Shown here: positions 1 to 64,000 of the stretch, in pieces
Layout: the number at the start of each line of letters is the position of its first letter
Position numbering within the stretch: the stretch's first letter is position 1
DNA from: a virus
Length of the DNA stretch: 64,000 bases
IMG/VR virus record: IMGVR_UViG_3300025759_000058
Strand: one strand, 5' to 3'
The notes under the pieces: model-generated
The model's input: only the letters and a program-made list of their open reading frames with translations
The model's database searches: none
What the model was told of the DNA's origin: nothing
Program-made: the position numbers and the translations under genes

Positions 1-2
1 GC

Positions 3-221
3 GAGGATAATGCATGCAACACGGATTCAGTTGCAAATTCTAAACTAACACCGGGTGAGTTACGAAAGCCGATGTTTGTGAGTGGATCAGTATATCCTTA
101 TATAACAACAATTGGTTTATATAATGATAATGGCGAAATGTTAGCAGTAGGAAAGTTAGCATCGCCAGTACAAAAGCGTGATGATGTTGATATGAACTTC
201 ATTGTACGCTGGGACTATTAA
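3..221 (+). CDS. C-terminal fragment of a virion structural protein (5' truncated)
   Basis: Open frame from window start: ...VYPYITTIGLYNDNGEMLAVGKLASPVQKRDDVDMNFIVRWDY*; this ITTIGLYND..LAV.KL..P..K ending is typical of baseplate/fibre-attachment proteins of large myophages. Confidence 0.6.
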   Translation, partial: EDNACNTDSVANSKLTPGELRKPMFVSGSVYPYITTIGLYNDNGEMLAVGKLASPVQKRDDVDMNFIVRWDY

Positions 222-228
222 TATTTAT
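221..228 (+). promoter_or_regulatory. Putative late promoter ATATTTAT (first of about 21 intergenic copies)
   Basis: Exact 8-mer recurring shortly upstream of many start codons; here followed by AAGGA. Confidence 0.65.
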
Positions 229-244
229 ACAAAAGGAAAAGGTT

Positions 245-652
245 ATGGCTTGGAGATCAAAATCCAAAGTGCGTCGCAATGCACTAAAAAAAGGTTATAG
301 GAGCGGCTTTGAATTGAAAGTTGCTGATAATTTAACAGAAAATTTAGTAGAGTTCGGATATGAGGATACAGTAATACCTTATATAAAACCAGCCACTCAT
401 CATAAATATACAGTCGATTTTCGACTACCTAATGGTATATTAGTCGAGGCTAAAGGCCGATGGACGCTAGAAGACCGTAAAAAACATTTGTTGGTAAAAG
501 AACAACATCCAGAGTTAGATATAAGAATCGTATTTCAATCATCTAAAACTAAAATCCGTAAAGGTTCTAAAACAACATATGCAGATTTTTGCGATAAGAA
601 CAATATAAAATGGGCCGAAAAAAATATTCCAGAAAGTTGGTATAAGGCTTGA
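245..652 (+). CDS. T7 endonuclease I-like Holliday junction resolvase
   Basis: YRSGFE, YTVDFRLPNGILVEAKG, DRKKHLLVKEQHPELDIRIVF, KGSKTTYADFC motifs. Confidence 0.9.
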   Translation: MAWRSKSKVRRNALKKGYRSGFELKVADNLTENLVEFGYEDTVIPYIKPATHHKYTVDFRLPNGILVEAKGRWTLEDRKKHLLVKEQHPELDIRIVFQSSKTKIRKGSKTTYADFCDKNNIKWAEKNIPESWYKA

Positions 653-770
653 GCTTTTGAGATTTTTTTAATAAATTACATATAATTAATTTTTCATGAA
701 AATTATTTTGAATGAAACATTGATGTTCGATAGTATTGAGATGATCAATGCTATTACTTAATATTATTAA

Positions 771-1697
771 ATGAGCAAATACTCGTTAGTTACTTTACTT
801 AATTCTTTGCTAGGTTCTGGCAAACATACTTCGGAAGATGACATTGCATATCACTGTCCATTTTGTCATCATCATAAAAAGAAGCTTGAAGTAAATATTA
901 TTTCGCAACATTGGCACTGCTGGGTATGTAATGCCTCCGGCCGTAAACTATCCGTTCTTTTTCGTAAGCTAAATGCACCACGCGAAAAGATAGCTAAACT
1001 AGCAACTTTATTGGATGATGTTGCTTTTCGTCCATCAAAGACAACAACAGATACGCCAGTACTTTCATTGCCAGATGAATTCAAACCATTATGGAAAGTT
1101 GATAACATATCACCTGAGTTCCGTAATGCAGTACATTATTTGAAATCGCGTGGCATTACAATTCGAGATATTCTTAAGTATCGAATTGGTTACTGTGAAA
1201 ATGGTTTGTACGGAGGCAAAGTAATTATACCTAGTTTTGATGATAACGGTAGTTTAAACTATTTTGTATCACGTGCATATTACATGGATGATAAATACAA
1301 ACATAAGAATCCGCCGGCATCTAAAGATATAGTAGGATTTGAATTGCATATCAATTGGAATATGCCTATTGTATTAGTTGAAGGCGCATTTGATGCAATT
1401 GCAATACGTCGTAATGCAATACCATTATTTGGTAAAACAATATCAAATACTTTGAAGCGCCGAATTGTAGAAAAAGGCGTCCAAGACATTTATATCTGTT
1501 TAGACCAAGATGCACGTAAACAAGCGCTAGAAGCAGCTGAATATTTTATTGCTAATGGCATTAACGTGTATTTTGTTGATTTAACTGATAAAGATCCTAG
1601 TGATATAGGATTTGAAAAAATTACAAATATTATTAACGAGACATGTCCTTTAACGGCCGATCGTTTAATGGAAGAGAAGATATTATGCGCACTGTAA
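771..1697 (+). CDS. DNA primase (zinc finger + TOPRIM)
   Basis: CPFC...HCWVC zinc finger; YL..RGI; LVEGAFDA and LDQDA TOPRIM motifs. Confidence 0.9.
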   Translation: MSKYSLVTLLNSLLGSGKHTSEDDIAYHCPFCHHHKKKLEVNIISQHWHCWVCNASGRKLSVLFRKLNAPREKIAKLATLLDDVAFRPSKTTTDTPVLSLPDEFKPLWKVDNISPEFRNAVHYLKSRGITIRDILKYRIGYCENGLYGGKVIIPSFDDNGSLNYFVSRAYYMDDKYKHKNPPASKDIVGFELHINWNMPIVLVEGAFDAIAIRRNAIPLFGKTISNTLKRRIVEKGVQDIYICLDQDARKQALEAAEYFIANGINVYFVDLTDKDPSDIGFEKITNIINETCPLTADRLMEEKILCAL

Positions 1698-4600
1698 ACA
1701 TTGGAATAGAAAAAATTGATCGTATATACCACGTGGCGGATGTGCATGTACGTAATGTCAAGAGGCATAAAGAATACGAACAGGTATTTAAAAAACTGTA
1801 TGCATACATTAAAAAGACAAAGACACCAAATTCAGTTATTTATCTCGCCGGCGATATAGTACATGCTAAGACAGATATGTCACCAGAGTTAGTATTTCAA
1901 GTATCAACTTTCTTTAAACGACTAGCTGATATAGCACCTACTCTATTAATTACAGGTAATCACGACTGTAATCTGAATAACTCTAATCGATTAGATGCAT
2001 TAACACCTATTGTCACAGCCTTAAATCATCCTAACTTACATTATCTTAAAGATAACGGTGTATACTTGATATCCGGTATACACTTTAACGTAATGTCAGT
2101 CTTTGATAAGCCAGCTGATTTTATTAAAGCCAGCGATTTTGAAGGCGATTATAAAATTGCATTACATCATGGTGCTGTTAACAATGCAACGACTGATGCC
2201 GGATTTGTACTCAGCAATGACCACGTTACTACAAATATTTTTGATGGCCATGATCTAGCGTTATTGGGAGATATTCATAAGCCTCAATATCTGAATGATG
2301 AAAAAACTGTTGCATACGCAGGTTCGTTGATTCAACAAAATCATGGTGAAGGTTTAGAACATGGTATATTGGTATGGGATATAGAAACGCGACAAGCTAA
2401 ATTTATAGAAATTGAAAATCAGTTTGGATATTATACATTTAATGTAGTTAACGGCAAAATAACAAACCCTTCTGATAAAGTACCAAAGAAACCTAGACTA
2501 CGATTAAAAGTAGAAGATACGGATTCTGCAGATCTAAAGTCGATAGTTGCAGAAATCCGGAAGCAATATTCCGTACAAGAAATAGCTATTCAAAAAGTTA
2601 ATGCTATTAATTCGGGCCATACGAATCAAAAAATTAATTTTGGAGATGTACGAGACCCGGAGTGGCAAAATAAAGTTATTTCTGAATTCTTGTACAATGA
2701 ATTGGCACTAGATGATGAAACACTTGACGTTGTACGTCATATCAATCGTACAGTACATTCTAAATTACCTGACTCAGAATTAACTCGTAATGTTATCTGG
2801 TCACCAAAAACATTTGAGTTTTCTAACATGTTTAGTTACGGTGAAAATAATTCAATTGATTTCGGAAATGTACAGGGTGTGAATGGTTTGTTTGCTCCTA
2901 ATGCTAGCGGCAAATCTACATTATTAGATGCACTGGCATTTTGTTGTTTTGATAAATGCAGTCGTACAAGTAAAGCAGTTCATGTACTTAACAATAAAAA
3001 GTCATCGTTTAAATGTAAGTTTGGTTTTGATTTAGATGGTAAACTTTATTACGTAGAACGTACCGGTAAGCAAAATAAAAATGGCCACGTTAAAGTCGAT
3101 GTAGATTTTTGGCATGAAGATGAGAACGGGAACGTTGAAATGTTAAACGGCGACCAACGTGATAGTACTAATAAAATTATACGTCAATATTTAGGCTCGT
3201 ATGAAGATTTTGTTTTAACAGCACTTTCTCTGCAAAATAATAACACCGGATTTATTGATAAGTCACAACGAGAACGTAAAGAATTATTAACGCAATTTCT
3301 AGATATTGACGTATTTGAAAAACAGTATCAGATTGCAGCCGAAGATATTCGAGAAACATCTTCTATTATTAAAGAATATAAACGTCAAGACTATAGTTAT
3401 GAGTTAGCAGAATGCGAACGGCAAATTGCGCAAATATCAAAACCGCTAGATGTAATGAAAGAGTCGCGCGATGGCCATGTTAGTATGGTAAACGATTTAA
3501 CTGAAATTATAGTTAATTTAACTGCTGAATTAAAACATATAGATTCAGAAATCTCAGATATTAATGGGTTAAAAGAATCGAGAGAAAAAATTGTAGATCA
3601 AATTCAAACTATTGAACATTCATTGTTTCATAAAAAAGAGCATCTTAACAATACGCGAAATGAATTAATAAATATTACGACAAAACTTGAATCATATAAT
3701 CCGGTTGCTTTAAAAGATTTAGTAACCGAAGCAGATGAATTAAATGCTAGTATAAATGTATGGTCAAATAAAGCTGTGCAAACTCAAATTGCAATTGATC
3801 ATGTTGAACGAATTGTATCTAAATTAGACGATCATAAATGGGATCCAGATTGCGAGTATTGTATGGCTAATCCATGGTTGCACGAATCGAAAGAATCGGC
3901 TGATAAATTACCTGTTCTTTTAGAAGAACGTGATGAGATAGAAAATATGATTTCTAAACTACAACAACGTATATTAGAAATAAAACAAACAAATGTATAT
4001 GAAGATCTAGAAGAGTATAATAGTTTACAATCTAAAGTTCATCGCGTAGAAAATGCAGTGCTTGTTGCCGAAGGCGATGTTAATTCTTATAGTTCTAAAC
4101 TAAGCTCTAAAAAGGATTCTATTAAATTAATAGATGGTCGATTGAAAGAAGCATATTCACGCAAAGATGATATTGCATTCAATAAAAAGAAACGTCAGGA
4201 AATTTCTGAAATAAAAGATGAACAAGATTCGCTGTTGATAGAAATTTCTGAGTTTGACGAAAAGATACTCACTATGACCGGCAAATTGCAAGTTGCTGAA
4301 AGCAATAAAGCAAATGCACTTAAAGCTATTCAACGACTCAAAGAATTGGAAATTCAATATAAAGGATATGAGTATTATCTTAAAGCTGTAAAACGAGATG
4401 GCGTACCATACCAATTAATATCAAAAGCTTTACCTCAAATTGAAGCTGAAATAAATAATATTTTAGCACAAATCGTAGATTTCAGTGTAATGTTAGAAAC
4501 CGATGGTAAAAATATTAATGGCTATATTGTATATGATGATAATAATTATTGGCCGTTAGAATTAACTTCTGGTATGGAGAAATTTATTTCATCGTTAGCA

Positions 4601-4840
4601 ATTCGCACGTCGTTAATTAATATAACTAGTCTACCACGTCCCAATTTCTTAGCAATTGATGAAGGATTTGGTGTGCTCGATTCTGATAATCTTAATAGTA
4701 TGTATCTGTTATTTGATTATCTAAAGTCTCAGTTTGGTTTTGTAATGTGTATTTCTCATATCGATGCAATGCGTGATATTGTAGATAAATTGATTGAAAT
4801 CAAAAAAATTAAAGGATATTCTCAAATAAATTACAACTGA
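1685..4840 (+). CDS. Fused SbcD/Mre11 nuclease + SbcC/Rad50 ATPase (gp47-gp46-like recombination nuclease)
   Basis: Phosphoesterase motifs DVH, GD, GNHD, GDIH; Walker A NASGKST; coiled coil with CEYC zinc hook; TSGMEK signature; LAIDEGFGVLD Walker B; ISH H-loop. In-frame ATG at 1685 preferred over 1643. Confidence 0.92.
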   Translation: MRTVNIGIEKIDRIYHVADVHVRNVKRHKEYEQVFKKLYAYIKKTKTPNSVIYLAGDIVHAKTDMSPELVFQVSTFFKRLADIAPTLLITGNHDCNLNNSNRLDALTPIVTALNHPNLHYLKDNGVYLISGIHFNVMSVFDKPADFIKASDFEGDYKIALHHGAVNNATTDAGFVLSNDHVTTNIFDGHDLALLGDIHKPQYLNDEKTVAYAGSLIQQNHGEGLEHGILVWDIETRQAKFIEIENQFGYYTFNVVNGKITNPSDKVPKKPRLRLKVEDTDSADLKSIVAEIRKQYSVQEIAIQKVNAINSGHTNQKINFGDVRDPEWQNKVISEFLYNELALDDETLDVVRHINRTVHSKLPDSELTRNVIWSPKTFEFSNMFSYGENNSIDFGNVQGVNGLFAPNASGKSTLLDALAFCCFDKCSRTSKAVHVLNNKKSSFKCKFGFDLDGKLYYVERTGKQNKNGHVKVDVDFWHEDENGNVEMLNGDQRDSTNKIIRQYLGSYEDFVLTALSLQNNNTGFIDKSQRERKELLTQFLDIDVFEKQYQIAAEDIRETSSIIKEYKRQDYSYELAECERQIAQISKPLDVMKESRDGHVSMVNDLTEIIVNLTAELKHIDSEISDINGLKESREKIVDQIQTIEHSLFHKKEHLNNTRNELINITTKLESYNPVALKDLVTEADELNASINVWSNKAVQTQIAIDHVERIVSKLDDHKWDPDCEYCMANPWLHESKESADKLPVLLEERDEIENMISKLQQRILEIKQTNVYEDLEEYNSLQSKVHRVENAVLVAEGDVNSYSSKLSSKKDSIKLIDGRLKEAYSRKDDIAFNKKKRQEISEIKDEQDSLLIEISEFDEKILTMTGKLQVAESNKANALKAIQRLKELEIQYKGYEYYLKAVKRDGVPYQLISKALPQIEAEINNILAQIVDFSVMLETDGKNINGYIVYDDNNYWPLELTSGMEKFISSLAIRTSLINITSLPRPNFLAIDEGFGVLDSDNLNSMYLLFDYLKSQFGFVMCISHIDAMRDIVDKLIEIKKIKGYSQINYN

Positions 4841-4866
4841 TATTTATTATAAAGCAAAGGCAATGA

Positions 4867-7800
4867 ATGTCAGAATATACGTTTCGTGAGTTAGCTGTAC
4901 GGCCGAAAGTTGCATATGTAGGATATAAGGATTATACATATACGGTCAACGATACGAGCCTAACATCTCCAGATTATTTTGAAATAGTCGAATTTCCGTC
5001 TAAGTTAACTGCAGGAAAAAATTTAATCAAACTACGAGCCAATCGTAATAACCTGGTCAATAATAGTAATATTAATGTTGAAATTTTAGATTACAACGGA
5101 GACCCAGTTTATTACAAGCCAATACGATATAGCGAACGTGATGGAACTAGAGTTATTGCAATTTATGTTTATCCAGAAACATCACCTGGTCCAGCACGTA
5201 TTTATTTAACTGGCAGAGCTCGGTTTGACCAACGTGGTAATGAACTACGATCGAGTCAAGATTATTCAGATTCAGATTACATAAATCGGCCTAATTTGAT
5301 ATGGTCACGTTCCGTAACAATTGCTCCAGATGATCCTAACAGTACAGAAATAATATTTGTTAAACAGCCGCAAGTATTAATAACAGAATCTGTACAACCT
5401 TACTTTCAACCAGTAACAACTACAAGTGTATTTACAAAAGTAAGCAGTTCTGGAATACCTAGTGATTTATCTCTAGGATTTGGATACCAAACTAATTTAC
5501 CTGTAGGCTCACCACCGCCGATATTACCTGCCGCATTTGAAAGTGAAACAGGCGAAGATGCTAATGATATTACTGTAACAATTACACCTGCAAATGTATT
5601 TACTAGCGCTGTAACTGTAGGCGATACTATAGAAGAATCTGGTGCAGCAACAACTAGTAATCCTGTTTCTATCGTAGTCGGCAATGGTGTTGATTTTACA
5701 TTAAGCCCTACTACGCTTTCAGTTATTGAAGAGTTTTCATTCACATCGGCCATGGAAGACGGTGTTATTACAGTGACTAATCCGTTGGTATTAGCACCTA
5801 ATGGCACTAGTGCATATGTATTTGGAACTGAACAAAACGGTTTCGATGTAGCAATACCGGTGGGTATGAACGTAGCTCCGACTAAAATGGTGCAAATTAA
5901 TGCAGCCGGTCAAGTACGTTTATATGGTACATGGACATTTGGAATAAGGTCTGTACAAAATGCTACTAAAGCGCGTGTAGTGCAGATCGACGGGTATGAT
6001 AATAATTTCTTTAATACAAACGATGCTCCATTATGGCGATTCTTAGGTAATAGTGCTACATTTACAGGATTTCCGGCAAACATGAATTCCGAAGCTGCAG
6101 TTGCTGCTAGCGGATTTGATGTAACATCTAATCGAATTGAATCGGCTAACAACTTTACGTCTAGTTTTATTGAACCATATATAGTAACAGAAACAGAAAA
6201 TTCTGCTTCATTTGCTGATATTATTCTTTCTAATATAGAACCCGAAACGGGTGATGTATATAAAGTTAAAACACTGTTTAAACCATCCGGTATGTTTGGT
6301 GATTTTATCGATTTAGGTGATACTATTTTAGAAGAACAAGAGCTTTTAATTGATACTGAATCATTTGAAACTAATGTTACTGTTGGTGCGGTATATGAAC
6401 ATTTCGGTCGTTTTGAATCGTTAGACGAAATTAATACATACTGGGAACGAGTTAAATCAGACGGTTCAGATGCAACATTTACCGTTAATACTGCAAATAT
6501 ATTTGGTACTATTTACGACCCATTAGTCAACCCGCCTACCGGTTTAATGCGATATTCTGTGCTGACATATGATGATACAAATTTATTAGGAGGCGCGCAA
6601 TTCGATATCGGCCCCTATACTAATTTTAAATTAGATCAAGGCGTATTATTCTGGATTAAACAGCAATATCGTCCAAAATTATATGCTAATACTACATATA
6701 AAGTTAGAGCGAAATTATTATTACATAGCTCTGCTCCGGCAATTGAAGATGATCGAATTCCATTTCCAAGAATTGATATGTACGTTTCTGGATCGAAACC
6801 GACATTATTATCTGAAAACATAATAATTGCCGGCAATGCCTCATTACCTAACAATTGGCAAGAAACATTGACCGGAGATTTTGCTGATGGGTCTGTTGCT
6901 GGCTATCATTTGGGTACGGTGACATGTACCGATGTTGACAATACTAGGATAGATGTAGAATTTTTATTTAAAGTCGAAGCAGATGTTCCAGAATCTAATT
7001 TAGGATTTATGTTGAGATCTGGTGAATGGACTATTGCTGACATTGAATTAAAATCTTATAAAGAGTCTGGATTCTCACCAAACTATGTGCGTATAGGAAA
7101 ACGTGTACCTACCGAACATTTAAAAACGCCTTTGACGTTCAAGTTCCAATATTATGATTATACGGGTAAGCTAGCCAATCAACAGACAACGGCATATGGC
7201 GTAGTATTTCAAGGTGATAATTTTTACATAGATGGTGTTAACAATATTCTTACTGGATCGCTATTCTTAGGTAACACTATTGGAACTGGTGTAGAAATGG
7301 CCGGCGTTAATTCGGCATTTATACGTTCCGTAGGGTATTATGGTTATTCAGCTTCATTAGCAACGGGTAATGAAAAGAATGGAGGATTCCTAATCTATAG
7401 TGGTTCAGTACTACCCGCTGAAAAAAATTATTTCGGCGATGATATCTACAAAGGCGTCGGAATGGAATTAGTAGCGGATGATGATGCCGGCCATTTAATA
7501 TTCCATACTAATCCTTCGATACTTGATATTAAAGCCAGAACATTCTTTATTGGAGATTCGGACACACAATTTATATCCGGGTCAAATGGTAACATAGAAA
7601 TATCATCATCATTCTTTCATTTGAACCCGAAAGATTCCGAAGCTAAAATTGGCGGCTTTGTTGTAGAAGAAGATCAAATAAGATCATCTGCAGATGAATT
7701 AAATCTAAAATCAAACGGTCAAATATCCGGATCAGAATTTAGATTACGTAGAAGTATTGGCGGCTCGGACTATACATATGCTGACACGGTTCAAGGATTT

Positions 7801-8460
7801 GCCGATTTTTCCAATATTGGACGTACTATTACACAACCATATGCGGCGGATTATTTTTATAGTGTTTTTAACAGTGATCTAGGTACATCGAGGATTCCAA
7901 TGTTATCTATTAGTAATAGTACAACTGGCTCATTATATATTGTACCAATGTCGGGAGAAACGTCGATTGATATAGCATTTAATTGGAGTGTTACAATTAA
8001 CGGAAGCTTCGGCGATGAGATTGATCAAGCAAATATCCGTGCAAGGTTGCAAGTGCTAGATACTACCGGCTCTATTAATAACAACACTTATTGGGATGAT
8101 GCGGGTGATTCGAATGACTGGATTACTGTAGCCAATGACGACGCATCTTTTTATAACAACTTAGGTTCTGTAAACTTAGAGTTCTCCGCCGTCACCGGTA
8201 ATAACTACTCCGGCTGGAAAACATTTGCTGCTAATGATGCAACAGAACACGGTGCATTACGTTTAAACGTTACGCAAAATGAATGGAATAAATTATGTAG
8301 AATTGTGTTTGATGTATATCATATTTGGGATAATACAAATGTACCTACTTCTACTCAGCAATATATAGGAAATATTGTACTTCAAACAGGCAGAAGCTTT
8401 GCAGCTGCAGTAACAAAAGGCGATCTTGTATTTGATAATGGTTCATGGAACCCAAGATAA
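4867..8460 (+). CDS. Large virion structural protein (baseplate/fibre-associated)
   Basis: 1197 aa, beta-rich S/G/T composition, ISGS repeats, ATATTTAT at 4840 and SD upstream. Confidence 0.55.
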   Translation: MSEYTFRELAVRPKVAYVGYKDYTYTVNDTSLTSPDYFEIVEFPSKLTAGKNLIKLRANRNNLVNNSNINVEILDYNGDPVYYKPIRYSERDGTRVIAIYVYPETSPGPARIYLTGRARFDQRGNELRSSQDYSDSDYINRPNLIWSRSVTIAPDDPNSTEIIFVKQPQVLITESVQPYFQPVTTTSVFTKVSSSGIPSDLSLGFGYQTNLPVGSPPPILPAAFESETGEDANDITVTITPANVFTSAVTVGDTIEESGAATTSNPVSIVVGNGVDFTLSPTTLSVIEEFSFTSAMEDGVITVTNPLVLAPNGTSAYVFGTEQNGFDVAIPVGMNVAPTKMVQINAAGQVRLYGTWTFGIRSVQNATKARVVQIDGYDNNFFNTNDAPLWRFLGNSATFTGFPANMNSEAAVAASGFDVTSNRIESANNFTSSFIEPYIVTETENSASFADIILSNIEPETGDVYKVKTLFKPSGMFGDFIDLGDTILEEQELLIDTESFETNVTVGAVYEHFGRFESLDEINTYWERVKSDGSDATFTVNTANIFGTIYDPLVNPPTGLMRYSVLTYDDTNLLGGAQFDIGPYTNFKLDQGVLFWIKQQYRPKLYANTTYKVRAKLLLHSSAPAIEDDRIPFPRIDMYVSGSKPTLLSENIIIAGNASLPNNWQETLTGDFADGSVAGYHLGTVTCTDVDNTRIDVEFLFKVEADVPESNLGFMLRSGEWTIADIELKSYKESGFSPNYVRIGKRVPTEHLKTPLTFKFQYYDYTGKLANQQTTAYGVVFQGDNFYIDGVNNILTGSLFLGNTIGTGVEMAGVNSAFIRSVGYYGYSASLATGNEKNGGFLIYSGSVLPAEKNYFGDDIYKGVGMELVADDDAGHLIFHTNPSILDIKARTFFIGDSDTQFISGSNGNIEISSSFFHLNPKDSEAKIGGFVVEEDQIRSSADELNLKSNGQISGSEFRLRRSIGGSDYTYADTVQGFADFSNIGRTITQPYAADYFYSVFNSDLGTSRIPMLSISNSTTGSLYIVPMSGETSIDIAFNWSVTINGSFGDEIDQANIRARLQVLDTTGSINNNTYWDDAGDSNDWITVANDDASFYNNLGSVNLEFSAVTGNNYSGWKTFAANDATEHGALRLNVTQNEWNKLCRIVFDVYHIWDNTNVPTSTQQYIGNIVLQTGRSFAAAVTKGDLVFDNGSWNPR

Positions 8461-8547
8461 AGATATTATCTTTTTTCATCGGTACATATTTATTTAAAAG
8501 AAGAAAAAAAGCCGTTATAACGGTCAATCTCATAAAGGAATTGTCAT

Positions 8548-9969
8548 ATGGCACAAACAATTAAGTTAAGAAGAGGTGGCTTAGGTAAATTAGCTACTAC
8601 AACAGCAGCTGGTATATCAACAGCACAGGGTGAGGTATTATTAGGTACTGGTTCATTAGCGTCACAATTATCAGGTCCAATATTATTTGCGGCATCAGAA
8701 AATAATACATTACAGCCTGTTGCGGGTCGCATTCCTGTAGTGACCAATGGTCCGGCTTTAGCGGCTACAATCAATACTTCTGGTGATGAAAATTTTGCCG
8801 ATTTGACAATTCACTCTGGTAGTAAATTTTATCGATATGTAGATAATAGCACCGGCTTTTCGCCGTTAGAAGTTGAGGCCGGGGATCTTTCTCTGCAAGA
8901 CGCGCCAATAAAAGTAAGTACAGATCTTATAGTATTTATATCAGGTTCAGCTGAAGCACAAACAAGAAAAGAATCTGTTGCAGACTTTGTTTCAGCGATT
9001 GCAGGTACAGGTTTAACAGCAGCTGCTGGTGTATTAAGTGCAGGTGATGGTATTGTTTCTGCATCAACTTCCAATCCAGGAGCGGCAACAGAGTTAGCGA
9101 TATTCGAAGGTGCAAATGGTATTGAAGGCGATGCCAACTTGAAATGGGATGGCACCGATTTATTGATAGGCAGTACCAAAGGTGTTAAATTTAACAGCGG
9201 TCCTAGAATCAATTCAGCGACGTCAGATACATTAACAATTGATGCTGATACAAAAGCTCAAATTGTTTCGCCATCGGTTGAAATTGGTAATATAGGAGAT
9301 ACAACTGCTACCACTGTTAGCATTGGTAATAGTAACGATACCGCAGATATCAATTTACAAGGTACAGTAAATGTTAAGAGTGCTACAGTAGCCACTGATC
9401 AGACAACATTTAATTTAGTTAATACAACCGCAACTACAGTTAATTTTGCAGGAGCTGCAACTACACTCGATATTGGTGCATCTACAGGTATTGCTACTAT
9501 TAAAAATGCAACCATCAATTTAGGTGAATCGGCAACTGACCAAGTTAATGTTAAAGGTAACTTGAACGTCGCTGGTGATCTTACATATGTAAGTTCAGAA
9601 ACGGTACAAATCAATGATAATATTATTGAATTAAATGCTGATAGTGATGTAGTTACGACAGCCGGTATTACAGTATTGGACGGTGCAGCAACGTCATCGT
9701 TATTATGGGATGTAACTAACGAATGGTGGGAAGCTGGTTCAGGCGGCGTTGGTGGTACTTCAAATACATATCGCATTGCAGAATTTTATGATAACGACGG
9801 CCTCGCAACCACTGGTCAATTGGCAATGGTCGACGCCGATGGTAGAATTACTGGTTCTAGTATAGTTGAAGCCGGCGGTAATATTACTTTCAATTCCAAT
9901 GTTGACTTTAGTAATATCGCTGTAACATTTGGTGATTCTGCAACATTAATTGATGGAGGTACCTTCTAA
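8548..9969 (+). CDS. Fibre protein (MAQTIK-type N-terminus, C-terminal DGGTF)
   Basis: IKLRRG...GE anchor-like N-terminus; VKGNLNVAGD beta repeats; T/A/G rich. Confidence 0.65.
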   Translation: MAQTIKLRRGGLGKLATTTAAGISTAQGEVLLGTGSLASQLSGPILFAASENNTLQPVAGRIPVVTNGPALAATINTSGDENFADLTIHSGSKFYRYVDNSTGFSPLEVEAGDLSLQDAPIKVSTDLIVFISGSAEAQTRKESVADFVSAIAGTGLTAAAGVLSAGDGIVSASTSNPGAATELAIFEGANGIEGDANLKWDGTDLLIGSTKGVKFNSGPRINSATSDTLTIDADTKAQIVSPSVEIGNIGDTTATTVSIGNSNDTADINLQGTVNVKSATVATDQTTFNLVNTTATTVNFAGAATTLDIGASTGIATIKNATINLGESATDQVNVKGNLNVAGDLTYVSSETVQINDNIIELNADSDVVTTAGITVLDGAATSSLLWDVTNEWWEAGSGGVGGTSNTYRIAEFYDNDGLATTGQLAMVDADGRITGSSIVEAGGNITFNSNVDFSNIAVTFGDSATLIDGGTF

Positions 9970-10057
9970 GGTTGATTTTTTGAAATAGTTTCATTATATT
10001 AATCTTTGATTACTAACCCGCGCTATATAGCGCAGTTTAAATGGGGATGTCATATAT

Positions 10058-12445
10058 ATGGCGCAAACAATCAAGATTCGAAGAACCAATACGCCTGGTA
10101 AAAAACCTATATTTAATACAGATATAGTAACAGGCGAATTTGGATTTAATACAGCCGATGGTTTATTATTTATAGGCGATAGTTCGCAAACACGTACGGT
10201 AATAACTGCTGACAACTGGGTTACTGGCTCATTATCTTTAAAAGATCAAATCAATAATAGAATTCATGCTTTAGACAACGGCCGTTTGGTATTAGGTACG
10301 CCGACTGATGAAACTCCGGCTATAGGATATGTAAATTCACCATCACGAAGAATTATAATATCTGATGATTTTACCCCTACATATGTAGTAGGTTCAATGA
10401 CGGCCAGTAAGGGTGCATACATAACTGGTAGTGATTTAGTATTATATGATGCAGATTTAGTAGCAACAAAGAATGATGCGTATGCTGTTAATTTCTATGG
10501 TACCGCATCATATGTTCATACATCATCTAGACTGCAAGTTGATGGTGACTCTGAATATCATTTAGGTACTGATAAATTATTACGTCTTGTTAGTGGCGAT
10601 AATGTGACATTGGGATATGCGCAAAATGCCGGACCTGGGGTTACAGTAACAATTAATGCATCCGGCGGCGACTTAACTGATTTAAATAACTTTACTGGCT
10701 CAATAAATGATGCTACTAGCTCATTCTTATTAAATACAACGGATACATTTACTGGTACATTGACAGTAAATGGGACAATGGATGTAAATACAGGGTACTA
10801 TGAGTCGAATGGCTCACCAATCATGTATTTTGATACATCCGGTACCGGCGTTGCAAACATAGGTGTTACCGCCCGGACATTTAAAGCTGTGGGTAATAAA
10901 GTAGTAATGGATCAGCCTATTACAGCTAGCGGTATATCAGAATTTAATGCAGCCGAAGTTGGTTTAGGAATGGGTATTGTTATAAAGCGAGATGACAACG
11001 GGGCATTGCATACTGCGCCTGTAGCCACTCCTACAAACATTTTTTATGCTGCGGATGAAACTGGCGCACCAACGGGGTCTGATAGATTTATCTTAAGAGA
11101 AGATCAGCAACTTGCACAGTTTGGTAAAGCTACACCAATTGGTGTAGCAACCACGACATTTGGTAATAATTTAAATACAAATCCTTCGCGAATATCATCC
11201 GGCAGCCATATCATGCAAGATGGTCAGCCATTAGTAACAAATGCTATATATAGATTTGGTCGATTCCATTTAGTAGGTATAGGCCGAGCCGGCGCCGGCG
11301 GACTCGGCGCTGGAGGTCTAGTACCACCGGTATTAGAAGAAATTCCAGGGTATGGTCCGACCGGTTGGTACCAACAAATTCTTCCAAATCCATCTAATAT
11401 AACAGGTTACAGTACGATTGCAAATGGCGGCCTAGGATTTGGTAATGCGTATATTGATGTTACCCCAAATAACATAAGTGATTACGGCATACCGCAAGGC
11501 AGTACTATTATGGTAACTCAATATGGACTTACTTTACCAGGCTCGCCTGCAATATTAACGGGTGGCGGATCTATTAGATTTTTCGCTAGCGAATCATATG
11601 CAACTAACGAATCTGGTTCATTTGCATCGCCATTCTCTAGTGCTAGTATTGAGTTCGCCATGGCACCGGATAGTAGTAGCTTACTTATACGTACCGGAAA
11701 AGGCGCCAGCGTAGTCGATGCATTATACATATCTCAATCCGGGCGACGTCCATTAATTGGTATAGGTACGCAAGATCCAAAATCTGCGTTAGATATTAGA
11801 GATGTAAAAGATGATGGTACCGGTACTGAATTTGTATTAAAAACGACAAGATCTGGCGCCGGCGCATCTATAGGTGACAAAGCAGGAACATTGAACTTCA
11901 CGGTTGAAAGTGGTAGCTTTAATGATTATAAAACATCAGGATCAGTTGCAGTAATAGATGCCGAGGTTACTGGAGTAAGTGAATTGGGTGTTCAAGGTGA
12001 TTTAGTACTAAAAACAGCGAGTACCACCAAATCAGCGCCTAAGGAAGTGTTACGAATTAATTCATTTAACTCATACTTTTCTAGTAGTCTTAAAGTATTA
12101 CAAAACCTAACAATAGGTCAGAATACAGTACTAATGACTAATATAGAAGTTACTGTATCAGGCGATTCTGAACAAAATTTAACGACTTTTGCATCAAATA
12201 ATAATGATGGTGCTATATATGATTATGTATTAGTAGATTCTAGTAACGGGTATGCTCGTACAGGCCAATTCATGGTATGTCATAATGGCACAACAGTTTC
12301 ATATACAGATACATCGACTAGGCCGGTCGGCGGTGATACATCAGATCCTGTATTAACAGCACTAGACCCGGCCCTCGGTATTGTCGCTGTACGTATTACA
12401 AATGGCGACGGTTATACGTTTAAATCTTTAAGGAAATTAATATAA
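10058..12445 (+). CDS. Fibre protein with Mtd_N/hyaluronidase-like N-terminal anchor
   Basis: IKIRRT...GEFGFNTADGLLFIGD; IGIGTQDP beta motif. Confidence 0.65.
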   Translation: MAQTIKIRRTNTPGKKPIFNTDIVTGEFGFNTADGLLFIGDSSQTRTVITADNWVTGSLSLKDQINNRIHALDNGRLVLGTPTDETPAIGYVNSPSRRIIISDDFTPTYVVGSMTASKGAYITGSDLVLYDADLVATKNDAYAVNFYGTASYVHTSSRLQVDGDSEYHLGTDKLLRLVSGDNVTLGYAQNAGPGVTVTINASGGDLTDLNNFTGSINDATSSFLLNTTDTFTGTLTVNGTMDVNTGYYESNGSPIMYFDTSGTGVANIGVTARTFKAVGNKVVMDQPITASGISEFNAAEVGLGMGIVIKRDDNGALHTAPVATPTNIFYAADETGAPTGSDRFILREDQQLAQFGKATPIGVATTTFGNNLNTNPSRISSGSHIMQDGQPLVTNAIYRFGRFHLVGIGRAGAGGLGAGGLVPPVLEEIPGYGPTGWYQQILPNPSNITGYSTIANGGLGFGNAYIDVTPNNISDYGIPQGSTIMVTQYGLTLPGSPAILTGGGSIRFFASESYATNESGSFASPFSSASIEFAMAPDSSSLLIRTGKGASVVDALYISQSGRRPLIGIGTQDPKSALDIRDVKDDGTGTEFVLKTTRSGAGASIGDKAGTLNFTVESGSFNDYKTSGSVAVIDAEVTGVSELGVQGDLVLKTASTTKSAPKEVLRINSFNSYFSSSLKVLQNLTIGQNTVLMTNIEVTVSGDSEQNLTTFASNNNDGAIYDYVLVDSSNGYARTGQFMVCHNGTTVSYTDTSTRPVGGDTSDPVLTALDPALGIVAVRITNGDGYTFKSLRKLI

Positions 12446-12708
12446 TGCATTCAGATTTTGATCATAGACATTACGTAATATTCGATACTAGCGAAACAGG
12501 CAGTATTGATTTTACTCAAGTATTAGAAACTTCAATTGAAACACTTAGATTAAGCTTAAATGGTTCTCAGACATTTGTAAAATACAATGGAGACACAATG
12601 CCTTCATCAGTATCAAGTTTAACAACTAAGGAAGGTCCATATTCACACGATGAAATATTAAACATATTAACAGGCAGTGAGTGGGCTGATCCAAATGCTG
12701 AAATATAA
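12445..12708 (+). CDS. Small fibre-associated protein (possible chaperone for LamG tips)
   Basis: 87 aa, TAATG-coupled on both sides, directly before the LamG genes. Confidence 0.5.
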   Translation: MHSDFDHRHYVIFDTSETGSIDFTQVLETSIETLRLSLNGSQTFVKYNGDTMPSSVSSLTTKEGPYSHDEILNILTGSEWADPNAEI

Positions 12709-14195
12709 TGGGTGGATTTACAGGAGCACCTCCTATAGCAACAACAGGACTAGTATTTGCGGTAGATGCCGCAAATAAAAAATCTCACCCTAGATCTGGA
12801 ACTACGTGGACTGATCTTGTAAAATCTAGAGCTGGTTCTAAATCAGGCACTTATTCTTTTGAAAAGGGCAACTCTAGAAAAGTTCGTTTTACTGATGGTT
12901 ATACTAGTTTTTCTGATAACGCCGATTATGATATAACATCAGACTTTACTCTTAATGTATGGTTTAAATCAACAGGAACACATGGTGATAACACAGGTAT
13001 TTTTTGTAAAGATGAAACAGCTTTTGGAAATTGGGGGTTATTTGGTGATGGCAATGGTTATTATGTAAGATTTGGCTTTTCAAATACCTCTTCAGGAAAT
13101 TTTGAAATAAACTATGATGCATCATATGATTTATTAAACACAGATGACTGGTTTAATTACCAGGGAGTTTATAACCAATCAGAAACTCGACTTACATTAT
13201 ATAGAAATGGAGTTAAAGTATCTGAAGATACAAATATAACAGGTACTCCTCCTACTAATAATAACCCTGTAAAAATTGGTAACAGAAATGTTGTAGATGC
13301 ACCATTTGTAGGCGATATAGCGATATGCCAGTTATATAACACAGCATTAACAGAAAAACAGGTAAAACAAAATTACGAAAATCTTAAACGTAGATTTATA
13401 AGACCTCAAGTTCCTGTTGTAGCAGCCGCTGGCTCACCTGCGCCTTCATATTCTGTTCCCTCTGGATATACATTATTCTTAGATATAAATGATAGTGATA
13501 GCTATGGTGGAACAGGAACTGTTATATCAGATTTAAGCGTTAGTGGTAATGACCTTACATTAGTTAATAGCCCAACATACACAGCAACTACACCTAAACA
13601 TTTTAGTTTTGACGGTTCAAATGATTATGGCTGGTTAGCTAACTTAAATTATGGTAATTCTAATACTATAAGCGAAATGTCTATATTTGCATGGGCTCGT
13701 ACTTCATATGATGCTGGCAGTTTAAATGGTTTTTCAAATACGCAATGGGCATTTTTAGATTTTGATAGATCCGAAGTATTTAATTTTTACTTTAATGGAA
13801 AAGGACAAGTATCATTTAGTGGTAGAGCTAGTAATTATGGTGGTATAGGGTCAACTTATTTTGATATTATAGGAGCGGCACAAAATAATGATAATGTGTG
13901 GCATTTAGTGGGTCTCACATATTCTGTAACAGATCAAGAAATAGTTATGTACGTTGATGGCGCAGTAGACGAAACATTTACCGCAAACGGTAGTTTAACT
14001 GCTTTAGGAGGAGGAGGTGCTACTCGTTACGGTATTGTAGCAGATGGATCTGAAGCTACATCAGAAAATGGAAGTAGAAATAATGTCTATTACCAAGGTG
14101 ATATAGCGTCAATTTTATTCTACGAAAATACAGTACTCACAGCACAACAAGTTACAGATCTGTGGAACGGACAAAAATCAACATTTGGATATTAA
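12708..14195 (+). CDS. Tandem LamG/concanavalin A-like lectin domain protein
   Basis: GLVFAVDAAN..S...SGTTWTDL and GDIA...YN.ALT...V.QNY; second domain LDINDSDSYGGTG...FDGSND...WHLVGLTY. Confidence 0.8.
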   Translation: MGGFTGAPPIATTGLVFAVDAANKKSHPRSGTTWTDLVKSRAGSKSGTYSFEKGNSRKVRFTDGYTSFSDNADYDITSDFTLNVWFKSTGTHGDNTGIFCKDETAFGNWGLFGDGNGYYVRFGFSNTSSGNFEINYDASYDLLNTDDWFNYQGVYNQSETRLTLYRNGVKVSEDTNITGTPPTNNNPVKIGNRNVVDAPFVGDIAICQLYNTALTEKQVKQNYENLKRRFIRPQVPVVAAAGSPAPSYSVPSGYTLFLDINDSDSYGGTGTVISDLSVSGNDLTLVNSPTYTATTPKHFSFDGSNDYGWLANLNYGNSNTISEMSIFAWARTSYDAGSLNGFSNTQWAFLDFDRSEVFNFYFNGKGQVSFSGRASNYGGIGSTYFDIIGAAQNNDNVWHLVGLTYSVTDQEIVMYVDGAVDETFTANGSLTALGGGGATRYGIVADGSEATSENGSRNNVYYQGDIASILFYENTVLTAQQVTDLWNGQKSTFGY

Positions 14196-14198
14196 AAA

Positions 14199-14906
14199 AT
14201 GGCATTCTTATATTCACCTAAAATAGTAACAGAAGGTTTAGTTTTAGCAATTGATGCTGCTAATAAAAAATCCTACCCTGGCAGTGGAACTGGATTTAAT
14301 AATTTAGTAGATTCTTCAAATAATTTTACTATTAATGATGCCCCTACCTTTAATACATCACCTGATAGGTTTACTTTTTCTTCCAATCAAATAACCCAAT
14401 ATTTTGAAAAATCATCATATAGTTTTCCGGTAAATGATTATTCTATTTCAATATGGATAAAATTTACATCAACGTCATTTAATGGTGCTACTGTTAGTTA
14501 TGCTGTTGATTCAAGCAGTACAGGGAATAATGAATCTTTAATGTATTTTTCATCGGGGGATTTAAGATTTTACGGACCCAATGGTGGTAATGTTTCTACT
14601 AGTTGGACTATACCTAATACTACTTCTTGGTTTAATTTAGTAAGAGTAAGAACCAAAACCAGTGGTAACGAAAAACTTTATGTAAACGGAGTACAAGAAT
14701 ATTCAGGAACTTTGGATGCTAATATATCTAATGGAACACCAGGTACCCTTATCTTTGGACAAGAACAAGATTCAGTTGGTGGTGGATTCGATCCCAACCA
14801 ATGTTTTTATGGTGATTTTGCAGCAATGAAATTATATAATAGAATATTATCACTTTCTGAAGTCACCCAAAACTACAACGCACTCAAATCACGCTTCGGC
14901 CTATAA
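14199..14906 (+). CDS. LamG-like lectin domain protein
   Basis: IVTEGLVLAIDAANKKSYPGSG...LYVNG...YNRILSLSEVTQNYNALKSRFGL. Confidence 0.8.
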   Translation: MAFLYSPKIVTEGLVLAIDAANKKSYPGSGTGFNNLVDSSNNFTINDAPTFNTSPDRFTFSSNQITQYFEKSSYSFPVNDYSISIWIKFTSTSFNGATVSYAVDSSSTGNNESLMYFSSGDLRFYGPNGGNVSTSWTIPNTTSWFNLVRVRTKTSGNEKLYVNGVQEYSGTLDANISNGTPGTLIFGQEQDSVGGGFDPNQCFYGDFAAMKLYNRILSLSEVTQNYNALKSRFGL

Positions 14907-14923
14907 CAAGAAAAAAATTAACT

Positions 14924-15616
14924 ATGGGAACATTCGGAGGAGCACAACCAATCGTAACAGACGGACTAGTATTTGCCGTTGACGCGGCAAATTATGAATC
15001 GTATACCAGTGGTAGTACTACATGGAGTGATTTAGCAGGCAGTAATAATGGTACTCTAATAAATGGACCTACATTTGATTCGGGAAATGGTGGTAGTATT
15101 GTTTTTGATGGGACGAATGCTTATATCCAGAATGGTTACTTAGATAATGGAGGGGGTTCTGGCACGGCACAATCGTATAACATTTGGTTTAAGGCTGATA
15201 CTTTAAACGTTTCAGGCACCTCACAAGGTTTATTATTTTGGGATGTTTATAATGGGATAAGAATTCTCCATAATTCTGGAGAAATTGGTATTCAAACAGA
15301 TGGGGATAATTCTGATGGGGATTTTTCCCCAACCCCTACCGCTACTACAAATACGTGGCATAATGTAGCTTTTAATTTTAACCAAGGAGTTAGTTATGAG
15401 TGTTGGTTTGATGGAGTTTCTTTTGGTTCAGCAGCTACAAGTGATACTAGTGGTGCCCCCTCCACAAATCTTTTAATAGGAGCTAAAAATCATAATGGAA
15501 TTACTCAAGACTTTTTTAATGGTAATATAGCTATAGTACAAGCATACAACCGCGCCCTCTCCTCCACAGAAATCACCCAAAACTACAACGCACTTAAAGG
15601 AAGATTCGGTTTGTAA
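14924..15616 (+). CDS. LamG-like lectin domain protein
   Basis: IVTDGLVFAVDAAN...NGTLINGPTF...FDG...WHNV...YNRALSSTEITQNYNALKGRFGL. Confidence 0.8.
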   Translation: MGTFGGAQPIVTDGLVFAVDAANYESYTSGSTTWSDLAGSNNGTLINGPTFDSGNGGSIVFDGTNAYIQNGYLDNGGGSGTAQSYNIWFKADTLNVSGTSQGLLFWDVYNGIRILHNSGEIGIQTDGDNSDGDFSPTPTATTNTWHNVAFNFNQGVSYECWFDGVSFGSAATSDTSGAPSTNLLIGAKNHNGITQDFFNGNIAIVQAYNRALSSTEITQNYNALKGRFGL

Positions 15617-15656
15617 TATTTATATATGAACCTTTGGAAAGTGAAAAAGGCATTTA

Positions 15657-18600
15657 ATGGCAAACGAATTTATAGCAAGGAAAGGGCTAATAGCCTTACA
15701 AGACTCCCAAATAACTGGAAGTTTAGGAGTTACAGGAAATATAACAGTTACTGGAACTGTAGATGGTGTAGATGTAGCAACTTTAAAAAGCGACTTTGAC
15801 ACATTAGAAGGTAAAACATTAGTTTCAGGTTCTTCCCAAATCACTATAGGATCCACCACAGGAACAATCACTTCAGCTAAAATATCTGATGTAGATGCTT
15901 TCTCACAAAGTGGAACATACGCAAGCTTAAGAGCCCAAGGTACCACAAAAGGAGATGTTGGTTTAGGAAACGTAGAAAACACAGCATTATCTACTTATAC
16001 AGGTAATGGAGGTGCTTTAGACAACCAATATATTACTAATGGTGCTGGTTATACTACAAACACCGGTACAGTAACTTCAGTAGGAGGCACAGGAACAGTA
16101 GATGGACTTACTTTATCAGGTACTGTAACAAGCACAGGTAACCTTACTTTAGGTGGTGCTATTTCTATCACAACATCCTCAATTACAAACTTCCCAACCG
16201 AAGTATCCCGCTCAGCAGCAGCCGCTGGATTTGGATCTGGTGGGGGTGGTGGATCTGATTTTCCTTATACAGGAAGTGCAATTATTTCTGGTAGTTTAGA
16301 AATAATAGGTAAAATAACAGGTTCAGTATTAATTGAAGGTTCTGGTTCAACACTATTTGAAATAGTAGGTTCAGAAGGCCAATTATTCTCAGTTACAGAT
16401 AATCTTTCGGGTTCACTTTTTGCAGTTAGCGATGTTTCTGGTTTACCAATTCTAGAAGTTTTCTCAGATGATACTGTCAAAATTGGAACATTTAATAACG
16501 AAGCTATAATTGTTAATGGTTCAACAGCTATTGTTAGTGGTTCATTTAGTGGAAGTTTTGAAGGTGATGGTAGTGGATTAACAGGTGTAGGTAGCGTAGA
16601 TACGACAGGTACCCCTGCTAATGACCAAATAGCAATATTTACAGACTCAAATACAATTGAAGGCGATTCAAATCTTACGTGGGATGGTTCCATATTTACT
16701 ATTAACGGAACAGGTTCTATTGATTTACTCCAAGTAGATGATAAATTACAAGGTAATGGTTCAGGTTTCCAATTCTTTGCATTTAATGAAGACACAGTAA
16801 AAGTTAAATTCGCTAACTGGTACTCATCCAACGATAGACAATATGGGATGGGTCAGCTTTGGTTCGAAACTTGGTTTGCCGCAATTGACAACCAGGTAAG
16901 TAGAGATGCTAGAAGAATAGGATTTTATCTTGAAGAACCAGATGCTGGATCTACTGATTCAGGTACCCCAGGCCAACACCCAACAAATGCTCGTTTTTAT
17001 GTAGATATAACAGGTTCGTATGTTGCTAGTGGGGGTTTACACGTAACTGATGCTGACTTTAATGTTGAGTCAAATGGTAACGTTGAAGTAAACGGTAGTT
17101 TAACTGTAAAAAATTCATCTACTGGGTTTTTATTAAAAGATAGTTCAGGAACCTCTACATATGTTAACTTTTCTCCTCAAGGTGGTTTATACATAAACCC
17201 AGGTGGTGCTGGAAATAGCATAAGCGCTAGTAGTGATATTACAACTCATGGGGATATAATAGGCGAAAGTACTCATATTAAACTTATTGGACCTGATGGA
17301 GGTGGTGGATCCTTTACATACCTAAGTAGTAGTGGCGACCCTGCCGCCGGCGGTTTTAAATTATCGTTAGGAGATATAGACGGAATAGGTAACACTACAA
17401 CTATTACAATTAATGATAATACCGAACAAATTTTATTAAGTAAAGCATTAAGCGTAACTGGCAACATAACAGTTACTGGAACTGTAGATGGTGTAGATAT
17501 AGCTTCATTGGAAAGCAGTGTACAAGCTAATGATGCTAAAATCGTTAGCTTAACTGCTGCAACAAGTTCTTATTTAACTTCATCACCATTTACGGCAGCA
17601 GGAATTTCAGGATCATTCAACTCAGTAAGCGCTTCATTAGCTGCTAATATTCCTACTAATAACAACCAATTAATTAATGGTGCTGGTTATACTACAAATA
17701 CAGGCACAGTTGATACTTCAGGCACCCCAGTAGCTAATGATTTTGCTAAATTCACAGATGCTAATACAATTGAAGGCAGAAGCTACTCAGAGGTAAAAAC
17801 CGATTTATCATTAAACAACGTAGAAAACACAGCCTTATCTACTTACACAGGCAACGGTGGTGCTTTAGACAACCAGTATATTACTAACGGCGCAGGTTAT
17901 ACCACAAACACAGGTACTGTAACATCTGTAGGAGGTACAGGTACAGTAAGCGGACTTTCATTATCAGGCACTGTAACAAGTACAGGTAATCTTACTTTAG
18001 GGGGTACAATATCAATTTCTTCAACCAATATTACAGATGTAGATGCTTTCTCACAAACAGGTACTTATGCCTCGCTAAGAGCTCAAGGCACAACTGCTGC
18101 AGATGTAGGGTTAGGAAACGTAACTAACGAGTCAAAAGCTACTATGTTTACGTCTCCAACATTTACAGGTACAGTAGCAATTCCAGGATTTGCAGATGTT
18201 TCAGCTTCATTAGCAGCAGCAGTTGCAGGTGGTGACAATTTAGGTAACCATACTGCTACGCAAGACTTGAATATATCTAATAATGCTATCATTAACGTGG
18301 CTAGTATAACTGGTAGTGATTCTGCGGCTATTGAAATAACATCATATCCAATTGGTTATGAACAGCTCGCATCATTTCCAATAACAGGATCTGGATTAGT
18401 TATACGAGAGACTGGTCTGCCGGCGAACAACTATCCTATGTTAAAAATCGGCGATGTTGAAATGGTCGATATTAATTCAGTAGTTAGCCCGAATGTCTTT
18501 TTAATACATAATGTTGATTCGTTTTTAGTAGCATCTGGAAGTGAGCCTGTTAATCTATTTGGCGACGGCCCAAATAAATTATTTGAACATACTGGCGATG

Positions 18601-19232
18601 ACTTTAAAATTTATACAAAAGGTATTGATGCGGCAAAAATGACAGTTACATCGGCATCCGTTTTGATTTCTGATGCAGATTTACAAGTAGCAGGAAGATT
18701 ATTCAATGTAGCTAGCGAAACTACGATTGAGTATATAGCTGGATATACAGCTGTTCCCAATCCATCTCCGACAAATGAGCTGTATGTACAATCTGTAAGC
18801 TCTGTAATTGCTAATACTAATCGTATATTCAATACAGGTTCATCAGCATTAGCTAGTGATGGTGGCGCATTAGGCGATGTAGTTAAATTCGGAGGTACTA
18901 CAACAACCGCCGGCGGATTATATTATTTAAATAGTAGTGGTGGATGGACTTTAGCTCAAGCCAATGCTGGAGGAACGTCGACAGGTTCATTAGCCGTTGC
19001 GTTAGGAACTAATTCAACAACGGATGGCATGTTATTGCGCGGCTTTGTTAATCCATTCGGTTTATCTGATGCAGGCATCGGAGCTCCAGTATATGTTGCT
19101 AGTGCATCTGCCGGCAGATTTAGCGGTTTACCGTCACAACAAACGGGAGAAATTGTTCGAGTGGTTGGCCATGCATATGGAACTGACTTAGTTTATTTTC
19201 ACCCATCTAATAACTGGATTGAAATTGCATAA
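15657..19232 (+). CDS. Long fibre protein with internal duplications
   Basis: 1191 aa, G/T/S rich; DVGLGNV repeats; C-terminal LAVALG..GMLLRG..GEIVRVVGH..YFHP domain. Confidence 0.75.
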   Translation: MANEFIARKGLIALQDSQITGSLGVTGNITVTGTVDGVDVATLKSDFDTLEGKTLVSGSSQITIGSTTGTITSAKISDVDAFSQSGTYASLRAQGTTKGDVGLGNVENTALSTYTGNGGALDNQYITNGAGYTTNTGTVTSVGGTGTVDGLTLSGTVTSTGNLTLGGAISITTSSITNFPTEVSRSAAAAGFGSGGGGGSDFPYTGSAIISGSLEIIGKITGSVLIEGSGSTLFEIVGSEGQLFSVTDNLSGSLFAVSDVSGLPILEVFSDDTVKIGTFNNEAIIVNGSTAIVSGSFSGSFEGDGSGLTGVGSVDTTGTPANDQIAIFTDSNTIEGDSNLTWDGSIFTINGTGSIDLLQVDDKLQGNGSGFQFFAFNEDTVKVKFANWYSSNDRQYGMGQLWFETWFAAIDNQVSRDARRIGFYLEEPDAGSTDSGTPGQHPTNARFYVDITGSYVASGGLHVTDADFNVESNGNVEVNGSLTVKNSSTGFLLKDSSGTSTYVNFSPQGGLYINPGGAGNSISASSDITTHGDIIGESTHIKLIGPDGGGGSFTYLSSSGDPAAGGFKLSLGDIDGIGNTTTITINDNTEQILLSKALSVTGNITVTGTVDGVDIASLESSVQANDAKIVSLTAATSSYLTSSPFTAAGISGSFNSVSASLAANIPTNNNQLINGAGYTTNTGTVDTSGTPVANDFAKFTDANTIEGRSYSEVKTDLSLNNVENTALSTYTGNGGALDNQYITNGAGYTTNTGTVTSVGGTGTVSGLSLSGTVTSTGNLTLGGTISISSTNITDVDAFSQTGTYASLRAQGTTAADVGLGNVTNESKATMFTSPTFTGTVAIPGFADVSASLAAAVAGGDNLGNHTATQDLNISNNAIINVASITGSDSAAIEITSYPIGYEQLASFPITGSGLVIRETGLPANNYPMLKIGDVEMVDINSVVSPNVFLIHNVDSFLVASGSEPVNLFGDGPNKLFEHTGDDFKIYTKGIDAAKMTVTSASVLISDADLQVAGRLFNVASETTIEYIAGYTAVPNPSPTNELYVQSVSSVIANTNRIFNTGSSALASDGGALGDVVKFGGTTTTAGGLYYLNSSGGWTLAQANAGGTSTGSLAVALGTNSTTDGMLLRGFVNPFGLSDAGIGAPVYVASASAGRFSGLPSQQTGEIVRVVGHAYGTDLVYFHPSNNWIEIA
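15888..18122 (+). repeat. Dispersed, order-permuted intragenic duplication
   Basis: Block A (DVDAFSQ.GTYASLRAQGTT..DVGLGNV) at about 15888 and 18036; block B (NVENTALSTYTGNGGALDNQYITNGAGYTTNTGTVTSVGG...LTLGG) at about 15969 and 17817. Confidence 0.85.
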
Positions 19233-19255
19233 TATGCTTAAATATATTTATAATC

Positions 19256-19621
19256 ATGACGCATCATAATTTAAATGACTTAATGTTAAGTCAAAGTTTA
19301 TTACAAGAACAAATATCAGAACTTCAACTTCAACAAGCAGAAGAAGAATATTTGAATTCCCCCATATACGTTTATAACCAATTAAAACCTCACCCAGATA
19401 CTATCCGAACCAACCCATATGATGATAGCACAGGTTTTAATTATCCTTTATACGATCATTATGTTAACCCAACATTAGATTTAGGGTATTGTCACGAATA
19501 TATTTATGAGCGTAGGTATACTAATGGAGTATTAACTCATTTTCAACAATTTGGGGTAGAAACTACAGGTAGTGCCCTACTTAAAACCCCTAACATAACA
19601 ACAATTAATATAAGAGAATAA
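19256..19621 (+). CDS. Hypothetical protein (N-terminal coiled coil)
   Basis: 121 aa ORF, ATATTTAT at 19244, TAATG-coupled to next gene. Confidence 0.55.
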   Translation: MTHHNLNDLMLSQSLLQEQISELQLQQAEEEYLNSPIYVYNQLKPHPDTIRTNPYDDSTGFNYPLYDHYVNPTLDLGYCHEYIYERRYTNGVLTHFQQFGVETTGSALLKTPNITTINIRE

Positions 19622-21279
19622 TGGCCACTTATTACGTTTCAGATCAAAATGGTAGTGATGCAAACGCAGGTACATCTGCTGGAGCAGCTAAAAAAACAGT
19701 AGCAGCAGGTTTAGCTCTTATGTCTGCTGCTGGAGATATTTTATATATAGGACCTGGGGTTTATTATCACACCACTACTAATAGTATAAATGGTGATGGG
19801 ACTATAGATAACCCTAAAAAAATCATAGGAGACACTCAAGCTGAATACTTAACAAGCGATACCCCGGGGGAAGTTATTTTAACAGCCATGGACTCAGCTA
19901 CTTTAATACCCGTACGGAATTTTAGTGGTCTTAGTTTTATTGGGGATGATTATTGGCATATTAAAAATCTAACATTTGTAGGTTATACAGGAACAACGGG
20001 AAGGGGAATATTTTGTTCTACTAGTTATGGGGTTTTTATAGAAAATTGTCATTTTTCTAATTGTAGCTTTGCTATCCAAAACAGTTCTTTCACAACACAT
20101 GATGTTACTGCTTACAATTGTAGTTCTATAGGAGGTAGATTTGGTTTTTATGGTTGTAATAGTGTTAATTGTGTTGCTATAGGGGGTTTTAGTGGTTTTG
20201 GGTATGCTTATGTTTATGGGTGTTTAGCTATAGGATCATCTAATGGCTTTTACAATTGTTCTATAGATGAATATGGTACTTTAGGTAGTGATTATGGTGC
20301 TGTTTATAATAGCAATGCTATAGCTTGTAACATAGGCTTTTCTAATAGTGGGGGGCAAAATAATGTAGCTGTAGGATCAGCAACCGCCGGGCTAGATTCC
20401 GGAAACTATAACATGATAGGTTTCCTTTCAATAGCTGGTTATTATGCTTATCAAAATGGGGATACTATAGCAGCAGGAATTTACCCCAACATAAACTCAG
20501 GTTCAGAATTATCCTCAGTTTATTACTCAGGATATGGTTCCTCGATTAACCAGTCTGTTGATGATGTCAACTTTACTCCAACAGAAGCTAAGGGTATGCT
20601 TTATACTGGATATGTAGGGATTTGTAATGATCTACAACATATGCTTAGAAACCGTCCTCTCCCTGGGACTGATTATTTTTACTCAGGAAGCACAGGATTA
20701 CCTTTTTATGTGACCCAAATAACAGGTTCAGCAGGTACTCAAGGTGAAGCTTTAGAAGCATTTGTTTCCGGAGCAGGTATTAGATATGCTTCTAACTGGT
20801 TAAAAGACACATATGCCCCTCCCGGATCCTATGATACTATAGGAGTCCCTATGGGTAATATTAAAGCAGGAGGTGAGGGATTTACAGATACTAACAAATT
20901 CCAAGGAGCATTCCCAGGATACCAATTCCCCGATTCACCTGTAATAGACAATACTTATGTAACAGGAAGCAATTTTGGAATTAAAGCTTTAGGTTATGGG
21001 GGATTTGCTTTAGCAGCTAATATTAGTGGTTCACTAACTGCTTCTGTTTCTGTAAAATACAATGTTACTTCTGATCCTCCAAAATTAATTCTAGTAGATA
21101 AATTAGTTAATGGACAAATAGTTTCGGCATCTGCTAGTGGAACCGGGGACCAAACAGGAACTTGGCAGACCCTAACAGTTAATACAACTGCTGCTAATCC
21201 TATTGATGTTGTGTTGGTTAATGTTGATACTGATGATGCTTCATATGTACACTTCTCTAATTTTGATTTAAATGGGTAA
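19621..21279 (+). CDS. Right-handed beta-helix (pectin lyase-like) spike/depolymerase candidate
   Basis: YYVS..NGSD.NAGTS...AKKTV...GDILYIGPGVY start, followed by N/C/G ladder repeats. Confidence 0.65.
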   Translation: MATYYVSDQNGSDANAGTSAGAAKKTVAAGLALMSAAGDILYIGPGVYYHTTTNSINGDGTIDNPKKIIGDTQAEYLTSDTPGEVILTAMDSATLIPVRNFSGLSFIGDDYWHIKNLTFVGYTGTTGRGIFCSTSYGVFIENCHFSNCSFAIQNSSFTTHDVTAYNCSSIGGRFGFYGCNSVNCVAIGGFSGFGYAYVYGCLAIGSSNGFYNCSIDEYGTLGSDYGAVYNSNAIACNIGFSNSGGQNNVAVGSATAGLDSGNYNMIGFLSIAGYYAYQNGDTIAAGIYPNINSGSELSSVYYSGYGSSINQSVDDVNFTPTEAKGMLYTGYVGICNDLQHMLRNRPLPGTDYFYSGSTGLPFYVTQITGSAGTQGEALEAFVSGAGIRYASNWLKDTYAPPGSYDTIGVPMGNIKAGGEGFTDTNKFQGAFPGYQFPDSPVIDNTYVTGSNFGIKALGYGGFALAANISGSLTASVSVKYNVTSDPPKLILVDKLVNGQIVSASASGTGDQTGTWQTLTVNTTAANPIDVVLVNVDTDDASYVHFSNFDLNG

Positions 21280-21523
21280 AGTAAAATTAATATATGGTAC
21301 CGTACCTTACTTATATACTACTACTCCTCAGTTAATATATGGTAGTATACCGTTCGTTACAGCCCCTGTAAAAACGCTATCAGCTGTTGAATCACCCCCA
21401 CCTCCTCCTCCATCAGGGGTGTCAATTAGTTCTATTGATGGTATACTTAAAGCTAATATATCATCTTTTTCTGGAGTTTCTGCAGCTCAAATTGCATCTA
21501 TTGATGGAATTAATTGGAGTTAA
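21272..21523 (+). CDS. Small fibre-associated protein
   Basis: Duplicated LIYG..P, polyproline linker, I.SI.G repeats. Confidence 0.5.
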   Translation: MGKVKLIYGTVPYLYTTTPQLIYGSIPFVTAPVKTLSAVESPPPPPPSGVSISSIDGILKANISSFSGVSAAQIASIDGINWS

Positions 21524-21618
21524 TTTGGTTCTTTTAACTTTATTACATACGTATATCTAAACATTTAAAATTTTAAAAAGTTATATAACTTTTGTGATAT
21601 TTATAACAAAGGATTCGT

Positions 21619-23940
21619 ATGTTAGGAGAATGGTTAGCTAATCAACTACTTAACGAAAGTCAAATTAAGACAGTCGTTGTAATATACCCCGGCCGTTTTC
21701 AGCCAATGGGTAAACATCATGCCGAAGTATATAAAAAATTAGCTTCTAGATTTGGTAAATCGAACACATACATTGCAACATCTGATAAAGTGGCGTTACC
21801 AAAGTCCCCATTGACCTTTAATGAAAAGAAACGTGTTATTAATAAACACGGCATTACAAACGTCATTCAAGTAAAAAACCCATATCAGTCCGCAGAAATA
21901 ACTAGCAAGTATGATCCAGAAACGACAGCTGTCTTATTTGCGGTTGGTAAAAAAGATATGATGGAAGATCCTAGATTTAAAGTAGGATTTAAAAAGAACG
22001 GTGAGCCATCATATTTTCAATATTATGATGATAATAAAGATAATTTATTACCATATACTAAACATGGGTACTTATACGTTGCGCCACATGTATCATTAAA
22101 TGTTCCTGGATATGGAGAAATGTCAGGAACAATATTACGTCAGGCATTGGCAAATGCAACGCCTGCAGATTTTAAGTCAATCATGGGATTCTTTGATCCT
22201 ACAATTTATAATCTTCTCAAAAAAAAATTCTCGAAGCTAGCGATAGAAAACATTGAACGGTTTATAGTTGAAAATAGTAGTAATCTACCGTTGGGTAAAT
22301 CTATGGTAGACGATGGCCCAAGATATTTTTATGGTAATCAAGCTACTTATCGTGCTAAAAACAAACAAATGGCAGAAAAGTTAGGATTTTCAGTTCTTAA
22401 TTACATTATCAAAGATAGCCCTATAGAAGTGCATTCAACAGAATATCCAGATGGACCACCTATGGGTGTATCATACTTTCCTAGTGGTGTGGCTGGTTCG
22501 AATTATGCAGGTACTAATTATATAAAAGATATGCGCGGAAATCCCGCGTACCAAGAATGGTCTAAACATATAAGTAAAGTAGCACAACAAGTAGGATATA
22601 AGTTTTTAAACTTTCTAGGAGCCGGCGAAGCAATTGCTAGCTCTAAAAACGAACCAACGACGCCAGTGCCAATAAAAGAATCATTATTTACTGCAAACTG
22701 GTGGAAGACTATTATAAAAGAGTCTCTTATAACAGAAGGCGGCGCATCAGGTCATATGTCACATCCATTTGATGATCGAGATTTGACTTTCGCAGAAATG
22801 AAAGAAATTATTCGTTTATCGTTGGAAGGACGATTGGATTTAGAAGCCGATGTGACAGAAAAGACAGATGGGCAAAATCTCAATGTAACATTTAAAGATG
22901 GTAAAGTAGGCGCTGCTAGAAATAAAGCTACGATACGTAATCCATTAGATGTGCAAGCCATTGAACGTAAGTTCGCAGATAGAGGTGAATTGACGAAAGC
23001 ATTTTCGTATGCAATGCGCGATTTAGAACAAGCTATATTAGCACTACCGCAAGATAAGCGAGAAGAAGTATTCCAAAATGGAACTAGATTTCTAAACTTA
23101 GAAATTATATATCCAGGCACGAAAAATGTCATCAATTACGGTACGTCGGCATATCTGCAGTTTCATGGACTAAACGAATTTGATTTAGAATCTGCAACTA
23201 AAACAGATACTTATCCAGAGTATGGACCACTATTGCAGTCATTGATAGCAGATGTGAATGCTGATGTTCAAAAACATTTTAAAATTATTCCGCCAAAAAA
23301 ATTAATGATTCAACGTAGTATTGATTTCGAAAAATTAGAGCCTGAATTTATTGCTCGTGTCAATAAACTTCAAAAAGAGTTTGGATTAAAAGACTCTGAC
23401 GAAGTTATGAAATATCATGAAGAATGGTGGCGACGTAAAATAGATTTAGATTTTCCGTCCGCTACTACGGAAGTAAAGGAAGGCTTGTTACAGCGATGGG
23501 CATATAATGATAAATCGTTTAGGTTAAATGGAAAATCAGTACCGGATGTTGATATGCTTAATAAGATTAAAGCGTACGATAAACAAGACTTTGCTAAGCA
23601 GAACAAAGCAAATGTAGCTCGATTCGAAGAAATTTTTCTAAAGCTAGGAGCCGAGGTGTTATCAAACGTAAAAGAATTTTTAGCTGCCTCGCCAAATGAA
23701 AGTGCACAAGAACTAAAAAGAGATATCGCCCAAACAATCAAAGAGTTACAGAAGGCAAAGGATATCGGCTCACTTGATAAGGTCAAATATGAACTTAAAA
23801 GAATTGAATCTATAGGTGGATTTGATAAGATTGTTCCATCCGAAGGTTTAGTGTTTATGTATAAAGGTAATTTGTATAAACTTACCGGTCTTTTTGCACC
23901 TGTTAATCAATTGTTAGGATTATCTAGGTATAGTCGTTAA
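21619..23940 (+). CDS. Multidomain protein: HIGH-superfamily (cytidyltransferase-like) domain + unknown domain + KxDG ligase-like domain
   Basis: VVIYPGRFQPMGKHH at the N-terminus; EGGASGHMSHP...VTEKTDGQNL...EGLV.....LYKLTG in the C-terminal half. Confidence 0.7.
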   Translation: MLGEWLANQLLNESQIKTVVVIYPGRFQPMGKHHAEVYKKLASRFGKSNTYIATSDKVALPKSPLTFNEKKRVINKHGITNVIQVKNPYQSAEITSKYDPETTAVLFAVGKKDMMEDPRFKVGFKKNGEPSYFQYYDDNKDNLLPYTKHGYLYVAPHVSLNVPGYGEMSGTILRQALANATPADFKSIMGFFDPTIYNLLKKKFSKLAIENIERFIVENSSNLPLGKSMVDDGPRYFYGNQATYRAKNKQMAEKLGFSVLNYIIKDSPIEVHSTEYPDGPPMGVSYFPSGVAGSNYAGTNYIKDMRGNPAYQEWSKHISKVAQQVGYKFLNFLGAGEAIASSKNEPTTPVPIKESLFTANWWKTIIKESLITEGGASGHMSHPFDDRDLTFAEMKEIIRLSLEGRLDLEADVTEKTDGQNLNVTFKDGKVGAARNKATIRNPLDVQAIERKFADRGELTKAFSYAMRDLEQAILALPQDKREEVFQNGTRFLNLEIIYPGTKNVINYGTSAYLQFHGLNEFDLESATKTDTYPEYGPLLQSLIADVNADVQKHFKIIPPKKLMIQRSIDFEKLEPEFIARVNKLQKEFGLKDSDEVMKYHEEWWRRKIDLDFPSATTEVKEGLLQRWAYNDKSFRLNGKSVPDVDMLNKIKAYDKQDFAKQNKANVARFEEIFLKLGAEVLSNVKEFLAASPNESAQELKRDIAQTIKELQKAKDIGSLDKVKYELKRIESIGGFDKIVPSEGLVFMYKGNLYKLTGLFAPVNQLLGLSRYSR

Positions 23941-23973
23941 CTACATATTTATTTAAAAGAATAGGAATAAACT

Positions 23974-24477
23974 ATGAAAGAATCTGAATTAAGGTCAATG
24001 ATCCGTAGACAGATAAAAGAATCATTAAAAGAAAATGATTCATTTTTAAAACAAGTAGGCGGATCTGTTCGTGCAAAGCTTGGAAGTCGTAGACAAATGT
24101 TAGATAGAATTTTAGCAACTATTGACACTAACAGATTAACTAGATTGCCTCGAGTCCAAAAAGTTGATTTAGTAGTTGCATTAATTCAAAAGTTTGGCAT
24201 TTCTCAACAAGATTTTGCATCAATCAAATCAAGAGTACAGCGTAATTTAGGAGTCGGTGAGTCAGTGAACGAAGCTGAAGGATCAAACTTAAGTGGCGCA
24301 TTAGCATCACGTGGCGAAAAACTTGAAAAAACTCAAGCATTTAAAATGTTAATGAAGGCAGTTGAAGCAAAGCCAACAGCACAACAAGTAGATTTTGCAA
24401 TTGACTTCCTCAGTAAGTTGCCTTTAGATGATGCCGGCAAGCGTCGTTTAAAAATGAAAATTCGTCAATTTCTTTAA
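23974..24477 (+). CDS. Putative internal head protein
   Basis: MKESELRSMIRRQIKESLKE leader with I/L-x-E sites; late motif and SD. Confidence 0.5.
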   Translation: MKESELRSMIRRQIKESLKENDSFLKQVGGSVRAKLGSRRQMLDRILATIDTNRLTRLPRVQKVDLVVALIQKFGISQQDFASIKSRVQRNLGVGESVNEAEGSNLSGALASRGEKLEKTQAFKMLMKAVEAKPTAQQVDFAIDFLSKLPLDDAGKRRLKMKIRQFL

Positions 24478-24479
24478 TC

Positions 24480-25094
24480 ATGAGCAATAAGTTACAAAAT
24501 ATTAAAGCTGTACAGCAGCTGCTAGATGGCACACATAAATCTCAGACTCGTACAACAGTAGGATTCAATAAAGATTCTAAACATGAACGGCGCGAAGTCG
24601 GCGACGTTTGGGAAGAAGTAATGCCAAATGGTACGGTATATATAGTTACACAAAACAAAGGATTTCGTACTAGAAAGCCTAAAAATAGTGTTAAGTCAAA
24701 AATTAAAGATTTACTTAAAGTACCGGAACAGTGTCCGTCATGTGGGACTAAAATGCGTAACGAAGAAAAGCGATTAAACTTTAAGTTTTGGTTTAAACGA
24801 AAAAAATGTTTTGGTTGTGTTATAAAAGAAGAACAAGAAATTCGTAACCAAGGTTATAATGCATGGCAAGAATATGAACAACGTATAATGTCCGAAAATG
24901 CAGAGTCATGGTTTAAAGATACTGATGCTGAAGTTGAATTAATAAAAACACAAATAAAAGAGACATATTGGCAAAATGCGGACGGAGAAAATGGTCAAGT
25001 TGATATTTCATCGGTTATAGAAAAAATTGAAAATGATTATAAAGAATTAAAATCAAATGTCCGTAAACAATTTGGAACAATCGATGAACAATAA
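24480..25094 (+). CDS. Hypothetical protein with CxxC...CxxC zinc ribbon
   Basis: CPSC and CFGC; lies upstream of terL. Confidence 0.6.
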   Translation: MSNKLQNIKAVQQLLDGTHKSQTRTTVGFNKDSKHERREVGDVWEEVMPNGTVYIVTQNKGFRTRKPKNSVKSKIKDLLKVPEQCPSCGTKMRNEEKRLNFKFWFKRKKCFGCVIKEEQEIRNQGYNAWQEYEQRIMSENAESWFKDTDAEVELIKTQIKETYWQNADGENGQVDISSVIEKIENDYKELKSNVRKQFGTIDEQ

Positions 25095-25728
25095 AGAACA
25101 AATATTAAGAGCTGAAATAAAACGTCTAGTTAATGAAGTACTTTCAGAAGCAGACGAAGGCCAAGACTTAGAAAAGGAATTGTCTAAAGTAGGAACTGAA
25201 TTAGCCGCAGCAATTAAGAAAGCTGATATCGACGTATCTGAATTGGAAGAAAAATACCAACGGGCAATTGATGAAGGAGCTGATAAGAATCAGCTTAATG
25301 AAATTGTTATAGAGACGATTACAGCAATCTTATTAAAGATTATGACAGTTAATGCTATCATAGGATTAATTACAAAAGGCGTAAAGTTTCTTTCAAAAAA
25401 ATTAAATTGGCAAAAAGGTGAAGATTTTGCTGAAAAGATTTTGCATTATGTACATGAGGTCGAAGCTGGATTTAAAAAGCCGTTGGATGTAGTATTAAAA
25501 TTGTTTGTTAAAGATGCGCAAACGAGAAAATCGGTTGTCAATATAATGTATGCTATATTAGTCGCATCATTGGCAGTAGGATATGGAACAGAGGCAATTC
25601 AGTCTCTTAAAGATGCGGAATGGTTCAGCGGCGGAGTAAAAGGTCTTAAAGTATTAGCTAAGTCTGATGAAGTAATGGCTAATCTTAAGAATCCAATTAT
25701 TGTTAAGGCAATTAAAGCATTTGCATAA
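25084..25728 (+). CDS. Putative internal head/ejected protein with hydrophobic helices
   Basis: LRAEIKRLVNEVLSE leader, LNE then two apolar helices; ATG 25084 preferred over 25057. Confidence 0.5.
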   Translation: MNNKEQILRAEIKRLVNEVLSEADEGQDLEKELSKVGTELAAAIKKADIDVSELEEKYQRAIDEGADKNQLNEIVIETITAILLKIMTVNAIIGLITKGVKFLSKKLNWQKGEDFAEKILHYVHEVEAGFKKPLDVVLKLFVKDAQTRKSVVNIMYAILVASLAVGYGTEAIQSLKDAEWFSGGVKGLKVLAKSDEVMANLKNPIIVKAIKAFA

Positions 25729-25760
25729 TTTGCCGTTCTGGCAAAAATTTCTTATATTTA
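25729..25760 (+). promoter_or_regulatory. Bacteroidota sigmaA-like promoter candidate for terL
   Basis: TTTG (25729-32), 20-nt spacer, TATATTTA (25753-60); consensus TTTG-N19-21-TAnnTTTG with one mismatch. Confidence 0.4.
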
Positions 25761-25767
25761 GGTTATA

Positions 25768-27345
25768 ATGGCGCAACGTAATATCAAAGAAGTAATTCGC
25801 GAAGAATATAAAAGATGTGCACAAGATCCTGTGCACTTTATGCGCAAATATTGTATTATTCAACATCCTACTAAAGGTAAGATGTATTTTAATTTATATC
25901 CTTTTCAGGCTGCTACGTTAACAACATTACAGCATAATCGTTATAACGTAATCCTTAAATCTAGACAGTTAGGTATTTCAACACTTTCGGCCGGGTTTGT
26001 ATTATGGAACATGTTATTTAAAGATGACTACAATGTTCTTGTCATCGCCACAACACAAGAAGTAGCTAAAAACTTGGTCACCAAAATCAGAGTCATGCAT
26101 GAAAATTTACCATCATGGCTAAAAGGCCGTACTATTGAAGATAACAAACTTTCATTGCGATTTAAGAATGGGTCGCAGGTAAAAGCTGTATCGAGTGCAG
26201 GTACCGCCGGCCGTTCTGAGGCATTGTCATTATTAGTTATTGATGAGGCTGCATTTATTAAAAATATTGAAGAGATATGGGCGTCTGCTCAACAAACATT
26301 GGCTACTGGTGGAGGTTGTGTTGCACTTTCAACGCCTAACGGCACCGGTAACTGGTTTCATAAAACATGGGTTGATGCAGAAGCCGGAGGCCAATTCGTG
26401 CCAACTGAATTGCACTGGACAGTACATCCCGAACGTGACCAATCATGGCGTGATGAACAAACCGGACTATTAGGCGAAAAGATGGCTGCACAAGAATGTG
26501 ACTGCGATTTTATAACATCCGGTCATACGGTAGTCGACGGTCCTATATTACAATGGTATGAACAAACATACGTTAAAGATCCAATTGAGCGCCGCGGATT
26601 TGATTCAAACTACTGGATGTGGGAATATCCAGATTACGGAAAAGACTATGTTGTTGTAGCAGACGTTGCACGCGGCGATGGAGGCGACTACTCTGCATTC
26701 CATGTTATTGAAATTGAAAACATGGTTCAAGTTGCTGAATACAAAGGGAAGATAGGTACTACAGAATATGGTAATATGCTGGTATCTGTTGCAACAGAAT
26801 GGAACAATGCATTATTAGTTATTGAAAATGCAAATATAGGATGGGCGGCTATTCAAGTTGTAATAGATAAAAACTATAATAATTTATATTACTCATATCG
26901 GCAAGATGCATATGTAGATGAAGATATACACTTATCAAAAGGTTACGATCTAAAAAACAAAGCACAAAAAGTTCCGGGATTTTCTACTACATCAAAAACC
27001 AGGCCATTGGTTATTTCAAAACTAGAAACTTATTTTAGAGAAAAGTCGCCAATCGTTCACAGTAAACGACTTATAGATGAATTATTTGTATTTATATGGA
27101 ATGGTAGTAAGGCTGAAGCACAATCTGGTTATAATGATGACCTGGTAATGGCATTTGGTATTGCATTATGGATACGAGATACTGCACTTCGGCTACGGCA
27201 GCAAGGTTTAGAATTATCTAAAAAATCTTTAGGATACTTTGGTAAAGTACAACATGATACTGGTGTATATACTAATAAAAATTCTAATGGTGCATGGGAA
27301 TGGCGTAATGGCTATGGAAAAGATGATCTAACCTGGCTAATATGA
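25768..27345 (+). CDS. terL: Terminase large subunit (gp17-like)
   Basis: KSRQLGIS Walker A, LLVIDEAAF Walker B, STPNG coupling motif, DVARG and DDLVMA nuclease motifs. Confidence 0.95.
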   Translation: MAQRNIKEVIREEYKRCAQDPVHFMRKYCIIQHPTKGKMYFNLYPFQAATLTTLQHNRYNVILKSRQLGISTLSAGFVLWNMLFKDDYNVLVIATTQEVAKNLVTKIRVMHENLPSWLKGRTIEDNKLSLRFKNGSQVKAVSSAGTAGRSEALSLLVIDEAAFIKNIEEIWASAQQTLATGGGCVALSTPNGTGNWFHKTWVDAEAGGQFVPTELHWTVHPERDQSWRDEQTGLLGEKMAAQECDCDFITSGHTVVDGPILQWYEQTYVKDPIERRGFDSNYWMWEYPDYGKDYVVVADVARGDGGDYSAFHVIEIENMVQVAEYKGKIGTTEYGNMLVSVATEWNNALLVIENANIGWAAIQVVIDKNYNNLYYSYRQDAYVDEDIHLSKGYDLKNKAQKVPGFSTTSKTRPLVISKLETYFREKSPIVHSKRLIDELFVFIWNGSKAEAQSGYNDDLVMAFGIALWIRDTALRLRQQGLELSKKSLGYFGKVQHDTGVYTNKNSNGAWEWRNGYGKDDLTWLI

Positions 27346-27369
27346 TATTTATAACAAAAGAAACTGATT

Positions 27370-29256
27370 ATGGCAGATACATCATTAAGATCAAGACTAT
27401 CTAGACTATTTTCGACGAATGTAGTTGTACGTCGTATAGCAAAAAATAGGCTTAAGGTAGTTGATACAAATCGATTGCAATCGATGGGGTCGCTTTCGAA
27501 TAACAGATATATAGATCGTTTTTCTGGAATGCATAAAGCTCAATCTGGATTTGCAACATATAATCAAAATTACACATTCTTTACATCTAAATTAGAACTG
27601 TATTCTGATTATGAAGCAATGGACATGGATCCGATTATTGCATCGGCATTAGATGTTTATGCAGATGAATGCACAGTTAAAGATGCTGACGGTGACACTC
27701 TAACTATCAATTCGCAGAACGATGAAATTAAAAAAGTATTACATAATTTATTTTATGACGTACTTAATGTTGATTATAATCTCTGGCCATGGATTCGTAA
27801 TGCATGTAAATATGGTGACTTTTTTTTACATTTAGATATTGAAGATGAAATTGGTATTGTCAATGTAACACCGTTAAGTGGCTATGAAGTACGCCGAGAA
27901 GAAGGATTTGATCCAGCAAATCCATATGCATACAAATTTGTATGGGAAGGTACTCATACAGCATATGCATCTGCCCGATCTAATCAAGATCAAAGAGAGT
28001 TCCAAAATTTTGAAATAGCTCATTTTAGATTATTATCAGATACAAACTTTTTACCGTACGGCAAATCTATGATCGAACCAGCACGTAAAGTTTTCAAACA
28101 ACTTATGTTGATGGAAGATGCGATGTTAATTCATAGAATAATGCGCGCACCAGAACGCAGAATATTTAAAGTAGATGTAGGAAACATTCCGCCGGCTGAA
28201 GTTGATGCTCATATGAAGAACATCATCGGTAATATGAAAAAAATTCCATATGTAGATGAACGAACGGGAGAGTATAATCTCAAGTTCAATATGGAAAATA
28301 TGATGGAAGATTACTTCTTGCCAGTTCGAGGAGGTGAATCTGGAACAGCTGTAGAATCTCTACCGGGCTTATCTAATGATGGACAAATTGAAGATATTGA
28401 CTACCTACGCAATAAAATGCATGCCGCGCTTAAGATACCAAAAGCATTCTTAGGTTATGACGAAGGCGTTGAAGGAAAGGCAACATTAGCCGCAGAAGAT
28501 GTAAGATTTGCTAGAACAATTGAACGGCTACAAAAAATATTTGTTTCTGAATTAACAAAAATTGCAATTGTACATTTGTTTTCTCAAGGATTTAAGGATG
28601 AAGATTTAGTCGATTTTACTATATCATTAACAAATCCTTCATTAATCTATGAAAAGCAAAAAATAGAAACATTAAATGAAAAAATAACCCTGGCAACATC
28701 GTTAAAAGAATCTACATTATTTTCTGAACGTTGGATTTATGAAAATATATTTGGATTAAGCCAAGATGAATGGCGCTCGGAACAAGATCAAGTTATAGAA
28801 GATTTAAAATCAGATTTTAGAAAAGAGCAAATAAAATCAGAAGGTAATGATCCAAAGAAGACTAATATGAGTTTTGGTACGCCGCATGATATAGCATCAA
28901 TGCACGTTTCTAATAGAAATGGGGAATTATTGCCCGGCCAGGAACAAAAACATGTCGCAGGCCCCGGTAGACCAAAAGAGCCAGGCACATGGGGTTCACA
29001 TGATTCTCCGCATGGCAGAGATCCAATCGGGATTAAGTCATTAGATACGTCATTTAATACGGACAAGTCACCTTTGCAACATAATTATCGCAACTCATCT
29101 CCATTAAGTATAGAAAGTAAAAATGTAGAAGCATTATTAGGCTCATTAAAATTAGCATTTAAGACACCTGATATGCTTCATGAATCATTAAATAATAAAG
29201 ATAATAAATCGGATTCTGGTACTATTTTAGACGAAACGCAGTTGATAGAGGAATGA
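27370..29256 (+). CDS. Portal protein (gp20-like)
   Basis: LMEDAMLIHRIMRAPERRIFKVDVGNIP, EDYFLPVRGG, LPG, LKIPK motifs. Confidence 0.95.
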   Translation: MADTSLRSRLSRLFSTNVVVRRIAKNRLKVVDTNRLQSMGSLSNNRYIDRFSGMHKAQSGFATYNQNYTFFTSKLELYSDYEAMDMDPIIASALDVYADECTVKDADGDTLTINSQNDEIKKVLHNLFYDVLNVDYNLWPWIRNACKYGDFFLHLDIEDEIGIVNVTPLSGYEVRREEGFDPANPYAYKFVWEGTHTAYASARSNQDQREFQNFEIAHFRLLSDTNFLPYGKSMIEPARKVFKQLMLMEDAMLIHRIMRAPERRIFKVDVGNIPPAEVDAHMKNIIGNMKKIPYVDERTGEYNLKFNMENMMEDYFLPVRGGESGTAVESLPGLSNDGQIEDIDYLRNKMHAALKIPKAFLGYDEGVEGKATLAAEDVRFARTIERLQKIFVSELTKIAIVHLFSQGFKDEDLVDFTISLTNPSLIYEKQKIETLNEKITLATSLKESTLFSERWIYENIFGLSQDEWRSEQDQVIEDLKSDFRKEQIKSEGNDPKKTNMSFGTPHDIASMHVSNRNGELLPGQEQKHVAGPGRPKEPGTWGSHDSPHGRDPIGIKSLDTSFNTDKSPLQHNYRNSSPLSIESKNVEALLGSLKLAFKTPDMLHESLNNKDNKSDSGTILDETQLIEE

Positions 29257-29322
29257 CGTGAAGGTATTTAGTATTAACGCCATATTTATAAAAAAGTATG
29301 ATCATAACAGGGCGATTACTTC

Positions 29323-30165
29323 ATGAAACGAATGAAACATTCCAAGTATAAGAATACAGGACTAATCTTTGAACTTCTCGTCCGCCAAGTTGCATCGGAT
29401 ACGATGCATAATAGAGACTCAAAAGCGTTACATATATTAAAACGTCATTTTTCTAAAAATGCAGAACTTTCGAAAGAATTAAAACTGTACAGGTCTTTAC
29501 ACGAAGAAAAATTTATTAATGAGCGGAAGGCGGAGCTTTTTCTTGATGCAGTACTGAAATCCAGACGGCAGTTGAACGAATCTCAACTACGTAGAGAAAA
29601 ATATAATTTAGTTAAAGAAATTAATGCCGTATTAGATACAACAGAATTCTTTAATGCTCGTATAACATCTTATAAACAGCATGCTGCGATTTATAAATTG
29701 TTTGAATTTACAGAGTCTGATGACCCTCGTAGCTATGTCGATAACAGATCGTCATTAGTAGAACATATACAGACTCAGACAAAAGCAGAAGAAAAGGTAT
29801 CATTAGTATCTGAAGACAAAGATATACGAATCTTAGCATCTAAAATGGTTGTAGATAAGTTTAATGAAAAATATTCTACATTAAGTGCACCACAAAAAAG
29901 AATGTTAAGAGAGTATATTAATAACGTTACTAATTCTTCAAAACTCAAAGCATATGTAATTACAGAAACAACTAAAATTGAATCTGAAATTCAATCGCTA
30001 AAGCGTCAAGTTGTTAGTAAGGTGACGCGTATTAAATTAAATGAAGTTTCATCATTGTTAAGCCAGCTTCGTCAGAAGCATGTAATTCAAGATAAAGATA
30101 TTGTTACCATGTTACGTTATTACGAATTAGTTGAAGAATTAAAAAAAGCTGAGGAGTCTAACTAA
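29323..30165 (+). CDS. Hypothetical head-cluster protein
   Basis: 280 aa, KHSKYKNTGLIFELLVRQ start; follows portal; late motif at 29282. Confidence 0.6.
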   Translation: MKRMKHSKYKNTGLIFELLVRQVASDTMHNRDSKALHILKRHFSKNAELSKELKLYRSLHEEKFINERKAELFLDAVLKSRRQLNESQLRREKYNLVKEINAVLDTTEFFNARITSYKQHAAIYKLFEFTESDDPRSYVDNRSSLVEHIQTQTKAEEKVSLVSEDKDIRILASKMVVDKFNEKYSTLSAPQKRMLREYINNVTNSSKLKAYVITETTKIESEIQSLKRQVVSKVTRIKLNEVSSLLSQLRQKHVIQDKDIVTMLRYYELVEELKKAEESN

Positions 30166-30470
30166 TGGCACGTGGACAAGTTTATTTAGCACCTAGCGGA
30201 TCTCAAATCAATCAGTTTGAGACTCAAGGATTTCCGGGCGAATATCATTCGCCATTGGCATATACATCTGGACAAGTTGATTTAACTGGTTCTAATTACG
30301 GTTACGGCGCGGTTATGGTAGTAACTCACGGCAGCGCTACGTTGCATTATGCTGGCGGTACAAGTTCATTAGCTTCTGATTTAACTGCTAAAGATATTTA
30401 CAATTTGTCTGTAGCAAAAATAACTGGCGGGACTGGCGCTAAAATTTATTTATTTAAGAGACAGCAATAA
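30165..30470 (+). CDS. Small virion protein
   Basis: 101 aa, GAGGAG SD, TAATG coupling. Confidence 0.55.
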   Translation: MARGQVYLAPSGSQINQFETQGFPGEYHSPLAYTSGQVDLTGSNYGYGAVMVVTHGSATLHYAGGTSSLASDLTAKDIYNLSVAKITGGTGAKIYLFKRQQ

Positions 30471-31228
30471 TGAAATTGATAGATCAATTAGACTTATACT
30501 TTGAAGCATTGGATAAAATTTCTGATAAAGAAGCAGCACAAGATTTTGATTCTTTAGATGATAAAGATATTGATAATGACGGTGATGTAGATGATACCGA
30601 TTCATATCTTCATAACAAATTAGGCAATGTAGCCAAAAACGTTAACGAGGCAGATAATATCGACCAGCTTCATAGCGATTTTATGCGTATGGTATCTGAT
30701 AAGATATCAGACAACGAAGCTCGAGCGTTAATAAATCAATTAAGACGTCAATATGATGATGAAGAAATTCGTGCAGTTTTAGGACCATTAGGATTATTAC
30801 GCGATGAAATGACAGAAATGTCAACGACAGCGGCCGTGCCTGGCGATATTAAAACGCCATATGCATTTGGTAAGAAAGAGGATGAAAAGGATAATGCTGA
30901 AGTTGTTGGTTATAAAAAAGTACAGGAAAGTGCTTATAAGCGTATGATGCGTGATGTATATGGGATTAAATCAATTGATGAGGCAGTAACATATTCGGAC
31001 TTTAAAAAAGATCCTAAATCAACGCCGCAACAAAAAGTAAATAGAGGCATTGCCGAAGTAAACCGTATGTTAGCAGAAATGGAAAAAATTGTTAATAACA
31101 ACTTACGGTTGAAGCAAGAAATGGGCGTTGATTCATCTCACTTTTGGAAAACTACCGGTAGCCGATTTGCAAAAATAAATGAACGCATGACGCGTATATC
31201 AAATAGATTAAGAGAATTGTCAAAATGA
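30470..31228 (+). CDS. Putative prohead core/internal protein with EF-hand-like loop
   Basis: DKDIDNDGDVDDTD motif; several x-x-E sites (VNE, MTE, VQE, IDE). Confidence 0.55.
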   Translation: MKLIDQLDLYFEALDKISDKEAAQDFDSLDDKDIDNDGDVDDTDSYLHNKLGNVAKNVNEADNIDQLHSDFMRMVSDKISDNEARALINQLRRQYDDEEIRAVLGPLGLLRDEMTEMSTTAAVPGDIKTPYAFGKKEDEKDNAEVVGYKKVQESAYKRMMRDVYGIKSIDEAVTYSDFKKDPKSTPQQKVNRGIAEVNRMLAEMEKIVNNNLRLKQEMGVDSSHFWKTTGSRFAKINERMTRISNRLRELSK

Positions 31229-32019
31229 ACAAAGTAATGAGATATTATCAGACGTGGACAGACTATTCGCGTCGCCCCGAAATTCAATCTTTAATTGAAT
31301 CGAAAGGTATAGAATATGTGCGTCAACAGTATATGCGTGAAGTAAATTATATGCAATGGAATTATCCAAATCAAATAAATGAAACAATGGAACCTGGTCA
31401 ATCCGTTAATAACTCAATTAATAGTGATGGCAGTTCTACTCAATTTATTACAGGATATTCTAAAGAAACGTCTACGTTTACGTTAGCAGATGGATTGACA
31501 GACGGATTTGAAGATGCAATCCATGGGACATTCTTTGATGTATATGCATATAATAACACTGTAGATTATTCATTAGATCATGCTGATAGTGTTAAACAAA
31601 TTAGATGTTTTATAACGACAGGGTCTGCAGAAACATTTTCAAATACCGGCGGCGCAGCATGCGTCATTACCGCATCTGTTGATGGCGTGAGTGGTATTGT
31701 TACGGGTTCAATATTAGAATCGTTTAGAGATGCAATAAATAATCAAGGTGCATCCGCAGTCGTAGCTGGCTTTACAAATACATTTGCGCCATCAGATATA
31801 ATATCAGGTTCGGTAACAGATAATGTATTAACTATTACAAGAGAATATAATGCAGGTGTTCCGGATATATCATTAACAGCCGGCACTAATGCAACTAACT
31901 TATCAGATACTGCATCTGTAGCAACGCCCGTTAATGGTTTAGATACATATTATTATGCGCAAGGTATGCAGGTATTTGATGGAGCGGTTGCGCCTTATTC
32001 AACATTGCCCAGAAAATAA
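31225..32019 (+). CDS. Hypothetical virion protein
   Basis: 264 aa, ATGA overlap, TGS/SGS-rich C-terminal part. Confidence 0.55.
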   Translation: MNKVMRYYQTWTDYSRRPEIQSLIESKGIEYVRQQYMREVNYMQWNYPNQINETMEPGQSVNNSINSDGSSTQFITGYSKETSTFTLADGLTDGFEDAIHGTFFDVYAYNNTVDYSLDHADSVKQIRCFITTGSAETFSNTGGAACVITASVDGVSGIVTGSILESFRDAINNQGASAVVAGFTNTFAPSDIISGSVTDNVLTITREYNAGVPDISLTAGTNATNLSDTASVATPVNGLDTYYYAQGMQVFDGAVAPYSTLPRK

Positions 32020-32029
32020 GGAATAAACA

Positions 32030-32635
32030 ATGTCTAAAACATTATTAGTCGATTATACATTATTTGAAGTATCACCTCAGCAAATAAATGAGTCAATGAC
32101 TCAAAACAATGGCCGTTTAATTGTATCTGGCGTATTGCAACGGGCTGAGGCTAAGAATCAGAATGGACGTATTTATCCTAGAGAAACATTAGTACGTGAA
32201 GCAAAAAAATATTCTGACTCATTTATTGCAGAAAAGCGTGCATTAGGAGAATTAGATCATCCCGATTCATCCGTTGTTAATCTTAATAATGTTTCTCATA
32301 ATGTTTTAGAAATGGCGTGGGCAGGAAATGACCTTGTAGGAAAGGTTGAGGTATTATCGACGCCTTCAGGAAATATTCTTAAAGAGTTATTTAAGTCTGG
32401 TATTCGTTTAGGCATTTCATCTCGCGGTATGGGGTCTGTTAAAGAAGTAATGAAAGAGGGCGAAAATACATTAGAAGTGCAACCTGACTTTGAATTAATT
32501 GCTTTTGATTTTGTATCAAATCCATCTACTCATGGCGCATTTTTGTCGCCGGTTAATGAATCAGTAAATAAAGTTACGAACAATATGTATGGAACAGTTG
32601 ATCGTATAATTACTGATATCATTAGAGAGTTTTGA
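32030..32635 (+). CDS. Prohead protease (gp21-like)
   Basis: NQNGRIYP, ALGELDHP, VSH, TPSG, GISSRGMGS, DFVSNPS. Confidence 0.95.
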   Translation: MSKTLLVDYTLFEVSPQQINESMTQNNGRLIVSGVLQRAEAKNQNGRIYPRETLVREAKKYSDSFIAEKRALGELDHPDSSVVNLNNVSHNVLEMAWAGNDLVGKVEVLSTPSGNILKELFKSGIRLGISSRGMGSVKEVMKEGENTLEVQPDFELIAFDFVSNPSTHGAFLSPVNESVNKVTNNMYGTVDRIITDIIREF

Positions 32636-32901
32636 TGAAATTACCAATATCGTTTGATCAATTTACAAAAAATCCTGTCTCGGCAATTGCATTTGTTGCT
32701 TTAGGCGTTATAGGGTATTTGTATGTCGATATGATTAAAGTACATGAAGCACAGTTAACTAACTTAGACCGAACATGTACACAGCGCATTAATGACCATA
32801 AAGAGCGAATTGAGTCATTAGAAGAAACAGTAGTCCGTTATGAGGATAAGTTAGACCAAATAAATGATAAGTTACTCAAATGTTTAGGACAAGACAATTA
32901 A
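32635..32901 (+). CDS. Single-TM + coiled-coil membrane protein (i-spanin-like candidate)
   Basis: AIAFVALGVIGYLYV TM then heptads with 2 Cys; TGATG-coupled to the protease. Confidence 0.5.
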   Translation: MKLPISFDQFTKNPVSAIAFVALGVIGYLYVDMIKVHEAQLTNLDRTCTQRINDHKERIESLEETVVRYEDKLDQINDKLLKCLGQDN

Positions 32902-33437
32902 TAATAGCTAGTGCACTTATATTAATAGGATGTAGTGAGCAACTCGAATCGCCTCAATATTTCAGCACGGAGCCAGAGATAGTTGATTCGATCCAAACTA
33001 AAAACCAATGGGAAGGATTGTCTAGTATAGATGCTACATTAGCTATGGCAGACGAGGTAATGGCTAAACAGATGGAAGAAGAACGCCGTACACAAAATAC
33101 TATAATTAGATTACGTACTACTGTGACTAGCGAAGAGGCTATAATAGATTCATTGCGGTCTTCAATAAGTTTTCGTGATAGTTTAATAAATCAATTAGGT
33201 TCTATACAAAAAACGCAACATGCGAGTATAGTAAATTTACGTGAAGAATTGCAACATAGGCAACATATATGTACTACAGAATGTACACCTACAATATTCC
33301 AATTAAAAAATGAAAATAAACAATTATTAAATTATATACAAGAGTTACAGAGTCAAATCGAAATAATGGATTCGTTATTATTAGATAACAGAAAAACGAG
33401 AAAAATCTATGAACCTACTACCGGAAGATCTTTTTGA
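32880..33437 (+). CDS. Lipoprotein with coiled coils (o-spanin-like candidate)
   Basis: MFRTRQLIIASALILIG-C lipobox; overlaps the 3' end of the preceding TM gene. Confidence 0.55.
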   Translation: MFRTRQLIIASALILIGCSEQLESPQYFSTEPEIVDSIQTKNQWEGLSSIDATLAMADEVMAKQMEEERRTQNTIIRLRTTVTSEEAIIDSLRSSISFRDSLINQLGSIQKTQHASIVNLREELQHRQHICTTECTPTIFQLKNENKQLLNYIQELQSQIEIMDSLLLDNRKTRKIYEPTTGRSF

Positions 33438-33525
33438 TTTACCAGAATTTAAAGTACTACCATGGTATAAAAGATTTTGGATTAGATTAAAGGTAGCATT
33501 TTTTACTTTTAACTCTTATATGTGA
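33409..33525 (+). CDS. 38-aa micro-ORF absent from the ORF track
   Basis: MNLLPEDLFDLPEFKVLPWYKRFWIRLKVAFFTFNSYM*; fills the gap and its TGA overlaps the holin ATG (TGATG). Confidence 0.6.
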   Translation: MNLLPEDLFDLPEFKVLPWYKRFWIRLKVAFFTFNSYM

Positions 33526-33941
33526 TGACTAAATCTACAACTATTATAATAGGCCTTACATCGACATTAAGTTTTTTATGTTCATATTTTTTAAACTTGA
33601 CATTAGATAATGTTGAACAGTTTTTAGGTATAGCATGTGTCGTTTTATTAGATGGCTTTTTTGGAATTATTGCTGGTACAAAAAGAGAAGGATTTAAAAC
33701 TTTTAAAGCCCTTAGTGTACTTCGAACATTAGCAGTATGGTGGATTATCTTAGGAGCTATTCTAGCGGTAGAACAAGGATTTGTAGGTGCCGGATGGTTA
33801 TCAGAAACTATTATAATTCCATTTTTACTATTTCAAATTATAAGCGCTCTTAAAAATGCCTCAATGGCTGGTTTTATTAAAATGGATTTGTTAAATCAAA
33901 TCTTAGATAAAATTGACAATCATAAAGGTATTAGAAAATGA
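33525..33941 (+). CDS. Holin (phage holin 4_1/TcdE-like)
   Basis: 3-4 TM segments; LLDGFFGIIAG and QIISALKNASMAG resemble the D..TG / E..S..EN...G pattern; charged C-tail. Confidence 0.65.
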   Translation: MTKSTTIIIGLTSTLSFLCSYFLNLTLDNVEQFLGIACVVLLDGFFGIIAGTKREGFKTFKALSVLRTLAVWWIILGAILAVEQGFVGAGWLSETIIIPFLLFQIISALKNASMAGFIKMDLLNQILDKIDNHKGIRK

Positions 33942-34126
33942 AAAATTGGACTTCGGTTAGAGCAGTATATTTGCTCATGTCAATTGTGTTATTAATTGGC
34001 TTTAGTTTAAAAAATTGGTGGATAGTATTATTTGTAATAACAATGCTTCAAGTTGGAGTATGGACTAAGTTTTGCCCTTCTAAATGGTTATTTGAAAAAA
34101 TAGGCCTGCAGAAGAGCAAACTTTAA
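33938..34126 (+). CDS. DUF2892/YgaP-like two-TM membrane protein
   Basis: R.VY...TM-TM then TKFCPSKWLFEKIG (FCP motif). Confidence 0.7.
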   Translation: MKNWTSVRAVYLLMSIVLLIGFSLKNWWIVLFVITMLQVGVWTKFCPSKWLFEKIGLQKSKL

Positions 34127-35391
34127 TGTCATTAAATTTTTTAAACATATCATTACGCTCTAAAATTTGTTTAGTGTGCGCTACGCTAATAATGCTTAGC
34201 TTCTTTGTAGTTAAGACATTATTATTGATGGAAGTGTTTGATTATTCAGAATTTACAAATTGGTATGAATATTTGTCAGTTATTTTATTTATGCCACCTT
34301 TTTTTACCGTCGTTTCTGAATTTCTTTCAAAAGCTAAAAAAGAAGTAGCCGTTAAAGCTGATTTAGAATCATTATTAAATGAATCTTGTTTAGTATCTAA
34401 AGCAGATGCGCGAGGCAAAATTACATATGTAAATGATAAATTTGTTGAAATATCAAAGTATTCACGTGAAGAGTTAATAGGACAAGATCACGTTCTATTA
34501 AACTCAGGTGTACAAGATAAACAGTTTTGGGTAGATATGTACAAAACTGTCTTGCGAGATAAACAAATCTGGAATAAGTTTGTTACTAACGTCGATAAAC
34601 ATGGCAAACATTATATCGTTAATTCTTGGATCATAGCTCATTTCGATGAAAAGGATAAGCTTAGAGGGTTTACATCTGTCCGGCAAGATGTAACTGAACT
34701 AGTTAATACATTAGAAGCTATTAAACAAAAAGATGTTTATTTAGAACATGCCGCAAAGATTATTAGACATGATATGCATTCTGGTATTAATACGTATTTA
34801 CCCCGGGGCATTAAATCATTAAAACGTAGATTGAATGATGAACAAATTAAAAAGTTACGTATACAAGCACCATTACAATTAATTCAAGATGGATTACATC
34901 ATGCTCAAAAAGTATACGCTGGCGTGTATGAGTTTACTAATCTAGTTAAGCATAACGCCCAAATGTCTAAACAAGCATGTGATATAAAATTTATATTAGA
35001 AGACTATTTACGTTTAACGGCGTATAAGAATCAAGTAATATTAGATGATAATCTGCCTAAAGATTTGCATGTCAATGAAGCTTTGTTTTGTACGGCATTA
35101 GATAATCTAATACGAAATGGGTTAAAGTATAATGATTCTAAAACAAAGTACGTAAAAATATATTCAGAGTTTAAACAAGGTCAACAATATTTATGTATAG
35201 AAGATAATGGCCGCGGCATGTCTCAAGAAGAGTTTGAGGTACTGTCTAAGCCATATCAGAGAAAAGAAGGCCAGAAAGAAGAAGGTACGGGTTTAGGGTT
35301 AAACATATGTATTGAAATCTTAAAGGAGCATGGTTTTGAAATTATTTCAAATAAATTAGATGTTGGAACTAAGATAACGGTAAAAATATGA
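34126..35391 (+). CDS. Membrane-bound PAS/PAC sensor histidine kinase
   Basis: 2 TM; PAS (ADARGKITYVNDKFVEISKYSREELIGQDH..LNSG...RQDVTE); H-box IRHDMHS; N-box DNLIRNGLKY; G1 EDNGRGM; G2 GTGLGL. Confidence 0.93.
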   Translation: MSLNFLNISLRSKICLVCATLIMLSFFVVKTLLLMEVFDYSEFTNWYEYLSVILFMPPFFTVVSEFLSKAKKEVAVKADLESLLNESCLVSKADARGKITYVNDKFVEISKYSREELIGQDHVLLNSGVQDKQFWVDMYKTVLRDKQIWNKFVTNVDKHGKHYIVNSWIIAHFDEKDKLRGFTSVRQDVTELVNTLEAIKQKDVYLEHAAKIIRHDMHSGINTYLPRGIKSLKRRLNDEQIKKLRIQAPLQLIQDGLHHAQKVYAGVYEFTNLVKHNAQMSKQACDIKFILEDYLRLTAYKNQVILDDNLPKDLHVNEALFCTALDNLIRNGLKYNDSKTKYVKIYSEFKQGQQYLCIEDNGRGMSQEEFEVLSKPYQRKEGQKEEGTGLGLNICIEILKEHGFEIISNKLDVGTKITVKI

Positions 35392-35825
35392 TTAATACAT
35401 TAATGTTAATAGATGATGAAAATTTATTTCATCTTGTCTTTGAGGATGCATGTTCATTGTTAGATATGGCATTGTCGATAGAAGCATTAGATAGCTCGGA
35501 TGAAGCAGATAAAAAATTCAAAGAATGGTTTCCGGACGATCCGAATCACGAACGACCCGAATGTGTGTTTGTAGACTTAAATATTATTGGTTCTTCTATG
35601 GACGGAATCGAAACTATTAGAAAAATAAATACTGACTATGGTAATGGTTGTGTAATTGGTATTATTTCATCATCTGAAGACGAAGAAGAAATTGCCAAAG
35701 CAAAAGCAGTAGGAGCTCAATTTTGGATTATTAAGTCCGATGATATAGAACCTAGGTTAGAGTCGTTTATGGAAGATTATAATGGATATGTTAATAAAAC
35801 AGCTCCATTTAAAGTATATAGATAA
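35388..35825 (+). CDS. Single-domain response regulator (receiver only)
   Basis: LMLIDDE acidic pocket, FVDLN phospho-acceptor Asp, DGIE, ISSS, WIIK. Confidence 0.9.
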   Translation: MINTLMLIDDENLFHLVFEDACSLLDMALSIEALDSSDEADKKFKEWFPDDPNHERPECVFVDLNIIGSSMDGIETIRKINTDYGNGCVIGIISSSEDEEEIAKAKAVGAQFWIIKSDDIEPRLESFMEDYNGYVNKTAPFKVYR

Positions 35826-36421
35826 TGATTGAAATAACAGAACATACTAGGAATGTTCTACTCGAGGTTGCTAAAAAGAAAAAAATCTACGTAGAAGGAA
35901 GTTTCTTAAAAATTTTAAAAGCACCAAAAGGTGATACAGAGTTCGAAGACTACCTTACATTATGTAAAGAAAAAGATGTTGCAGCTCGTAGAAAACGAAT
36001 GGAAGTTGCAAAAGAAGTGCAGCAACAAAATAAAGAGCTTGAAGCAGCTGCAAAGAAGAATTCAAATTTAATGACTGAACTGCAATCGGCATTAGACGAG
36101 ACAAAACGATCTGAAGAAGAAGCGAATGAGTTACGACGTCAAGCAGAACAATTGCGAGACCAAGCAGTAAATGATTTAGATATTTTGCAAAAACGTACAC
36201 AGTTTGAGTTAATAGGAACGATTGTACGTAGTGCATTATATGTTATTATTGGCGTTGGGTTATTAACAACGGCATTATATGTTTATGTAATGTCGCAAGG
36301 TTTTGATTCTAAAATCATAGAATCGACATGGTCTAATTTATTTGGTATACTTTTGACAAATTCATTTAGTATTGTAGGTACTATTATGGGAGTCAAGTAT
36401 GCTACAGATAAGGAAAAGTGA
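35825..36421 (+). CDS. Coiled-coil protein with two C-terminal TM helices
   Basis: Long heptad region then ALYVIIGVGLLTTALYVYV and LFGILLTNSFSIVGTIMGV; TAATG-coupled to the RR. Confidence 0.7.
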   Translation: MIEITEHTRNVLLEVAKKKKIYVEGSFLKILKAPKGDTEFEDYLTLCKEKDVAARRKRMEVAKEVQQQNKELEAAAKKNSNLMTELQSALDETKRSEEEANELRRQAEQLRDQAVNDLDILQKRTQFELIGTIVRSALYVIIGVGLLTTALYVYVMSQGFDSKIIESTWSNLFGILLTNSFSIVGTIMGVKYATDKEK

Positions 36422-36801
36422 TGTATGAATATAATGCAATAGTTGATAGAGTCATCGACGGTGATACTATTGATTGTACGATAGATTTAGGCTTTCGTAC
36501 ATGGAAAAAAATACGCGTAAGGATGGAAGGAATTAATACACCGGAATCTAGAACACGTGATTTAGAAGAAAAGGCTAGAGGAAAAGCTGCCGCGGCTCGT
36601 TTAGAAGAAATACTTAATTTAAACAATAACAAGTGTGTGCTGAAGGTATCTGGTATAGGTAAATTTGGAAGGGCGTTAGCTTCTGTCTTTGTCACCTCAT
36701 TATCGCCGATTGACGGTCCTTCGTCATTGACATTAATTAACGTAAATAAACAATTGATTGAAGAGGGCCATGCTGTAGAATATCACGGTGGTAAACGATA
36801 A
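36421..36801 (+). CDS. Thermonuclease (SNase family)
   Basis: RVIDGDTI, RMEGINTPE, GKFGRALA, VNKQLIEEGHA; no signal peptide. Confidence 0.9.
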   Translation: MYEYNAIVDRVIDGDTIDCTIDLGFRTWKKIRVRMEGINTPESRTRDLEEKARGKAAAARLEEILNLNNNKCVLKVSGIGKFGRALASVFVTSLSPIDGPSSLTLINVNKQLIEEGHAVEYHGGKR

Positions 36802-36832
36802 ATGCTTCATATTTATTAAAAAGGAATTTATA

Positions 36833-37012
36833 ATGGCATTAGTAGATAAAACATCTAAGTACGGGCCAACGAATCCAATCGGAAAACGTGGAACGGGTGA
36901 ATTGGTAGATTTACTTGCATTCGAAACAGGTGCTGGTAATGTTGGTGTCGCTAGTAAATACGGACCTGTACAGTATGGTAAGCAGCCTAACAGATATGAG
37001 GATGCGGTCTAA
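36833..37012 (+). CDS. Small virion protein (59 aa)
   Basis: ATATTTAT 36809 and AAGGA precede ATG 36833; SKYGP repeated twice. Confidence 0.55.
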   Translation: MALVDKTSKYGPTNPIGKRGTGELVDLLAFETGAGNVGVASKYGPVQYGKQPNRYEDAV

Positions 37013-37335
37013 TGATTAAGCTAATTGGTTTAGTTAAACAACATCGCCGTCTAACTGAAGTGGATGACATTCCAATGAATCCATCAACTGATCCAGCCGC
37101 TGAGCCAACTGGTATCATTGATAAAGAAGACATACTTAACCGTATATCCAATATTGTTCAAGAGTTAGAAGCTATCGATGATGAATTAATGAATGCATTG
37201 ACCGATGCCGAAGAAACAACCGGTAGTATAGAATACCGTACAGCTAAAGCAGTATTAAGCCGTTATTTATCAGCCGCATTAAAAAATTTAAAACGAATAG
37301 AGCGGCCGATTAAAGGAATAAAAGGATCGTTATGA
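37012..37335 (+). CDS. Putative internal head protein
   Basis: MIKLIGLV...LTE leader. Confidence 0.5.
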   Translation: MIKLIGLVKQHRRLTEVDDIPMNPSTDPAAEPTGIIDKEDILNRISNIVQELEAIDDELMNALTDAEETTGSIEYRTAKAVLSRYLSAALKNLKRIERPIKGIKGSL

Positions 37336-37877
37336 GCAAGTGGGAATCACAACTTTTAAAACATATTCTTAATGAAAAGTATTTGGGCGAAGAAGAAGAC
37401 CAAAAAATGTCTAAAAACGAACGTAAGTCGTTTCTAGAAACAGTTTCAAACTATCAAGATCTTGGCAAACAAGTGTATAGAGAAAATACATTAGTTGAAT
37501 TGTCTAAGACATTAGGCGGCATCGTTGAGCAAGCTGAAAAATTAACATTAGATGAGTCAGAACATTGGTTTGATAATGTAACGGTGTCACGACATATGAA
37601 GCAGATGAATGAGGCATATAAAGTCTTTGAAAAGACTGCAAAAGAAATGTCAGGCTTACAGCAGCGATTAGAATCTGCATATGAAGATATGGGTTCAATT
37701 TTAAATCGTTATTATGACATGAATAGTGCAATTAGTGAAGATCAGTATACTGCCGGTGTAGATGATGGCGAGGCTGGCGATGCATTACAAGAAGACCAAT
37801 ATACAGCAGGTGTAAATGATCAAGGTCCTGGCTTTCATGATCATATGACGGCTACAAAATCAAACCGCATTAAATAA
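37332..37877 (+). CDS. Head-cluster protein with duplicated EDQYTAGV.D tail
   Basis: ILNE leader; helical core; C-terminal peptide repeat. Confidence 0.55.
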   Translation: MSKWESQLLKHILNEKYLGEEEDQKMSKNERKSFLETVSNYQDLGKQVYRENTLVELSKTLGGIVEQAEKLTLDESEHWFDNVTVSRHMKQMNEAYKVFEKTAKEMSGLQQRLESAYEDMGSILNRYYDMNSAISEDQYTAGVDDGEAGDALQEDQYTAGVNDQGPGFHDHMTATKSNRIK

Positions 37878-37889
37878 TAAACATTTTTT

Positions 37890-37919
37890 TTGTACTTTGA
37901 AAAAACGTTATTATATTTA
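37890..37919 (+). promoter_or_regulatory. Bacteroidota sigmaA-like promoter candidate overlapping an ATATTTAT motif, upstream of bS21
   Basis: TTG (37890-92), 19-nt spacer, TATATTTA (37912-19). Confidence 0.45.
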
Positions 37920-37943
37920 TAGTATAAACTAAACTAGTTATAA

Positions 37944-38195
37944 ATGAATTCAAAACAGTACAAGAAGCATCAAGCTATTTTACCTGGCGCCGGCATCGGC
38001 GTCCGGTTAACTTCCGGAAAAGATCGCAAATCAAATATTGAACGTGCACTGCGAGACTGGAAAAAGCAAGTTAAAGATGCCGGCATAATAACGGCATTAA
38101 AAAATAGAATGCAATACGAAAAGCCATCAGTGACTAGACGTATTGCTAAAAAGAAAGCTAGATATATAGCAAAAATTCAATCAGAACAAAATTAA
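37944..38195 (+). CDS. rpsU: Phage-encoded 30S ribosomal protein bS21
   Basis: NIERALRDWKKQVKDAGII..LK.R..YEKPSVTRR...KKARY matches the S21 pattern. Confidence 0.88.
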   Translation: MNSKQYKKHQAILPGAGIGVRLTSGKDRKSNIERALRDWKKQVKDAGIITALKNRMQYEKPSVTRRIAKKKARYIAKIQSEQN

Positions 38196-38208
38196 AGGAG
38201 AAATAGAT

Positions 38209-38454
38209 ATGAACCAAGCAAAAGTAATGGGCATTCTTAGACACACCTTGACATTCTTAGGTGGTGTGTTAATAACTCAAGGAGTTATCGACGAATCATT
38301 GTACACTGAATTATTCGGTGCAATTATGACATTAGTTGGTGGTGTATGGTCTGTGATCGATAAAAAGACTGTTGAAGCCGTCGAAGATGTTGTAGAAAAT
38401 GTCAAAGAAAAAGTTGATGAGGTTAAAGCAAAAGTAAGTCGTAAACGTAAATAA
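38209..38454 (+). CDS. Small two-TM putative holin (Pam3-gp28-like)
   Basis: GILRHTLTFLGGVLIT.G...GAIMTLVGGVWSVIDK. Confidence 0.65.
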   Translation: MNQAKVMGILRHTLTFLGGVLITQGVIDESLYTELFGAIMTLVGGVWSVIDKKTVEAVEDVVENVKEKVDEVKAKVSRKRK

Positions 38455-38475
38455 TCATATTACGATAAAAATAAG

Positions 38476-38500
38476 AAAGGCGCCTTCGGGCGTCTTTTTT
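38476..38500 (+). terminator. Rho-independent terminator, cUUCGg loop
   Basis: AAAGGCGCC-TTCG-GGCGTCTTTTTT. Confidence 0.85.
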
Positions 38501-38650
38501 ACTATATAAATGAGTGGTTTTCTTGCATTGTGTATAATTATAATTGACAATTGATACTACGTATGAAAACGTAGTCCCTGAAATATTAATTACTTTAATA
38601 TTGAGATTAAAAATAATCTCAGTTCCCCAATCAAATATTAGGAGACAAAA

Positions 38651-39544
38651 ATGAATGACCTTTTAAAGGAGGCCATTGCCGACGCAAAAGCTGTGCGTGA
38701 AACTGCAATGGCAAATGCAAAAATTGCATTAGAAGAGGCCTTCACTCCCAGACTCCAAAGCATGTTATCTGCTAAATTAGCCGAAGAAGAAGAGTTAGAA
38801 GAAGAGGACGACGATGTAGTTGCTGAGCCAGCTGCAGAGCCAGTCGCTGAACCTGCTCCCGAAGCTCCGGTTGAGGAAGAAGAGGATATACCTATGGATG
38901 AAGGCGAGTATGAAGACACTATGGAAGAAGAGGAAGATATGGACCTCGAGGAAGAAGATGATATGGACTTAGAAGAAATCATCAGAGAGCTTGAAGGAGA
39001 AATGGAAGCTGACGAAGAACCTGTTGCCGAAGGCGAGGGTGAAGACGATGAGCCTGTTTCTGAAGGCGAAGGTGAAGAAGAAGAGACTGTATCCGAAGGT
39101 GATGATGAAGAAGTTTCAATCGACGAAATTATCAAAGCATTGCGTGAAGAGGACGGAGAGGAAGAGGAGCCAGTAGCGGAAGCTGAAGATAAGGCCGAAG
39201 AATTGGAAGAAGCTTATCAAGTCATCAAATTCTTAAAGTCTAAAATTAACGAAGTAAATCTTCTTAATGCAAAGTTGTTGTTCTCTAACAAGTTGTTTAG
39301 AAATTATTCATTGAACGAAAACCAAAAGGTTAAAGTTATTGAAAATTTCGATCGCGCACGTACGTTGCGTGAAGTAAAGTTAGTTTACAGCACATTAGCT
39401 GAATCGTTTATTACGACTAAAGCTAAAAGACAAATTAAAGAAAGCTATGCATCTAAGCCAACGCCTTCTACAAGACCATCTAAGCAGGTGATCAATGAAG
39501 GTAATGATTTAGCTGCTCGCTGGAAAAAATTAGCTAACATTTAA
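38651..39544 (+). CDS. Prohead core/scaffold protein (gp22-like)
   Basis: Highly acidic with many x-x-E repeats, immediately upstream of MCP, AGGAG SD. Confidence 0.8.
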   Translation: MNDLLKEAIADAKAVRETAMANAKIALEEAFTPRLQSMLSAKLAEEEELEEEDDDVVAEPAAEPVAEPAPEAPVEEEEDIPMDEGEYEDTMEEEEDMDLEEEDDMDLEEIIRELEGEMEADEEPVAEGEGEDDEPVSEGEGEEEETVSEGDDEEVSIDEIIKALREEDGEEEEPVAEAEDKAEELEEAYQVIKFLKSKINEVNLLNAKLLFSNKLFRNYSLNENQKVKVIENFDRARTLREVKLVYSTLAESFITTKAKRQIKESYASKPTPSTRPSKQVINEGNDLAARWKKLANI

Positions 39545-39561
39545 TCACGGAGATTATTAAA

Positions 39562-41274
39562 ATGAACGTAAGCTCATTATTACCTACCGATGCAATGGCT
39601 AACCAAAATGCGGCTTCACTTCAATTAGAAAAGAAGTGGGAAAAGACCGGTCTTTTGGAAGGTATTGCTTCTGAGGTAGACAGAAAAGGAATGGCCGTCC
39701 TTTTAGAAAACCAGGCCAAGCAACTCGTATCAGAAGTTAACAATACTGGTACTGGTGCAAGCGATGAACAATGGGCGGGTGTTGCTCTTCCATTAGTACG
39801 TAGAATTTTTGCTGAAATTGCTGCAAAAGATTTCGTATCAGTTCAACCTATGAACCTTCCTTCCGGACTCGTATTCTACTTGGACTTCAAGTATGGTACT
39901 GCTCAAGGAACTAACGGTTTCAATGGCTCAACAGGTAATGACTTCTTAACTAGCCAAGGTAGAACATCTCAAGCCGATTCTGTATTTGGTATTACCGATG
40001 CAGGTGACTTAGGTACATCTGCTGCTGGAGGAGCTGCTCCTTCTGAAGGTTTATATGGTGCAGGTCGATTTGGATATACAATCAATGATGCTACTGAAAT
40101 TGTTGCAGTAAGCACTGGTTCATATGATCCATTTACTGCTACCTTTACTGAAGGCGGTGCTGCATTGACTGGATTGCAATTAGACAAGTTCACTAACTTT
40201 AATGCAGAGTTTTCTGCTAGTGCAGCTGCTAATACTAGAGCATACCAAGTTGTTCGTGTTACCAAGGCAGATTTAACTGCTCCAGATACTAATGGTATTA
40301 GAGCATTTAACTTGTCAGGTTCTGGTATTACTAATATCGTTCCTGAATTTACTCGTCAAGATTCAACGCACATCTACTTCTTAGCTCAAACTGCTTCAAC
40401 TCCTGTTGTAACAGGTGCGGATGCAGTTGTCGTTGCTTATCACAAGCAGCCTGCAGACAATTCTAGAGGCGATTTTGAAGATACAACTGGCGGTAACTTA
40501 ACTGATTCAACGATCCTCGATATTCCAGAAATCAATTTGGAAATGAGAAGTGAGGCAATTGTTGCTAAGACTCGTAAGTTGAAAGCTGTTTGGTCTCCTG
40601 AGTTTGCTCAAGACTTGAACGCTTACCACAGCATTGACGCTGAGGCTGAGTTGACTAGCATGTTGTCTGAGTACGTTTCTCAAGAAATTGACTTGGAACT
40701 TTTAGACATGTTGATTCAGAATGCTCAAACAACTGAGCGTTGGTCTGCAAAAGTTGGATATGAGTTTGATACTACTACCAACACCTTTACTCAAGGTAAT
40801 GCAACTGCTCAAGCTTACAACCAAGGTACTTGGTTCCAAACTTTAGGAACTAAGATCCAAAAGGTAAGCAATAAGATTCACCAATTGACGTTGAGAGGCG
40901 GAGCAAACTTCTTAGTATGTTCTCCGGCTGTTGCAACTATCCTCGAATCTATTCCTGGATATGCTGCTGATACCGACGGTAATAAGACGCAATTTGCAAT
41001 GGGCGTGCAGAAAGTAGGTGCTATCAACAGCAGATTCCAAGTTTACAAGAACCCATATATGACTGAAAATACAATCTTAATGGGTTACAGAGGATCACAG
41101 TTCCTCGAAACTGGTGCTGTTTATGCTCCATACATTCCGCTTATCATGACGCCATTGGTATACGATCCATCTAACTTCACTCCAAGAAAGGGTGTGATGA
41201 CTCGTTATGCCAAGAAGATGGTACGTCCTGAATTCTATGGTAAGGTCTACGTCGGTCACTTGAACGTAGTCTAA
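39562..41274 (+). CDS. Major capsid protein (gp23-like)
   Basis: LLENQ, LVRR, VQPMNLPSGLVFYL, AKTRKLKAVWSPEFAQDL..H.IDAEAEL, YAPYIPL, PRKGVMTRYA. Confidence 0.97.
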   Translation: MNVSSLLPTDAMANQNAASLQLEKKWEKTGLLEGIASEVDRKGMAVLLENQAKQLVSEVNNTGTGASDEQWAGVALPLVRRIFAEIAAKDFVSVQPMNLPSGLVFYLDFKYGTAQGTNGFNGSTGNDFLTSQGRTSQADSVFGITDAGDLGTSAAGGAAPSEGLYGAGRFGYTINDATEIVAVSTGSYDPFTATFTEGGAALTGLQLDKFTNFNAEFSASAAANTRAYQVVRVTKADLTAPDTNGIRAFNLSGSGITNIVPEFTRQDSTHIYFLAQTASTPVVTGADAVVVAYHKQPADNSRGDFEDTTGGNLTDSTILDIPEINLEMRSEAIVAKTRKLKAVWSPEFAQDLNAYHSIDAEAELTSMLSEYVSQEIDLELLDMLIQNAQTTERWSAKVGYEFDTTTNTFTQGNATAQAYNQGTWFQTLGTKIQKVSNKIHQLTLRGGANFLVCSPAVATILESIPGYAADTDGNKTQFAMGVQKVGAINSRFQVYKNPYMTENTILMGYRGSQFLETGAVYAPYIPLIMTPLVYDPSNFTPRKGVMTRYAKKMVRPEFYGKVYVGHLNVV

Positions 41275-41300
41275 TTTATAGAATTAGAATATAACTAGGA

Positions 41301-41326
41301 AAGGGAGGCTTCGGTCTCCCTTTTTT
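41301..41326 (+). terminator. Rho-independent terminator, cUUCGg loop
   Basis: GGGAGGC-TTCG-GTCTCCC-TTTTTT, followed directly by ATATTTAT (41329). Confidence 0.88.
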
Positions 41327-41352
41327 ACATATTTATATAAAATAGGAGTTAC

Positions 41353-42018
41353 ATGGCAAAGCAAAATATCGAGAAAGCCCCGCCAAAAGGTCCAGTTAGG
41401 TTTTCTATAGTATTATCAGAAGAGCAGAAAGCTGCTAAAGCAGAAATTTTAGAATGTCCATATAATTTTATATTAGGCAAGGCAGGTTCGGGAAAAACAT
41501 TATTAGCTGTTCAAGTAGCATTGGACATGTACTTTAAACGTCAGTGTAATAAAATTATAATAACAAGGCCTACAGTATCTACCGAAGATAACGGATTCTT
41601 ACCCGGATCAGAACGAGAAAAAATGGAACCATGGTTAGTACCAATTCGTTCTAATATGAGAAAGGTTTATAATAAGCCAGATATTCTAGAAAAATTAGAG
41701 CAATCAGAAGCGATTGAATTAGTGTCATTAGCTCATTTTAGAGGTAGAACATTTGACAATGCTGTTGTAATAGTCGACGAATTTCAAAATTTAACTAAAT
41801 CACAATTAGCCATGGCAATTGGACGAATCGGAAAAGACTCGAAAATGATATTTACGGGCGATTCGCAACAAATAGATTTGCGTGATAAAAATTACTCAGC
41901 CGTACATGATTTAGCAAAAATTAAAGATTCTGATTATGTATCGAAAATAGTTCTTAAAGATAATCACCGCCATGAAGCAATAGACGAATTGTTAGATTTA
42001 CTTAATGGATATAACTAA
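41353..42018 (+). CDS. phoH: PhoH-family ATPase
   Basis: GKAGSGKT, ITRP, GFLPG, RGRTF, VDEFQN, GRIG..SKMIFTGD..QID, HRH. Confidence 0.93.
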   Translation: MAKQNIEKAPPKGPVRFSIVLSEEQKAAKAEILECPYNFILGKAGSGKTLLAVQVALDMYFKRQCNKIIITRPTVSTEDNGFLPGSEREKMEPWLVPIRSNMRKVYNKPDILEKLEQSEAIELVSLAHFRGRTFDNAVVIVDEFQNLTKSQLAMAIGRIGKDSKMIFTGDSQQIDLRDKNYSAVHDLAKIKDSDYVSKIVLKDNHRHEAIDELLDLLNGYN

Positions 42019-42046
42019 ACGTCATATTTATTAAAAAGGAAAAGAG

Positions 42047-42442
42047 ATGGCTGCAGGCTGGTATAATTTTACTATTGAACAAGGCGCTACGGTAGATTTT
42101 GAACTAACGTATAAAGATTCTAACGGCGATGTTGTCGATTTAACAAAATACACAGCTAGAATGCAGATTAAAAATGCTAAAGGCGGCAACCAAACATATA
42201 TATCATTATCTAGTACATTAGCCAATGACGGTACTGGATTAAATATGAGCGGCTCGTCCGGTACGAATCCGCCCTCAAGTGGTTCCATTGGCGTGTTTAT
42301 TTCTGCTTATTCATCATCTCAATTAACATTTTCCGAGGGTTATTATGATATAGAATTAGTTTCAGGTAGTACATATCCTTATGTAACACGATTATTAGAG
42401 GGTAGAGTAAAACTTTCAAAAGAAGTAACCACAAGTAGCTAA
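42047..42442 (+). CDS. Small Ig-like virion adaptor protein
   Basis: IEQGAT...DLTKYTARMQI...YDIEL...RLLEG.V..SKEVT pattern. Confidence 0.65.
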   Translation: MAAGWYNFTIEQGATVDFELTYKDSNGDVVDLTKYTARMQIKNAKGGNQTYISLSSTLANDGTGLNMSGSSGTNPPSSGSIGVFISAYSSSQLTFSEGYYDIELVSGSTYPYVTRLLEGRVKLSKEVTTSS

Positions 42443-42933
42443 TGTCTCAGAATGTATATGTAAACCCAGATGAATCCCAAGTTACAATAAATGAATCGTC
42501 CCCGAGTATTAACATTGCTACTAGTGATGGCGAGACGATAATTGTTACTCAACAGACTACTAATGTAGTCGAAGTTACTACATTCGGACCTCAAGGACCA
42601 GTAGGTCCAGTCGGACCTCAAGGTGAGACAGGAACGTTTTCTGCATCTGGATCTGTTGAGTTAGCCGATTTATATGCATCCGGCTCTATAACAGCTAGCC
42701 AGGCAATAAGTTCAAGTGACTATGTGTATGCAAAGGGTGTATTTATAAACTCCGGTTCTCGTACAACGAATGATTTCTTTTTAATTAGATCAGAGAGTTT
42801 TGCAGCATTACGTGTTAATGGCGAGGGTGTACTACAACTTGGAAAATTTAATTCCGTTCCATTACCGGTAGACGGTGGTTTATATTATAACAACACCGAT
42901 GATGAGTATTATGTAAGTAAACAAACGAGTTAA
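42442..42933 (+). CDS. Virion protein with short collagen-like segment
   Basis: GPQGPVGPVGPQGETG. Confidence 0.6.
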   Translation: MSQNVYVNPDESQVTINESSPSINIATSDGETIIVTQQTTNVVEVTTFGPQGPVGPVGPQGETGTFSASGSVELADLYASGSITASQAISSSDYVYAKGVFINSGSRTTNDFFLIRSESFAALRVNGEGVLQLGKFNSVPLPVDGGLYYNNTDDEYYVSKQTS

Positions 42934-42972
42934 CATATTTATAAGAAATAAAACTGATAGAGAGGAACCCAT

Positions 42973-45594
42973 ATGGCAACTACATGGCGTAAAATAATTG
43001 TTTCAGGATCAAATGCCGAATTAGCGGATTTAAGTGTATCGGGCAAATTATCGGTAACCGGTTCATTATATGCTGAGTTAACTGAGGATAGCAGTGGCAC
43101 TGCAAAAGTAGTTATTTATGATGAAAATAGTAAACGACTTTTTATAACATCATCAGGCGCCGGCGGCGGCGGAGGAATATTTGTAAGTAAAGACGGCGGC
43201 GACTATTATGCAGCGGATGAGACATTAGTAGTATCCGGATCGTCTTTAAAGACATCGCCAACGGATAATGCACTAAAACAACTACCGGCATCAAATGCAA
43301 ATTCTAAGTATGCATTTATAGTAAGCGAATCTGCATATTTTGCAAATCATAACGTCGGCCACCCAAATTCATTATCATGGCAATCTAATTTAGATAATAC
43401 TATATTTAATTCTTACGATTCTAATACAGATGTATCTCAAATTCTTCGTACGATTGTCGGTGTGATTAGTGCGTCCAATGAGTTGAACGCATTAGTTACA
43501 TCACCGTCACCAAATGCAACGCCATGGAGTACGACAACAGTCTCATATCTAAATGACAGCGCGGCAGATGATACATCGGATTGGACTAATGCATATGTGC
43601 CGGCAACAGCCGCCTCAATTACATTTCCAAGAATTGCACCAGTAAATTATTTACTCGCCAAAGGGTTTTGTTCTGGCGAAGGTAATCCTTTATTTGATGA
43701 AGTGACTACTGTATATCAAAAAACTACATTTACACGAAGGCCGTTATGGGTATCAAATCCGTCAGATTATTTTGATGCCGGCGGCGCAGGAGAAGGTGTT
43801 ACATTTATAGGCAAGGCAACGCAAAGCTTTAGCGATAACCAGTCTGTAACAGACCCAAATGAGTCGACCGGAACATATACGACTCACTCTTATGTATATG
43901 CTACTTCTACAGCCGACACTGCCCCGTTATATGTAAGAAATATTGCAACTGGAACACCGACCGTTATACCGGCACAGTATCAAGAAGCTAAATATGGACA
44001 AATAACATCGTTAGATGCTCGTAAATGGACAGATGGTACTAATTACTCTGGTATTAGCGTTGCATCTAATAACAATGCAATATCATCCAGCGGATATTAT
44101 CGTTGGTACGATTATAAGCTTGGATTTGCATCCAAGTCAAATGCTACAGAATCTGAATTAATTGGTGGGTCGCTCCAAACAGGATTTGCAACAAGCACTA
44201 GATTTTATACACCATTAACTAAAGCAGATATTACATCAATTCAATCGCAAAACGCCACCGGCACAGCAACTAATGAGTTACTTATAGCCACTCAAACGGC
44301 AGCTGAATCTCGTAGTTTATCAGGTGCTCCATATTTAAACGGCGCGAGTTACCTTAACGGTGGTGCTATACGAATACCCCATATATTTGCTCCATTATTT
44401 TATTCGACTACATCTGATACTACGTTGGCATATGTAGATACAACAAAGAGTGCGCCCTTTGCAATATCATCATCGGATGCCGGGTATAAAGTTATTGTAA
44501 ACAGCGGGCAACTACAAGTAGGTAGCCAGGTCGTGACAAGTTTAGGCTCTGCCCTCGGCCAAGGTAGTTTACCACTAGTACCAGATGTTCAGTATACAGC
44601 TTCAATTGGTACTAACGATACGTATGCCATCGGCACGTTAAATAACGATGTTACGTACAACGTTGATCATACAAATGCCGTCGAACGGTACCCGACTGAT
44701 GCATATACATACTTTACAGTTCGTGGCCGATACCTCCCATGGAATACCGGTAATGCGACTAATGCATATACACTCGATAGATTGTTCCATACCGCCGGAA
44801 CATTCGGTCAACCAGCCGCATCGGGCTCATTGTTGTATTGGATATATAATTCAACACCGGGAATTAGCCAAGGTGAATCGGAAACCGCTACTAGATTTAG
44901 GGCCGAAACAAATCGTTTACAGATTCAAGGAAATACGATTGATCAAGCAGTTGCATCAACATGGGATCCGGAAGATAGATTAACGTTAGGTGCTGACGGT
45001 GATTTACAATATAAAGCTGGTGATACATATGGATGGCTTGTCAATCCAGAACATGGTGCCGGATCGACAGGTGTTAATACCGATGGTGGTTATGGATATT
45101 GGTATCCTACCGGTAGTTATAGCAATGGCCATTACAAATGGGCAATGCAAAAGTTTGATTTTGGTTTAGGCTCCGGCGCAAGCTATAGTAGCTTGACTAT
45201 TACTACAAATGGCGATAGTGATTTTGGTGATTTAGTTGCATGGGATAGTACAACTACTAACAAGTATTCGATCGGCGTGATATTTAGTAAACAATTAGAT
45301 GATGCCGGCAACCCTAGAATATTCGACGTATCTGGTACTGGAACTTTTGACCCATCATTAGATAACCAAGGTGCCGGCACCGCCGGCATTAATCCGTTTA
45401 ATGAAACAGTAGATATTAAAAAGTTATGGTCGAGTAGGTCAACAGGTACAAATACAATTACATTAGCACTTAATGCTCCTGCAGGCCAAGTAATTAGTAA
45501 TAGTGGAACGGATTATTCAGAAATATACATTGTAGTTAGATATAAAGGCGCACCAAATGATACATTGCGACAAATTTCGGTATCTGGATCATAA
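42973..45594 (+). CDS. Large fibre/decoration protein (W+K.IVSGS N-terminus)
   Basis: 873 aa, S/T/G rich; late motif and SD. Confidence 0.6.
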   Translation: MATTWRKIIVSGSNAELADLSVSGKLSVTGSLYAELTEDSSGTAKVVIYDENSKRLFITSSGAGGGGGIFVSKDGGDYYAADETLVVSGSSLKTSPTDNALKQLPASNANSKYAFIVSESAYFANHNVGHPNSLSWQSNLDNTIFNSYDSNTDVSQILRTIVGVISASNELNALVTSPSPNATPWSTTTVSYLNDSAADDTSDWTNAYVPATAASITFPRIAPVNYLLAKGFCSGEGNPLFDEVTTVYQKTTFTRRPLWVSNPSDYFDAGGAGEGVTFIGKATQSFSDNQSVTDPNESTGTYTTHSYVYATSTADTAPLYVRNIATGTPTVIPAQYQEAKYGQITSLDARKWTDGTNYSGISVASNNNAISSSGYYRWYDYKLGFASKSNATESELIGGSLQTGFATSTRFYTPLTKADITSIQSQNATGTATNELLIATQTAAESRSLSGAPYLNGASYLNGGAIRIPHIFAPLFYSTTSDTTLAYVDTTKSAPFAISSSDAGYKVIVNSGQLQVGSQVVTSLGSALGQGSLPLVPDVQYTASIGTNDTYAIGTLNNDVTYNVDHTNAVERYPTDAYTYFTVRGRYLPWNTGNATNAYTLDRLFHTAGTFGQPAASGSLLYWIYNSTPGISQGESETATRFRAETNRLQIQGNTIDQAVASTWDPEDRLTLGADGDLQYKAGDTYGWLVNPEHGAGSTGVNTDGGYGYWYPTGSYSNGHYKWAMQKFDFGLGSGASYSSLTITTNGDSDFGDLVAWDSTTTNKYSIGVIFSKQLDDAGNPRIFDVSGTGTFDPSLDNQGAGTAGINPFNETVDIKKLWSSRSTGTNTITLALNAPAGQVISNSGTDYSEIYIVVRYKGAPNDTLRQISVSGS

Positions 45595-45613
45595 TATACA
45601 AGAGGATTAATAA

Positions 45614-47203
45614 ATGGCATTTGTAAGCTCATCATTTTCAAATAGAAAACTTCAAAACAGAAGATATACAACTGATAAAGTAACAGATACTCAAGAAGCA
45701 TATACTAGCGTACTTGACGTTAACGCAAATGAAGTCTTTTCAGATGTTAGATATATACCGACCTCATCGGCCGGCATACCATTTTCTGGTTCATCGCAAT
45801 CCGGACTTATTGTTTCTGCTAGTAATTTAGATACGTCAATAACGCCTGGTAGTGCTGATGATCTTCCTATTTTAAAGTATTGGTATCGTCATAAATTAAA
45901 ACCGGCAAATACCGGCACTGGACGAGATACATACTTTTTTACTACATCTGAACCAACCGATACGGATACCGATACAACCGGCGGAACTTCATTAATTGTC
46001 AGTGATCAGTTAACAAATTTTGTTTCTCCTAAATATATTAGTGCAGAAAATGCATCAGATTCAATTAATGATGCGGAAGGTAGTCAGGCCGGCGCCCCGG
46101 GATATGTTGTGCGATTATTTGAGTCGACAAATTCCGACCCAGCATCATTATCAGGCGGCGACGAAATATCATCGGCTGATTACGTATTTGATTATAAGAC
46201 AGGTGTAGTTGCATTTAACACAGCCAGAACGGCCGGCCGTTGGGTATATGCATCGGTCTACCAATACATAGGACGTACATTAGGAAGTCAAATCGCCGAT
46301 GGAACATTAGGCGGTTCGGTTGATTACGGAAATGGGCAGACTAGTGCTGAGTTTTCATCATCTATTGCAACGAGAGCAACCGATCTAGAAAGCGCTTCAG
46401 GCTCATTTAGTACTAGAGTAACTACTAACGAATCAAATATTAGTACTAATCAAACCGATATTTCAAATCTTCAAACTGATTCAGGTTCGTTTAGTACTAG
46501 AGTAACTGCCAATGAAACTGATATTAGTACTAATCAAACCGATATATCCAATCTTCAATCAGATTCTGCATCATTTAGTACTAGAGTAACTACTAATGAG
46601 ACGGATATTACAAATCTTCAGACAGATTCTGCTTCGTTTAGTACACGTGTTACTACTAACGAATCAAATATTAGTACTAATCAATCTGACATATCAAGCC
46701 TCCAAACGGATTCAGGTTCATTTAGTACTAGAGTAACAACATTAGAAGGTAATGTCGGTCAGGCAGTAAATACCGATTCGGATGTTGAATTTGCAAACAT
46801 TGATGTTACCGGTAATTTAACCGTTGATGGTGATTTAACCGTTAATGGAGATTTGACATCCATTAGTACAACTAATTTAGATGTTAAAGATGCATTTATA
46901 TATTTAGCATCGGGGTCAACAACTGCTAATGTCGATGCTGGTATATTTGTCCAATCTGGTTCTGCAGATAGTTCAGGCTCAGCATTATATCATGATAAAG
47001 GTGATCAACGTTGGGCGGTTGCAAAACATATGGCACAAGGTGACGCTGATCTATCTGCCAACTCAAATATAACTAGATCATATGTTGTAACGACCGCAGC
47101 CGCCGCCGGAGCACCGGATGATGCAGATGTAAAGTATGGATATGGAGAAATTTATATTAATAGTACTAATGGTGATATTTACATAAGAACAACTCAAGAC
47201 TAA
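45614..47203 (+). CDS. Fibre protein with heptad tandem repeats
   Basis: S.SFSTRVT repeats; VTGNLTVDGD beta repeats; GEIYIN...GDIYI C-terminus. Confidence 0.65.
   Translation: MAFVSSSFSNRKLQNRRYTTDKVTDTQEAYTSVLDVNANEVFSDVRYIPTSSAGIPFSGSSQSGLIVSASNLDTSITPGSADDLPILKYWYRHKLKPANTGTGRDTYFFTTSEPTDTDTDTTGGTSLIVSDQLTNFVSPKYISAENASDSINDAEGSQAGAPGYVVRLFESTNSDPASLSGGDEISSADYVFDYKTGVVAFNTARTAGRWVYASVYQYIGRTLGSQIADGTLGGSVDYGNGQTSAEFSSSIATRATDLESASGSFSTRVTTNESNISTNQTDISNLQTDSGSFSTRVTANETDISTNQTDISNLQSDSASFSTRVTTNETDITNLQTDSASFSTRVTTNESNISTNQSDISSLQTDSGSFSTRVTTLEGNVGQAVNTDSDVEFANIDVTGNLTVDGDLTVNGDLTSISTTNLDVKDAFIYLASGSTTANVDAGIFVQSGSADSSGSALYHDKGDQRWAVAKHMAQGDADLSANSNITRSYVVTTAAAAGAPDDADVKYGYGEIYINSTNGDIYIRTTQD
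46397..46747 (+). repeat. Coding tandem repeat with periods 84/84/63/84 nt
   Basis: Units start at 46397, 46481, 46565, 46628, 46712, each S(G/A)SFSTRVT. Confidence 0.9.
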
Positions 47204-47217
47204 TTAGGTTATGAACA

Positions 47218-47424
47218 ATGGGTCTCAAAGTTAACGGCAATTTTCGTATAGGAGGTACGGAACACCACCATCCATTAACATCGGAAGAAATAGAATTTTT
47301 ATTACGGATATTAGCAGATATGGATTTTAAAGGATATATGTTAAATAACGTAATAACAATAACTTATAAATTACAACAGGAGTATGAAGCAGTAAAACAA
47401 AAAGAAGACATGACGAACAAATAA
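47218..47424 (+). CDS. Small hypothetical protein
   Basis: 68 aa, helical LTSEEIEFLL...KLQQEY. Confidence 0.55.
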   Translation: MGLKVNGNFRIGGTEHHHPLTSEEIEFLLRILADMDFKGYMLNNVITITYKLQQEYEAVKQKEDMTNK

Positions 47425-47442
47425 TTCTGATTGATCTAATTA

Positions 47443-47483
47443 TTGGCCGGCGCGAGTCGGAAGTGGGCTTTTATAGTAACCAA
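47443..47483 (+). ncRNA. Candidate structured cis-regulatory RNA leader
   Basis: GC-rich intergenic patch: TTGG/CCAA closing stem, CCGGC-GCGA-GTCGG GNRA hairpin. Confidence 0.4.
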
Positions 47484-47504
47484 CCGTAGTTAGGAAAAAG
47501 AAAG

Positions 47505-49790
47505 ATGCCAAATTGGAAAAAGGTCATTGTATCTGGGTCAGATGCAATATTAAATAATGTAACGGCAAGTTCTGGCATATTGTCTTCTGGCGATATATAT
47601 GCTCCTAACTTTGTGGGTACTGCTTCATATGCAACAATATCCAAACGAGTTATAGTTACAAATAATGACAGCACTGATGGATTTTTGTATATACCATTTA
47701 GCGACGACAATGGTAATTTATATAAAAGTACGACAACATTTAGATTCAACCCTTTTGAAAAACAATTTAATATATCAAATATATCGGCCGGCAGTATTAC
47801 GGCTTCGGCTGATATAAGTGTAAGTGGTAATTTTTATGCAAACTTAACAGAAGATTCTAGTAACTATAATACAGTTGTTTATAATACTGCAACAGGTCAG
47901 TTTTTCTATACCGGATCGTATGGCGGCAATGCTAGCATAACAATTGATAATGATGCTAATGATAGAATCATTACAGCCAAAGGCAATGGAACTTTAAATG
48001 CTGAACAAAATTTATCATTTAATGGCACGACATTATCTCTTAATGGTACATTCCTTCATACAACAGATTTAGGTAGATCATTCATTTCGTTAAAAGAAGG
48101 TGACTATTATTTACTCCAAGCAGGTGATATGGAAAATGCGCGTAATCAAACATTGTTTGAAATACGCGATGCATCCAGTAGTTTCTACTTCCATACACAA
48201 AACGAACATCCGCATTATTTAAATTCAGCATCTTTATTTATATCAGGTACGATTAGCGGAAGCGGGTTATATATAGATAATTACAAGACTGGTACTGCAA
48301 CATTTACGGGACTCGTTGATGCACTGCAAGTATCTGCATCGATTATTAAGACTAATACATTAAAAGTATCTGATATAACATATCCTACTACTGATGGAGA
48401 TGATGGTAATATATTAATGACAGATGGGGAAGGTAATCTAACACTACAACCAAACACATCTTTTTTTAATGTTAAAAACGTTGGTAGTAATACTTTACTT
48501 AAAGGAACCCCTGTACATGCAACTGGAACAACAGGAAATACCTCAGAAGTAATAGCTGCTTCTGCTTCTAATGCACTAACTATGCCAGCAACTTATGTGT
48601 TAGCCGAAGATATAGATGCTGATGAAACAGGTAGGGCAATACTAACTGGTTATTTAAATGGTATAGACACATCTAATGGTTTTACACCAGGTGATGTGGT
48701 GTATGTGGGTGAAACGGGAGGATATACTCCTTTTAAACCCTCAGGATCAAATTTAATTCAAAATATTGGTATTATAATAAAGTCCGATGCTAGTAATGGA
48801 TCAATTCTTATTTATGGTTCTGGTAGATCAAATGACGTGCCTAACATACCGGCCGGGTATACATGGGTTGGTGATAGCGATGGAGTTGCAACTCCCGTTC
48901 CGACATCTTCTATTATAGCTGCAACATCATCCGCTGCAGATCGAATATTCGTTAATAATGCTAATTTCGACTCATATGCAAACATAGTAACAATAGACCC
49001 TAGTACAGAATCGAATGGATATAAGTTGCTACAACGAGATGATTCGGGACTTGCATATAATGCAGCTCAAAATACTCTTAAAGTAGGTCATTTATCTGCG
49101 AGTGCATTAACGGTTACAGAAAGCTTCAATATTACAGGTAAACAGTATTCAACGGCATCTTATCATTTAATAGAAGTGCCCGCAGGCCAAATGTATACTC
49201 AAGGTGTATTTTTTGTTACTGGATCAATGCCATCAGACCAAGCTTCTCCTGACTGGACTAAATTTTCGTTATTTAAATTTAGCACTTCTAGTGCATTAGA
49301 CTTGGACTTAATTATTAATGTTATACCAGATGAAACAGAACCGGTATCTAGTTCTATATTACGTAGTACGTCGAATATAGCTGCAATAACTCAATATCCA
49401 ATAGAAGTTAGTTATGAAGCTTGGCCATTTGAGTCAGGTCAATATACATTTACTATAGGAGCTGGATTTCCATTAGAACAAAGTTTTGAAGGGTGGATAT
49501 TTGCAAACGGTGTTAATTTTTCAGGGGCAATTGAACAATATCAAGCAACTAATCAATTTAATCCGACCGGCTATCCTTATGTAGGTGATGAAGAAGATAC
49601 TCCACAAATCGCCGGCGGCCAAAGTCCGATAATATTATCTATAGTCACCGGGTCCGCCGGTATACCGTCGGGATATGTATCATTACGTCTTTTATTATCG
49701 TCAAATACTAGTACTAATGCATTTTTATCGTATATAGAAAATGCAAAGCTCAATGTAACATGTGTATATAAATTGGTTAACTATGCCTAA
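47505..49790 (+). CDS. Fibre protein (MPNWKKVIVSGS N-terminus)
   Basis: N-terminus paralogous to 42973; KGTPV...GDVVYVG..GG module. Confidence 0.65.
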   Translation: MPNWKKVIVSGSDAILNNVTASSGILSSGDIYAPNFVGTASYATISKRVIVTNNDSTDGFLYIPFSDDNGNLYKSTTTFRFNPFEKQFNISNISAGSITASADISVSGNFYANLTEDSSNYNTVVYNTATGQFFYTGSYGGNASITIDNDANDRIITAKGNGTLNAEQNLSFNGTTLSLNGTFLHTTDLGRSFISLKEGDYYLLQAGDMENARNQTLFEIRDASSSFYFHTQNEHPHYLNSASLFISGTISGSGLYIDNYKTGTATFTGLVDALQVSASIIKTNTLKVSDITYPTTDGDDGNILMTDGEGNLTLQPNTSFFNVKNVGSNTLLKGTPVHATGTTGNTSEVIAASASNALTMPATYVLAEDIDADETGRAILTGYLNGIDTSNGFTPGDVVYVGETGGYTPFKPSGSNLIQNIGIIIKSDASNGSILIYGSGRSNDVPNIPAGYTWVGDSDGVATPVPTSSIIAATSSAADRIFVNNANFDSYANIVTIDPSTESNGYKLLQRDDSGLAYNAAQNTLKVGHLSASALTVTESFNITGKQYSTASYHLIEVPAGQMYTQGVFFVTGSMPSDQASPDWTKFSLFKFSTSSALDLDLIINVIPDETEPVSSSILRSTSNIAAITQYPIEVSYEAWPFESGQYTFTIGAGFPLEQSFEGWIFANGVNFSGAIEQYQATNQFNPTGYPYVGDEEDTPQIAGGQSPIILSIVTGSAGIPSGYVSLRLLLSSNTSTNAFLSYIENAKLNVTCVYKLVNYA

Positions 49791-50733
49791 TTTTTATTCT
49801 TTAAATATAACTAATTCCGGAAGTATACGGTTATTTAACACTCATGATGATTTTGTTAATAACACCGGATTTGTTACATCTGTGACGAATAAAGGGCTAG
49901 AATTTTCAAAATTTGCTGGACAATCCACAACACAGATTTTACAGTTAAGCAGTTCTAACAGAGAACCTAGAGTAGGTATAGGTTTTCAGTCCGGCGAAAA
50001 GTTTTCATCGACATTTGATTTGTTGTCGACAACCGATTCGGCCGTAGGTACTGAAATTATTTTACGTAGTGCACGGACAGCAATAGGAGCGCAACCAGGC
50101 GACATCGCCGGTAAGATAAACTTCGCAATACAAAGTGCTAGCTATAAATCGACAGAACTTTCTGGTTCTGCTGCTTCTATCCGTTCTCGAGTAGATCAAA
50201 TTGATGACACAGGCGTCATCGGAAGTTTAATCCTAGCGACGCCTGCTAGTAAGTATGCAGAACAAGATACGTTAACTTTAAGTTTCTTAGGATCGACGTT
50301 TAGTAGTTCATTGACAGTACTGAGTGATATCAATAGTACAGCAACCGTTACTACAAATTATTTAACAGCATCTCGTGGCGCATATATATCAGGAGCTTTA
50401 TACTTAAACGGACCGACATTTATAGCTGACCCGCCGCCAGGTAATCAAAGTTTCGGGATAGAGTTTCACCAAACGTTTAGCCCGGGCGGAGGCGGCATCT
50501 TGCAAGATGTAACGGACGGCCGATGGACAGCGCGCCGCCTCGATGGAACGGGTCCTGCATATGATGGCGTCGACCCAGAGTTATTTAGTATAGCATTGAC
50601 AGGCTCATTTTATCACTCAGGTTCATATGTAGTTAATGGTAGTACTGTTAATATGCAAAATACAATATTTACGCTTGGCGGATTTGAAGATGTATCATCA
50701 TCATTGGCTACTATCGATGCTGGCGTATTCTAA
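49783..50733 (+). CDS. Fibre-associated protein, C-terminal IDAGVF
   Basis: Shares the VGIG...GTE..L...GD.AG..NF...SGS domain with 10058; ATG 49783 preferred. Confidence 0.6.
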   Translation: MPNFYSLNITNSGSIRLFNTHDDFVNNTGFVTSVTNKGLEFSKFAGQSTTQILQLSSSNREPRVGIGFQSGEKFSSTFDLLSTTDSAVGTEIILRSARTAIGAQPGDIAGKINFAIQSASYKSTELSGSAASIRSRVDQIDDTGVIGSLILATPASKYAEQDTLTLSFLGSTFSSSLTVLSDINSTATVTTNYLTASRGAYISGALYLNGPTFIADPPPGNQSFGIEFHQTFSPGGGGILQDVTDGRWTARRLDGTGPAYDGVDPELFSIALTGSFYHSGSYVVNGSTVNMQNTIFTLGGFEDVSSSLATIDAGVF

Positions 50734-50762
50734 CGACTTGATATTTATTATAAAGGAATAAT

Positions 50763-51938
50763 ATGGCAGTTAATGTACCAATTTGGCCTGGCTCATCATC
50801 ATTCTTTCCCGGAGATACGCCATTCGGATTTTATGATCGTGATAGAGATTTTGCATGCGATGTAGAATCTGTAGCCGATTGGTGTGCAAAGCGTTTAGGA
50901 TATCCTTTAGTAGACATAGAACTTCAAGATAAAAATTTCTTTGCTTGTTTCGAAGAAGCTGTTTCAGAATATGGCGCTCAATTAAATACATATAATATCC
51001 GTGATAATATGTTAAATTTATACGGATCTGCTACAGGCTCAAATTTGACAGGTAAAAAAGTTTCGCCGACATTAGGAGGATTAATTGAGCTAGCAGAAGA
51101 GTATGGTGTTGAAGCAGGCTCCGGAGGAAATGTAACATATTATACCGGCTCGATATCAATAGTTAATGGCCAGCAGGTATATGACTTAACTGATAGTAAT
51201 ACCGTATCATTAGAGTCAGGAACGCCTGGTACAGATGCAATCGAAATCAAACGTTTATTTCACGACCCGCCACCGGCTCTTGCAAGATTTTTTGATCCAT
51301 TTGTTGGTTCTGGAATCGGTACGCAACAAATGTTGGACTCTTTTGGGTTTGGTAATTATTCGCCTGGCGTGTCATTTTTAATGCAGCCGGTTTATGCAGA
51401 CATGTTGCGTTTGCAAGCAATTGAATTAAATGATATTGTACGTAGGTCTGCATATTCATTCCAAATATCAAATGATAGAATCCGTATATTTCCTATACCA
51501 GTATCTGGATCATCTGGATCAGCACCTACTACGATTTGGTTTGAGTACATTAAAAAAGCAGATAGAAGTAATCCATTAAAAGGAGCTACTGGTACTATAT
51601 CCGATTTTTCAAATGTACCGTACAATAATGTTATATATAAAAATATTAATAGTGTCGGTCGTCAATGGGTACGTAGATATACATTGGCATTGGCAATGGA
51701 AATGTTAGGATTTATTAGAGGAAAGTATTCTGCATTACCAATTCCTAACTCAGAAATTACATTAAATGGATCCGACCTTTTATCGGCCGGACAAACCGCC
51801 AAAGAGGCGTTAATAACAGAACTTAAAGATATACTTGATTCAATGTCTAGGCAAGCACAATTGGAAAGAAAACAGGCTGAATCTGATTCGTTACAACAAC
51901 AAATTAACAAGGTACCACTTAAAATTTATATCGCATAA
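50763..51938 (+). CDS. Neck protein (gp13-like)
   Basis: RLGYPLVDIEL, WVRRYTLALA.EMLG..RGKY, ITLNG. Confidence 0.85.
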   Translation: MAVNVPIWPGSSSFFPGDTPFGFYDRDRDFACDVESVADWCAKRLGYPLVDIELQDKNFFACFEEAVSEYGAQLNTYNIRDNMLNLYGSATGSNLTGKKVSPTLGGLIELAEEYGVEAGSGGNVTYYTGSISIVNGQQVYDLTDSNTVSLESGTPGTDAIEIKRLFHDPPPALARFFDPFVGSGIGTQQMLDSFGFGNYSPGVSFLMQPVYADMLRLQAIELNDIVRRSAYSFQISNDRIRIFPIPVSGSSGSAPTTIWFEYIKKADRSNPLKGATGTISDFSNVPYNNVIYKNINSVGRQWVRRYTLALAMEMLGFIRGKYSALPIPNSEITLNGSDLLSAGQTAKEALITELKDILDSMSRQAQLERKQAESDSLQQQINKVPLKIYIA

Positions 51939-52474
51939 TGGCATTATATGGATCGGCGAGAGATGCAAGTTTAATTCGTTCTATTAACAAAGAACTTATT
52001 AATAAACAAGTTGATACTGAAATAGGATATTTCAAATTAAAACTTGATTCGTCTCGTACAAACATATACAATGAAGCTGATACTAAAGTATATTATGCAC
52101 CGCAACGTATAAGTTGTTTAGTTGCATTGGATGATAAAACAAGAATATCGGACGATTTTGGTATAGACCTAAACCGTACAGCACAGTTTGCTTTTCTGCG
52201 AGATACGTTAGTTGAAAGAAATTTAGTAGCGGAAGTGGGTGATATTATTCAATATGATAAAGATTACTTTGAAATTGATAATATACGAGATGGGCAATAT
52301 TGGTCCGGCCGCAATCCATCAAAAGATATCGGATATACAGAAGGATTGCGCGGCGAGTTTGGTTATAGTGTATCTGTTATTTGCGAAGCACATATTACTA
52401 GACGTAGTTCATTAAATATAGAACAAGTACATACAGGCGTTAATCCTAACTTAAACATACCACGTAACATATGA
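51938..52474 (+). CDS. Head closure/neck protein (gp14-like)
   Basis: NIYNE, FGID, EVGDII...YFEI; synteny. Confidence 0.7.
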   Translation: MALYGSARDASLIRSINKELINKQVDTEIGYFKLKLDSSRTNIYNEADTKVYYAPQRISCLVALDDKTRISDDFGIDLNRTAQFAFLRDTLVERNLVAEVGDIIQYDKDYFEIDNIRDGQYWSGRNPSKDIGYTEGLRGEFGYSVSVICEAHITRRSSLNIEQVHTGVNPNLNIPRNI

Positions 52475-53280
52475 GTAAGCCAAGATTAAATAAAACAGAA
52501 TCGTCATTTTCAAATGATCAAGAGTTTAATAGATCTGACCAAATTCGCCGTGATAATGATACGGTTAAGACACCTGCGGTAACGCTATATGACCACGACA
52601 ATGCTATTATAGATTTTATGCAATCCGTCATTCAACCTAAAGTTGTGCAGAACGGCTCAACTATTGACGTTCCGATTGTATATGCTAATGGCGAAAAGTG
52701 GGCACAAATCCAATCCAAAGGATTTATGTATGATGTTGATTCAAAATTATTAGCGCCATTAATTTCTATACGCCGTACGGAAGTGTTAGAACGAGATACA
52801 TTAAAAGGGTTAGCAGTCAACAGAAATCCATCGCGCCAAAATGGCCATTATGCAGAACGCAATAGTATCACATTAGAAAATAAATATTCTGCGAATAATG
52901 CATATGATAGATTTTCTGTATTACGTAATTCTAGATTGCGTCGTGAATTATATGTAATACCTGTGCCTGAATTTGTTGATATTACATATGAAATGTTTAT
53001 ATGGACTGATTATCAAGAACAAATGAATTCTATTATTGAATCGCTAATACCAGTGAGTGGCTTTGCATGGGGCACTTCATATAAATTTGTTACTATGATT
53101 TCTTCAATGAGTTCTGAGACGATTAATGCAATTGGAGAAGATAGGTTAATTCGTACAACAGTATCGTTAACAACTAAGGGCGTGTTATTAGCAGAGTCAG
53201 AATTGCGCGCGACCAATTTACAAAAACAATATAGTGTTAAACGTATTTCTTTCGGCGATGAACGTGTTATCGGCGATTAA
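52471..53280 (+). CDS. Tail sheath stabilizer/terminator (gp15-like)
   Basis: VPIVYANGEKW, PLISI.R, P.FVDITYE..IW...QMN.IIE; synteny. Confidence 0.8.
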   Translation: MSKPRLNKTESSFSNDQEFNRSDQIRRDNDTVKTPAVTLYDHDNAIIDFMQSVIQPKVVQNGSTIDVPIVYANGEKWAQIQSKGFMYDVDSKLLAPLISIRRTEVLERDTLKGLAVNRNPSRQNGHYAERNSITLENKYSANNAYDRFSVLRNSRLRRELYVIPVPEFVDITYEMFIWTDYQEQMNSIIESLIPVSGFAWGTSYKFVTMISSMSSETINAIGEDRLIRTTVSLTTKGVLLAESELRATNLQKQYSVKRISFGDERVIGD

Positions 53281-53306
53281 CATATATTTATAACAAAGGA
53301 AAAGTT

Positions 53307-53579
53307 ATGGCAGACGCAATTAAGTTTACAAAAGAAGAAATGGATCGTATCCAAGACTTGAGATCTCAAGGTTCAAAATTAATGTTGGAATTAGGTCAGG
53401 CAGAAGCTGAGTTATTTTTAACTCATCGCCGCATTGAGCAAATCGAAGCTGCAAAAGAACAATTAACCAACAGATATATTACATTGCAGAATGCAGAGCA
53501 AGAGCTAGTTAAAGATTTAAATTCTAAATACGGCGCTGGTTCTGTAGATGTTGAAAGTGGCGAATTTATTCCTGCTTAA
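53307..53579 (+). CDS. Small coiled-coil protein (possible assembly chaperone)
   Basis: 90 aa heptads ending KYG.G..D.ESGEF; late motif and SD. Confidence 0.55.
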   Translation: MADAIKFTKEEMDRIQDLRSQGSKLMLELGQAEAELFLTHRRIEQIEAAKEQLTNRYITLQNAEQELVKDLNSKYGAGSVDVESGEFIPA

Positions 53580-53650
53580 TAATATTTAAACCGTTAGTTT
53601 GGCTTTGTGATCCTATATTTATATGAAACCATTAATATAGGAGTAACCAC

Positions 53651-55759
53651 ATGGCAGCTGAAAAAATCGTATCGCCAGGTGTATTTACTAGAGAAATTGA
53701 CCAATCACAGTTACCAGCCGCGGTTGCGGCGATTGGAGCTGCTGTAGTCGGTCCGACAGTAAAAGGCCCTGCCGGTATTCCAGTTACCGTATCATCTTAT
53801 TCAGAATATGTACAACGTTTTGGAAGTACATTTACATCAGGATCTGGTGGAGATGAGCAGCGGTATAAATATTTGACATCATATGTCGCAGAACAATATC
53901 TTAAGTATGCGGATACATTAACCGTAGTACGTACATTGGACGGTGACTATTCGCATGCAACGACTGAGGTTGGTGCATCTAATGCAACAACTACTAGAGC
54001 AACAGGCTCGTTAACGATTGTAGGAACGTTTGGCCAATCGGTTGATGATGTTACAAAAATTACCGTTGCTGGTAATACATATCAATTCGTTGCACATGAA
54101 TCAACGCCGCCTAGTGATGTAGTAGGAAATACATATTACTTTACAACCGGTTCAAGTACAGCGACGTTCTTGGATAACTTAGTAGCCGAAATTAACGCAG
54201 CTAACATTGGTGTTATTGCCAATGATGGGACAACGGCATTGCAATTGACTTCATCGGCATATGGATCGGAAGGCGATAACATTACAGTACAATCTGGTTC
54301 TGATGCAACGAGCTATAGTACAGTATTGACGTTGGACGGAGGAGCAAATGCCGATACAGTAGTATTTAAATTGCATACATTAGCTGACGGAGCAGATCAA
54401 AATAGTGCTGGCGCAGAAGGTACTAATGGATTGTTAACAAACGGTACTGAAAACAACTTAAGATATGAAATTAGTAATCGTAACACAAACAAAGGTACCT
54501 TTACATTAAGTATTCGTCGTGGTAATGATACTAATCGTCGTAAAGTTGTATTAGAACAATATACTAACTTAACACTTGATCCGAATGAATCTAATTATAT
54601 TGGACGTGTTATCGGCGATCAAGTATATACGTTGAGAGACGCTGGCGGCACTGATCCGTACTTACAATTGTCTGGTTCATTTGTTAACAAATCAAATTTG
54701 GTACGTGTTGAAGTATTAAAAAATACATATAACTACTTAGATGAAAATGGAAGCATTAGAGATGGTTCATTAACGAGCTTGATTCCTTCTAATCAATCTG
54801 GTTCATTCTCCGGCGGAAGCGACGGGACAGTAAATCATCCTAAACAGTTTAATGAAAATATTTCAGATACAAATGTACAAGGCTTGACATTTGGAGCATC
54901 AGGGAATGCAGGATATATTGATGCAATTCGTTTATTAAAGAACCAAGATGAATATGATATTAATTTATTAGCACTTCCAGGCCTAGTAGATAACAATGCT
55001 AATCATGCTGTAGTAATTACAGAGGCATTGAACATGTGTGAAGATAGAGGTGATTGTTTCTTGTTAATTGATCCTGCATCATATGGAACTGCTTTGTCGT
55101 CAGTAACATCTGAAGCTGCTGATAGAGATAGTAACTATGCTGCAATGTATTGGCCATGGGTTAAGATTGCAGATCCAGACTTGAACAAGAATGTTTGGGT
55201 TCCTGCTTCTGTAGTAATCCCTGGTGTATATGCATTCAATGATAGAGTTGCCGCACCATGGTTTGCGCCAGCTGGTTTGAATAGAGGTGGTATTGATGTC
55301 GCGGTTCAAGCTGAGCGTAAATTAACTCAATCTAACAGAGATGATTTATATGATGCTAATGTTAATCCACTTGCTTCGTTCCCAAATACCGGAATTGTTG
55401 TATATGGCCAAAAGACATTGCAAAAGAAGTCATCTGCATTGGATCGTGTAAATGTACGTCGTTTGATGATTGCTGCTAAGAAGTATATTGCTTCTGCATC
55501 TAAGTTCTTGGTATTTGAACAAAATACTGCAGTAACTAGAAATAGATTCTTGAATATCGTGAATCCTTACTTTGAAGATGTCCAGCAACGTCAAGGTTTG
55601 TATGCATTTAAAGTTGTAATGGATGATTCAAATAACACGCCAGACGTTATTGATAGAAATCAAATGGTAGGACAGATCTTTCTGCAACCTACTAAGACGG
55701 CTGAATTTATTGTTATTGACTTCAACATATTACCAACCGGTGCTGCCTTTCCAGACTAA
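53651..55759 (+). CDS. Tail sheath protein (gp18-like)
   Basis: SPGVFTREID, YWPW, WFAPAGLNRG, GQKTLQ, DRVNVRRL, FEQN, NNTPDVIDRN, AEFI. Confidence 0.96.
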   Translation: MAAEKIVSPGVFTREIDQSQLPAAVAAIGAAVVGPTVKGPAGIPVTVSSYSEYVQRFGSTFTSGSGGDEQRYKYLTSYVAEQYLKYADTLTVVRTLDGDYSHATTEVGASNATTTRATGSLTIVGTFGQSVDDVTKITVAGNTYQFVAHESTPPSDVVGNTYYFTTGSSTATFLDNLVAEINAANIGVIANDGTTALQLTSSAYGSEGDNITVQSGSDATSYSTVLTLDGGANADTVVFKLHTLADGADQNSAGAEGTNGLLTNGTENNLRYEISNRNTNKGTFTLSIRRGNDTNRRKVVLEQYTNLTLDPNESNYIGRVIGDQVYTLRDAGGTDPYLQLSGSFVNKSNLVRVEVLKNTYNYLDENGSIRDGSLTSLIPSNQSGSFSGGSDGTVNHPKQFNENISDTNVQGLTFGASGNAGYIDAIRLLKNQDEYDINLLALPGLVDNNANHAVVITEALNMCEDRGDCFLLIDPASYGTALSSVTSEAADRDSNYAAMYWPWVKIADPDLNKNVWVPASVVIPGVYAFNDRVAAPWFAPAGLNRGGIDVAVQAERKLTQSNRDDLYDANVNPLASFPNTGIVVYGQKTLQKKSSALDRVNVRRLMIAAKKYIASASKFLVFEQNTAVTRNRFLNIVNPYFEDVQQRQGLYAFKVVMDDSNNTPDVIDRNQMVGQIFLQPTKTAEFIVIDFNILPTGAAFPD

Positions 55760-55802
55760 TAGCGACGGCATATTTATAATAAAGTAAAAAGGAGTAACTA
55801 AG

Positions 55803-56291
55803 ATGGCAGAATTACTTGATCCCACGGAAATCTTTTATACCGCATATGAACCAAAGATGGCAAATCGGTTTATCATGTACATTGAAGGTATTCCGGCATA
55901 TTTGATTAAGGCTGCCTCTCGTCCTTCAATTGACCAAGGTGAGGTTATTTTAGACCACATCAACGTCGAAAGAAAGTTGAAAGGCAAGTCTAGATGGCAA
56001 GATGTAACTGTAACTTTATATGACCCAGTTGTTCCTTCCGGCGCTCAAGCAGTAATGGAATGGATTAGATTACACCACGAGTCTGTAACAGGACGTGATG
56101 GATATAGCGACTTTTATAAAAAAGAAATCACAATGAACTCTTTAGGACCGGTAGGTGATAAAGTTGAAGAGTGGACTCTTAAAGGAGCGTTTATTTCATC
56201 TGCAACGTTTGGTGATATGGATTGGGCAACTGAGGACCCAGTTAATATTGAATTGACACTTAAGTATGATTATGCGATATTGCAATTCTAA
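55803..56291 (+). CDS. Tail tube protein (gp19-like)
   Basis: EPK..NRF, W.DVTVTLYD, EWTLKGAF, L.YDYA; follows sheath. Confidence 0.9.
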   Translation: MAELLDPTEIFYTAYEPKMANRFIMYIEGIPAYLIKAASRPSIDQGEVILDHINVERKLKGKSRWQDVTVTLYDPVVPSGAQAVMEWIRLHHESVTGRDGYSDFYKKEITMNSLGPVGDKVEEWTLKGAFISSATFGDMDWATEDPVNIELTLKYDYAILQF

Positions 56292-56320
56292 TTGTTAATT
56301 GATAATTGTCATTGAGAATT

Positions 56321-56352
56321 AAGGAATCCCGCTTCGGCGGGATTCTTTTTTT
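56321..56352 (+). terminator. Rho-independent terminator, cUUCGg loop
   Basis: GAATCCCGC-TTCG-GCGGGATTC-TTTTTTT, followed by ATATTTAT (56355). Confidence 0.9.
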
Positions 56353-56378
56353 ACATATTTATATAAAAGGTAAATGCA

Positions 56379-56969
56379 ATGGTTAAGATTGATGTACGGT
56401 CGATTATAATTCTAGTATTAATAGCTATAATCGTTCTCATGCGTAAATGTAATAATGTAGAACCAATTACTGAAACGCGTGTAGAAACTAAAACGGTTAT
56501 TGAATATGATACTGTGCATATTGAACATACGGAGTATGTACCTAAGTATTATGAAACAATTGTTACGGTAACTGATACCGTACCAGCATCTGTAGATACA
56601 TTATCTATCTTAAAAGACTATTATACAAAAATATATTACCAAGATACGATTGCATTAGATACGTTAGGATATATTGTATTGAACGATACAATTACACAAA
56701 ATAGAATCTATTCTAGAGCAATTGATCCTAGCATTCAAATACCTATTATAACAAATACTATCAAAGAAACCGTATACATTAATAACAGAGAAATATATGC
56801 TGGTCCGGTAGTAAACTTTAATTCTAATGGTGTTAATTTTGTTGGCGGTAGTTTGTTATTAAAAGATAAGCTAGGACATAATTTCTATTCATCAATAGGG
56901 TTTGATCGAGATTTTAATGTAACATACCAAGTAGGCGTAAATTGGAAGTTACAGAAAAACAAGGACTAA
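56379..56969 (+). CDS. N-terminally anchored membrane/secreted protein (lysis-accessory candidate)
   Basis: SIIILVLIAIIVLM TM then RKC; many DT(V/I/L) motifs; C-terminal alternating beta strands (YQVGVNWKL). Confidence 0.55.
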   Translation: MVKIDVRSIIILVLIAIIVLMRKCNNVEPITETRVETKTVIEYDTVHIEHTEYVPKYYETIVTVTDTVPASVDTLSILKDYYTKIYYQDTIALDTLGYIVLNDTITQNRIYSRAIDPSIQIPIITNTIKETVYINNREIYAGPVVNFNSNGVNFVGGSLLLKDKLGHNFYSSIGFDRDFNVTYQVGVNWKLQKNKD

Positions 56970-57023
56970 GTTCGTATAACTTAGCTTTTGCCATATTTAT
57001 AATAAAGTTATTCAGGAGAAATA

Positions 57024-57884
57024 ATGCCAACAGTTAACGACGATTACCCAAAAAAATCCACTATGACAGACGAAGAAATGAAAGCAGCTGCAATTGCGCA
57101 GTTCGAAGCTAAACAAACGGCTGCTAGCGAAAAGGTACACGACTTTCCTACGGAGATAGTTGATCTACCATCGAAAGGTGTTCCATATCCAGCTGGCCAC
57201 CCATTAAAGTCTGGCACAATTGAAATGAAATATATGACTGCTAAAGAAGAGGATATTCTTACAAATCAATCGTACATTAAATCGGGCGTGGTATTGGATA
57301 AGTTATTTAAATCTTTAATTGTTACTAATGTAGCATATGATGATTTATTATTGGGTGATAAAAATGCAATTATGTTAGCAACTCGTATATTAGGTTACGG
57401 TAAAATGTATGAGACTAAGGTCAATACACCATCTGGTAATGAACAAACTGTAACAATTGATTTAACGGATCTTAAAGAAAAAGATGTTGATTTTGATTTG
57501 TTAAAAGATGGCCAATTGGCATACGATTATGAATTGCCGGTTACTAAGCGTAAGATCAAAGTACGATTATTAGATCAGCGTATTCAAAACAAGATTGATG
57601 CCGAAATCAAAGGTTTGGCAAAACTTAAAAAAGATGCATCTGCCACCACTATGCTAAAACATATAATTGTAGAGCTAGATGGCAATACGGAGTCCGGAGT
57701 TATTCGTAAATTTGTTGATAATGAATTATTAGCGATTGAGTCCCGTGCAATTCGAAACTATTTAAAAAGTATCACACCGGATATTGAGCTACGTACAGAG
57801 GTGATTGACGAGGAGACGTCGGAGCCCTTTCGCTGTGCAATTACCATCGGATTGGACTTTTTTTGGCCTGACCTCGAAGTATAA
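57024..57884 (+). CDS. Baseplate hub assembly/tail assembly chaperone (gp26-like)
   Basis: LPSKG..Y, MTAKEEDIL, DLLLGDKNAIM...RILGYG, ends DFFWP. Confidence 0.8.
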   Translation: MPTVNDDYPKKSTMTDEEMKAAAIAQFEAKQTAASEKVHDFPTEIVDLPSKGVPYPAGHPLKSGTIEMKYMTAKEEDILTNQSYIKSGVVLDKLFKSLIVTNVAYDDLLLGDKNAIMLATRILGYGKMYETKVNTPSGNEQTVTIDLTDLKEKDVDFDLLKDGQLAYDYELPVTKRKIKVRLLDQRIQNKIDAEIKGLAKLKKDASATTMLKHIIVELDGNTESGVIRKFVDNELLAIESRAIRNYLKSITPDIELRTEVIDEETSEPFRCAITIGLDFFWPDLEV

Positions 57885-58074
57885 AGTACAACTTCAAGAG
57901 CAAATATTTGACTTAGTTTATTACGGCAAAGGCTTTTCGTATACTGATGTACGTAATATGCCAGTTTATTTACGTATATTTTATATAAGAAAAATATCTA
58001 AACTATTTGATGATCGACGTAAGGCTGATGAAAAGGCGGCGAATGCAATGCGATCTAAAATGCGTAAAAAATAA
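57859..58074 (+). CDS. Frameshift-accessed C-terminal extension of the chaperone (G/GT-like)
   Basis: No good start codon; +1 frame opens across the T7 run; IF.LVYYG.GF...DV.NMP.YLR.FY motif. Confidence 0.6.
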   Translation, partial: FFGLTSKYKVQLQEQIFDLVYYGKGFSYTDVRNMPVYLRIFYIRKISKLFDDRRKADEKAANAMRSKMRKK

Positions 58075-58110
58075 TATTCATTGATATTTATACAAAAGGT
58101 ATACTATCAA

Positions 58111-58356
58111 ATGAATAAGCTAGAAAGACGTGCGTTAGAGCAAATTAACATGAATGAAGGCGTGTTAGCATCAATTGCAAAATTGTTCATGCGTCGAAAA
58201 ATTAAAAGCCGTTATAAAAAGGCATATAAACTAGCTAAAGACGACCCGGAACTACAGTCTGCATTAATAGATTTAGAAAATCATCATGAACGTCTTAATG
58301 GCATAATGAAGTCGTTGTGTAGTAGAAATCCCGATCACCCTAGATGTCAGAAATAA
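58111..58356 (+). CDS. Small hypothetical protein
   Basis: ATATTTAT 58084; ATG 58111 preferred; MNE|G site. Confidence 0.5.
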   Translation: MNKLERRALEQINMNEGVLASIAKLFMRRKIKSRYKKAYKLAKDDPELQSALIDLENHHERLNGIMKSLCSRNPDHPRCQK

Positions 58357-58367
58357 TGAGGTCGTAA

Positions 58368-60704
58368 ATGGCTGATGATAAGAAAGATGAATTAAAGGTA
58401 AAGCTGCAAAAGCAGTGGAATGAACTACGTCGCATAGGCGTAGATACCGATGAAGAGTATGTAAAGAATCAAGAAGATATATTAACATTAACAGCGCAAC
58501 AACTGCAATATCAAATTAAACGAAATAATGAATTGCTAAAGTATAAGCGTGATGCAAAAGAATTAGTCGGTATTACGAAACAAATACGTGATAACGAATA
58601 TGAGTTAATAGATATAACAGCAAAACTGCAACGTGGTATAAAAGGTAATAGAGAAGAATTAGTAGGAATTGGAGATACTACGGCAGATTTAGTTAAAGCT
58701 CAACTTAAATTATTAGCTCATCAAAAACGTACTGGAAAAATTACTGCACAACAATATGAAGACCGCGGTAGAGAATTATTAAAGTTACGGCAAATTGCTC
58801 AAGCACAGGAAACGATTGCTCGCCAAGGCGATGCTTTCGCAAATGTATATAGTCAGGCTTTAAACGAAGCCGAAAACATGGCATCCACAATTGAAGCTCA
58901 ATTCTCTCAAATTCCAGGCGGCGGATTGTTATTTCAATATTTAGGCGGTGATAAACTTGCATTACAATTAAAAACGGCCGTGTCTGCCGGTTTTGGTAAT
59001 ATGGCTAAAGCCATGAAGGCTGGATTAGGCCCGTTGCAAGCCTTACGTGCCGGTATGGCAGCTTTTAATGCTACAGTGATGGCAAACCCCGTATTGCTTA
59101 TCGTTGCTGCTATAGGTCTTGCATTAATAGCAATAAAAAAATTAGTAGATTTTGCAGCAGATTTTGAAAAAGAATCTCGTGAAACCGCAAAAAATATGGG
59201 TGTTACTGTAGCACAGGCGACACAGCTAAGAAAAGAGGCTATGGCTACATCAACTGAATTTGGTACACAGCTAGCTCGTACAGAAGATATAGTCGCAGTT
59301 CAGCAGGAATCTGCAAAGGCATTTGGTACGACAGCTATGATGTCGGCTGATACTGCACGTAACATAGCCGATATAGGAAAGTCATTTGGTTATGGTGCTG
59401 AACAGGCCGCAAAGGTAAATACAGCATTTGAGACAATGGGTGCATCGTCAGATCAGGCAGTGACTATGCAACGAGAATTAGCAGCTGAATCTTTAAAGGC
59501 CGGCGTTAATGTTGGAGCTGTTACTGCTGACATTGCTGAAAATGCAAAAAGTACAGCAAAATATTTTGGCGGCAATGTCAAGGCCATGGCAAAGGCCGCG
59601 GTTGAAGCAGCTAAAATGGGCGTGTCGTTATCGACAATGAGTAAAGTTGCAGATAAGCTTTTAGATATAGAAGGTTCATTAACAGCACAGTTTGAGTTCC
59701 AGGCATTGTCCGGACGACAGATGAATTTGGATAAAGCTCGTCAATTGGCATTAGAAGGTGACATTGCTGGCGCAACAAAAGAAGTTATGAGCAACGTTGG
59801 CGGCATTGCCGAATTTAATAAAATGTCAATGCTTGAACGTAAAAAGTTAGCAGAAGCGACAGGCATGGAAGTCGATGAGCTTCAAAAATCATTGACAATA
59901 CAAGAAAAGTTAGGTGATCTTACGGATGAACAAAAAGCAGCCATGGCAGGTTTAAATTTATCCGCAGCAGAATTAAACGACTTATCAGCCGAAGAATTGC
60001 AAACAAAATTAGCGCAACAGCAGGCTGCAGATAAATCGGCAAAAGCATTTGATGATTTAAAAACAGAATTGGCAAGTGCATTGTTACCGTTAGGCGAAGC
60101 GTTAATGCAAGTATTTTCATTGCTTTCTCCTATTGTTAAAATTTTAGGAAAAACATTAAAAATAGCATTTACTCCACTTAAAGCTATAACTAAAGCGATT
60201 TCAGGCATTGTTGACGCATTCTACGGCGTATATGATGCTATTAGCATGATCTTTAGTGGAGATATCACCGGAGGCTTTAAAAAATTAGGTAAGACTATAA
60301 TAACTAGTATGTTAGCACCGTTGCAAATTGTATGGGATGTACTCTCCGGTGTTGCAAGTACATTCGGCTTTGATATAGGCGCTGATTTAGGCGGTATGGC
60401 TAGTAGTGCACTAGGACTAACGCCAGTAGGCGATTTATCAATGCCTTCCTCTGGCCCAATCGTTTCTTCACCTAGAGAAGGTGCAATATATCAAGGAACG
60501 GCAAATGATGATGTTGCAATGGGGCCTGGTGTTGCAAATGGGTCCGGCGGCAATTCAGCTGTGGCATCTGCACTAGCAAAACAAAATGCATTATTGCAGC
60601 AAATTGCATCTGCATTACAAAATCCTCCTCCGGTACAAATTGGACAAAAAGTTATATCAGAATTATCGTCAGTATTAGATGTAGAAAGATCATACAGGAA
60701 TTAA
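58368..60704 (+). CDS. Tape measure protein
   Basis: Ala/Leu-rich helical protein, ANPVLLIVAAI motif, position after tube and chaperone. Confidence 0.85.
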   Translation: MADDKKDELKVKLQKQWNELRRIGVDTDEEYVKNQEDILTLTAQQLQYQIKRNNELLKYKRDAKELVGITKQIRDNEYELIDITAKLQRGIKGNREELVGIGDTTADLVKAQLKLLAHQKRTGKITAQQYEDRGRELLKLRQIAQAQETIARQGDAFANVYSQALNEAENMASTIEAQFSQIPGGGLLFQYLGGDKLALQLKTAVSAGFGNMAKAMKAGLGPLQALRAGMAAFNATVMANPVLLIVAAIGLALIAIKKLVDFAADFEKESRETAKNMGVTVAQATQLRKEAMATSTEFGTQLARTEDIVAVQQESAKAFGTTAMMSADTARNIADIGKSFGYGAEQAAKVNTAFETMGASSDQAVTMQRELAAESLKAGVNVGAVTADIAENAKSTAKYFGGNVKAMAKAAVEAAKMGVSLSTMSKVADKLLDIEGSLTAQFEFQALSGRQMNLDKARQLALEGDIAGATKEVMSNVGGIAEFNKMSMLERKKLAEATGMEVDELQKSLTIQEKLGDLTDEQKAAMAGLNLSAAELNDLSAEELQTKLAQQQAADKSAKAFDDLKTELASALLPLGEALMQVFSLLSPIVKILGKTLKIAFTPLKAITKAISGIVDAFYGVYDAISMIFSGDITGGFKKLGKTIITSMLAPLQIVWDVLSGVASTFGFDIGADLGGMASSALGLTPVGDLSMPSSGPIVSSPREGAIYQGTANDDVAMGPGVANGSGGNSAVASALAKQNALLQQIASALQNPPPVQIGQKVISELSSVLDVERSYRN

Positions 60705-60707
60705 TAA

Positions 60708-62513
60708 ATGCCTTTATCAGATTTAAAATCAGCATATTCTTTTTACGAAAAAGTTCCGCCTGGCTTTAAGCCTAACACATCCGTTGAACAGACTGATTTT
60801 AAACTTAATGCTAACGGTACAATTTCTACTAATGCAAATGGATATTCTAATAAAGGGTCTGCCGTTTCTTATAATCAAATAACAACTAAAGATTCATTTA
60901 CAATTGCAGGCCAAGGCAATGCATCTAGAATAAATCAATTAGGCTCAGGTACAAAGTTTCCTATAGGACCGAAAGGTCAGACGCATACATTCGATATTAC
61001 ACGCACTGGGTTTAATACATCAAATAGATACGAAGATGTATATAATAATTTATCATTGGCAGGATTAGCAGACACATATACAGCTAATTCCCCAATTGAT
61101 GATATGTACAATCGTTTTAATGTACGTGAAGATGCATTTAACTTAATGCCATATGCTAAAGAGCCTTATATATTGAGAGGTATACAAAGAGATGGTTCAT
61201 CTGATCCACAAAGGTATTCTATTTCAGGCATGCCAAGCGCAGAAATTCCACGCGGAGGTGTTATAACGTCTGTACAACGTATTGCATTAGATGCTGTACG
61301 TATTGGTAAATTTTTAATAAAACCGTCTGGCTTATTGTTTTTAGGTAAACAGTCATTATTAGGACTACAAAACCCTGATCAGGAAACGAGGCTCGGCGCT
61401 AATAAACCAATATTAACTAAGTTGGCATATAATCCTGCTTCGTTATTATCTCAAAGCTTTATACGTATTCCTAGACTTTTCAATGTACAAGGAGTACAAA
61501 TTCGTTATAGTGATAATGTCGGCGCGCGTAACGACGAAGAATCAACAAAATTTAATCGTTTAGCAAAAGGTGATTCTAATTTTAAACTTACAACCGAGTT
61601 CAATACAGCACCCGAATCTTACGTAGCGCAACGTACAATAGATGATATAGATGTAAATCTAAAAACTCAGATCAATGATGAATCATTTGAATCAAAGATA
61701 TTTAAACCAGCCCCCGGCCTAGGCAAAGACCTTCCAAATGGTTATGGTACCGGCACTTCAAAAATTGACCGGTATCGTTCTATTACATCTTATTCTGTAA
61801 CGCGTGATCGTGCTAAAACACGTAGTAATTCTAAAGTAGATATAGATTTTTTGACGGGCGAACGGTTTACTGATGTGCAACAAGAATATAACAAAAACGT
61901 TCACTCCGGCGAATTAGTTGAACTAAAAATTGGCAGTACAAAATTTAAAGCATATATCAGTTCTTTATCGGACGGTGTTGAAGCCAATTGGTCCGGCGAA
62001 CAAGATCAAGGTCGGGCAGATCAACGATATATGTATACTGGGTACCAGCGTGATATATCACTAGGTTTTATGGTTGCTGTGGAAAAATCGACTGAAATAA
62101 ATTCTTTATGGAATAAGTTAAGTGCGTTGGCCCGAAAAGCTTACCCAACGTATAATACGTCGGTAGGTTATTATGCTAATCGCACTTCTTTAACATTGGG
62201 CGGCTTATACAAAGGCATGCCAGTTATTTTAACAAGTATATCATATGATTGGGATACAGAGACGCCATGGGCATTGCCGGCATCTACAACGGAATATCCA
62301 TACAATATGCGGTCCATTACGAGTACAGAAACCACTGTCGGTAATAGTAAGCCGTTATATACAAATGTACAGTGCGAGTTTATTTATATCGGATCTGGGT
62401 TAACTGATTCTAGTACGCCATTTTTTGCTACAAACTCATCTGATATAGTATTTACAGATCAGCCGATATCTGTAGAAGATCAAGATGATTTTGAAGGTCA
62501 AGGAGTTGCATGA
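60708..62513 (+). CDS. Baseplate/tail tube initiator-like protein
   Basis: C-terminal FKAYI..LSD...W.....GRAD..Y.YTGY.R.ISLGF...ILTSISY...PW; synteny. Confidence 0.6.
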   Translation: MPLSDLKSAYSFYEKVPPGFKPNTSVEQTDFKLNANGTISTNANGYSNKGSAVSYNQITTKDSFTIAGQGNASRINQLGSGTKFPIGPKGQTHTFDITRTGFNTSNRYEDVYNNLSLAGLADTYTANSPIDDMYNRFNVREDAFNLMPYAKEPYILRGIQRDGSSDPQRYSISGMPSAEIPRGGVITSVQRIALDAVRIGKFLIKPSGLLFLGKQSLLGLQNPDQETRLGANKPILTKLAYNPASLLSQSFIRIPRLFNVQGVQIRYSDNVGARNDEESTKFNRLAKGDSNFKLTTEFNTAPESYVAQRTIDDIDVNLKTQINDESFESKIFKPAPGLGKDLPNGYGTGTSKIDRYRSITSYSVTRDRAKTRSNSKVDIDFLTGERFTDVQQEYNKNVHSGELVELKIGSTKFKAYISSLSDGVEANWSGEQDQGRADQRYMYTGYQRDISLGFMVAVEKSTEINSLWNKLSALARKAYPTYNTSVGYYANRTSLTLGGLYKGMPVILTSISYDWDTETPWALPASTTEYPYNMRSITSTETTVGNSKPLYTNVQCEFIYIGSGLTDSSTPFFATNSSDIVFTDQPISVEDQDDFEGQGVA

Positions 62514-62803
62514 TAAATAGATATAAACATACAACGACAGAAAACAAAAGATACAAAACTGCACGATATAAAATTCCTAATCCGTCTAGTGAAGATGTAT
62601 ATATTTTTTCTAGATCTGGCGATCGATTAGATTTGATAGCTCAAGAATTTTATAAAGATGCTAGGTTATGGTGGATTATAGCAGAAGCTAATAATTTAGG
62701 AAAAGGGACATTTGCCGTACCAACAGGTTTACAGATTCGTATTCCTAAATATGATCAACGACAATTCGAAGACTTATCTGATGCTGCAAATAAAGAGAGA
62801 TAA
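62510..62803 (+). CDS. LysM-like baseplate wedge protein (gp53/tail X-like)
   Basis: GDRLDLIAQEFYKDARLWWIIAEANNL...GLQIRIP. Confidence 0.85.
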   Translation: MINRYKHTTTENKRYKTARYKIPNPSSEDVYIFSRSGDRLDLIAQEFYKDARLWWIIAEANNLGKGTFAVPTGLQIRIPKYDQRQFEDLSDAANKER

Positions 62804-62805
62804 CG

Positions 62806-64000
62806 ATGGGGTTATTTTATAGAAGTGTCGACCAATCTGTTAAAGACTCGATTGAAAATTTTAAATCTTTGGGTCGTATTAGGCCAACTGCATATGCTAA
62901 AGTTACTGGCAAAGGTTATAATGGAAATGGCCCAAATGTGACGTTGCCATATAAAAATACTGTATATGAAGACTTTCGGCCAAAACCGTCATTACAAGGT
63001 ATAGAAATATCACTCGAAGGGGATGCCGGTTCTCTCCGTCGGTCATCGGCAAAATTTAAGTGTTATACCTTAGCTCAGTTCGATGAATTGCATGAAGCAA
63101 TGTTAAAGCCGGGTTGCCATGTTACATTAGAATGTGGATATGCATCACCAAATCCACCGGTAGATCCTTTAACTGTTGATGCCGTCGTTTATGATTTTAG
63201 TTTTAAAATTAATCGTGATAATTCAGTTGACTGCGAGTTTAAAGCGGTCGGTCAAGGTACGCCGATGGAAAGTACATCTTTATCCGGCGGCACATCGACT
63301 TTTGCAGCTAGTAAACAAAATTTGCAATTTGTTACTAATTATGCTTTGTTTAACGAATCAAAACCTGTACAGAGTATTATCGATTATGCAGATTATGTAT
63401 GCCAAAATGCATTAGCTCCAGGCGCTAGCGGATTTTCGCCTGCCCATGGATCGGGGTTTCAATCCGAAGGTATGGAAGCAGGATTTTCAATAGTATTGCC
63501 TGATGGGTATAAGTATCCGAGCTCGGTTATTAATACTGGCACGTTTAATGAGCAACGTACGAATTATTTTACTTTTGGATTTTTAATTGAAGTAATAAAC
63601 AAGTGGTGTGAAAATGCTACAAAGAAAACAGTAATAGAGTTTAATACAGAATCACCAATTACTTCGTTATCAAACGATTCTGGGACTATTAAGTTAAAAA
63701 GTATAGACCCAATGAGTGTAGTATGGTTACATCCTAAAGGTAGTGCAATAGGAAATGCGCAAGTCAGCGATAATAACTACGGCGGCATGGATACGGCGCC
63801 AACATCGGTATTGCGGTTTGATGATGTAACAAACATTGCCGGCTTGCAGATTGCATCTGGTTTTGAAAATATTTTATTTTGTCGAGAATTTTTACGTGAA
63901 ATTGAATCAGAATCCTCTAAGACAGTAGAAAAAAATCAACCGCCGCAGCTATTAGTACGAGATTTTATTGAAAAATTATTAGCACGTATAAAATCAGCAT
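62806..64000 (+). CDS. Baseplate hub-like protein (3' truncated, not in ORF track)
   Basis: ATG 62806 opens MGLFYRSVDQ...GSLRRSSAKFKCYTLAQFDEL...LKPG..V.LE.GY; no stop seen before window end. Confidence 0.6.
   Translation, partial: MGLFYRSVDQSVKDSIENFKSLGRIRPTAYAKVTGKGYNGNGPNVTLPYKNTVYEDFRPKPSLQGIEISLEGDAGSLRRSSAKFKCYTLAQFDELHEAMLKPGCHVTLECGYASPNPPVDPLTVDAVVYDFSFKINRDNSVDCEFKAVGQGTPMESTSLSGGTSTFAASKQNLQFVTNYALFNESKPVQSIIDYADYVCQNALAPGASGFSPAHGSGFQSEGMEAGFSIVLPDGYKYPSSVINTGTFNEQRTNYFTFGFLIEVINKWCENATKKTVIEFNTESPITSLSNDSGTIKLKSIDPMSVVWLHPKGSAIGNAQVSDNNYGGMDTAPTSVLRFDDVTNIAGLQIASGFENILFCREFLREIESESSKTVEKNQPPQLLVRDFIEKLLARIKSA

Follow-up and report, generated by a model that had tools for sequence, protein, structure and literature searches.

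The moment at which a phage lyses its host determines both its burst size and its fitness. To our knowledge, the lysis inhibition of phage T4 is the only well-understood signal-dependent delay of lysis, and no enzymatic signalling takes part in it. Receiver-only proteins that are read by a partner are familiar from CheY, acting on FliM, and from DivK with DivL and CckA, while LiaS and BceS represent the intramembrane-sensing histidine kinases. In T4, lysis inhibition involves the holin T and the antiholins RI and RIII (PMC8385771, PMC11413866). LytSR/LytST exert two-component control over the holin-like LrgAB and CidAB (PMC2996381, PMC5717393). Some response regulators consist of a single domain and exert their effect through contact with a partner protein (PMC9430884), and MmoS, Aer and NifL possess FAD-binding PAS domains as energy or redox sensors, with the flavin-pocket residues T103, H132, N164 and R195 in MmoS (PMC9668731).

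We found no description in the literature of a phage kinase–receiver pair located in a lysis cluster. Such a pair is encoded in the DNA stretch of an uncultured T4-like phage analysed here (IMG/VR record IMGVR_UViG_3300025759_000058; 64,000 nucleotides, hereafter the window). Because more than 100 related contigs keep the same gene set, often beside wall-degrading enzymes, a signal that these phages sense probably determines when they lyse the host, as far as gene neighbourhood can tell.

Organization of the gene chain

Downstream of a T4-type prohead protease gene (32030–32635; Peptidase_S77, 5.8e-27; phrog_207, 9e-55), our ORF check recovered nine ORFs, namely A to E, the kinase, the receiver, the membrane protein H and an SNase, all of them, like the protease, on the plus strand. 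The cassette is translationally coupled to the protease stop codon: the TGA at 32633–32635 shares its A with the ATG of gene A (TGATG). Genes A and B then overlap by 22 nt and B and C by 29 nt; overlaps of 1–4 nt are found at C/D, D/E, kinase/receiver and H/SNase, and the E/kinase and receiver/H junctions overlap by 1 nt each. The first-pass annotation had described a chain running directly off the protease, and these nine ORFs, with the TGATG and the short overlaps, agree with it; hydropathy likewise backs its transmembrane (TM) and lipobox descriptions. Since C, D, E, the kinase, the receiver and H are each kept across dozens of independent viral contigs, the chain is not a matter of chance.

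A motif search placed a promoter-like motif, ATATTTAT, at 29282–29289 on the plus strand, at the head of the unit 29323–36801. Of the 23 plus-strand copies of this motif, 20 sit 5–55 nt ahead of a gene start. The copy at 36809–36816 (plus strand), 17 nt before the ATG of gene J at 36833, marks the end of the unit; J is 59 aa long in relatives. The search also recovered a copy within the kinase gene (35187–35194, plus strand), 194 nt ahead of the receiver start, which may be either a chance occurrence or an internal promoter. The earlier statement that the chain has no internal ATATTTAT is thus wrong; the accompanying statement that it has no terminator is correct, as no plus-strand terminator-like site was found between 30425 and 41296. 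Leaving the kinase-internal copy aside, no gap, further motif or terminator separates the head-operon motif at 29282 from the SNase stop codon. In relatives, 12 of 29 c6 genes (c6 heads most c6–endolysin clusters) are preceded by ATATTTAT, whereas D, the receiver and H never are. We count the motif positions and the absence of gaps and terminators as support for a predicted late co-expression of the cassette with the head operon.

Spanin-like and holin-like genes

Gene A (32635–32901) encodes 88 aa with an N-terminal TM helix (residues 13–36) and a coiled coil, an architecture resembling that of i-spanins. Its putative o-spanin-like partner B (32880–33437) is a lipoprotein of 185 aa with the lipobox LIGC and a coiled coil. 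In its length and coiled coil, B is unlike the short o-spanins known to us. Spanin profiles from Pfam and PHROGs matched neither A nor B. A-like genes (31–32% identity) occur within the endolysin clusters of two related loci, L089 and L090, and analogous lipoprotein genes adjoin them there; we describe A and B as a putative two-component, spanin-like pair. In relatives whose flanking genes are 97–99% identical to those of the window, B is just 57% identical.

The conserved peptide C (33409–33525; 38 aa, aligned motif EDIF..EFK.L.W..R.WIR.KVAF) gave a tblastn match in 51 of 76 loci. Gene D (33522–33941, ATG at 33525) encodes a protein with 3–4 TM segments that is a putative member of the Phage_holin_4_1 family by virtue of its homologues, all 22 of which, when aligned, match PF05105 (best 2.5e-8). 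The window copy itself scores 19.1 bits, below the Pfam cutoff of 22.2, so that the first-pass "holin" label fits the family but is not reached by this copy. An endolysin gene lies directly beside C–D in many relatives, and none was found in the window. D was detected in 40 of 76 loci; with D missing from so many, the holin partner is not constant.

Gene E (33938–34126) encodes 62 aa with two TM segments and an invariant W-T-x-F-C-P-S-K (alignment A4, 71% column identity). In 61 of 76 loci it is found at most 400 nt ahead of the kinase gene, and we consider it a candidate accessory of this kinase. Its earlier assignment to DUF2892 (PF11127) is not borne out at profile level: the window copy reaches 14 bits against a cutoff of 25.3, and the 11 matches among 19 homologues are all sub-threshold (best 1.9e-4). 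The resemblance to the DUF2892/YgaP-like family is limited to the F-C-P motif and the two helices. No cassette protein matched the antiholin families RI and RIII in Pfam or PHROGs.

Overall, we lean towards interpreting the window as carrying a late-expressed lysis-gene cluster, composed of the spanin-like A/B, peptide C and the holin-family D, into which a phage-specific signalling module has been built.

The histidine kinase and its input

The kinase (34126–35391) consists of two TM helices, a PAS domain (approximately residues 85–195), a DHp domain with H215 and a CA domain; Pfam recognizes PAS and HATPase_c, the latter with 57.8 bits against a cutoff of 26.4. The Pfam HisKA model did not match the kinase; residues 196–412 align to HK853 (2c2a, 3dge) at 1e-12. 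The H-box EHAAKIIRHDMHSGINTY contains the probable phospho-histidine H215, and RHDMHSG with this residue is invariant in 63 sequences. Overall, the H, N, G1 and G2 boxes (the last three with DNLIRNGLKYN, DNGRG and GTGLGL) are near-invariant in the 63 homologues.

The two hydrophobic segments (approximately residues 8–40 and 49–68) are connected by a loop of about 12 aa. With two TM helices, an outside loop shorter than about 25 aa and no extracytoplasmic domain, the kinase has the architecture of intramembrane sensors. Its PAS domain is of the MmoS/Aer type, as indicated by the PDB profile matches to 3ewk (the FAD-binding PAS of MmoS; 4e-23) and 8dik (Aer; 2.5e-13). By our own mapping, three of the four flavin-pocket residues are retained (H122, N155 and R186), and the threonine is replaced by Ala93. 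In the window phage, the predicted kinase input is probably a flavin-type PAS sensing redox or energy state. This cannot be the general input, because most relatives have no PAS domain: 34 of 63 relative kinases are about 300 aa long, with nothing between TM2 and DHp.

The receiver and the membrane protein H

The kinase is followed by a receiver-only response regulator of 145 aa (35388–35825; Response_reg, 35.4 bits against a cutoff of 30.2), whose best PDB profile matches among real receivers are 3ilh (1.4e-5) and 4zyl (3.3e-4). Residues D9, D10, D63, S94–96 and K116 are invariant in 28 sequences (alignment A1, 83% mean identity). Together with the near-invariant boxes of the 63 kinases, this confirms the first-pass reading of the kinase motifs and of the receiver's acidic pocket, Asp and Lys as intact. 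The protein contains no further domain. A DNA-binding output was rejected, since the regulator has no output domain of its own.

The next gene, H (35825–36421), encodes a coiled-coil protein whose C-terminal end forms a TM hairpin (alignment A2; AF2 model with pLDDT 83). An N-domain (residues 1–37) is followed by a single long helix (38–158), which passes as a coiled coil into TM1, and by TM2 (163–196). The family comprises 255 clusters and is viral wherever a phylum is recorded. H stands directly after the receiver in all 70 loci with at least 700 nt of downstream sequence (median gap 9.5 nt), and we consider it a candidate output of the relay. Searching the H profile against PDB sequences returned coiled-coil noise alone, and Foldseek found nothing for the model in the PDB at E ≤ 0.001; Pfam, PDB profiles and Foldseek gave no match to holin families and no detectable relative of known function. 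The Atlas label "GLE1-like" is an automatic name given to clusters with no Pfam family, and we took it for coiled-coil noise.

Complex prediction for the receiver with residues 1–125 of H gave an ipSAE of 0.33, against 0.00 for the best of three controls; at least 90% of contacts agreed between runs, and the partner pLDDT was at least 82. Of 80 solved complexes, 58 reached the ipSAE mark, as did 2 of 110 mismatched pairs, and values that reached it without exceeding 0.60 came from only 7 of the 80 solved complexes and from both passing mismatches. The prediction thus weakly suggests that the receiver contacts this part of H.

Conservation of the module and its linkage to lysis genes

The kinase is encoded on 124 IMG/VR contigs. 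Of 50,697 GenBank phage records, none matched 32000–37000 at the DNA level or the receiver and H at the protein level; the kinase found only 24% matches, in two records named "Acinetobacter phage MD-2021a". A recent arrival of the pair as a passenger from a chromosome, which the first-pass annotation had named as grounds for abandoning its idea, is ruled out by an overwhelmingly viral family, by the 124 viral contigs that keep the kinase and by the unbroken succession of receiver and H.

The first-pass annotation had also suggested looking in related phages for a conserved order of holin, DUF2892 protein, kinase, receiver and coiled-coil protein. The order E–kinase–receiver–H does recur among relatives; D joins it only in the 40 of 76 loci mentioned above. 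An endolysin gene lies within four genes of the module, on either side, in 40 of 78 loci, a count that is not of independent cases, as related phages share ancestry; counted by lineage, the proximity holds for 14 of the 23 evaluable groups when kinases are grouped at 80% identity, and for 8 of 10 at 70%. The endolysins belong to three unrelated types, namely PG_binding_1 with Amidase_2, GH19 and phrog_3000/phrog_33083. The supposed linkage of the kinase and receiver to lysis genes in relatives is supported, both for D and for endolysins.

Nevertheless, about half of the loci contain no recognised endolysin within four genes. None was found in the window either: when every member of the three endolysin clusters and of c6, c11 and c16 was used as a tblastn query, there was no match, and PHROGs assigned no lysis family to ten unassigned ORFs near the cassette. 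Since, in addition, H matches no holin family, the module could control a different membrane function late in infection, for instance superinfection exclusion, the homeostasis of ions or PMF, or a remodelling of the envelope for release, and its nearness to lysis genes would then reflect a mere clustering of membrane-protein genes. We hold both parts of this explanation to be unlikely, though they deserve the most serious attention among the alternatives. It is difficult to reconcile with three non-homologous endolysin types and two sensor-fused variants of H that keep the proximity, and with the spanin-like and holin-family genes in the same translationally coupled chain.

Modularity of H and its cellular homologues

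The coiled coil and hairpin of H are also found fused to other sensory domains: to GAF in P0030 and to PAS-PAS in P0052. Both are clustered with genes for A-like proteins, lipoproteins and GH19 endolysins, at loci that have no kinase or receiver. In P0056, the hairpin is combined with a single PAS, and in P0041, a PAS that is 56% identical to that of the window kinase (2e-44) is fused straight onto the hairpin. Such combinations argue that H is a modular output.

Two further loci, L086 and L091, encode a homologous kinase and receiver and, directly behind them, a HisKA-HATPase core to which the H N-domain and coiled coil are fused. The first of them is a Bacteroidota chromosome (T9SS-tail proteins, CreD); in the second, a gene with an AraC-type HTH follows the N-domain-bearing kinase. 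Since both loci retain the receiver next to the N-domain with the HisKA-HATPase core in place of the hairpin, this adjacency survives a change of output. A T4-like capsid protein search of five trio-bearing MAGs gave one match only, located on a different contig, and the trio contigs in these MAGs are therefore not assignable to phage. In the receiver tree, two cellular receivers join beside one phage subgroup; the tree has no outgroup, and we make no call on the direction of transfer between phage and cell.

It might be supposed from these homologues that the receiver, alone or together with the kinase, serves in host takeover by cross-talking with a relay of cellular type and reprogramming host transcription, with H playing a secondary role. 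The cellular receivers are indeed 62–63% identical to the phage receiver, the same N-domain resides on a second kinase, and the HTH gene of L091 and the position of the two cellular receivers in the tree would fit. However, the H N-domain did not turn up in any of the 400 other Bacteroidota genomes searched, and the phages are never without a kinase and an H of their own. The receiver pattern occurs in just 6 of approximately 185,000 species genomes, so that few hosts could offer a target. We regard a host-takeover role as improbable, distinctly more so than control of another membrane function.

Lineage-specific features of the window

The first-pass annotation pointed out the position of the cassette within the head module. 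A special meaning of this position is not supported, as it was found only in relatives at 94% identity; Immuto and Mel-JY01 have 1–4 small genes in the head-module slot instead. The SNase-type endonuclease gene (36418–36801; PF00565, 36.5 bits against a cutoff of 21; phrog_452, 1.3e-34) is a coupled neighbour outside the conserved core. Judging by their distribution, both the head-module position and the SNase are lineage-specific. That the relay gates this nuclease, i.e., DNA degradation, as had been proposed alongside lysis control, is very hard to believe. In its favour, the SNase start overlaps the H stop in the window; against it, only the closest relatives (L003, L010 and L011) have the gene behind H, and it is absent beside the module in the other loci.

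A proposed scenario and its significance

Returning to lysis timing, which we consider the probable role of the module, the following scenario could be drawn. The membrane kinase, with its short outside loop, would read a signal, for which the input in most relatives would be the membrane part on its own, perhaps assisted by E. The kinase would phosphorylate itself at H215 and, as we infer, pass the phosphate to D63 of the receiver; the phosphorylated receiver might then dock the small N-domain of H. The resulting change would run along the continuous coiled-coil helix into the near-invariant TM hairpin, and the hairpin would alter membrane integrity or hole formation and in this way set the moment of lysis. 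Our guess is that the hairpin acts either as a gated leak or pore that triggers lysis or as a clamp that delays it, working with any holin that the phage happens to encode; control may mean an advance or a delay. Since H, and not the holin, is the most constant partner, the first-pass formulation that the relay "gates holin/spanin" should read "acts through H".

A more specific version is put forward only tentatively, although it appeals to us more than any of the alternatives above. An aquatic T4-like phage lineage may time its lysis by phosphorylation, with the kinase reading respiratory, redox or membrane state and signalling through the receiver to a gated hairpin H, which would depolarise or seal the membrane and thus fire or hold the holin; sister phages would use the fused PAS or GAF variants.

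If true, this would be the first phosphorelay-controlled lysis clock, in which phages derive the time of lysis from the energy or envelope state of the host. Two-component systems would also gain a new class of output, a receiver acting on a coiled-coil TM hairpin. The sensor, coiled coil and hairpin would make up a small portable module for engineered signal-triggered lysis in laboratory strains. The domain swaps make the question directly testable, as the same hairpin takes relay, PAS or GAF input.

Comparison with known systems

As in T4 lysis inhibition, a lytic T4-like phage would adjust its lysis time to a signal through extra proteins acting on a membrane lysis protein, and the proposed action of the receiver on the N-domain of H would parallel that of RIII on the cytoplasmic N-terminal part of the holin. 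Unlike the present system, T4 employs no kinase, receiver or phosphorylation, and its RI detects superinfection through a direct binding event in the periplasm.

With LytSR, the module shares the coupling of a two-component system to holin- or antiholin-like membrane proteins and murein hydrolase activity, and the reported input of LytSR includes membrane potential. LytSR, however, is cellular and acts on transcription via a LytTR DNA-binding regulator, whereas the window system is phage-borne and predicted to be co-transcribed with its putative targets, its kinase is not of the LytS type and its regulator has no output domain. Membership in this group was rejected on the absence of LytS and LytTR Pfam domains and of a regulator output domain.

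The kinase resembles LiaS and BceS in its two TM helices and very short outside loop, in its length of about 300 aa in most relatives and in the small membrane protein encoded alongside. The likeness is one of architecture; what differs is that a phage encodes the kinase and that no DNA-binding regulator serves as output. The PAS domain is about 45% identical to MmoS PAS-A by our own count and retains the flavin-pocket His, Asn and Arg (PMC9668731). It differs from the PAS domains of MmoS, Aer and NifL in having Ala in place of the pocket Thr, in being optional and in also occurring fused directly to the hairpin of H.

Finally, the cellular variant, with its N-domain-bearing kinase directly behind the receiver, recalls the way in which DivK acts on a kinase-like protein. 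What would set the phage receiver apart from CheY and DivK is its proposed partner, in which a coiled coil links a new N-domain to a TM hairpin.

Genomic setting of the cassette

The window, which encodes TerL, a Gp20-type portal, an S77 prohead protease (32030-32635), a Gp23-type capsid protein, PhoH and a bS21 homologue, belongs to a large T4-like myovirus. The capsid proteins of Flavobacterium phage immuto and Microcystis phage Mel-JY01 are 58% identical to its own. In both phages, the protease is separated from the scaffold/capsid genes by only one to four small genes; the corresponding slot spans ~5.3 kb in the window. The gene chain described here by the first-pass annotation was recovered as nine + strand ORFs with overlaps of 1-29 nt, running from the protease stop codon (TGATG) to position 36801. 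These encode A (an N-terminal TM helix and a coiled coil), B (a lipoprotein with the lipobox LIGC, 32880-33437), C (a 38-aa peptide), D (a 3-4 TM protein), E (62 aa, 2 TM), a kinase of 421 aa, a receiver of 145 aa, H (198 aa) and the endonuclease SNase, ending at 36801.

B, only 57% identical in the relative contigs L003, L004 and L010 despite 97-99% identity of the flanking genes, stands out as a sharply hypervariable gene, or a replaced one, within an otherwise near-identical stretch. Downstream of the cassette, the bS21 gene (PF01165, 4.9e-12) is located at 37944-38195, the slot in which Mel-JY01 has an annotated RpsU. At 38209-38454 there is an 81-aa protein of holin-like layout (a pair of hydrophobic helices, then a strongly charged C-terminal tail; phrog_37382, function unassigned), homologues of which occur close to the module in L015 and L020.

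Distribution and synteny of the module

The module is widespread and specific to phages, and its gene order is kept. Kinase relatives were found on 124 contigs in an IMG/VR scan; 80 loci were kept, and synteny was assessed by tblastn and clustering of all their ORFs. The constant core is composed of E, kinase, receiver and H, often with C and D ahead of it. H follows the receiver in all loci with room for it (70/70), and E is encoded just ahead of the kinase in 61 of 76. Only in the three contigs of 94% identity is the module flanked by head genes, so the position inside the head module, noted by the first-pass annotation, is a local rearrangement.

Many relatives (L012, L015, L064 and others) carry the lysis and signalling cluster outside the head module, just 3' of the genes for the ribonucleotide reductase large and small subunits (PF02867, PF00268). 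A lipoprotein of 46-56 aa (cluster c20, lipobox LTSC), which could be an o-spanin or a passenger, is encoded between receiver and H in L047, L055 and L073 and ahead of C in L051, L065 and L068. Often directly after H there is a ~400-aa membrane protein with weak EF-hand matches (cluster c11; L063 5097-6290 and 13 other loci).

Neither receiver nor H had a match in GenBank phage records. The H profile retrieved only 255 clusters among 1.84 billion representatives, and the Atlas clusters are viral wherever a phylum is recorded. Among ~185,000 species genomes, the receiver matched only six loci, all in MAGs and all with a kinase beside it (6/6). L083, L084, L085, L087 and L088, with kinase, receiver and, where the contig is long enough, H, are binned to Verrucomicrobia, Bdellovibrionota and Proteobacteria MAGs; they are probably mis-binned phage contigs, which makes the MAG phylum unsafe as a host call.

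Kinase and receiver

The kinase has two TM helices separated by a ~12-residue loop, a PAS domain and a DHp domain. As the first-pass annotation had it, the catalytic parts are intact: the H-box is invariant in 63 homologues, with H215 the probable phospho-acceptor, the N, G1 and G2 boxes are preserved, and the receiver has all catalytic residues and no output domain. Judged by these motifs, both proteins look functional. The receiver, with 83% mean column identity across 28 homologues, is far more conserved than the kinases or H.

The kinase's PAS domain has matches in the FAD-binding PAS-A of MmoS (3ewk, 4e-23) and Aer (8dik, 2.5e-13). Four flavin-pocket residues have been named for these two proteins (PMC9668731); of these, His, Asn and Arg are present in the phage domain (H122, N155, R186), and Thr is replaced by Ala. 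The sensor part is variable: 34 of the 63 relatives are ~300 aa long with nothing between TM2 and DHp, about 20 carry PAS, and a few reach ~590 aa. In L019 (9965-13225) and L021/L022 (10001-13802), two tandem homologous kinases with a ~200-aa secreted protein between them precede a single receiver and a single H.

Association with lysis genes

Three mutually unrelated endolysin types recur as neighbours: PG_binding_1 with Amidase_2, GH19 (phrog_181, 5e-53) and a phrog_3000/phrog_33083 protein. An endolysin of one of these types is encoded at most four genes from the module in 40 of 78 loci, upstream or downstream depending on the arrangement, against a chance expectation of ~5%, roughly estimated from 1-2 endolysin genes per ~200-gene genome. 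The proposed linkage to lysis genes thus holds in relatives, and by kinase-identity group, proximity is seen in 14 of 23 evaluable groups at 80% and in 8 of 10 at 70%. Phage_holin_4_1 matches D in 22/22 homologues (best 2.5e-8), the window copy falling just below the cutoff. A and B are built like a spanin pair, and on related contigs A-like genes with a coiled-coil lipoprotein next to them turn up repeatedly in endolysin clusters. Within the window, no endolysin was found by tblastn of endolysin cluster members, nor by PHROGs on ten nearby ORFs.

Domain exchange in H

H begins with a small, conserved N-domain, continues as a coiled coil that varies in length and ends in a TM hairpin, the second helix of which hardly varies (TWSNLFGILLTNSFSIVGTIMGVKYA) and has a small or polar residue at each fourth position (G174, T178, S182, T186) and GxxxG. 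In the AF2 model (pLDDT 83), residues 38-158 form a single helix, the coiled coil continuing into TM1.

A profile search revealed variants in which the ends of H are exchanged. The coiled coil and hairpin are preceded by GAF in P0030 (L090, adjoining endolysins), by PAS-PAS in P0052 (L089, adjoining an endolysin) and by PAS in P0056 and P0041; the P0041 PAS, from a 1.6-kb contig, is 56% identical to that of the window kinase over 123 residues (2e-44). No kinase or receiver was found in the phage-like P0052 and P0030 loci, whose clusters hold A-like, lipoprotein and GH19 or glucosaminidase genes and, in L090 only, a relative of c6 (a small TM gene situated ahead of the endolysin in most such clusters). 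Such fused sensors indicate that the hairpin remains in lysis clusters even as its cytoplasmic input varies.

Conversely, P0129, P0142 and P0148 join the H N-domain and coiled coil to a HisKA-HATPase kinase core. They are encoded 3' of a receiver gene (143 aa, immediately adjacent; shown in L091/L092 for P0142), and the L091 receiver, 63% identical to that of the window, has a homologous kinase ahead of it. In L086, the order of homologous kinase, receiver (62.5% identity) and N-domain-kinase recurs in a clearly chromosomal Bacteroidota setting (T9SS sorting-domain proteins, CreD, HAD). This arrangement suggests that the receiver keeps to the N-domain while the output changes. Overall, the hairpin and N-domain swaps are the best evidence available here for a putative order of sensor, kinase, receiver, H N-domain and hairpin. 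P0070 (348 aa) combines a FecCD-type ABC permease with the H N-domain and coiled coil; this fusion may be genuine or may be a product of chimeric assembly.

Complex prediction lends weak support to contact between receiver and H(1-125): ipSAE is 0.33 (best of three controls, 0.00), at least 90% of contacts are reproduced from run to run, and partner pLDDT is at least 82. Among 80 solved complexes, 58 attained the mark, as did 2 among 110 mismatched pairs; only 7 of the 80, and both of these mismatches, did so with a value of 0.60 or less. In the receiver tree, which has no outgroup and gives no direction of transfer between phage and cell, the two cellular receivers group as a single pair with good support, and this pair joins the divergent GH19-linked phage subgroup.

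Expression signals

The motif ATATTTAT, a candidate late-promoter element of this phage group, lies 5-55 nt ahead of a gene start in 20 of its 23 + strand copies in the window (27345, 37913 and 41329, for example), mostly ahead of structural genes. The + strand copy at 29282 heads the operon containing the protease, and the next correctly placed one is at 36809 (+), just past SNase. The first-pass annotation had seen neither motif nor terminator inside the cassette: no terminator-like site was found on the + strand at 30425-41296, but an off-pattern + strand copy of the motif does lie within the kinase gene, at 35187. Motif placement and the lack of a terminator suggest that the cassette would be expressed late, at least mainly as the tail of the head-gene operon. 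In relatives, ATATTTAT precedes c6 in 12 of 29 cases and never D, receiver or H.

Proposed role and comparison with known systems

Taken together, we lean towards a phage phosphorelay with H as its output, serving the control of lysis timing. The signal in the window phage would probably be redox or energy state, read via the flavin-type PAS; the short kinases would have to sense it within the membrane, perhaps together with E. H would more likely be a gated membrane element that acts autonomously, its state setting off or holding back hole formation. A role as a specific antiholin seems less likely, because the holin-like neighbours vary by locus (D, c6, others) and H is constant. That the relay serves another late membrane function seems to us unlikely, and hijacking of a host relay more unlikely still. 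Gating of a nuclease is hardly credible.

A full-text search of the literature found no description of a kinase-receiver-H lysis module, and the module belongs to none of the systems that it resembles, namely T4 lysis inhibition, LytSR-LrgAB and CheY/DivK. The proposed control of lysis would be alike in purpose to T4 lysis inhibition (PMC8385771, PMC11413866). LytSR-LrgAB is likewise a two-component system coupled to holin-like proteins (PMC2996381, PMC5717393), and CheY and DivK likewise exemplify the use of a receiver-only protein (PMC9430884).

Follow-up and report, generated by a model that had tools for sequence, protein, structure and literature searches.

Among the ribosomal proteins found in viruses, bS21 is the most common. 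To our knowledge, the published proposals about its role say only that it substitutes for the host protein and favours phage mRNAs, and the feature that would make an mRNA favoured is left unnamed. The question is of particular interest in the class Bacteroidia, whose ribosomes have been reported to be blind to Shine-Dalgarno sequences (SDs) (PMC7797042, PMC9976891); Cellulophaga phages were also reported to be without SD signals (bioRxiv 10.1101/2021.04.21.440840). In the ribosome of Flavobacterium johnsoniae, Tyr54 of bS21 stacks on A1534, and Ile55 touches the sequestered 3' tail of the 16S rRNA (PMC7797042). Since F. johnsoniae ribosomes that are free of bS21 have an exposed anti-SD and read SDs (PMC9976891), the bS21 site can be regarded as the control point of SD reading in Bacteroidia. 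The one F. johnsoniae gene with a strong SD is rpsU, which is read by bS21-free ribosomes and is autoregulated (PMC7797042; PMC9976891).

Many properties of the phage protein have already been published. Phage bS21 itself is known from Pelagibacter phage HTVC008M (Mizuno 2019, PMC6375957), another virus-encoded example, whose host reads SDs and whose protein is weakly similar to the one described here. Basic N-terminal extensions of rpS21 were described in huge phages (Al-Shayeb 2020, PMC7162821), in work that connected them neither with SD-blind hosts nor with how often SDs occur, and the phage studied here is not huge. The freshwater Bacteroidetes myoviruses of Chen 2022 (PMC9723584) are similar to our phage in several respects: in the head module, only a few genes separate bS21 from those for the prohead protease and the capsid protein; the residue at the Tyr54 position is aromatic; the N-terminal part has diverged from bacterial bS21; and the phages come from freshwater, have Bacteroidetes as their predicted hosts and were proposed to substitute their bS21 into the ribosomes of these hosts. 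However, those genomes are 293-331 kb long, compared with about 158 kb here, and in their clades a-e bS21 and the structural genes are encoded on opposite strands, whereas here bS21 shares their strand and forms a unit with a holin gene, so that neither feature of these clades (opposite strand, ~300 kb) is found in this phage. The same study did not analyze SDs of phage genes and concluded that phage bS21 works like that of the host. A full-text literature search found no paper on SD use by bS21-encoding phages and no proposal of anti-SD unmasking.

The DNA analyzed here is a stretch of 64,000 nucleotides from IMG/VR virus record IMGVR_UViG_3300025759_000058, hereafter called the window. It comes from a freshwater T4-like myophage with a genome of about 158 kb (one contig carrying it has 158,401 bp). 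Using exact-protein look-ups, we extended the genome 65 kb upstream of the window, and the merged 128,936 bp contain the window exactly. All genes of the window are on the + strand. Based on PHROGs and Pfam, they include a primase (771), an SbcC-like protein (1643), large virion proteins (4867-25700), TerL (25768), the portal protein (27370), the prohead protease (32030), an SNase-fold nuclease (36418-36801), an acidic scaffold-like protein (38651), a Gp23-type capsid protein (39562), PhoH (41353), the tail sheath protein (53651) and a baseplate-hub-like protein (57024). The bS21 gene (37944-38195, + strand, 83 aa) is situated between the prohead protease gene and the scaffold-like and capsid genes, in agreement with a first-pass annotation, made from the sequence alone, that had placed it in the head cluster. 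An inserted block (32635-36801) separates the prohead protease from bS21 and contains, in addition to the nuclease, a histidine-kinase-like protein (PHROG 'kinase', 34126-35391).

In Microcystis phage Mel-JY01, the slot between the protease and capsid genes is likewise filled by RpsU (L003:17185-17412), which differs in having Lys at position 54, a shorter N-terminus, its own SD, an SD-reading host and only weak similarity to the window protein. As Mel-JY01 has been reported on a cyanobacterium, the slot appears to be conserved across host phyla while the type of protein changes. Another T4-like myophage, Flavobacterium phage vB_FspM_immuto (MW353175), is also a relative: its capsid protein is 58% identical, its head module is arranged in the same order, and it has a similar upstream motif (TATTTATA). 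In contrast, bS21 was not found in its complete genome, and it has practically no SDs (0/46 genes of the late region and 5/83 of the early region, which is below its own background of about 9%).

The product of ORF 37944-38195 matched both Pfam Ribosomal_S21 (PF01165; E 4.9e-12, 45.8 bits, cut-off 27) and NCBIfam TIGR00030 (42 bits, cut-off 28.95). Among solved structures, its best two matches were Bacteroidota-type bS21 chains (9i5v_9 and 7jil_z). In a gap-free phmmer alignment, residues 30-79 pair with positions 10-59 of the F. johnsoniae protein (7jil_z), so the phage N-terminus is 20 residues longer, slightly more than the approximately 18 residues proposed before. By the same ungapped alignment, Tyr74-Ile75 (codons 38163-38168, + strand) corresponds to Tyr54-Ile55 of F. 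johnsoniae; the motif KPSV-x7-KARY is present, and the tyrosine is located where the first-pass annotation had put it. The phage protein belongs to the same family as its F. johnsoniae counterpart and has the same Tyr54-Ile55 contact residues (Jha 2020 PMC7797042; McNutt 2023 PMC9976891). Its C-terminus is of low basicity. In the GenBank phage collection, neither a search for near-identical DNA nor tblastn with bS21 gave a useful match; with E values up to 5, tblastn returned only weak matches to Pelagibacter phages and uncultured phages, and no cultured relative with this type of bS21 was found there.

The N-terminal extension (residues 1-20, MNSKQYKKHQAILPGAGIGV, 37944-38003, + strand) has a basic tail and, after it, a conserved PG motif. 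It is missing from cellular Bacteroidota bS21 and is kept in dozens of phage homologues of ~80 aa, which have in common a basic/aromatic extension with a K-rich/HQ/PG motif. An AlphaFold model built with 40 homologues (mean pLDDT 87.6) contains helices at residues 28-46, 48-56 and 61-82, and the two usual helices of the bS21 fold are present; a short extra helix was predicted with less confidence within the extension (residues 3-10, pLDDT 71-76). The ORF encodes a Bacteroidota-type phage bS21 in which Tyr54-Ile55 is kept and a conserved basic N-extension is added.

To score SDs, we took the longest ORF with its first start codon and asked for AGGA, GGAG or GAGG ending 3-13 nt upstream of the start. 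Under this rule, 27 of the 63 window genes (about 44%) bear an SD, with a sharp peak of motif positions at -14 to -9. This is far above chance, as the same motifs precede 5.1% of the remaining ATGs, and for random positions the figure is 6.5%. The T4 late region gave 25/52 (48%) under the same rule; SD use in this phage is at the level of T4, a classic phage of an SD-reading host. Six SDs singled out in the first-pass annotation are all AGGAG or GGAG located 4-9 nt before an ATG (all + strand): AGGAG at 38639-38643 for the scaffold-like gene (ATG 38651), GGAG at 39549-39552 for the major capsid gene (ATG 39562), and AGGAG at 41344-41348 for phoH (ATG 41353, behind the late motif), at 53639-53643 for the tail sheath gene (ATG 53651), at 55790-55794 for the gene at 55803 and at 57014-57018 for the baseplate-hub-like gene (ATG 57024).

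The same annotation had assigned SDs to late genes. Their enrichment there was confirmed (about twice as frequent), but a restriction to late genes was not, as 21% of genes from the early part of the upstream extension (-65 to -39 kb) also have an SD, and the switch is not clean. At 42-64 kb the fraction is 62%, and that of SDs of at least 5 bases increases from 8% in the early part to 35%. The strongest SD of the 129 kb, TAAGGAGGT with an 8-nt spacer, belongs to hsp20 (L185:5147-5548, about 22 kb before the window). A search of the 129 kb for a decoy-like long copy of the rpsU-type extended SD revealed nothing longer than 9 nt.

Genes in this genome can also be sorted by the promoter in front of them. 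The + strand of the 129 kb contains ten copies of TTTG-N19/20-TAT[AC]TTTA, which is the -33/-7 promoter layout of Bacteroidota except that the last base is A instead of G; other spacings, or the - strand, gave zero to one. None of the nine genes directly behind such host-type promoters has an SD, and several of them are nearly leaderless. The late motif ATATTTAT is followed by an SD-led gene in 17/26 cases (65%), compared with 34/125 for the remaining genes. Many host-type promoters end 3-7 nt before an ATG, both in the upstream extension (-59 kb to -17 kb) and at terL; examples are TATATTTA-agac-ATG, TATCTTTA-tat-ATG and, for terL, TATATTTA-ggttata-ATG (25753-25770). Such spacing implies leaderless or near-leaderless early mRNAs. 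The terL promoter (TTTG-N20-TATATTTA, 25729-25760, + strand) is the second host-type promoter in the window, with 7 nt between its end and the terL start (25768), which has no SD. A promoter spacing test gave no peak in immuto, which served as a positive control, or in the window alone, and it is informative only when early regions are included.

The other host-type promoter in the window, which is Bacteroidota-like, belongs to bS21 (37889-37919, + strand: TTTG at 37889-37892, 19 nt, TATATTTA at 37912-37919). It leaves a leader of about 20 nt without an SD, and no GGA core, as would be expected of an rpsU-type extended SD, occurs within 30 nt before the bS21 ATG. The gene can therefore be expressed by unmodified host RNA polymerase and SD-blind ribosomes, which is as it should be if phage bS21 were a first mover. 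It is followed by a holin gene of the Pam3-gp28 type (38209-38454, + strand; Pfam PF23987, E 4.3e-14) with the SD AGGAG (38196-38200, + strand) and an 8-nt spacer. An intrinsic terminator, a UUCG-loop hairpin followed by a U tract (38472-38501, + strand), closes the unit; its RNA fold has -17.5 kcal/mol (z -5.87), and 0/200 shuffled sequences were equally stable. bS21 and the SD-led holin gene form one transcription unit (37889-38501), from the host-type promoter to the UUCG terminator. The adjacency of bS21 and holin is confined to the closest relatives (L005-L008 and L065) and is not general.

Metatranscriptomes provided four exact contigs (X1-X4), from four freshwater assemblies, over the scaffold and capsid genes (38557-41294). 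Late genes of this phage are present in RNA libraries; bS21 is outside the span of these contigs. All four contigs begin at 38557 or 38564, which may be the 5' end of a late mRNA, although this is a weak hint. A TGTGTATAAT-like box is located at 38530-38538, about 15-25 nt upstream of these starts.

Whether the SDs call for any special explanation depends on the host. A SusC-like TonB receptor of 907 aa (CarbopepD_reg_2, Plug and barrel domains) is encoded about 48-45 kb before the window (L188:7204-9924). Its best 79 genomic relatives are 40-72% identical, mostly over the full length, and every one has a name of Bacteroidota type, two being bins of Balneolaceae; those at 60-72% are mainly Flavobacteriales, including Polaribacter and Robiginitalea chromosomes. 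The receptor gene has an AGGAG SD, and an outer-membrane transporter is an unusual auxiliary gene for a phage. Another gene (L186:7059-9764), located about 30-27 kb upstream of the window, encodes 902 aa with a C-terminal T9SS type B sorting domain (TIGR04131; 40.8 bits against a cut-off of 35), and its product is apparently addressed to the type IX secretion system of the host. Based on the receptor, the T9SS domain, the promoters and the Bacteroidota-type bS21, the host is almost certainly a Flavobacteriales-type member of the class Bacteroidia. The capsid match alone cannot fix the host, because the capsid protein is 58% identical to those of both immuto and Mel-JY01. A cyanobacterial host, suggested by the Mel-JY01 match, was rejected; Mel-JY01 lacks the promoter spacing peak and its bS21 has Lys54.

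An ordinary SD-using host, in which the SDs need no special explanation, would agree with the T4-like SD frequency and with a closest capsid match shared with Mel-JY01. We consider it very improbable, since it does not account for a receptor 60-72% identical to mainly Flavobacteriales genes, for the T9SS sorting domain and Bacteroidota-type promoters in the genome, or for a bS21 of the Bacteroidota type, and since Mel-JY01 itself has neither the promoter peak nor a similar bS21, its own having Lys at 54 and its gene an SD. The possibility of a normal SD-using phylum, which the first-pass annotation had regarded as fatal to its reading, was not borne out by the receptor, the T9SS domain or the promoters.

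To see how SD use is distributed among related phages, we compared 138 IMG/VR loci recruited by bS21 or the capsid protein. In nearly all of the bS21-bearing loci (about 100), the SD fraction is 0.3-0.7, whereas it is 0-0.08 in the bS21-less loci L099, L101-L104 and L136. Among whole or large genomes, the bS21-bearing G001, G002 and G003 have overall SD fractions of 0.20-0.26, and the bS21-less G005 has SDs on 3/128 genes. The orthologous capsid gene has GGAG, AGGA or GGGGA 6-9 nt before its start in every phage with an N-extended bS21, whereas the capsid-gene leaders of immuto, L099, L101, L104, L136 and L139 are A-rich and without an SD. When five bS21-bearing genomes were pooled, SDs were found on 3/33 genes behind host-type promoters and on 54/112 behind the late motif; in bS21-less genomes, late-motif genes had none (0/15).

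On the capsid-protein tree, absence of bS21 was observed in five lineages interspersed among bS21-bearing ones, four of which are nearly without SDs. The fifth, a clade with GC 0.40, has SDs on 17-38% of genes and may infect another kind of host. Two loci, L114 and L139, are SD-poor despite having bS21, and the bS21 of L139 is without the N-extension. A sign test on independent presence/absence pairs from this tree (2-5 pairs) was not significant. Carriage of bS21 goes together with SD use across relatives, with few independent contrasts, and this distribution suggests, but does not prove, that the phage protein re-tunes host ribosomes.

These data also bear on the possibility that the link reflects shared ancestry or ecology only, the SD-rich and SD-free clades differing in other ways. 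SD use would then come from Bacteroidota hosts with a partly accessible anti-SD or from another phage factor, and bS21 would serve as an initiation boost, in ribosome maintenance or as a counter-defence against translation stalling. The small number of contrasts fits such an explanation, as do L114, L139 and the GC 0.40 clade, which deviate one way or the other, and the presence of bS21 in phages of SD-using hosts (Pelagibacter phages and Mel-JY01); Mel-JY01 combines bS21 and SDs in another host phylum, so some uses of bS21 have nothing to do with SD-blindness. We nevertheless regard shared ancestry as a rather unlikely explanation, because four separate bS21-less lineages among bS21-bearing ones are all without SDs, and because not one of 80 distinct phage bS21 genes has an SD, versus 44% of their neighbours, which points to a functional link.

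The lack of an SD on the bS21 gene itself holds for both subtypes of the N-extended protein. The second subtype has Arg at position 54 in a conserved A-I-R-A-E-W motif ('IRAEW') and is carried by L048, L045, L110, L131, L109, L060, L105 and other IMG/VR loci; in one carrier, G002, the promoter spacing peak of Bacteroidota type is clearer than in any other genome, with 18 + 12 sites at N20. SDs were found on 0/66 distinct aromatic-54 genes and 0/14 distinct Arg-54 genes, compared with 44% and 38%, respectively, of all genes in the same loci. Three Mel-JY01-type bS21 genes, which are not N-extended, do have an SD. The phage bS21 gene is the reverse of host rpsU, in that it is SD-less amid SD-led neighbours, and its protein carries the N-extension.

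A reasonable hypothesis is that phage bS21 enters the host 30S subunit at the bS21 site, either by exchange or during assembly. Ribosomes containing it would form the SD-anti-SD helix, which native Bacteroidia ribosomes cannot, and SD-led phage mRNAs, including those for virion proteins, hsp20 and the downstream holin, would gain a private initiation channel. Occupancy of the bS21 site, which in F. johnsoniae decides SD reading, would then do the same here. No bS18 or bS6 homologue was found in complete relatives, and bS21 is therefore the only pocket component that these phages supply. The main objection comes from Tyr54-Ile55, whose retention in this protein and in most relatives predicts continued sequestration and argues against a simple release of the anti-SD. 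Because these residues are kept, we give about an even chance to the proposal that phage bS21 at the host site yields SD-reading ribosomes favouring SD-led phage mRNAs, and retain two competing explanations.

One of these is shared ancestry, considered above. The other follows Chen 2022 in viewing phage bS21 as a mimic of host bS21: the anti-SD would stay sequestered through Tyr54, SD-led genes would be read by bS21-free subunits, and the divergent N-terminal part would favour phage mRNAs or counter host defence. An end to host bS21 synthesis, or removal of the host protein (for example with the help of phage ClpP/ClpS), would enlarge the bS21-free pool. The retained Tyr54-Ile55 is what a mimic would have, and bS21-free F. 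johnsoniae ribosomes do read SDs (PMC9976891). A phage protease acting against host bS21 in bS21 phages was a speculation of McNutt 2023 (PMC9976891), and this genome encodes both ClpP and the adaptor ClpS (L185:9403-9999 and L189:6400-6666). On the other hand, mimicry gives no reason for SD use to track bS21 carriage, extra bS21 would shrink the bS21-free pool, and the Arg-54 subtype has no tyrosine and shows the same SD pattern. We consider this explanation unlikely.

If phage bS21 does produce SD-reading ribosomes, the N-extension, which the first-pass annotation had suspected of being the active element, may be the part responsible. This idea fits the data, since the extension is common to Tyr-type and Arg-type bS21 and the extension-less protein of L139 occurs in an SD-poor phage, but it draws on single cases. 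The basic extension, if placed beside the mRNA exit and SD-helix site, might stabilize the SD-anti-SD helix; alternatively, it might prevent the 16S 3' tail from settling in the bS18/bS6 pocket despite the kept Tyr54. The full proposal, in which bS21 acts through its N-extension to turn SD-blind Bacteroidia ribosomes into SD-reading ones, opening a channel closed to host mRNAs on which holin-dependent lysis timing depends, is tentative, and we put it somewhat short of an even chance. The earlier reading of the locus as ribosome re-specialisation is partly supported, in that its premises regarding host, SD use and co-distribution hold.

What this analysis adds is the link between phage bS21 and SD-led phage genes, together with the consistent lack of an SD on the bS21 gene itself in the N-extended type. 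If SD reading needs phage bS21, then holin synthesis, and hence the timing of lysis, would be coupled to ribosome conversion. The pattern names a measurable mRNA feature, the SD, in a host class in which SD reading is controlled at the bS21 site. Should this reading hold, the phage would offer a clear example from nature of ribosomes re-specialised by a virus through the exchange of a single protein.
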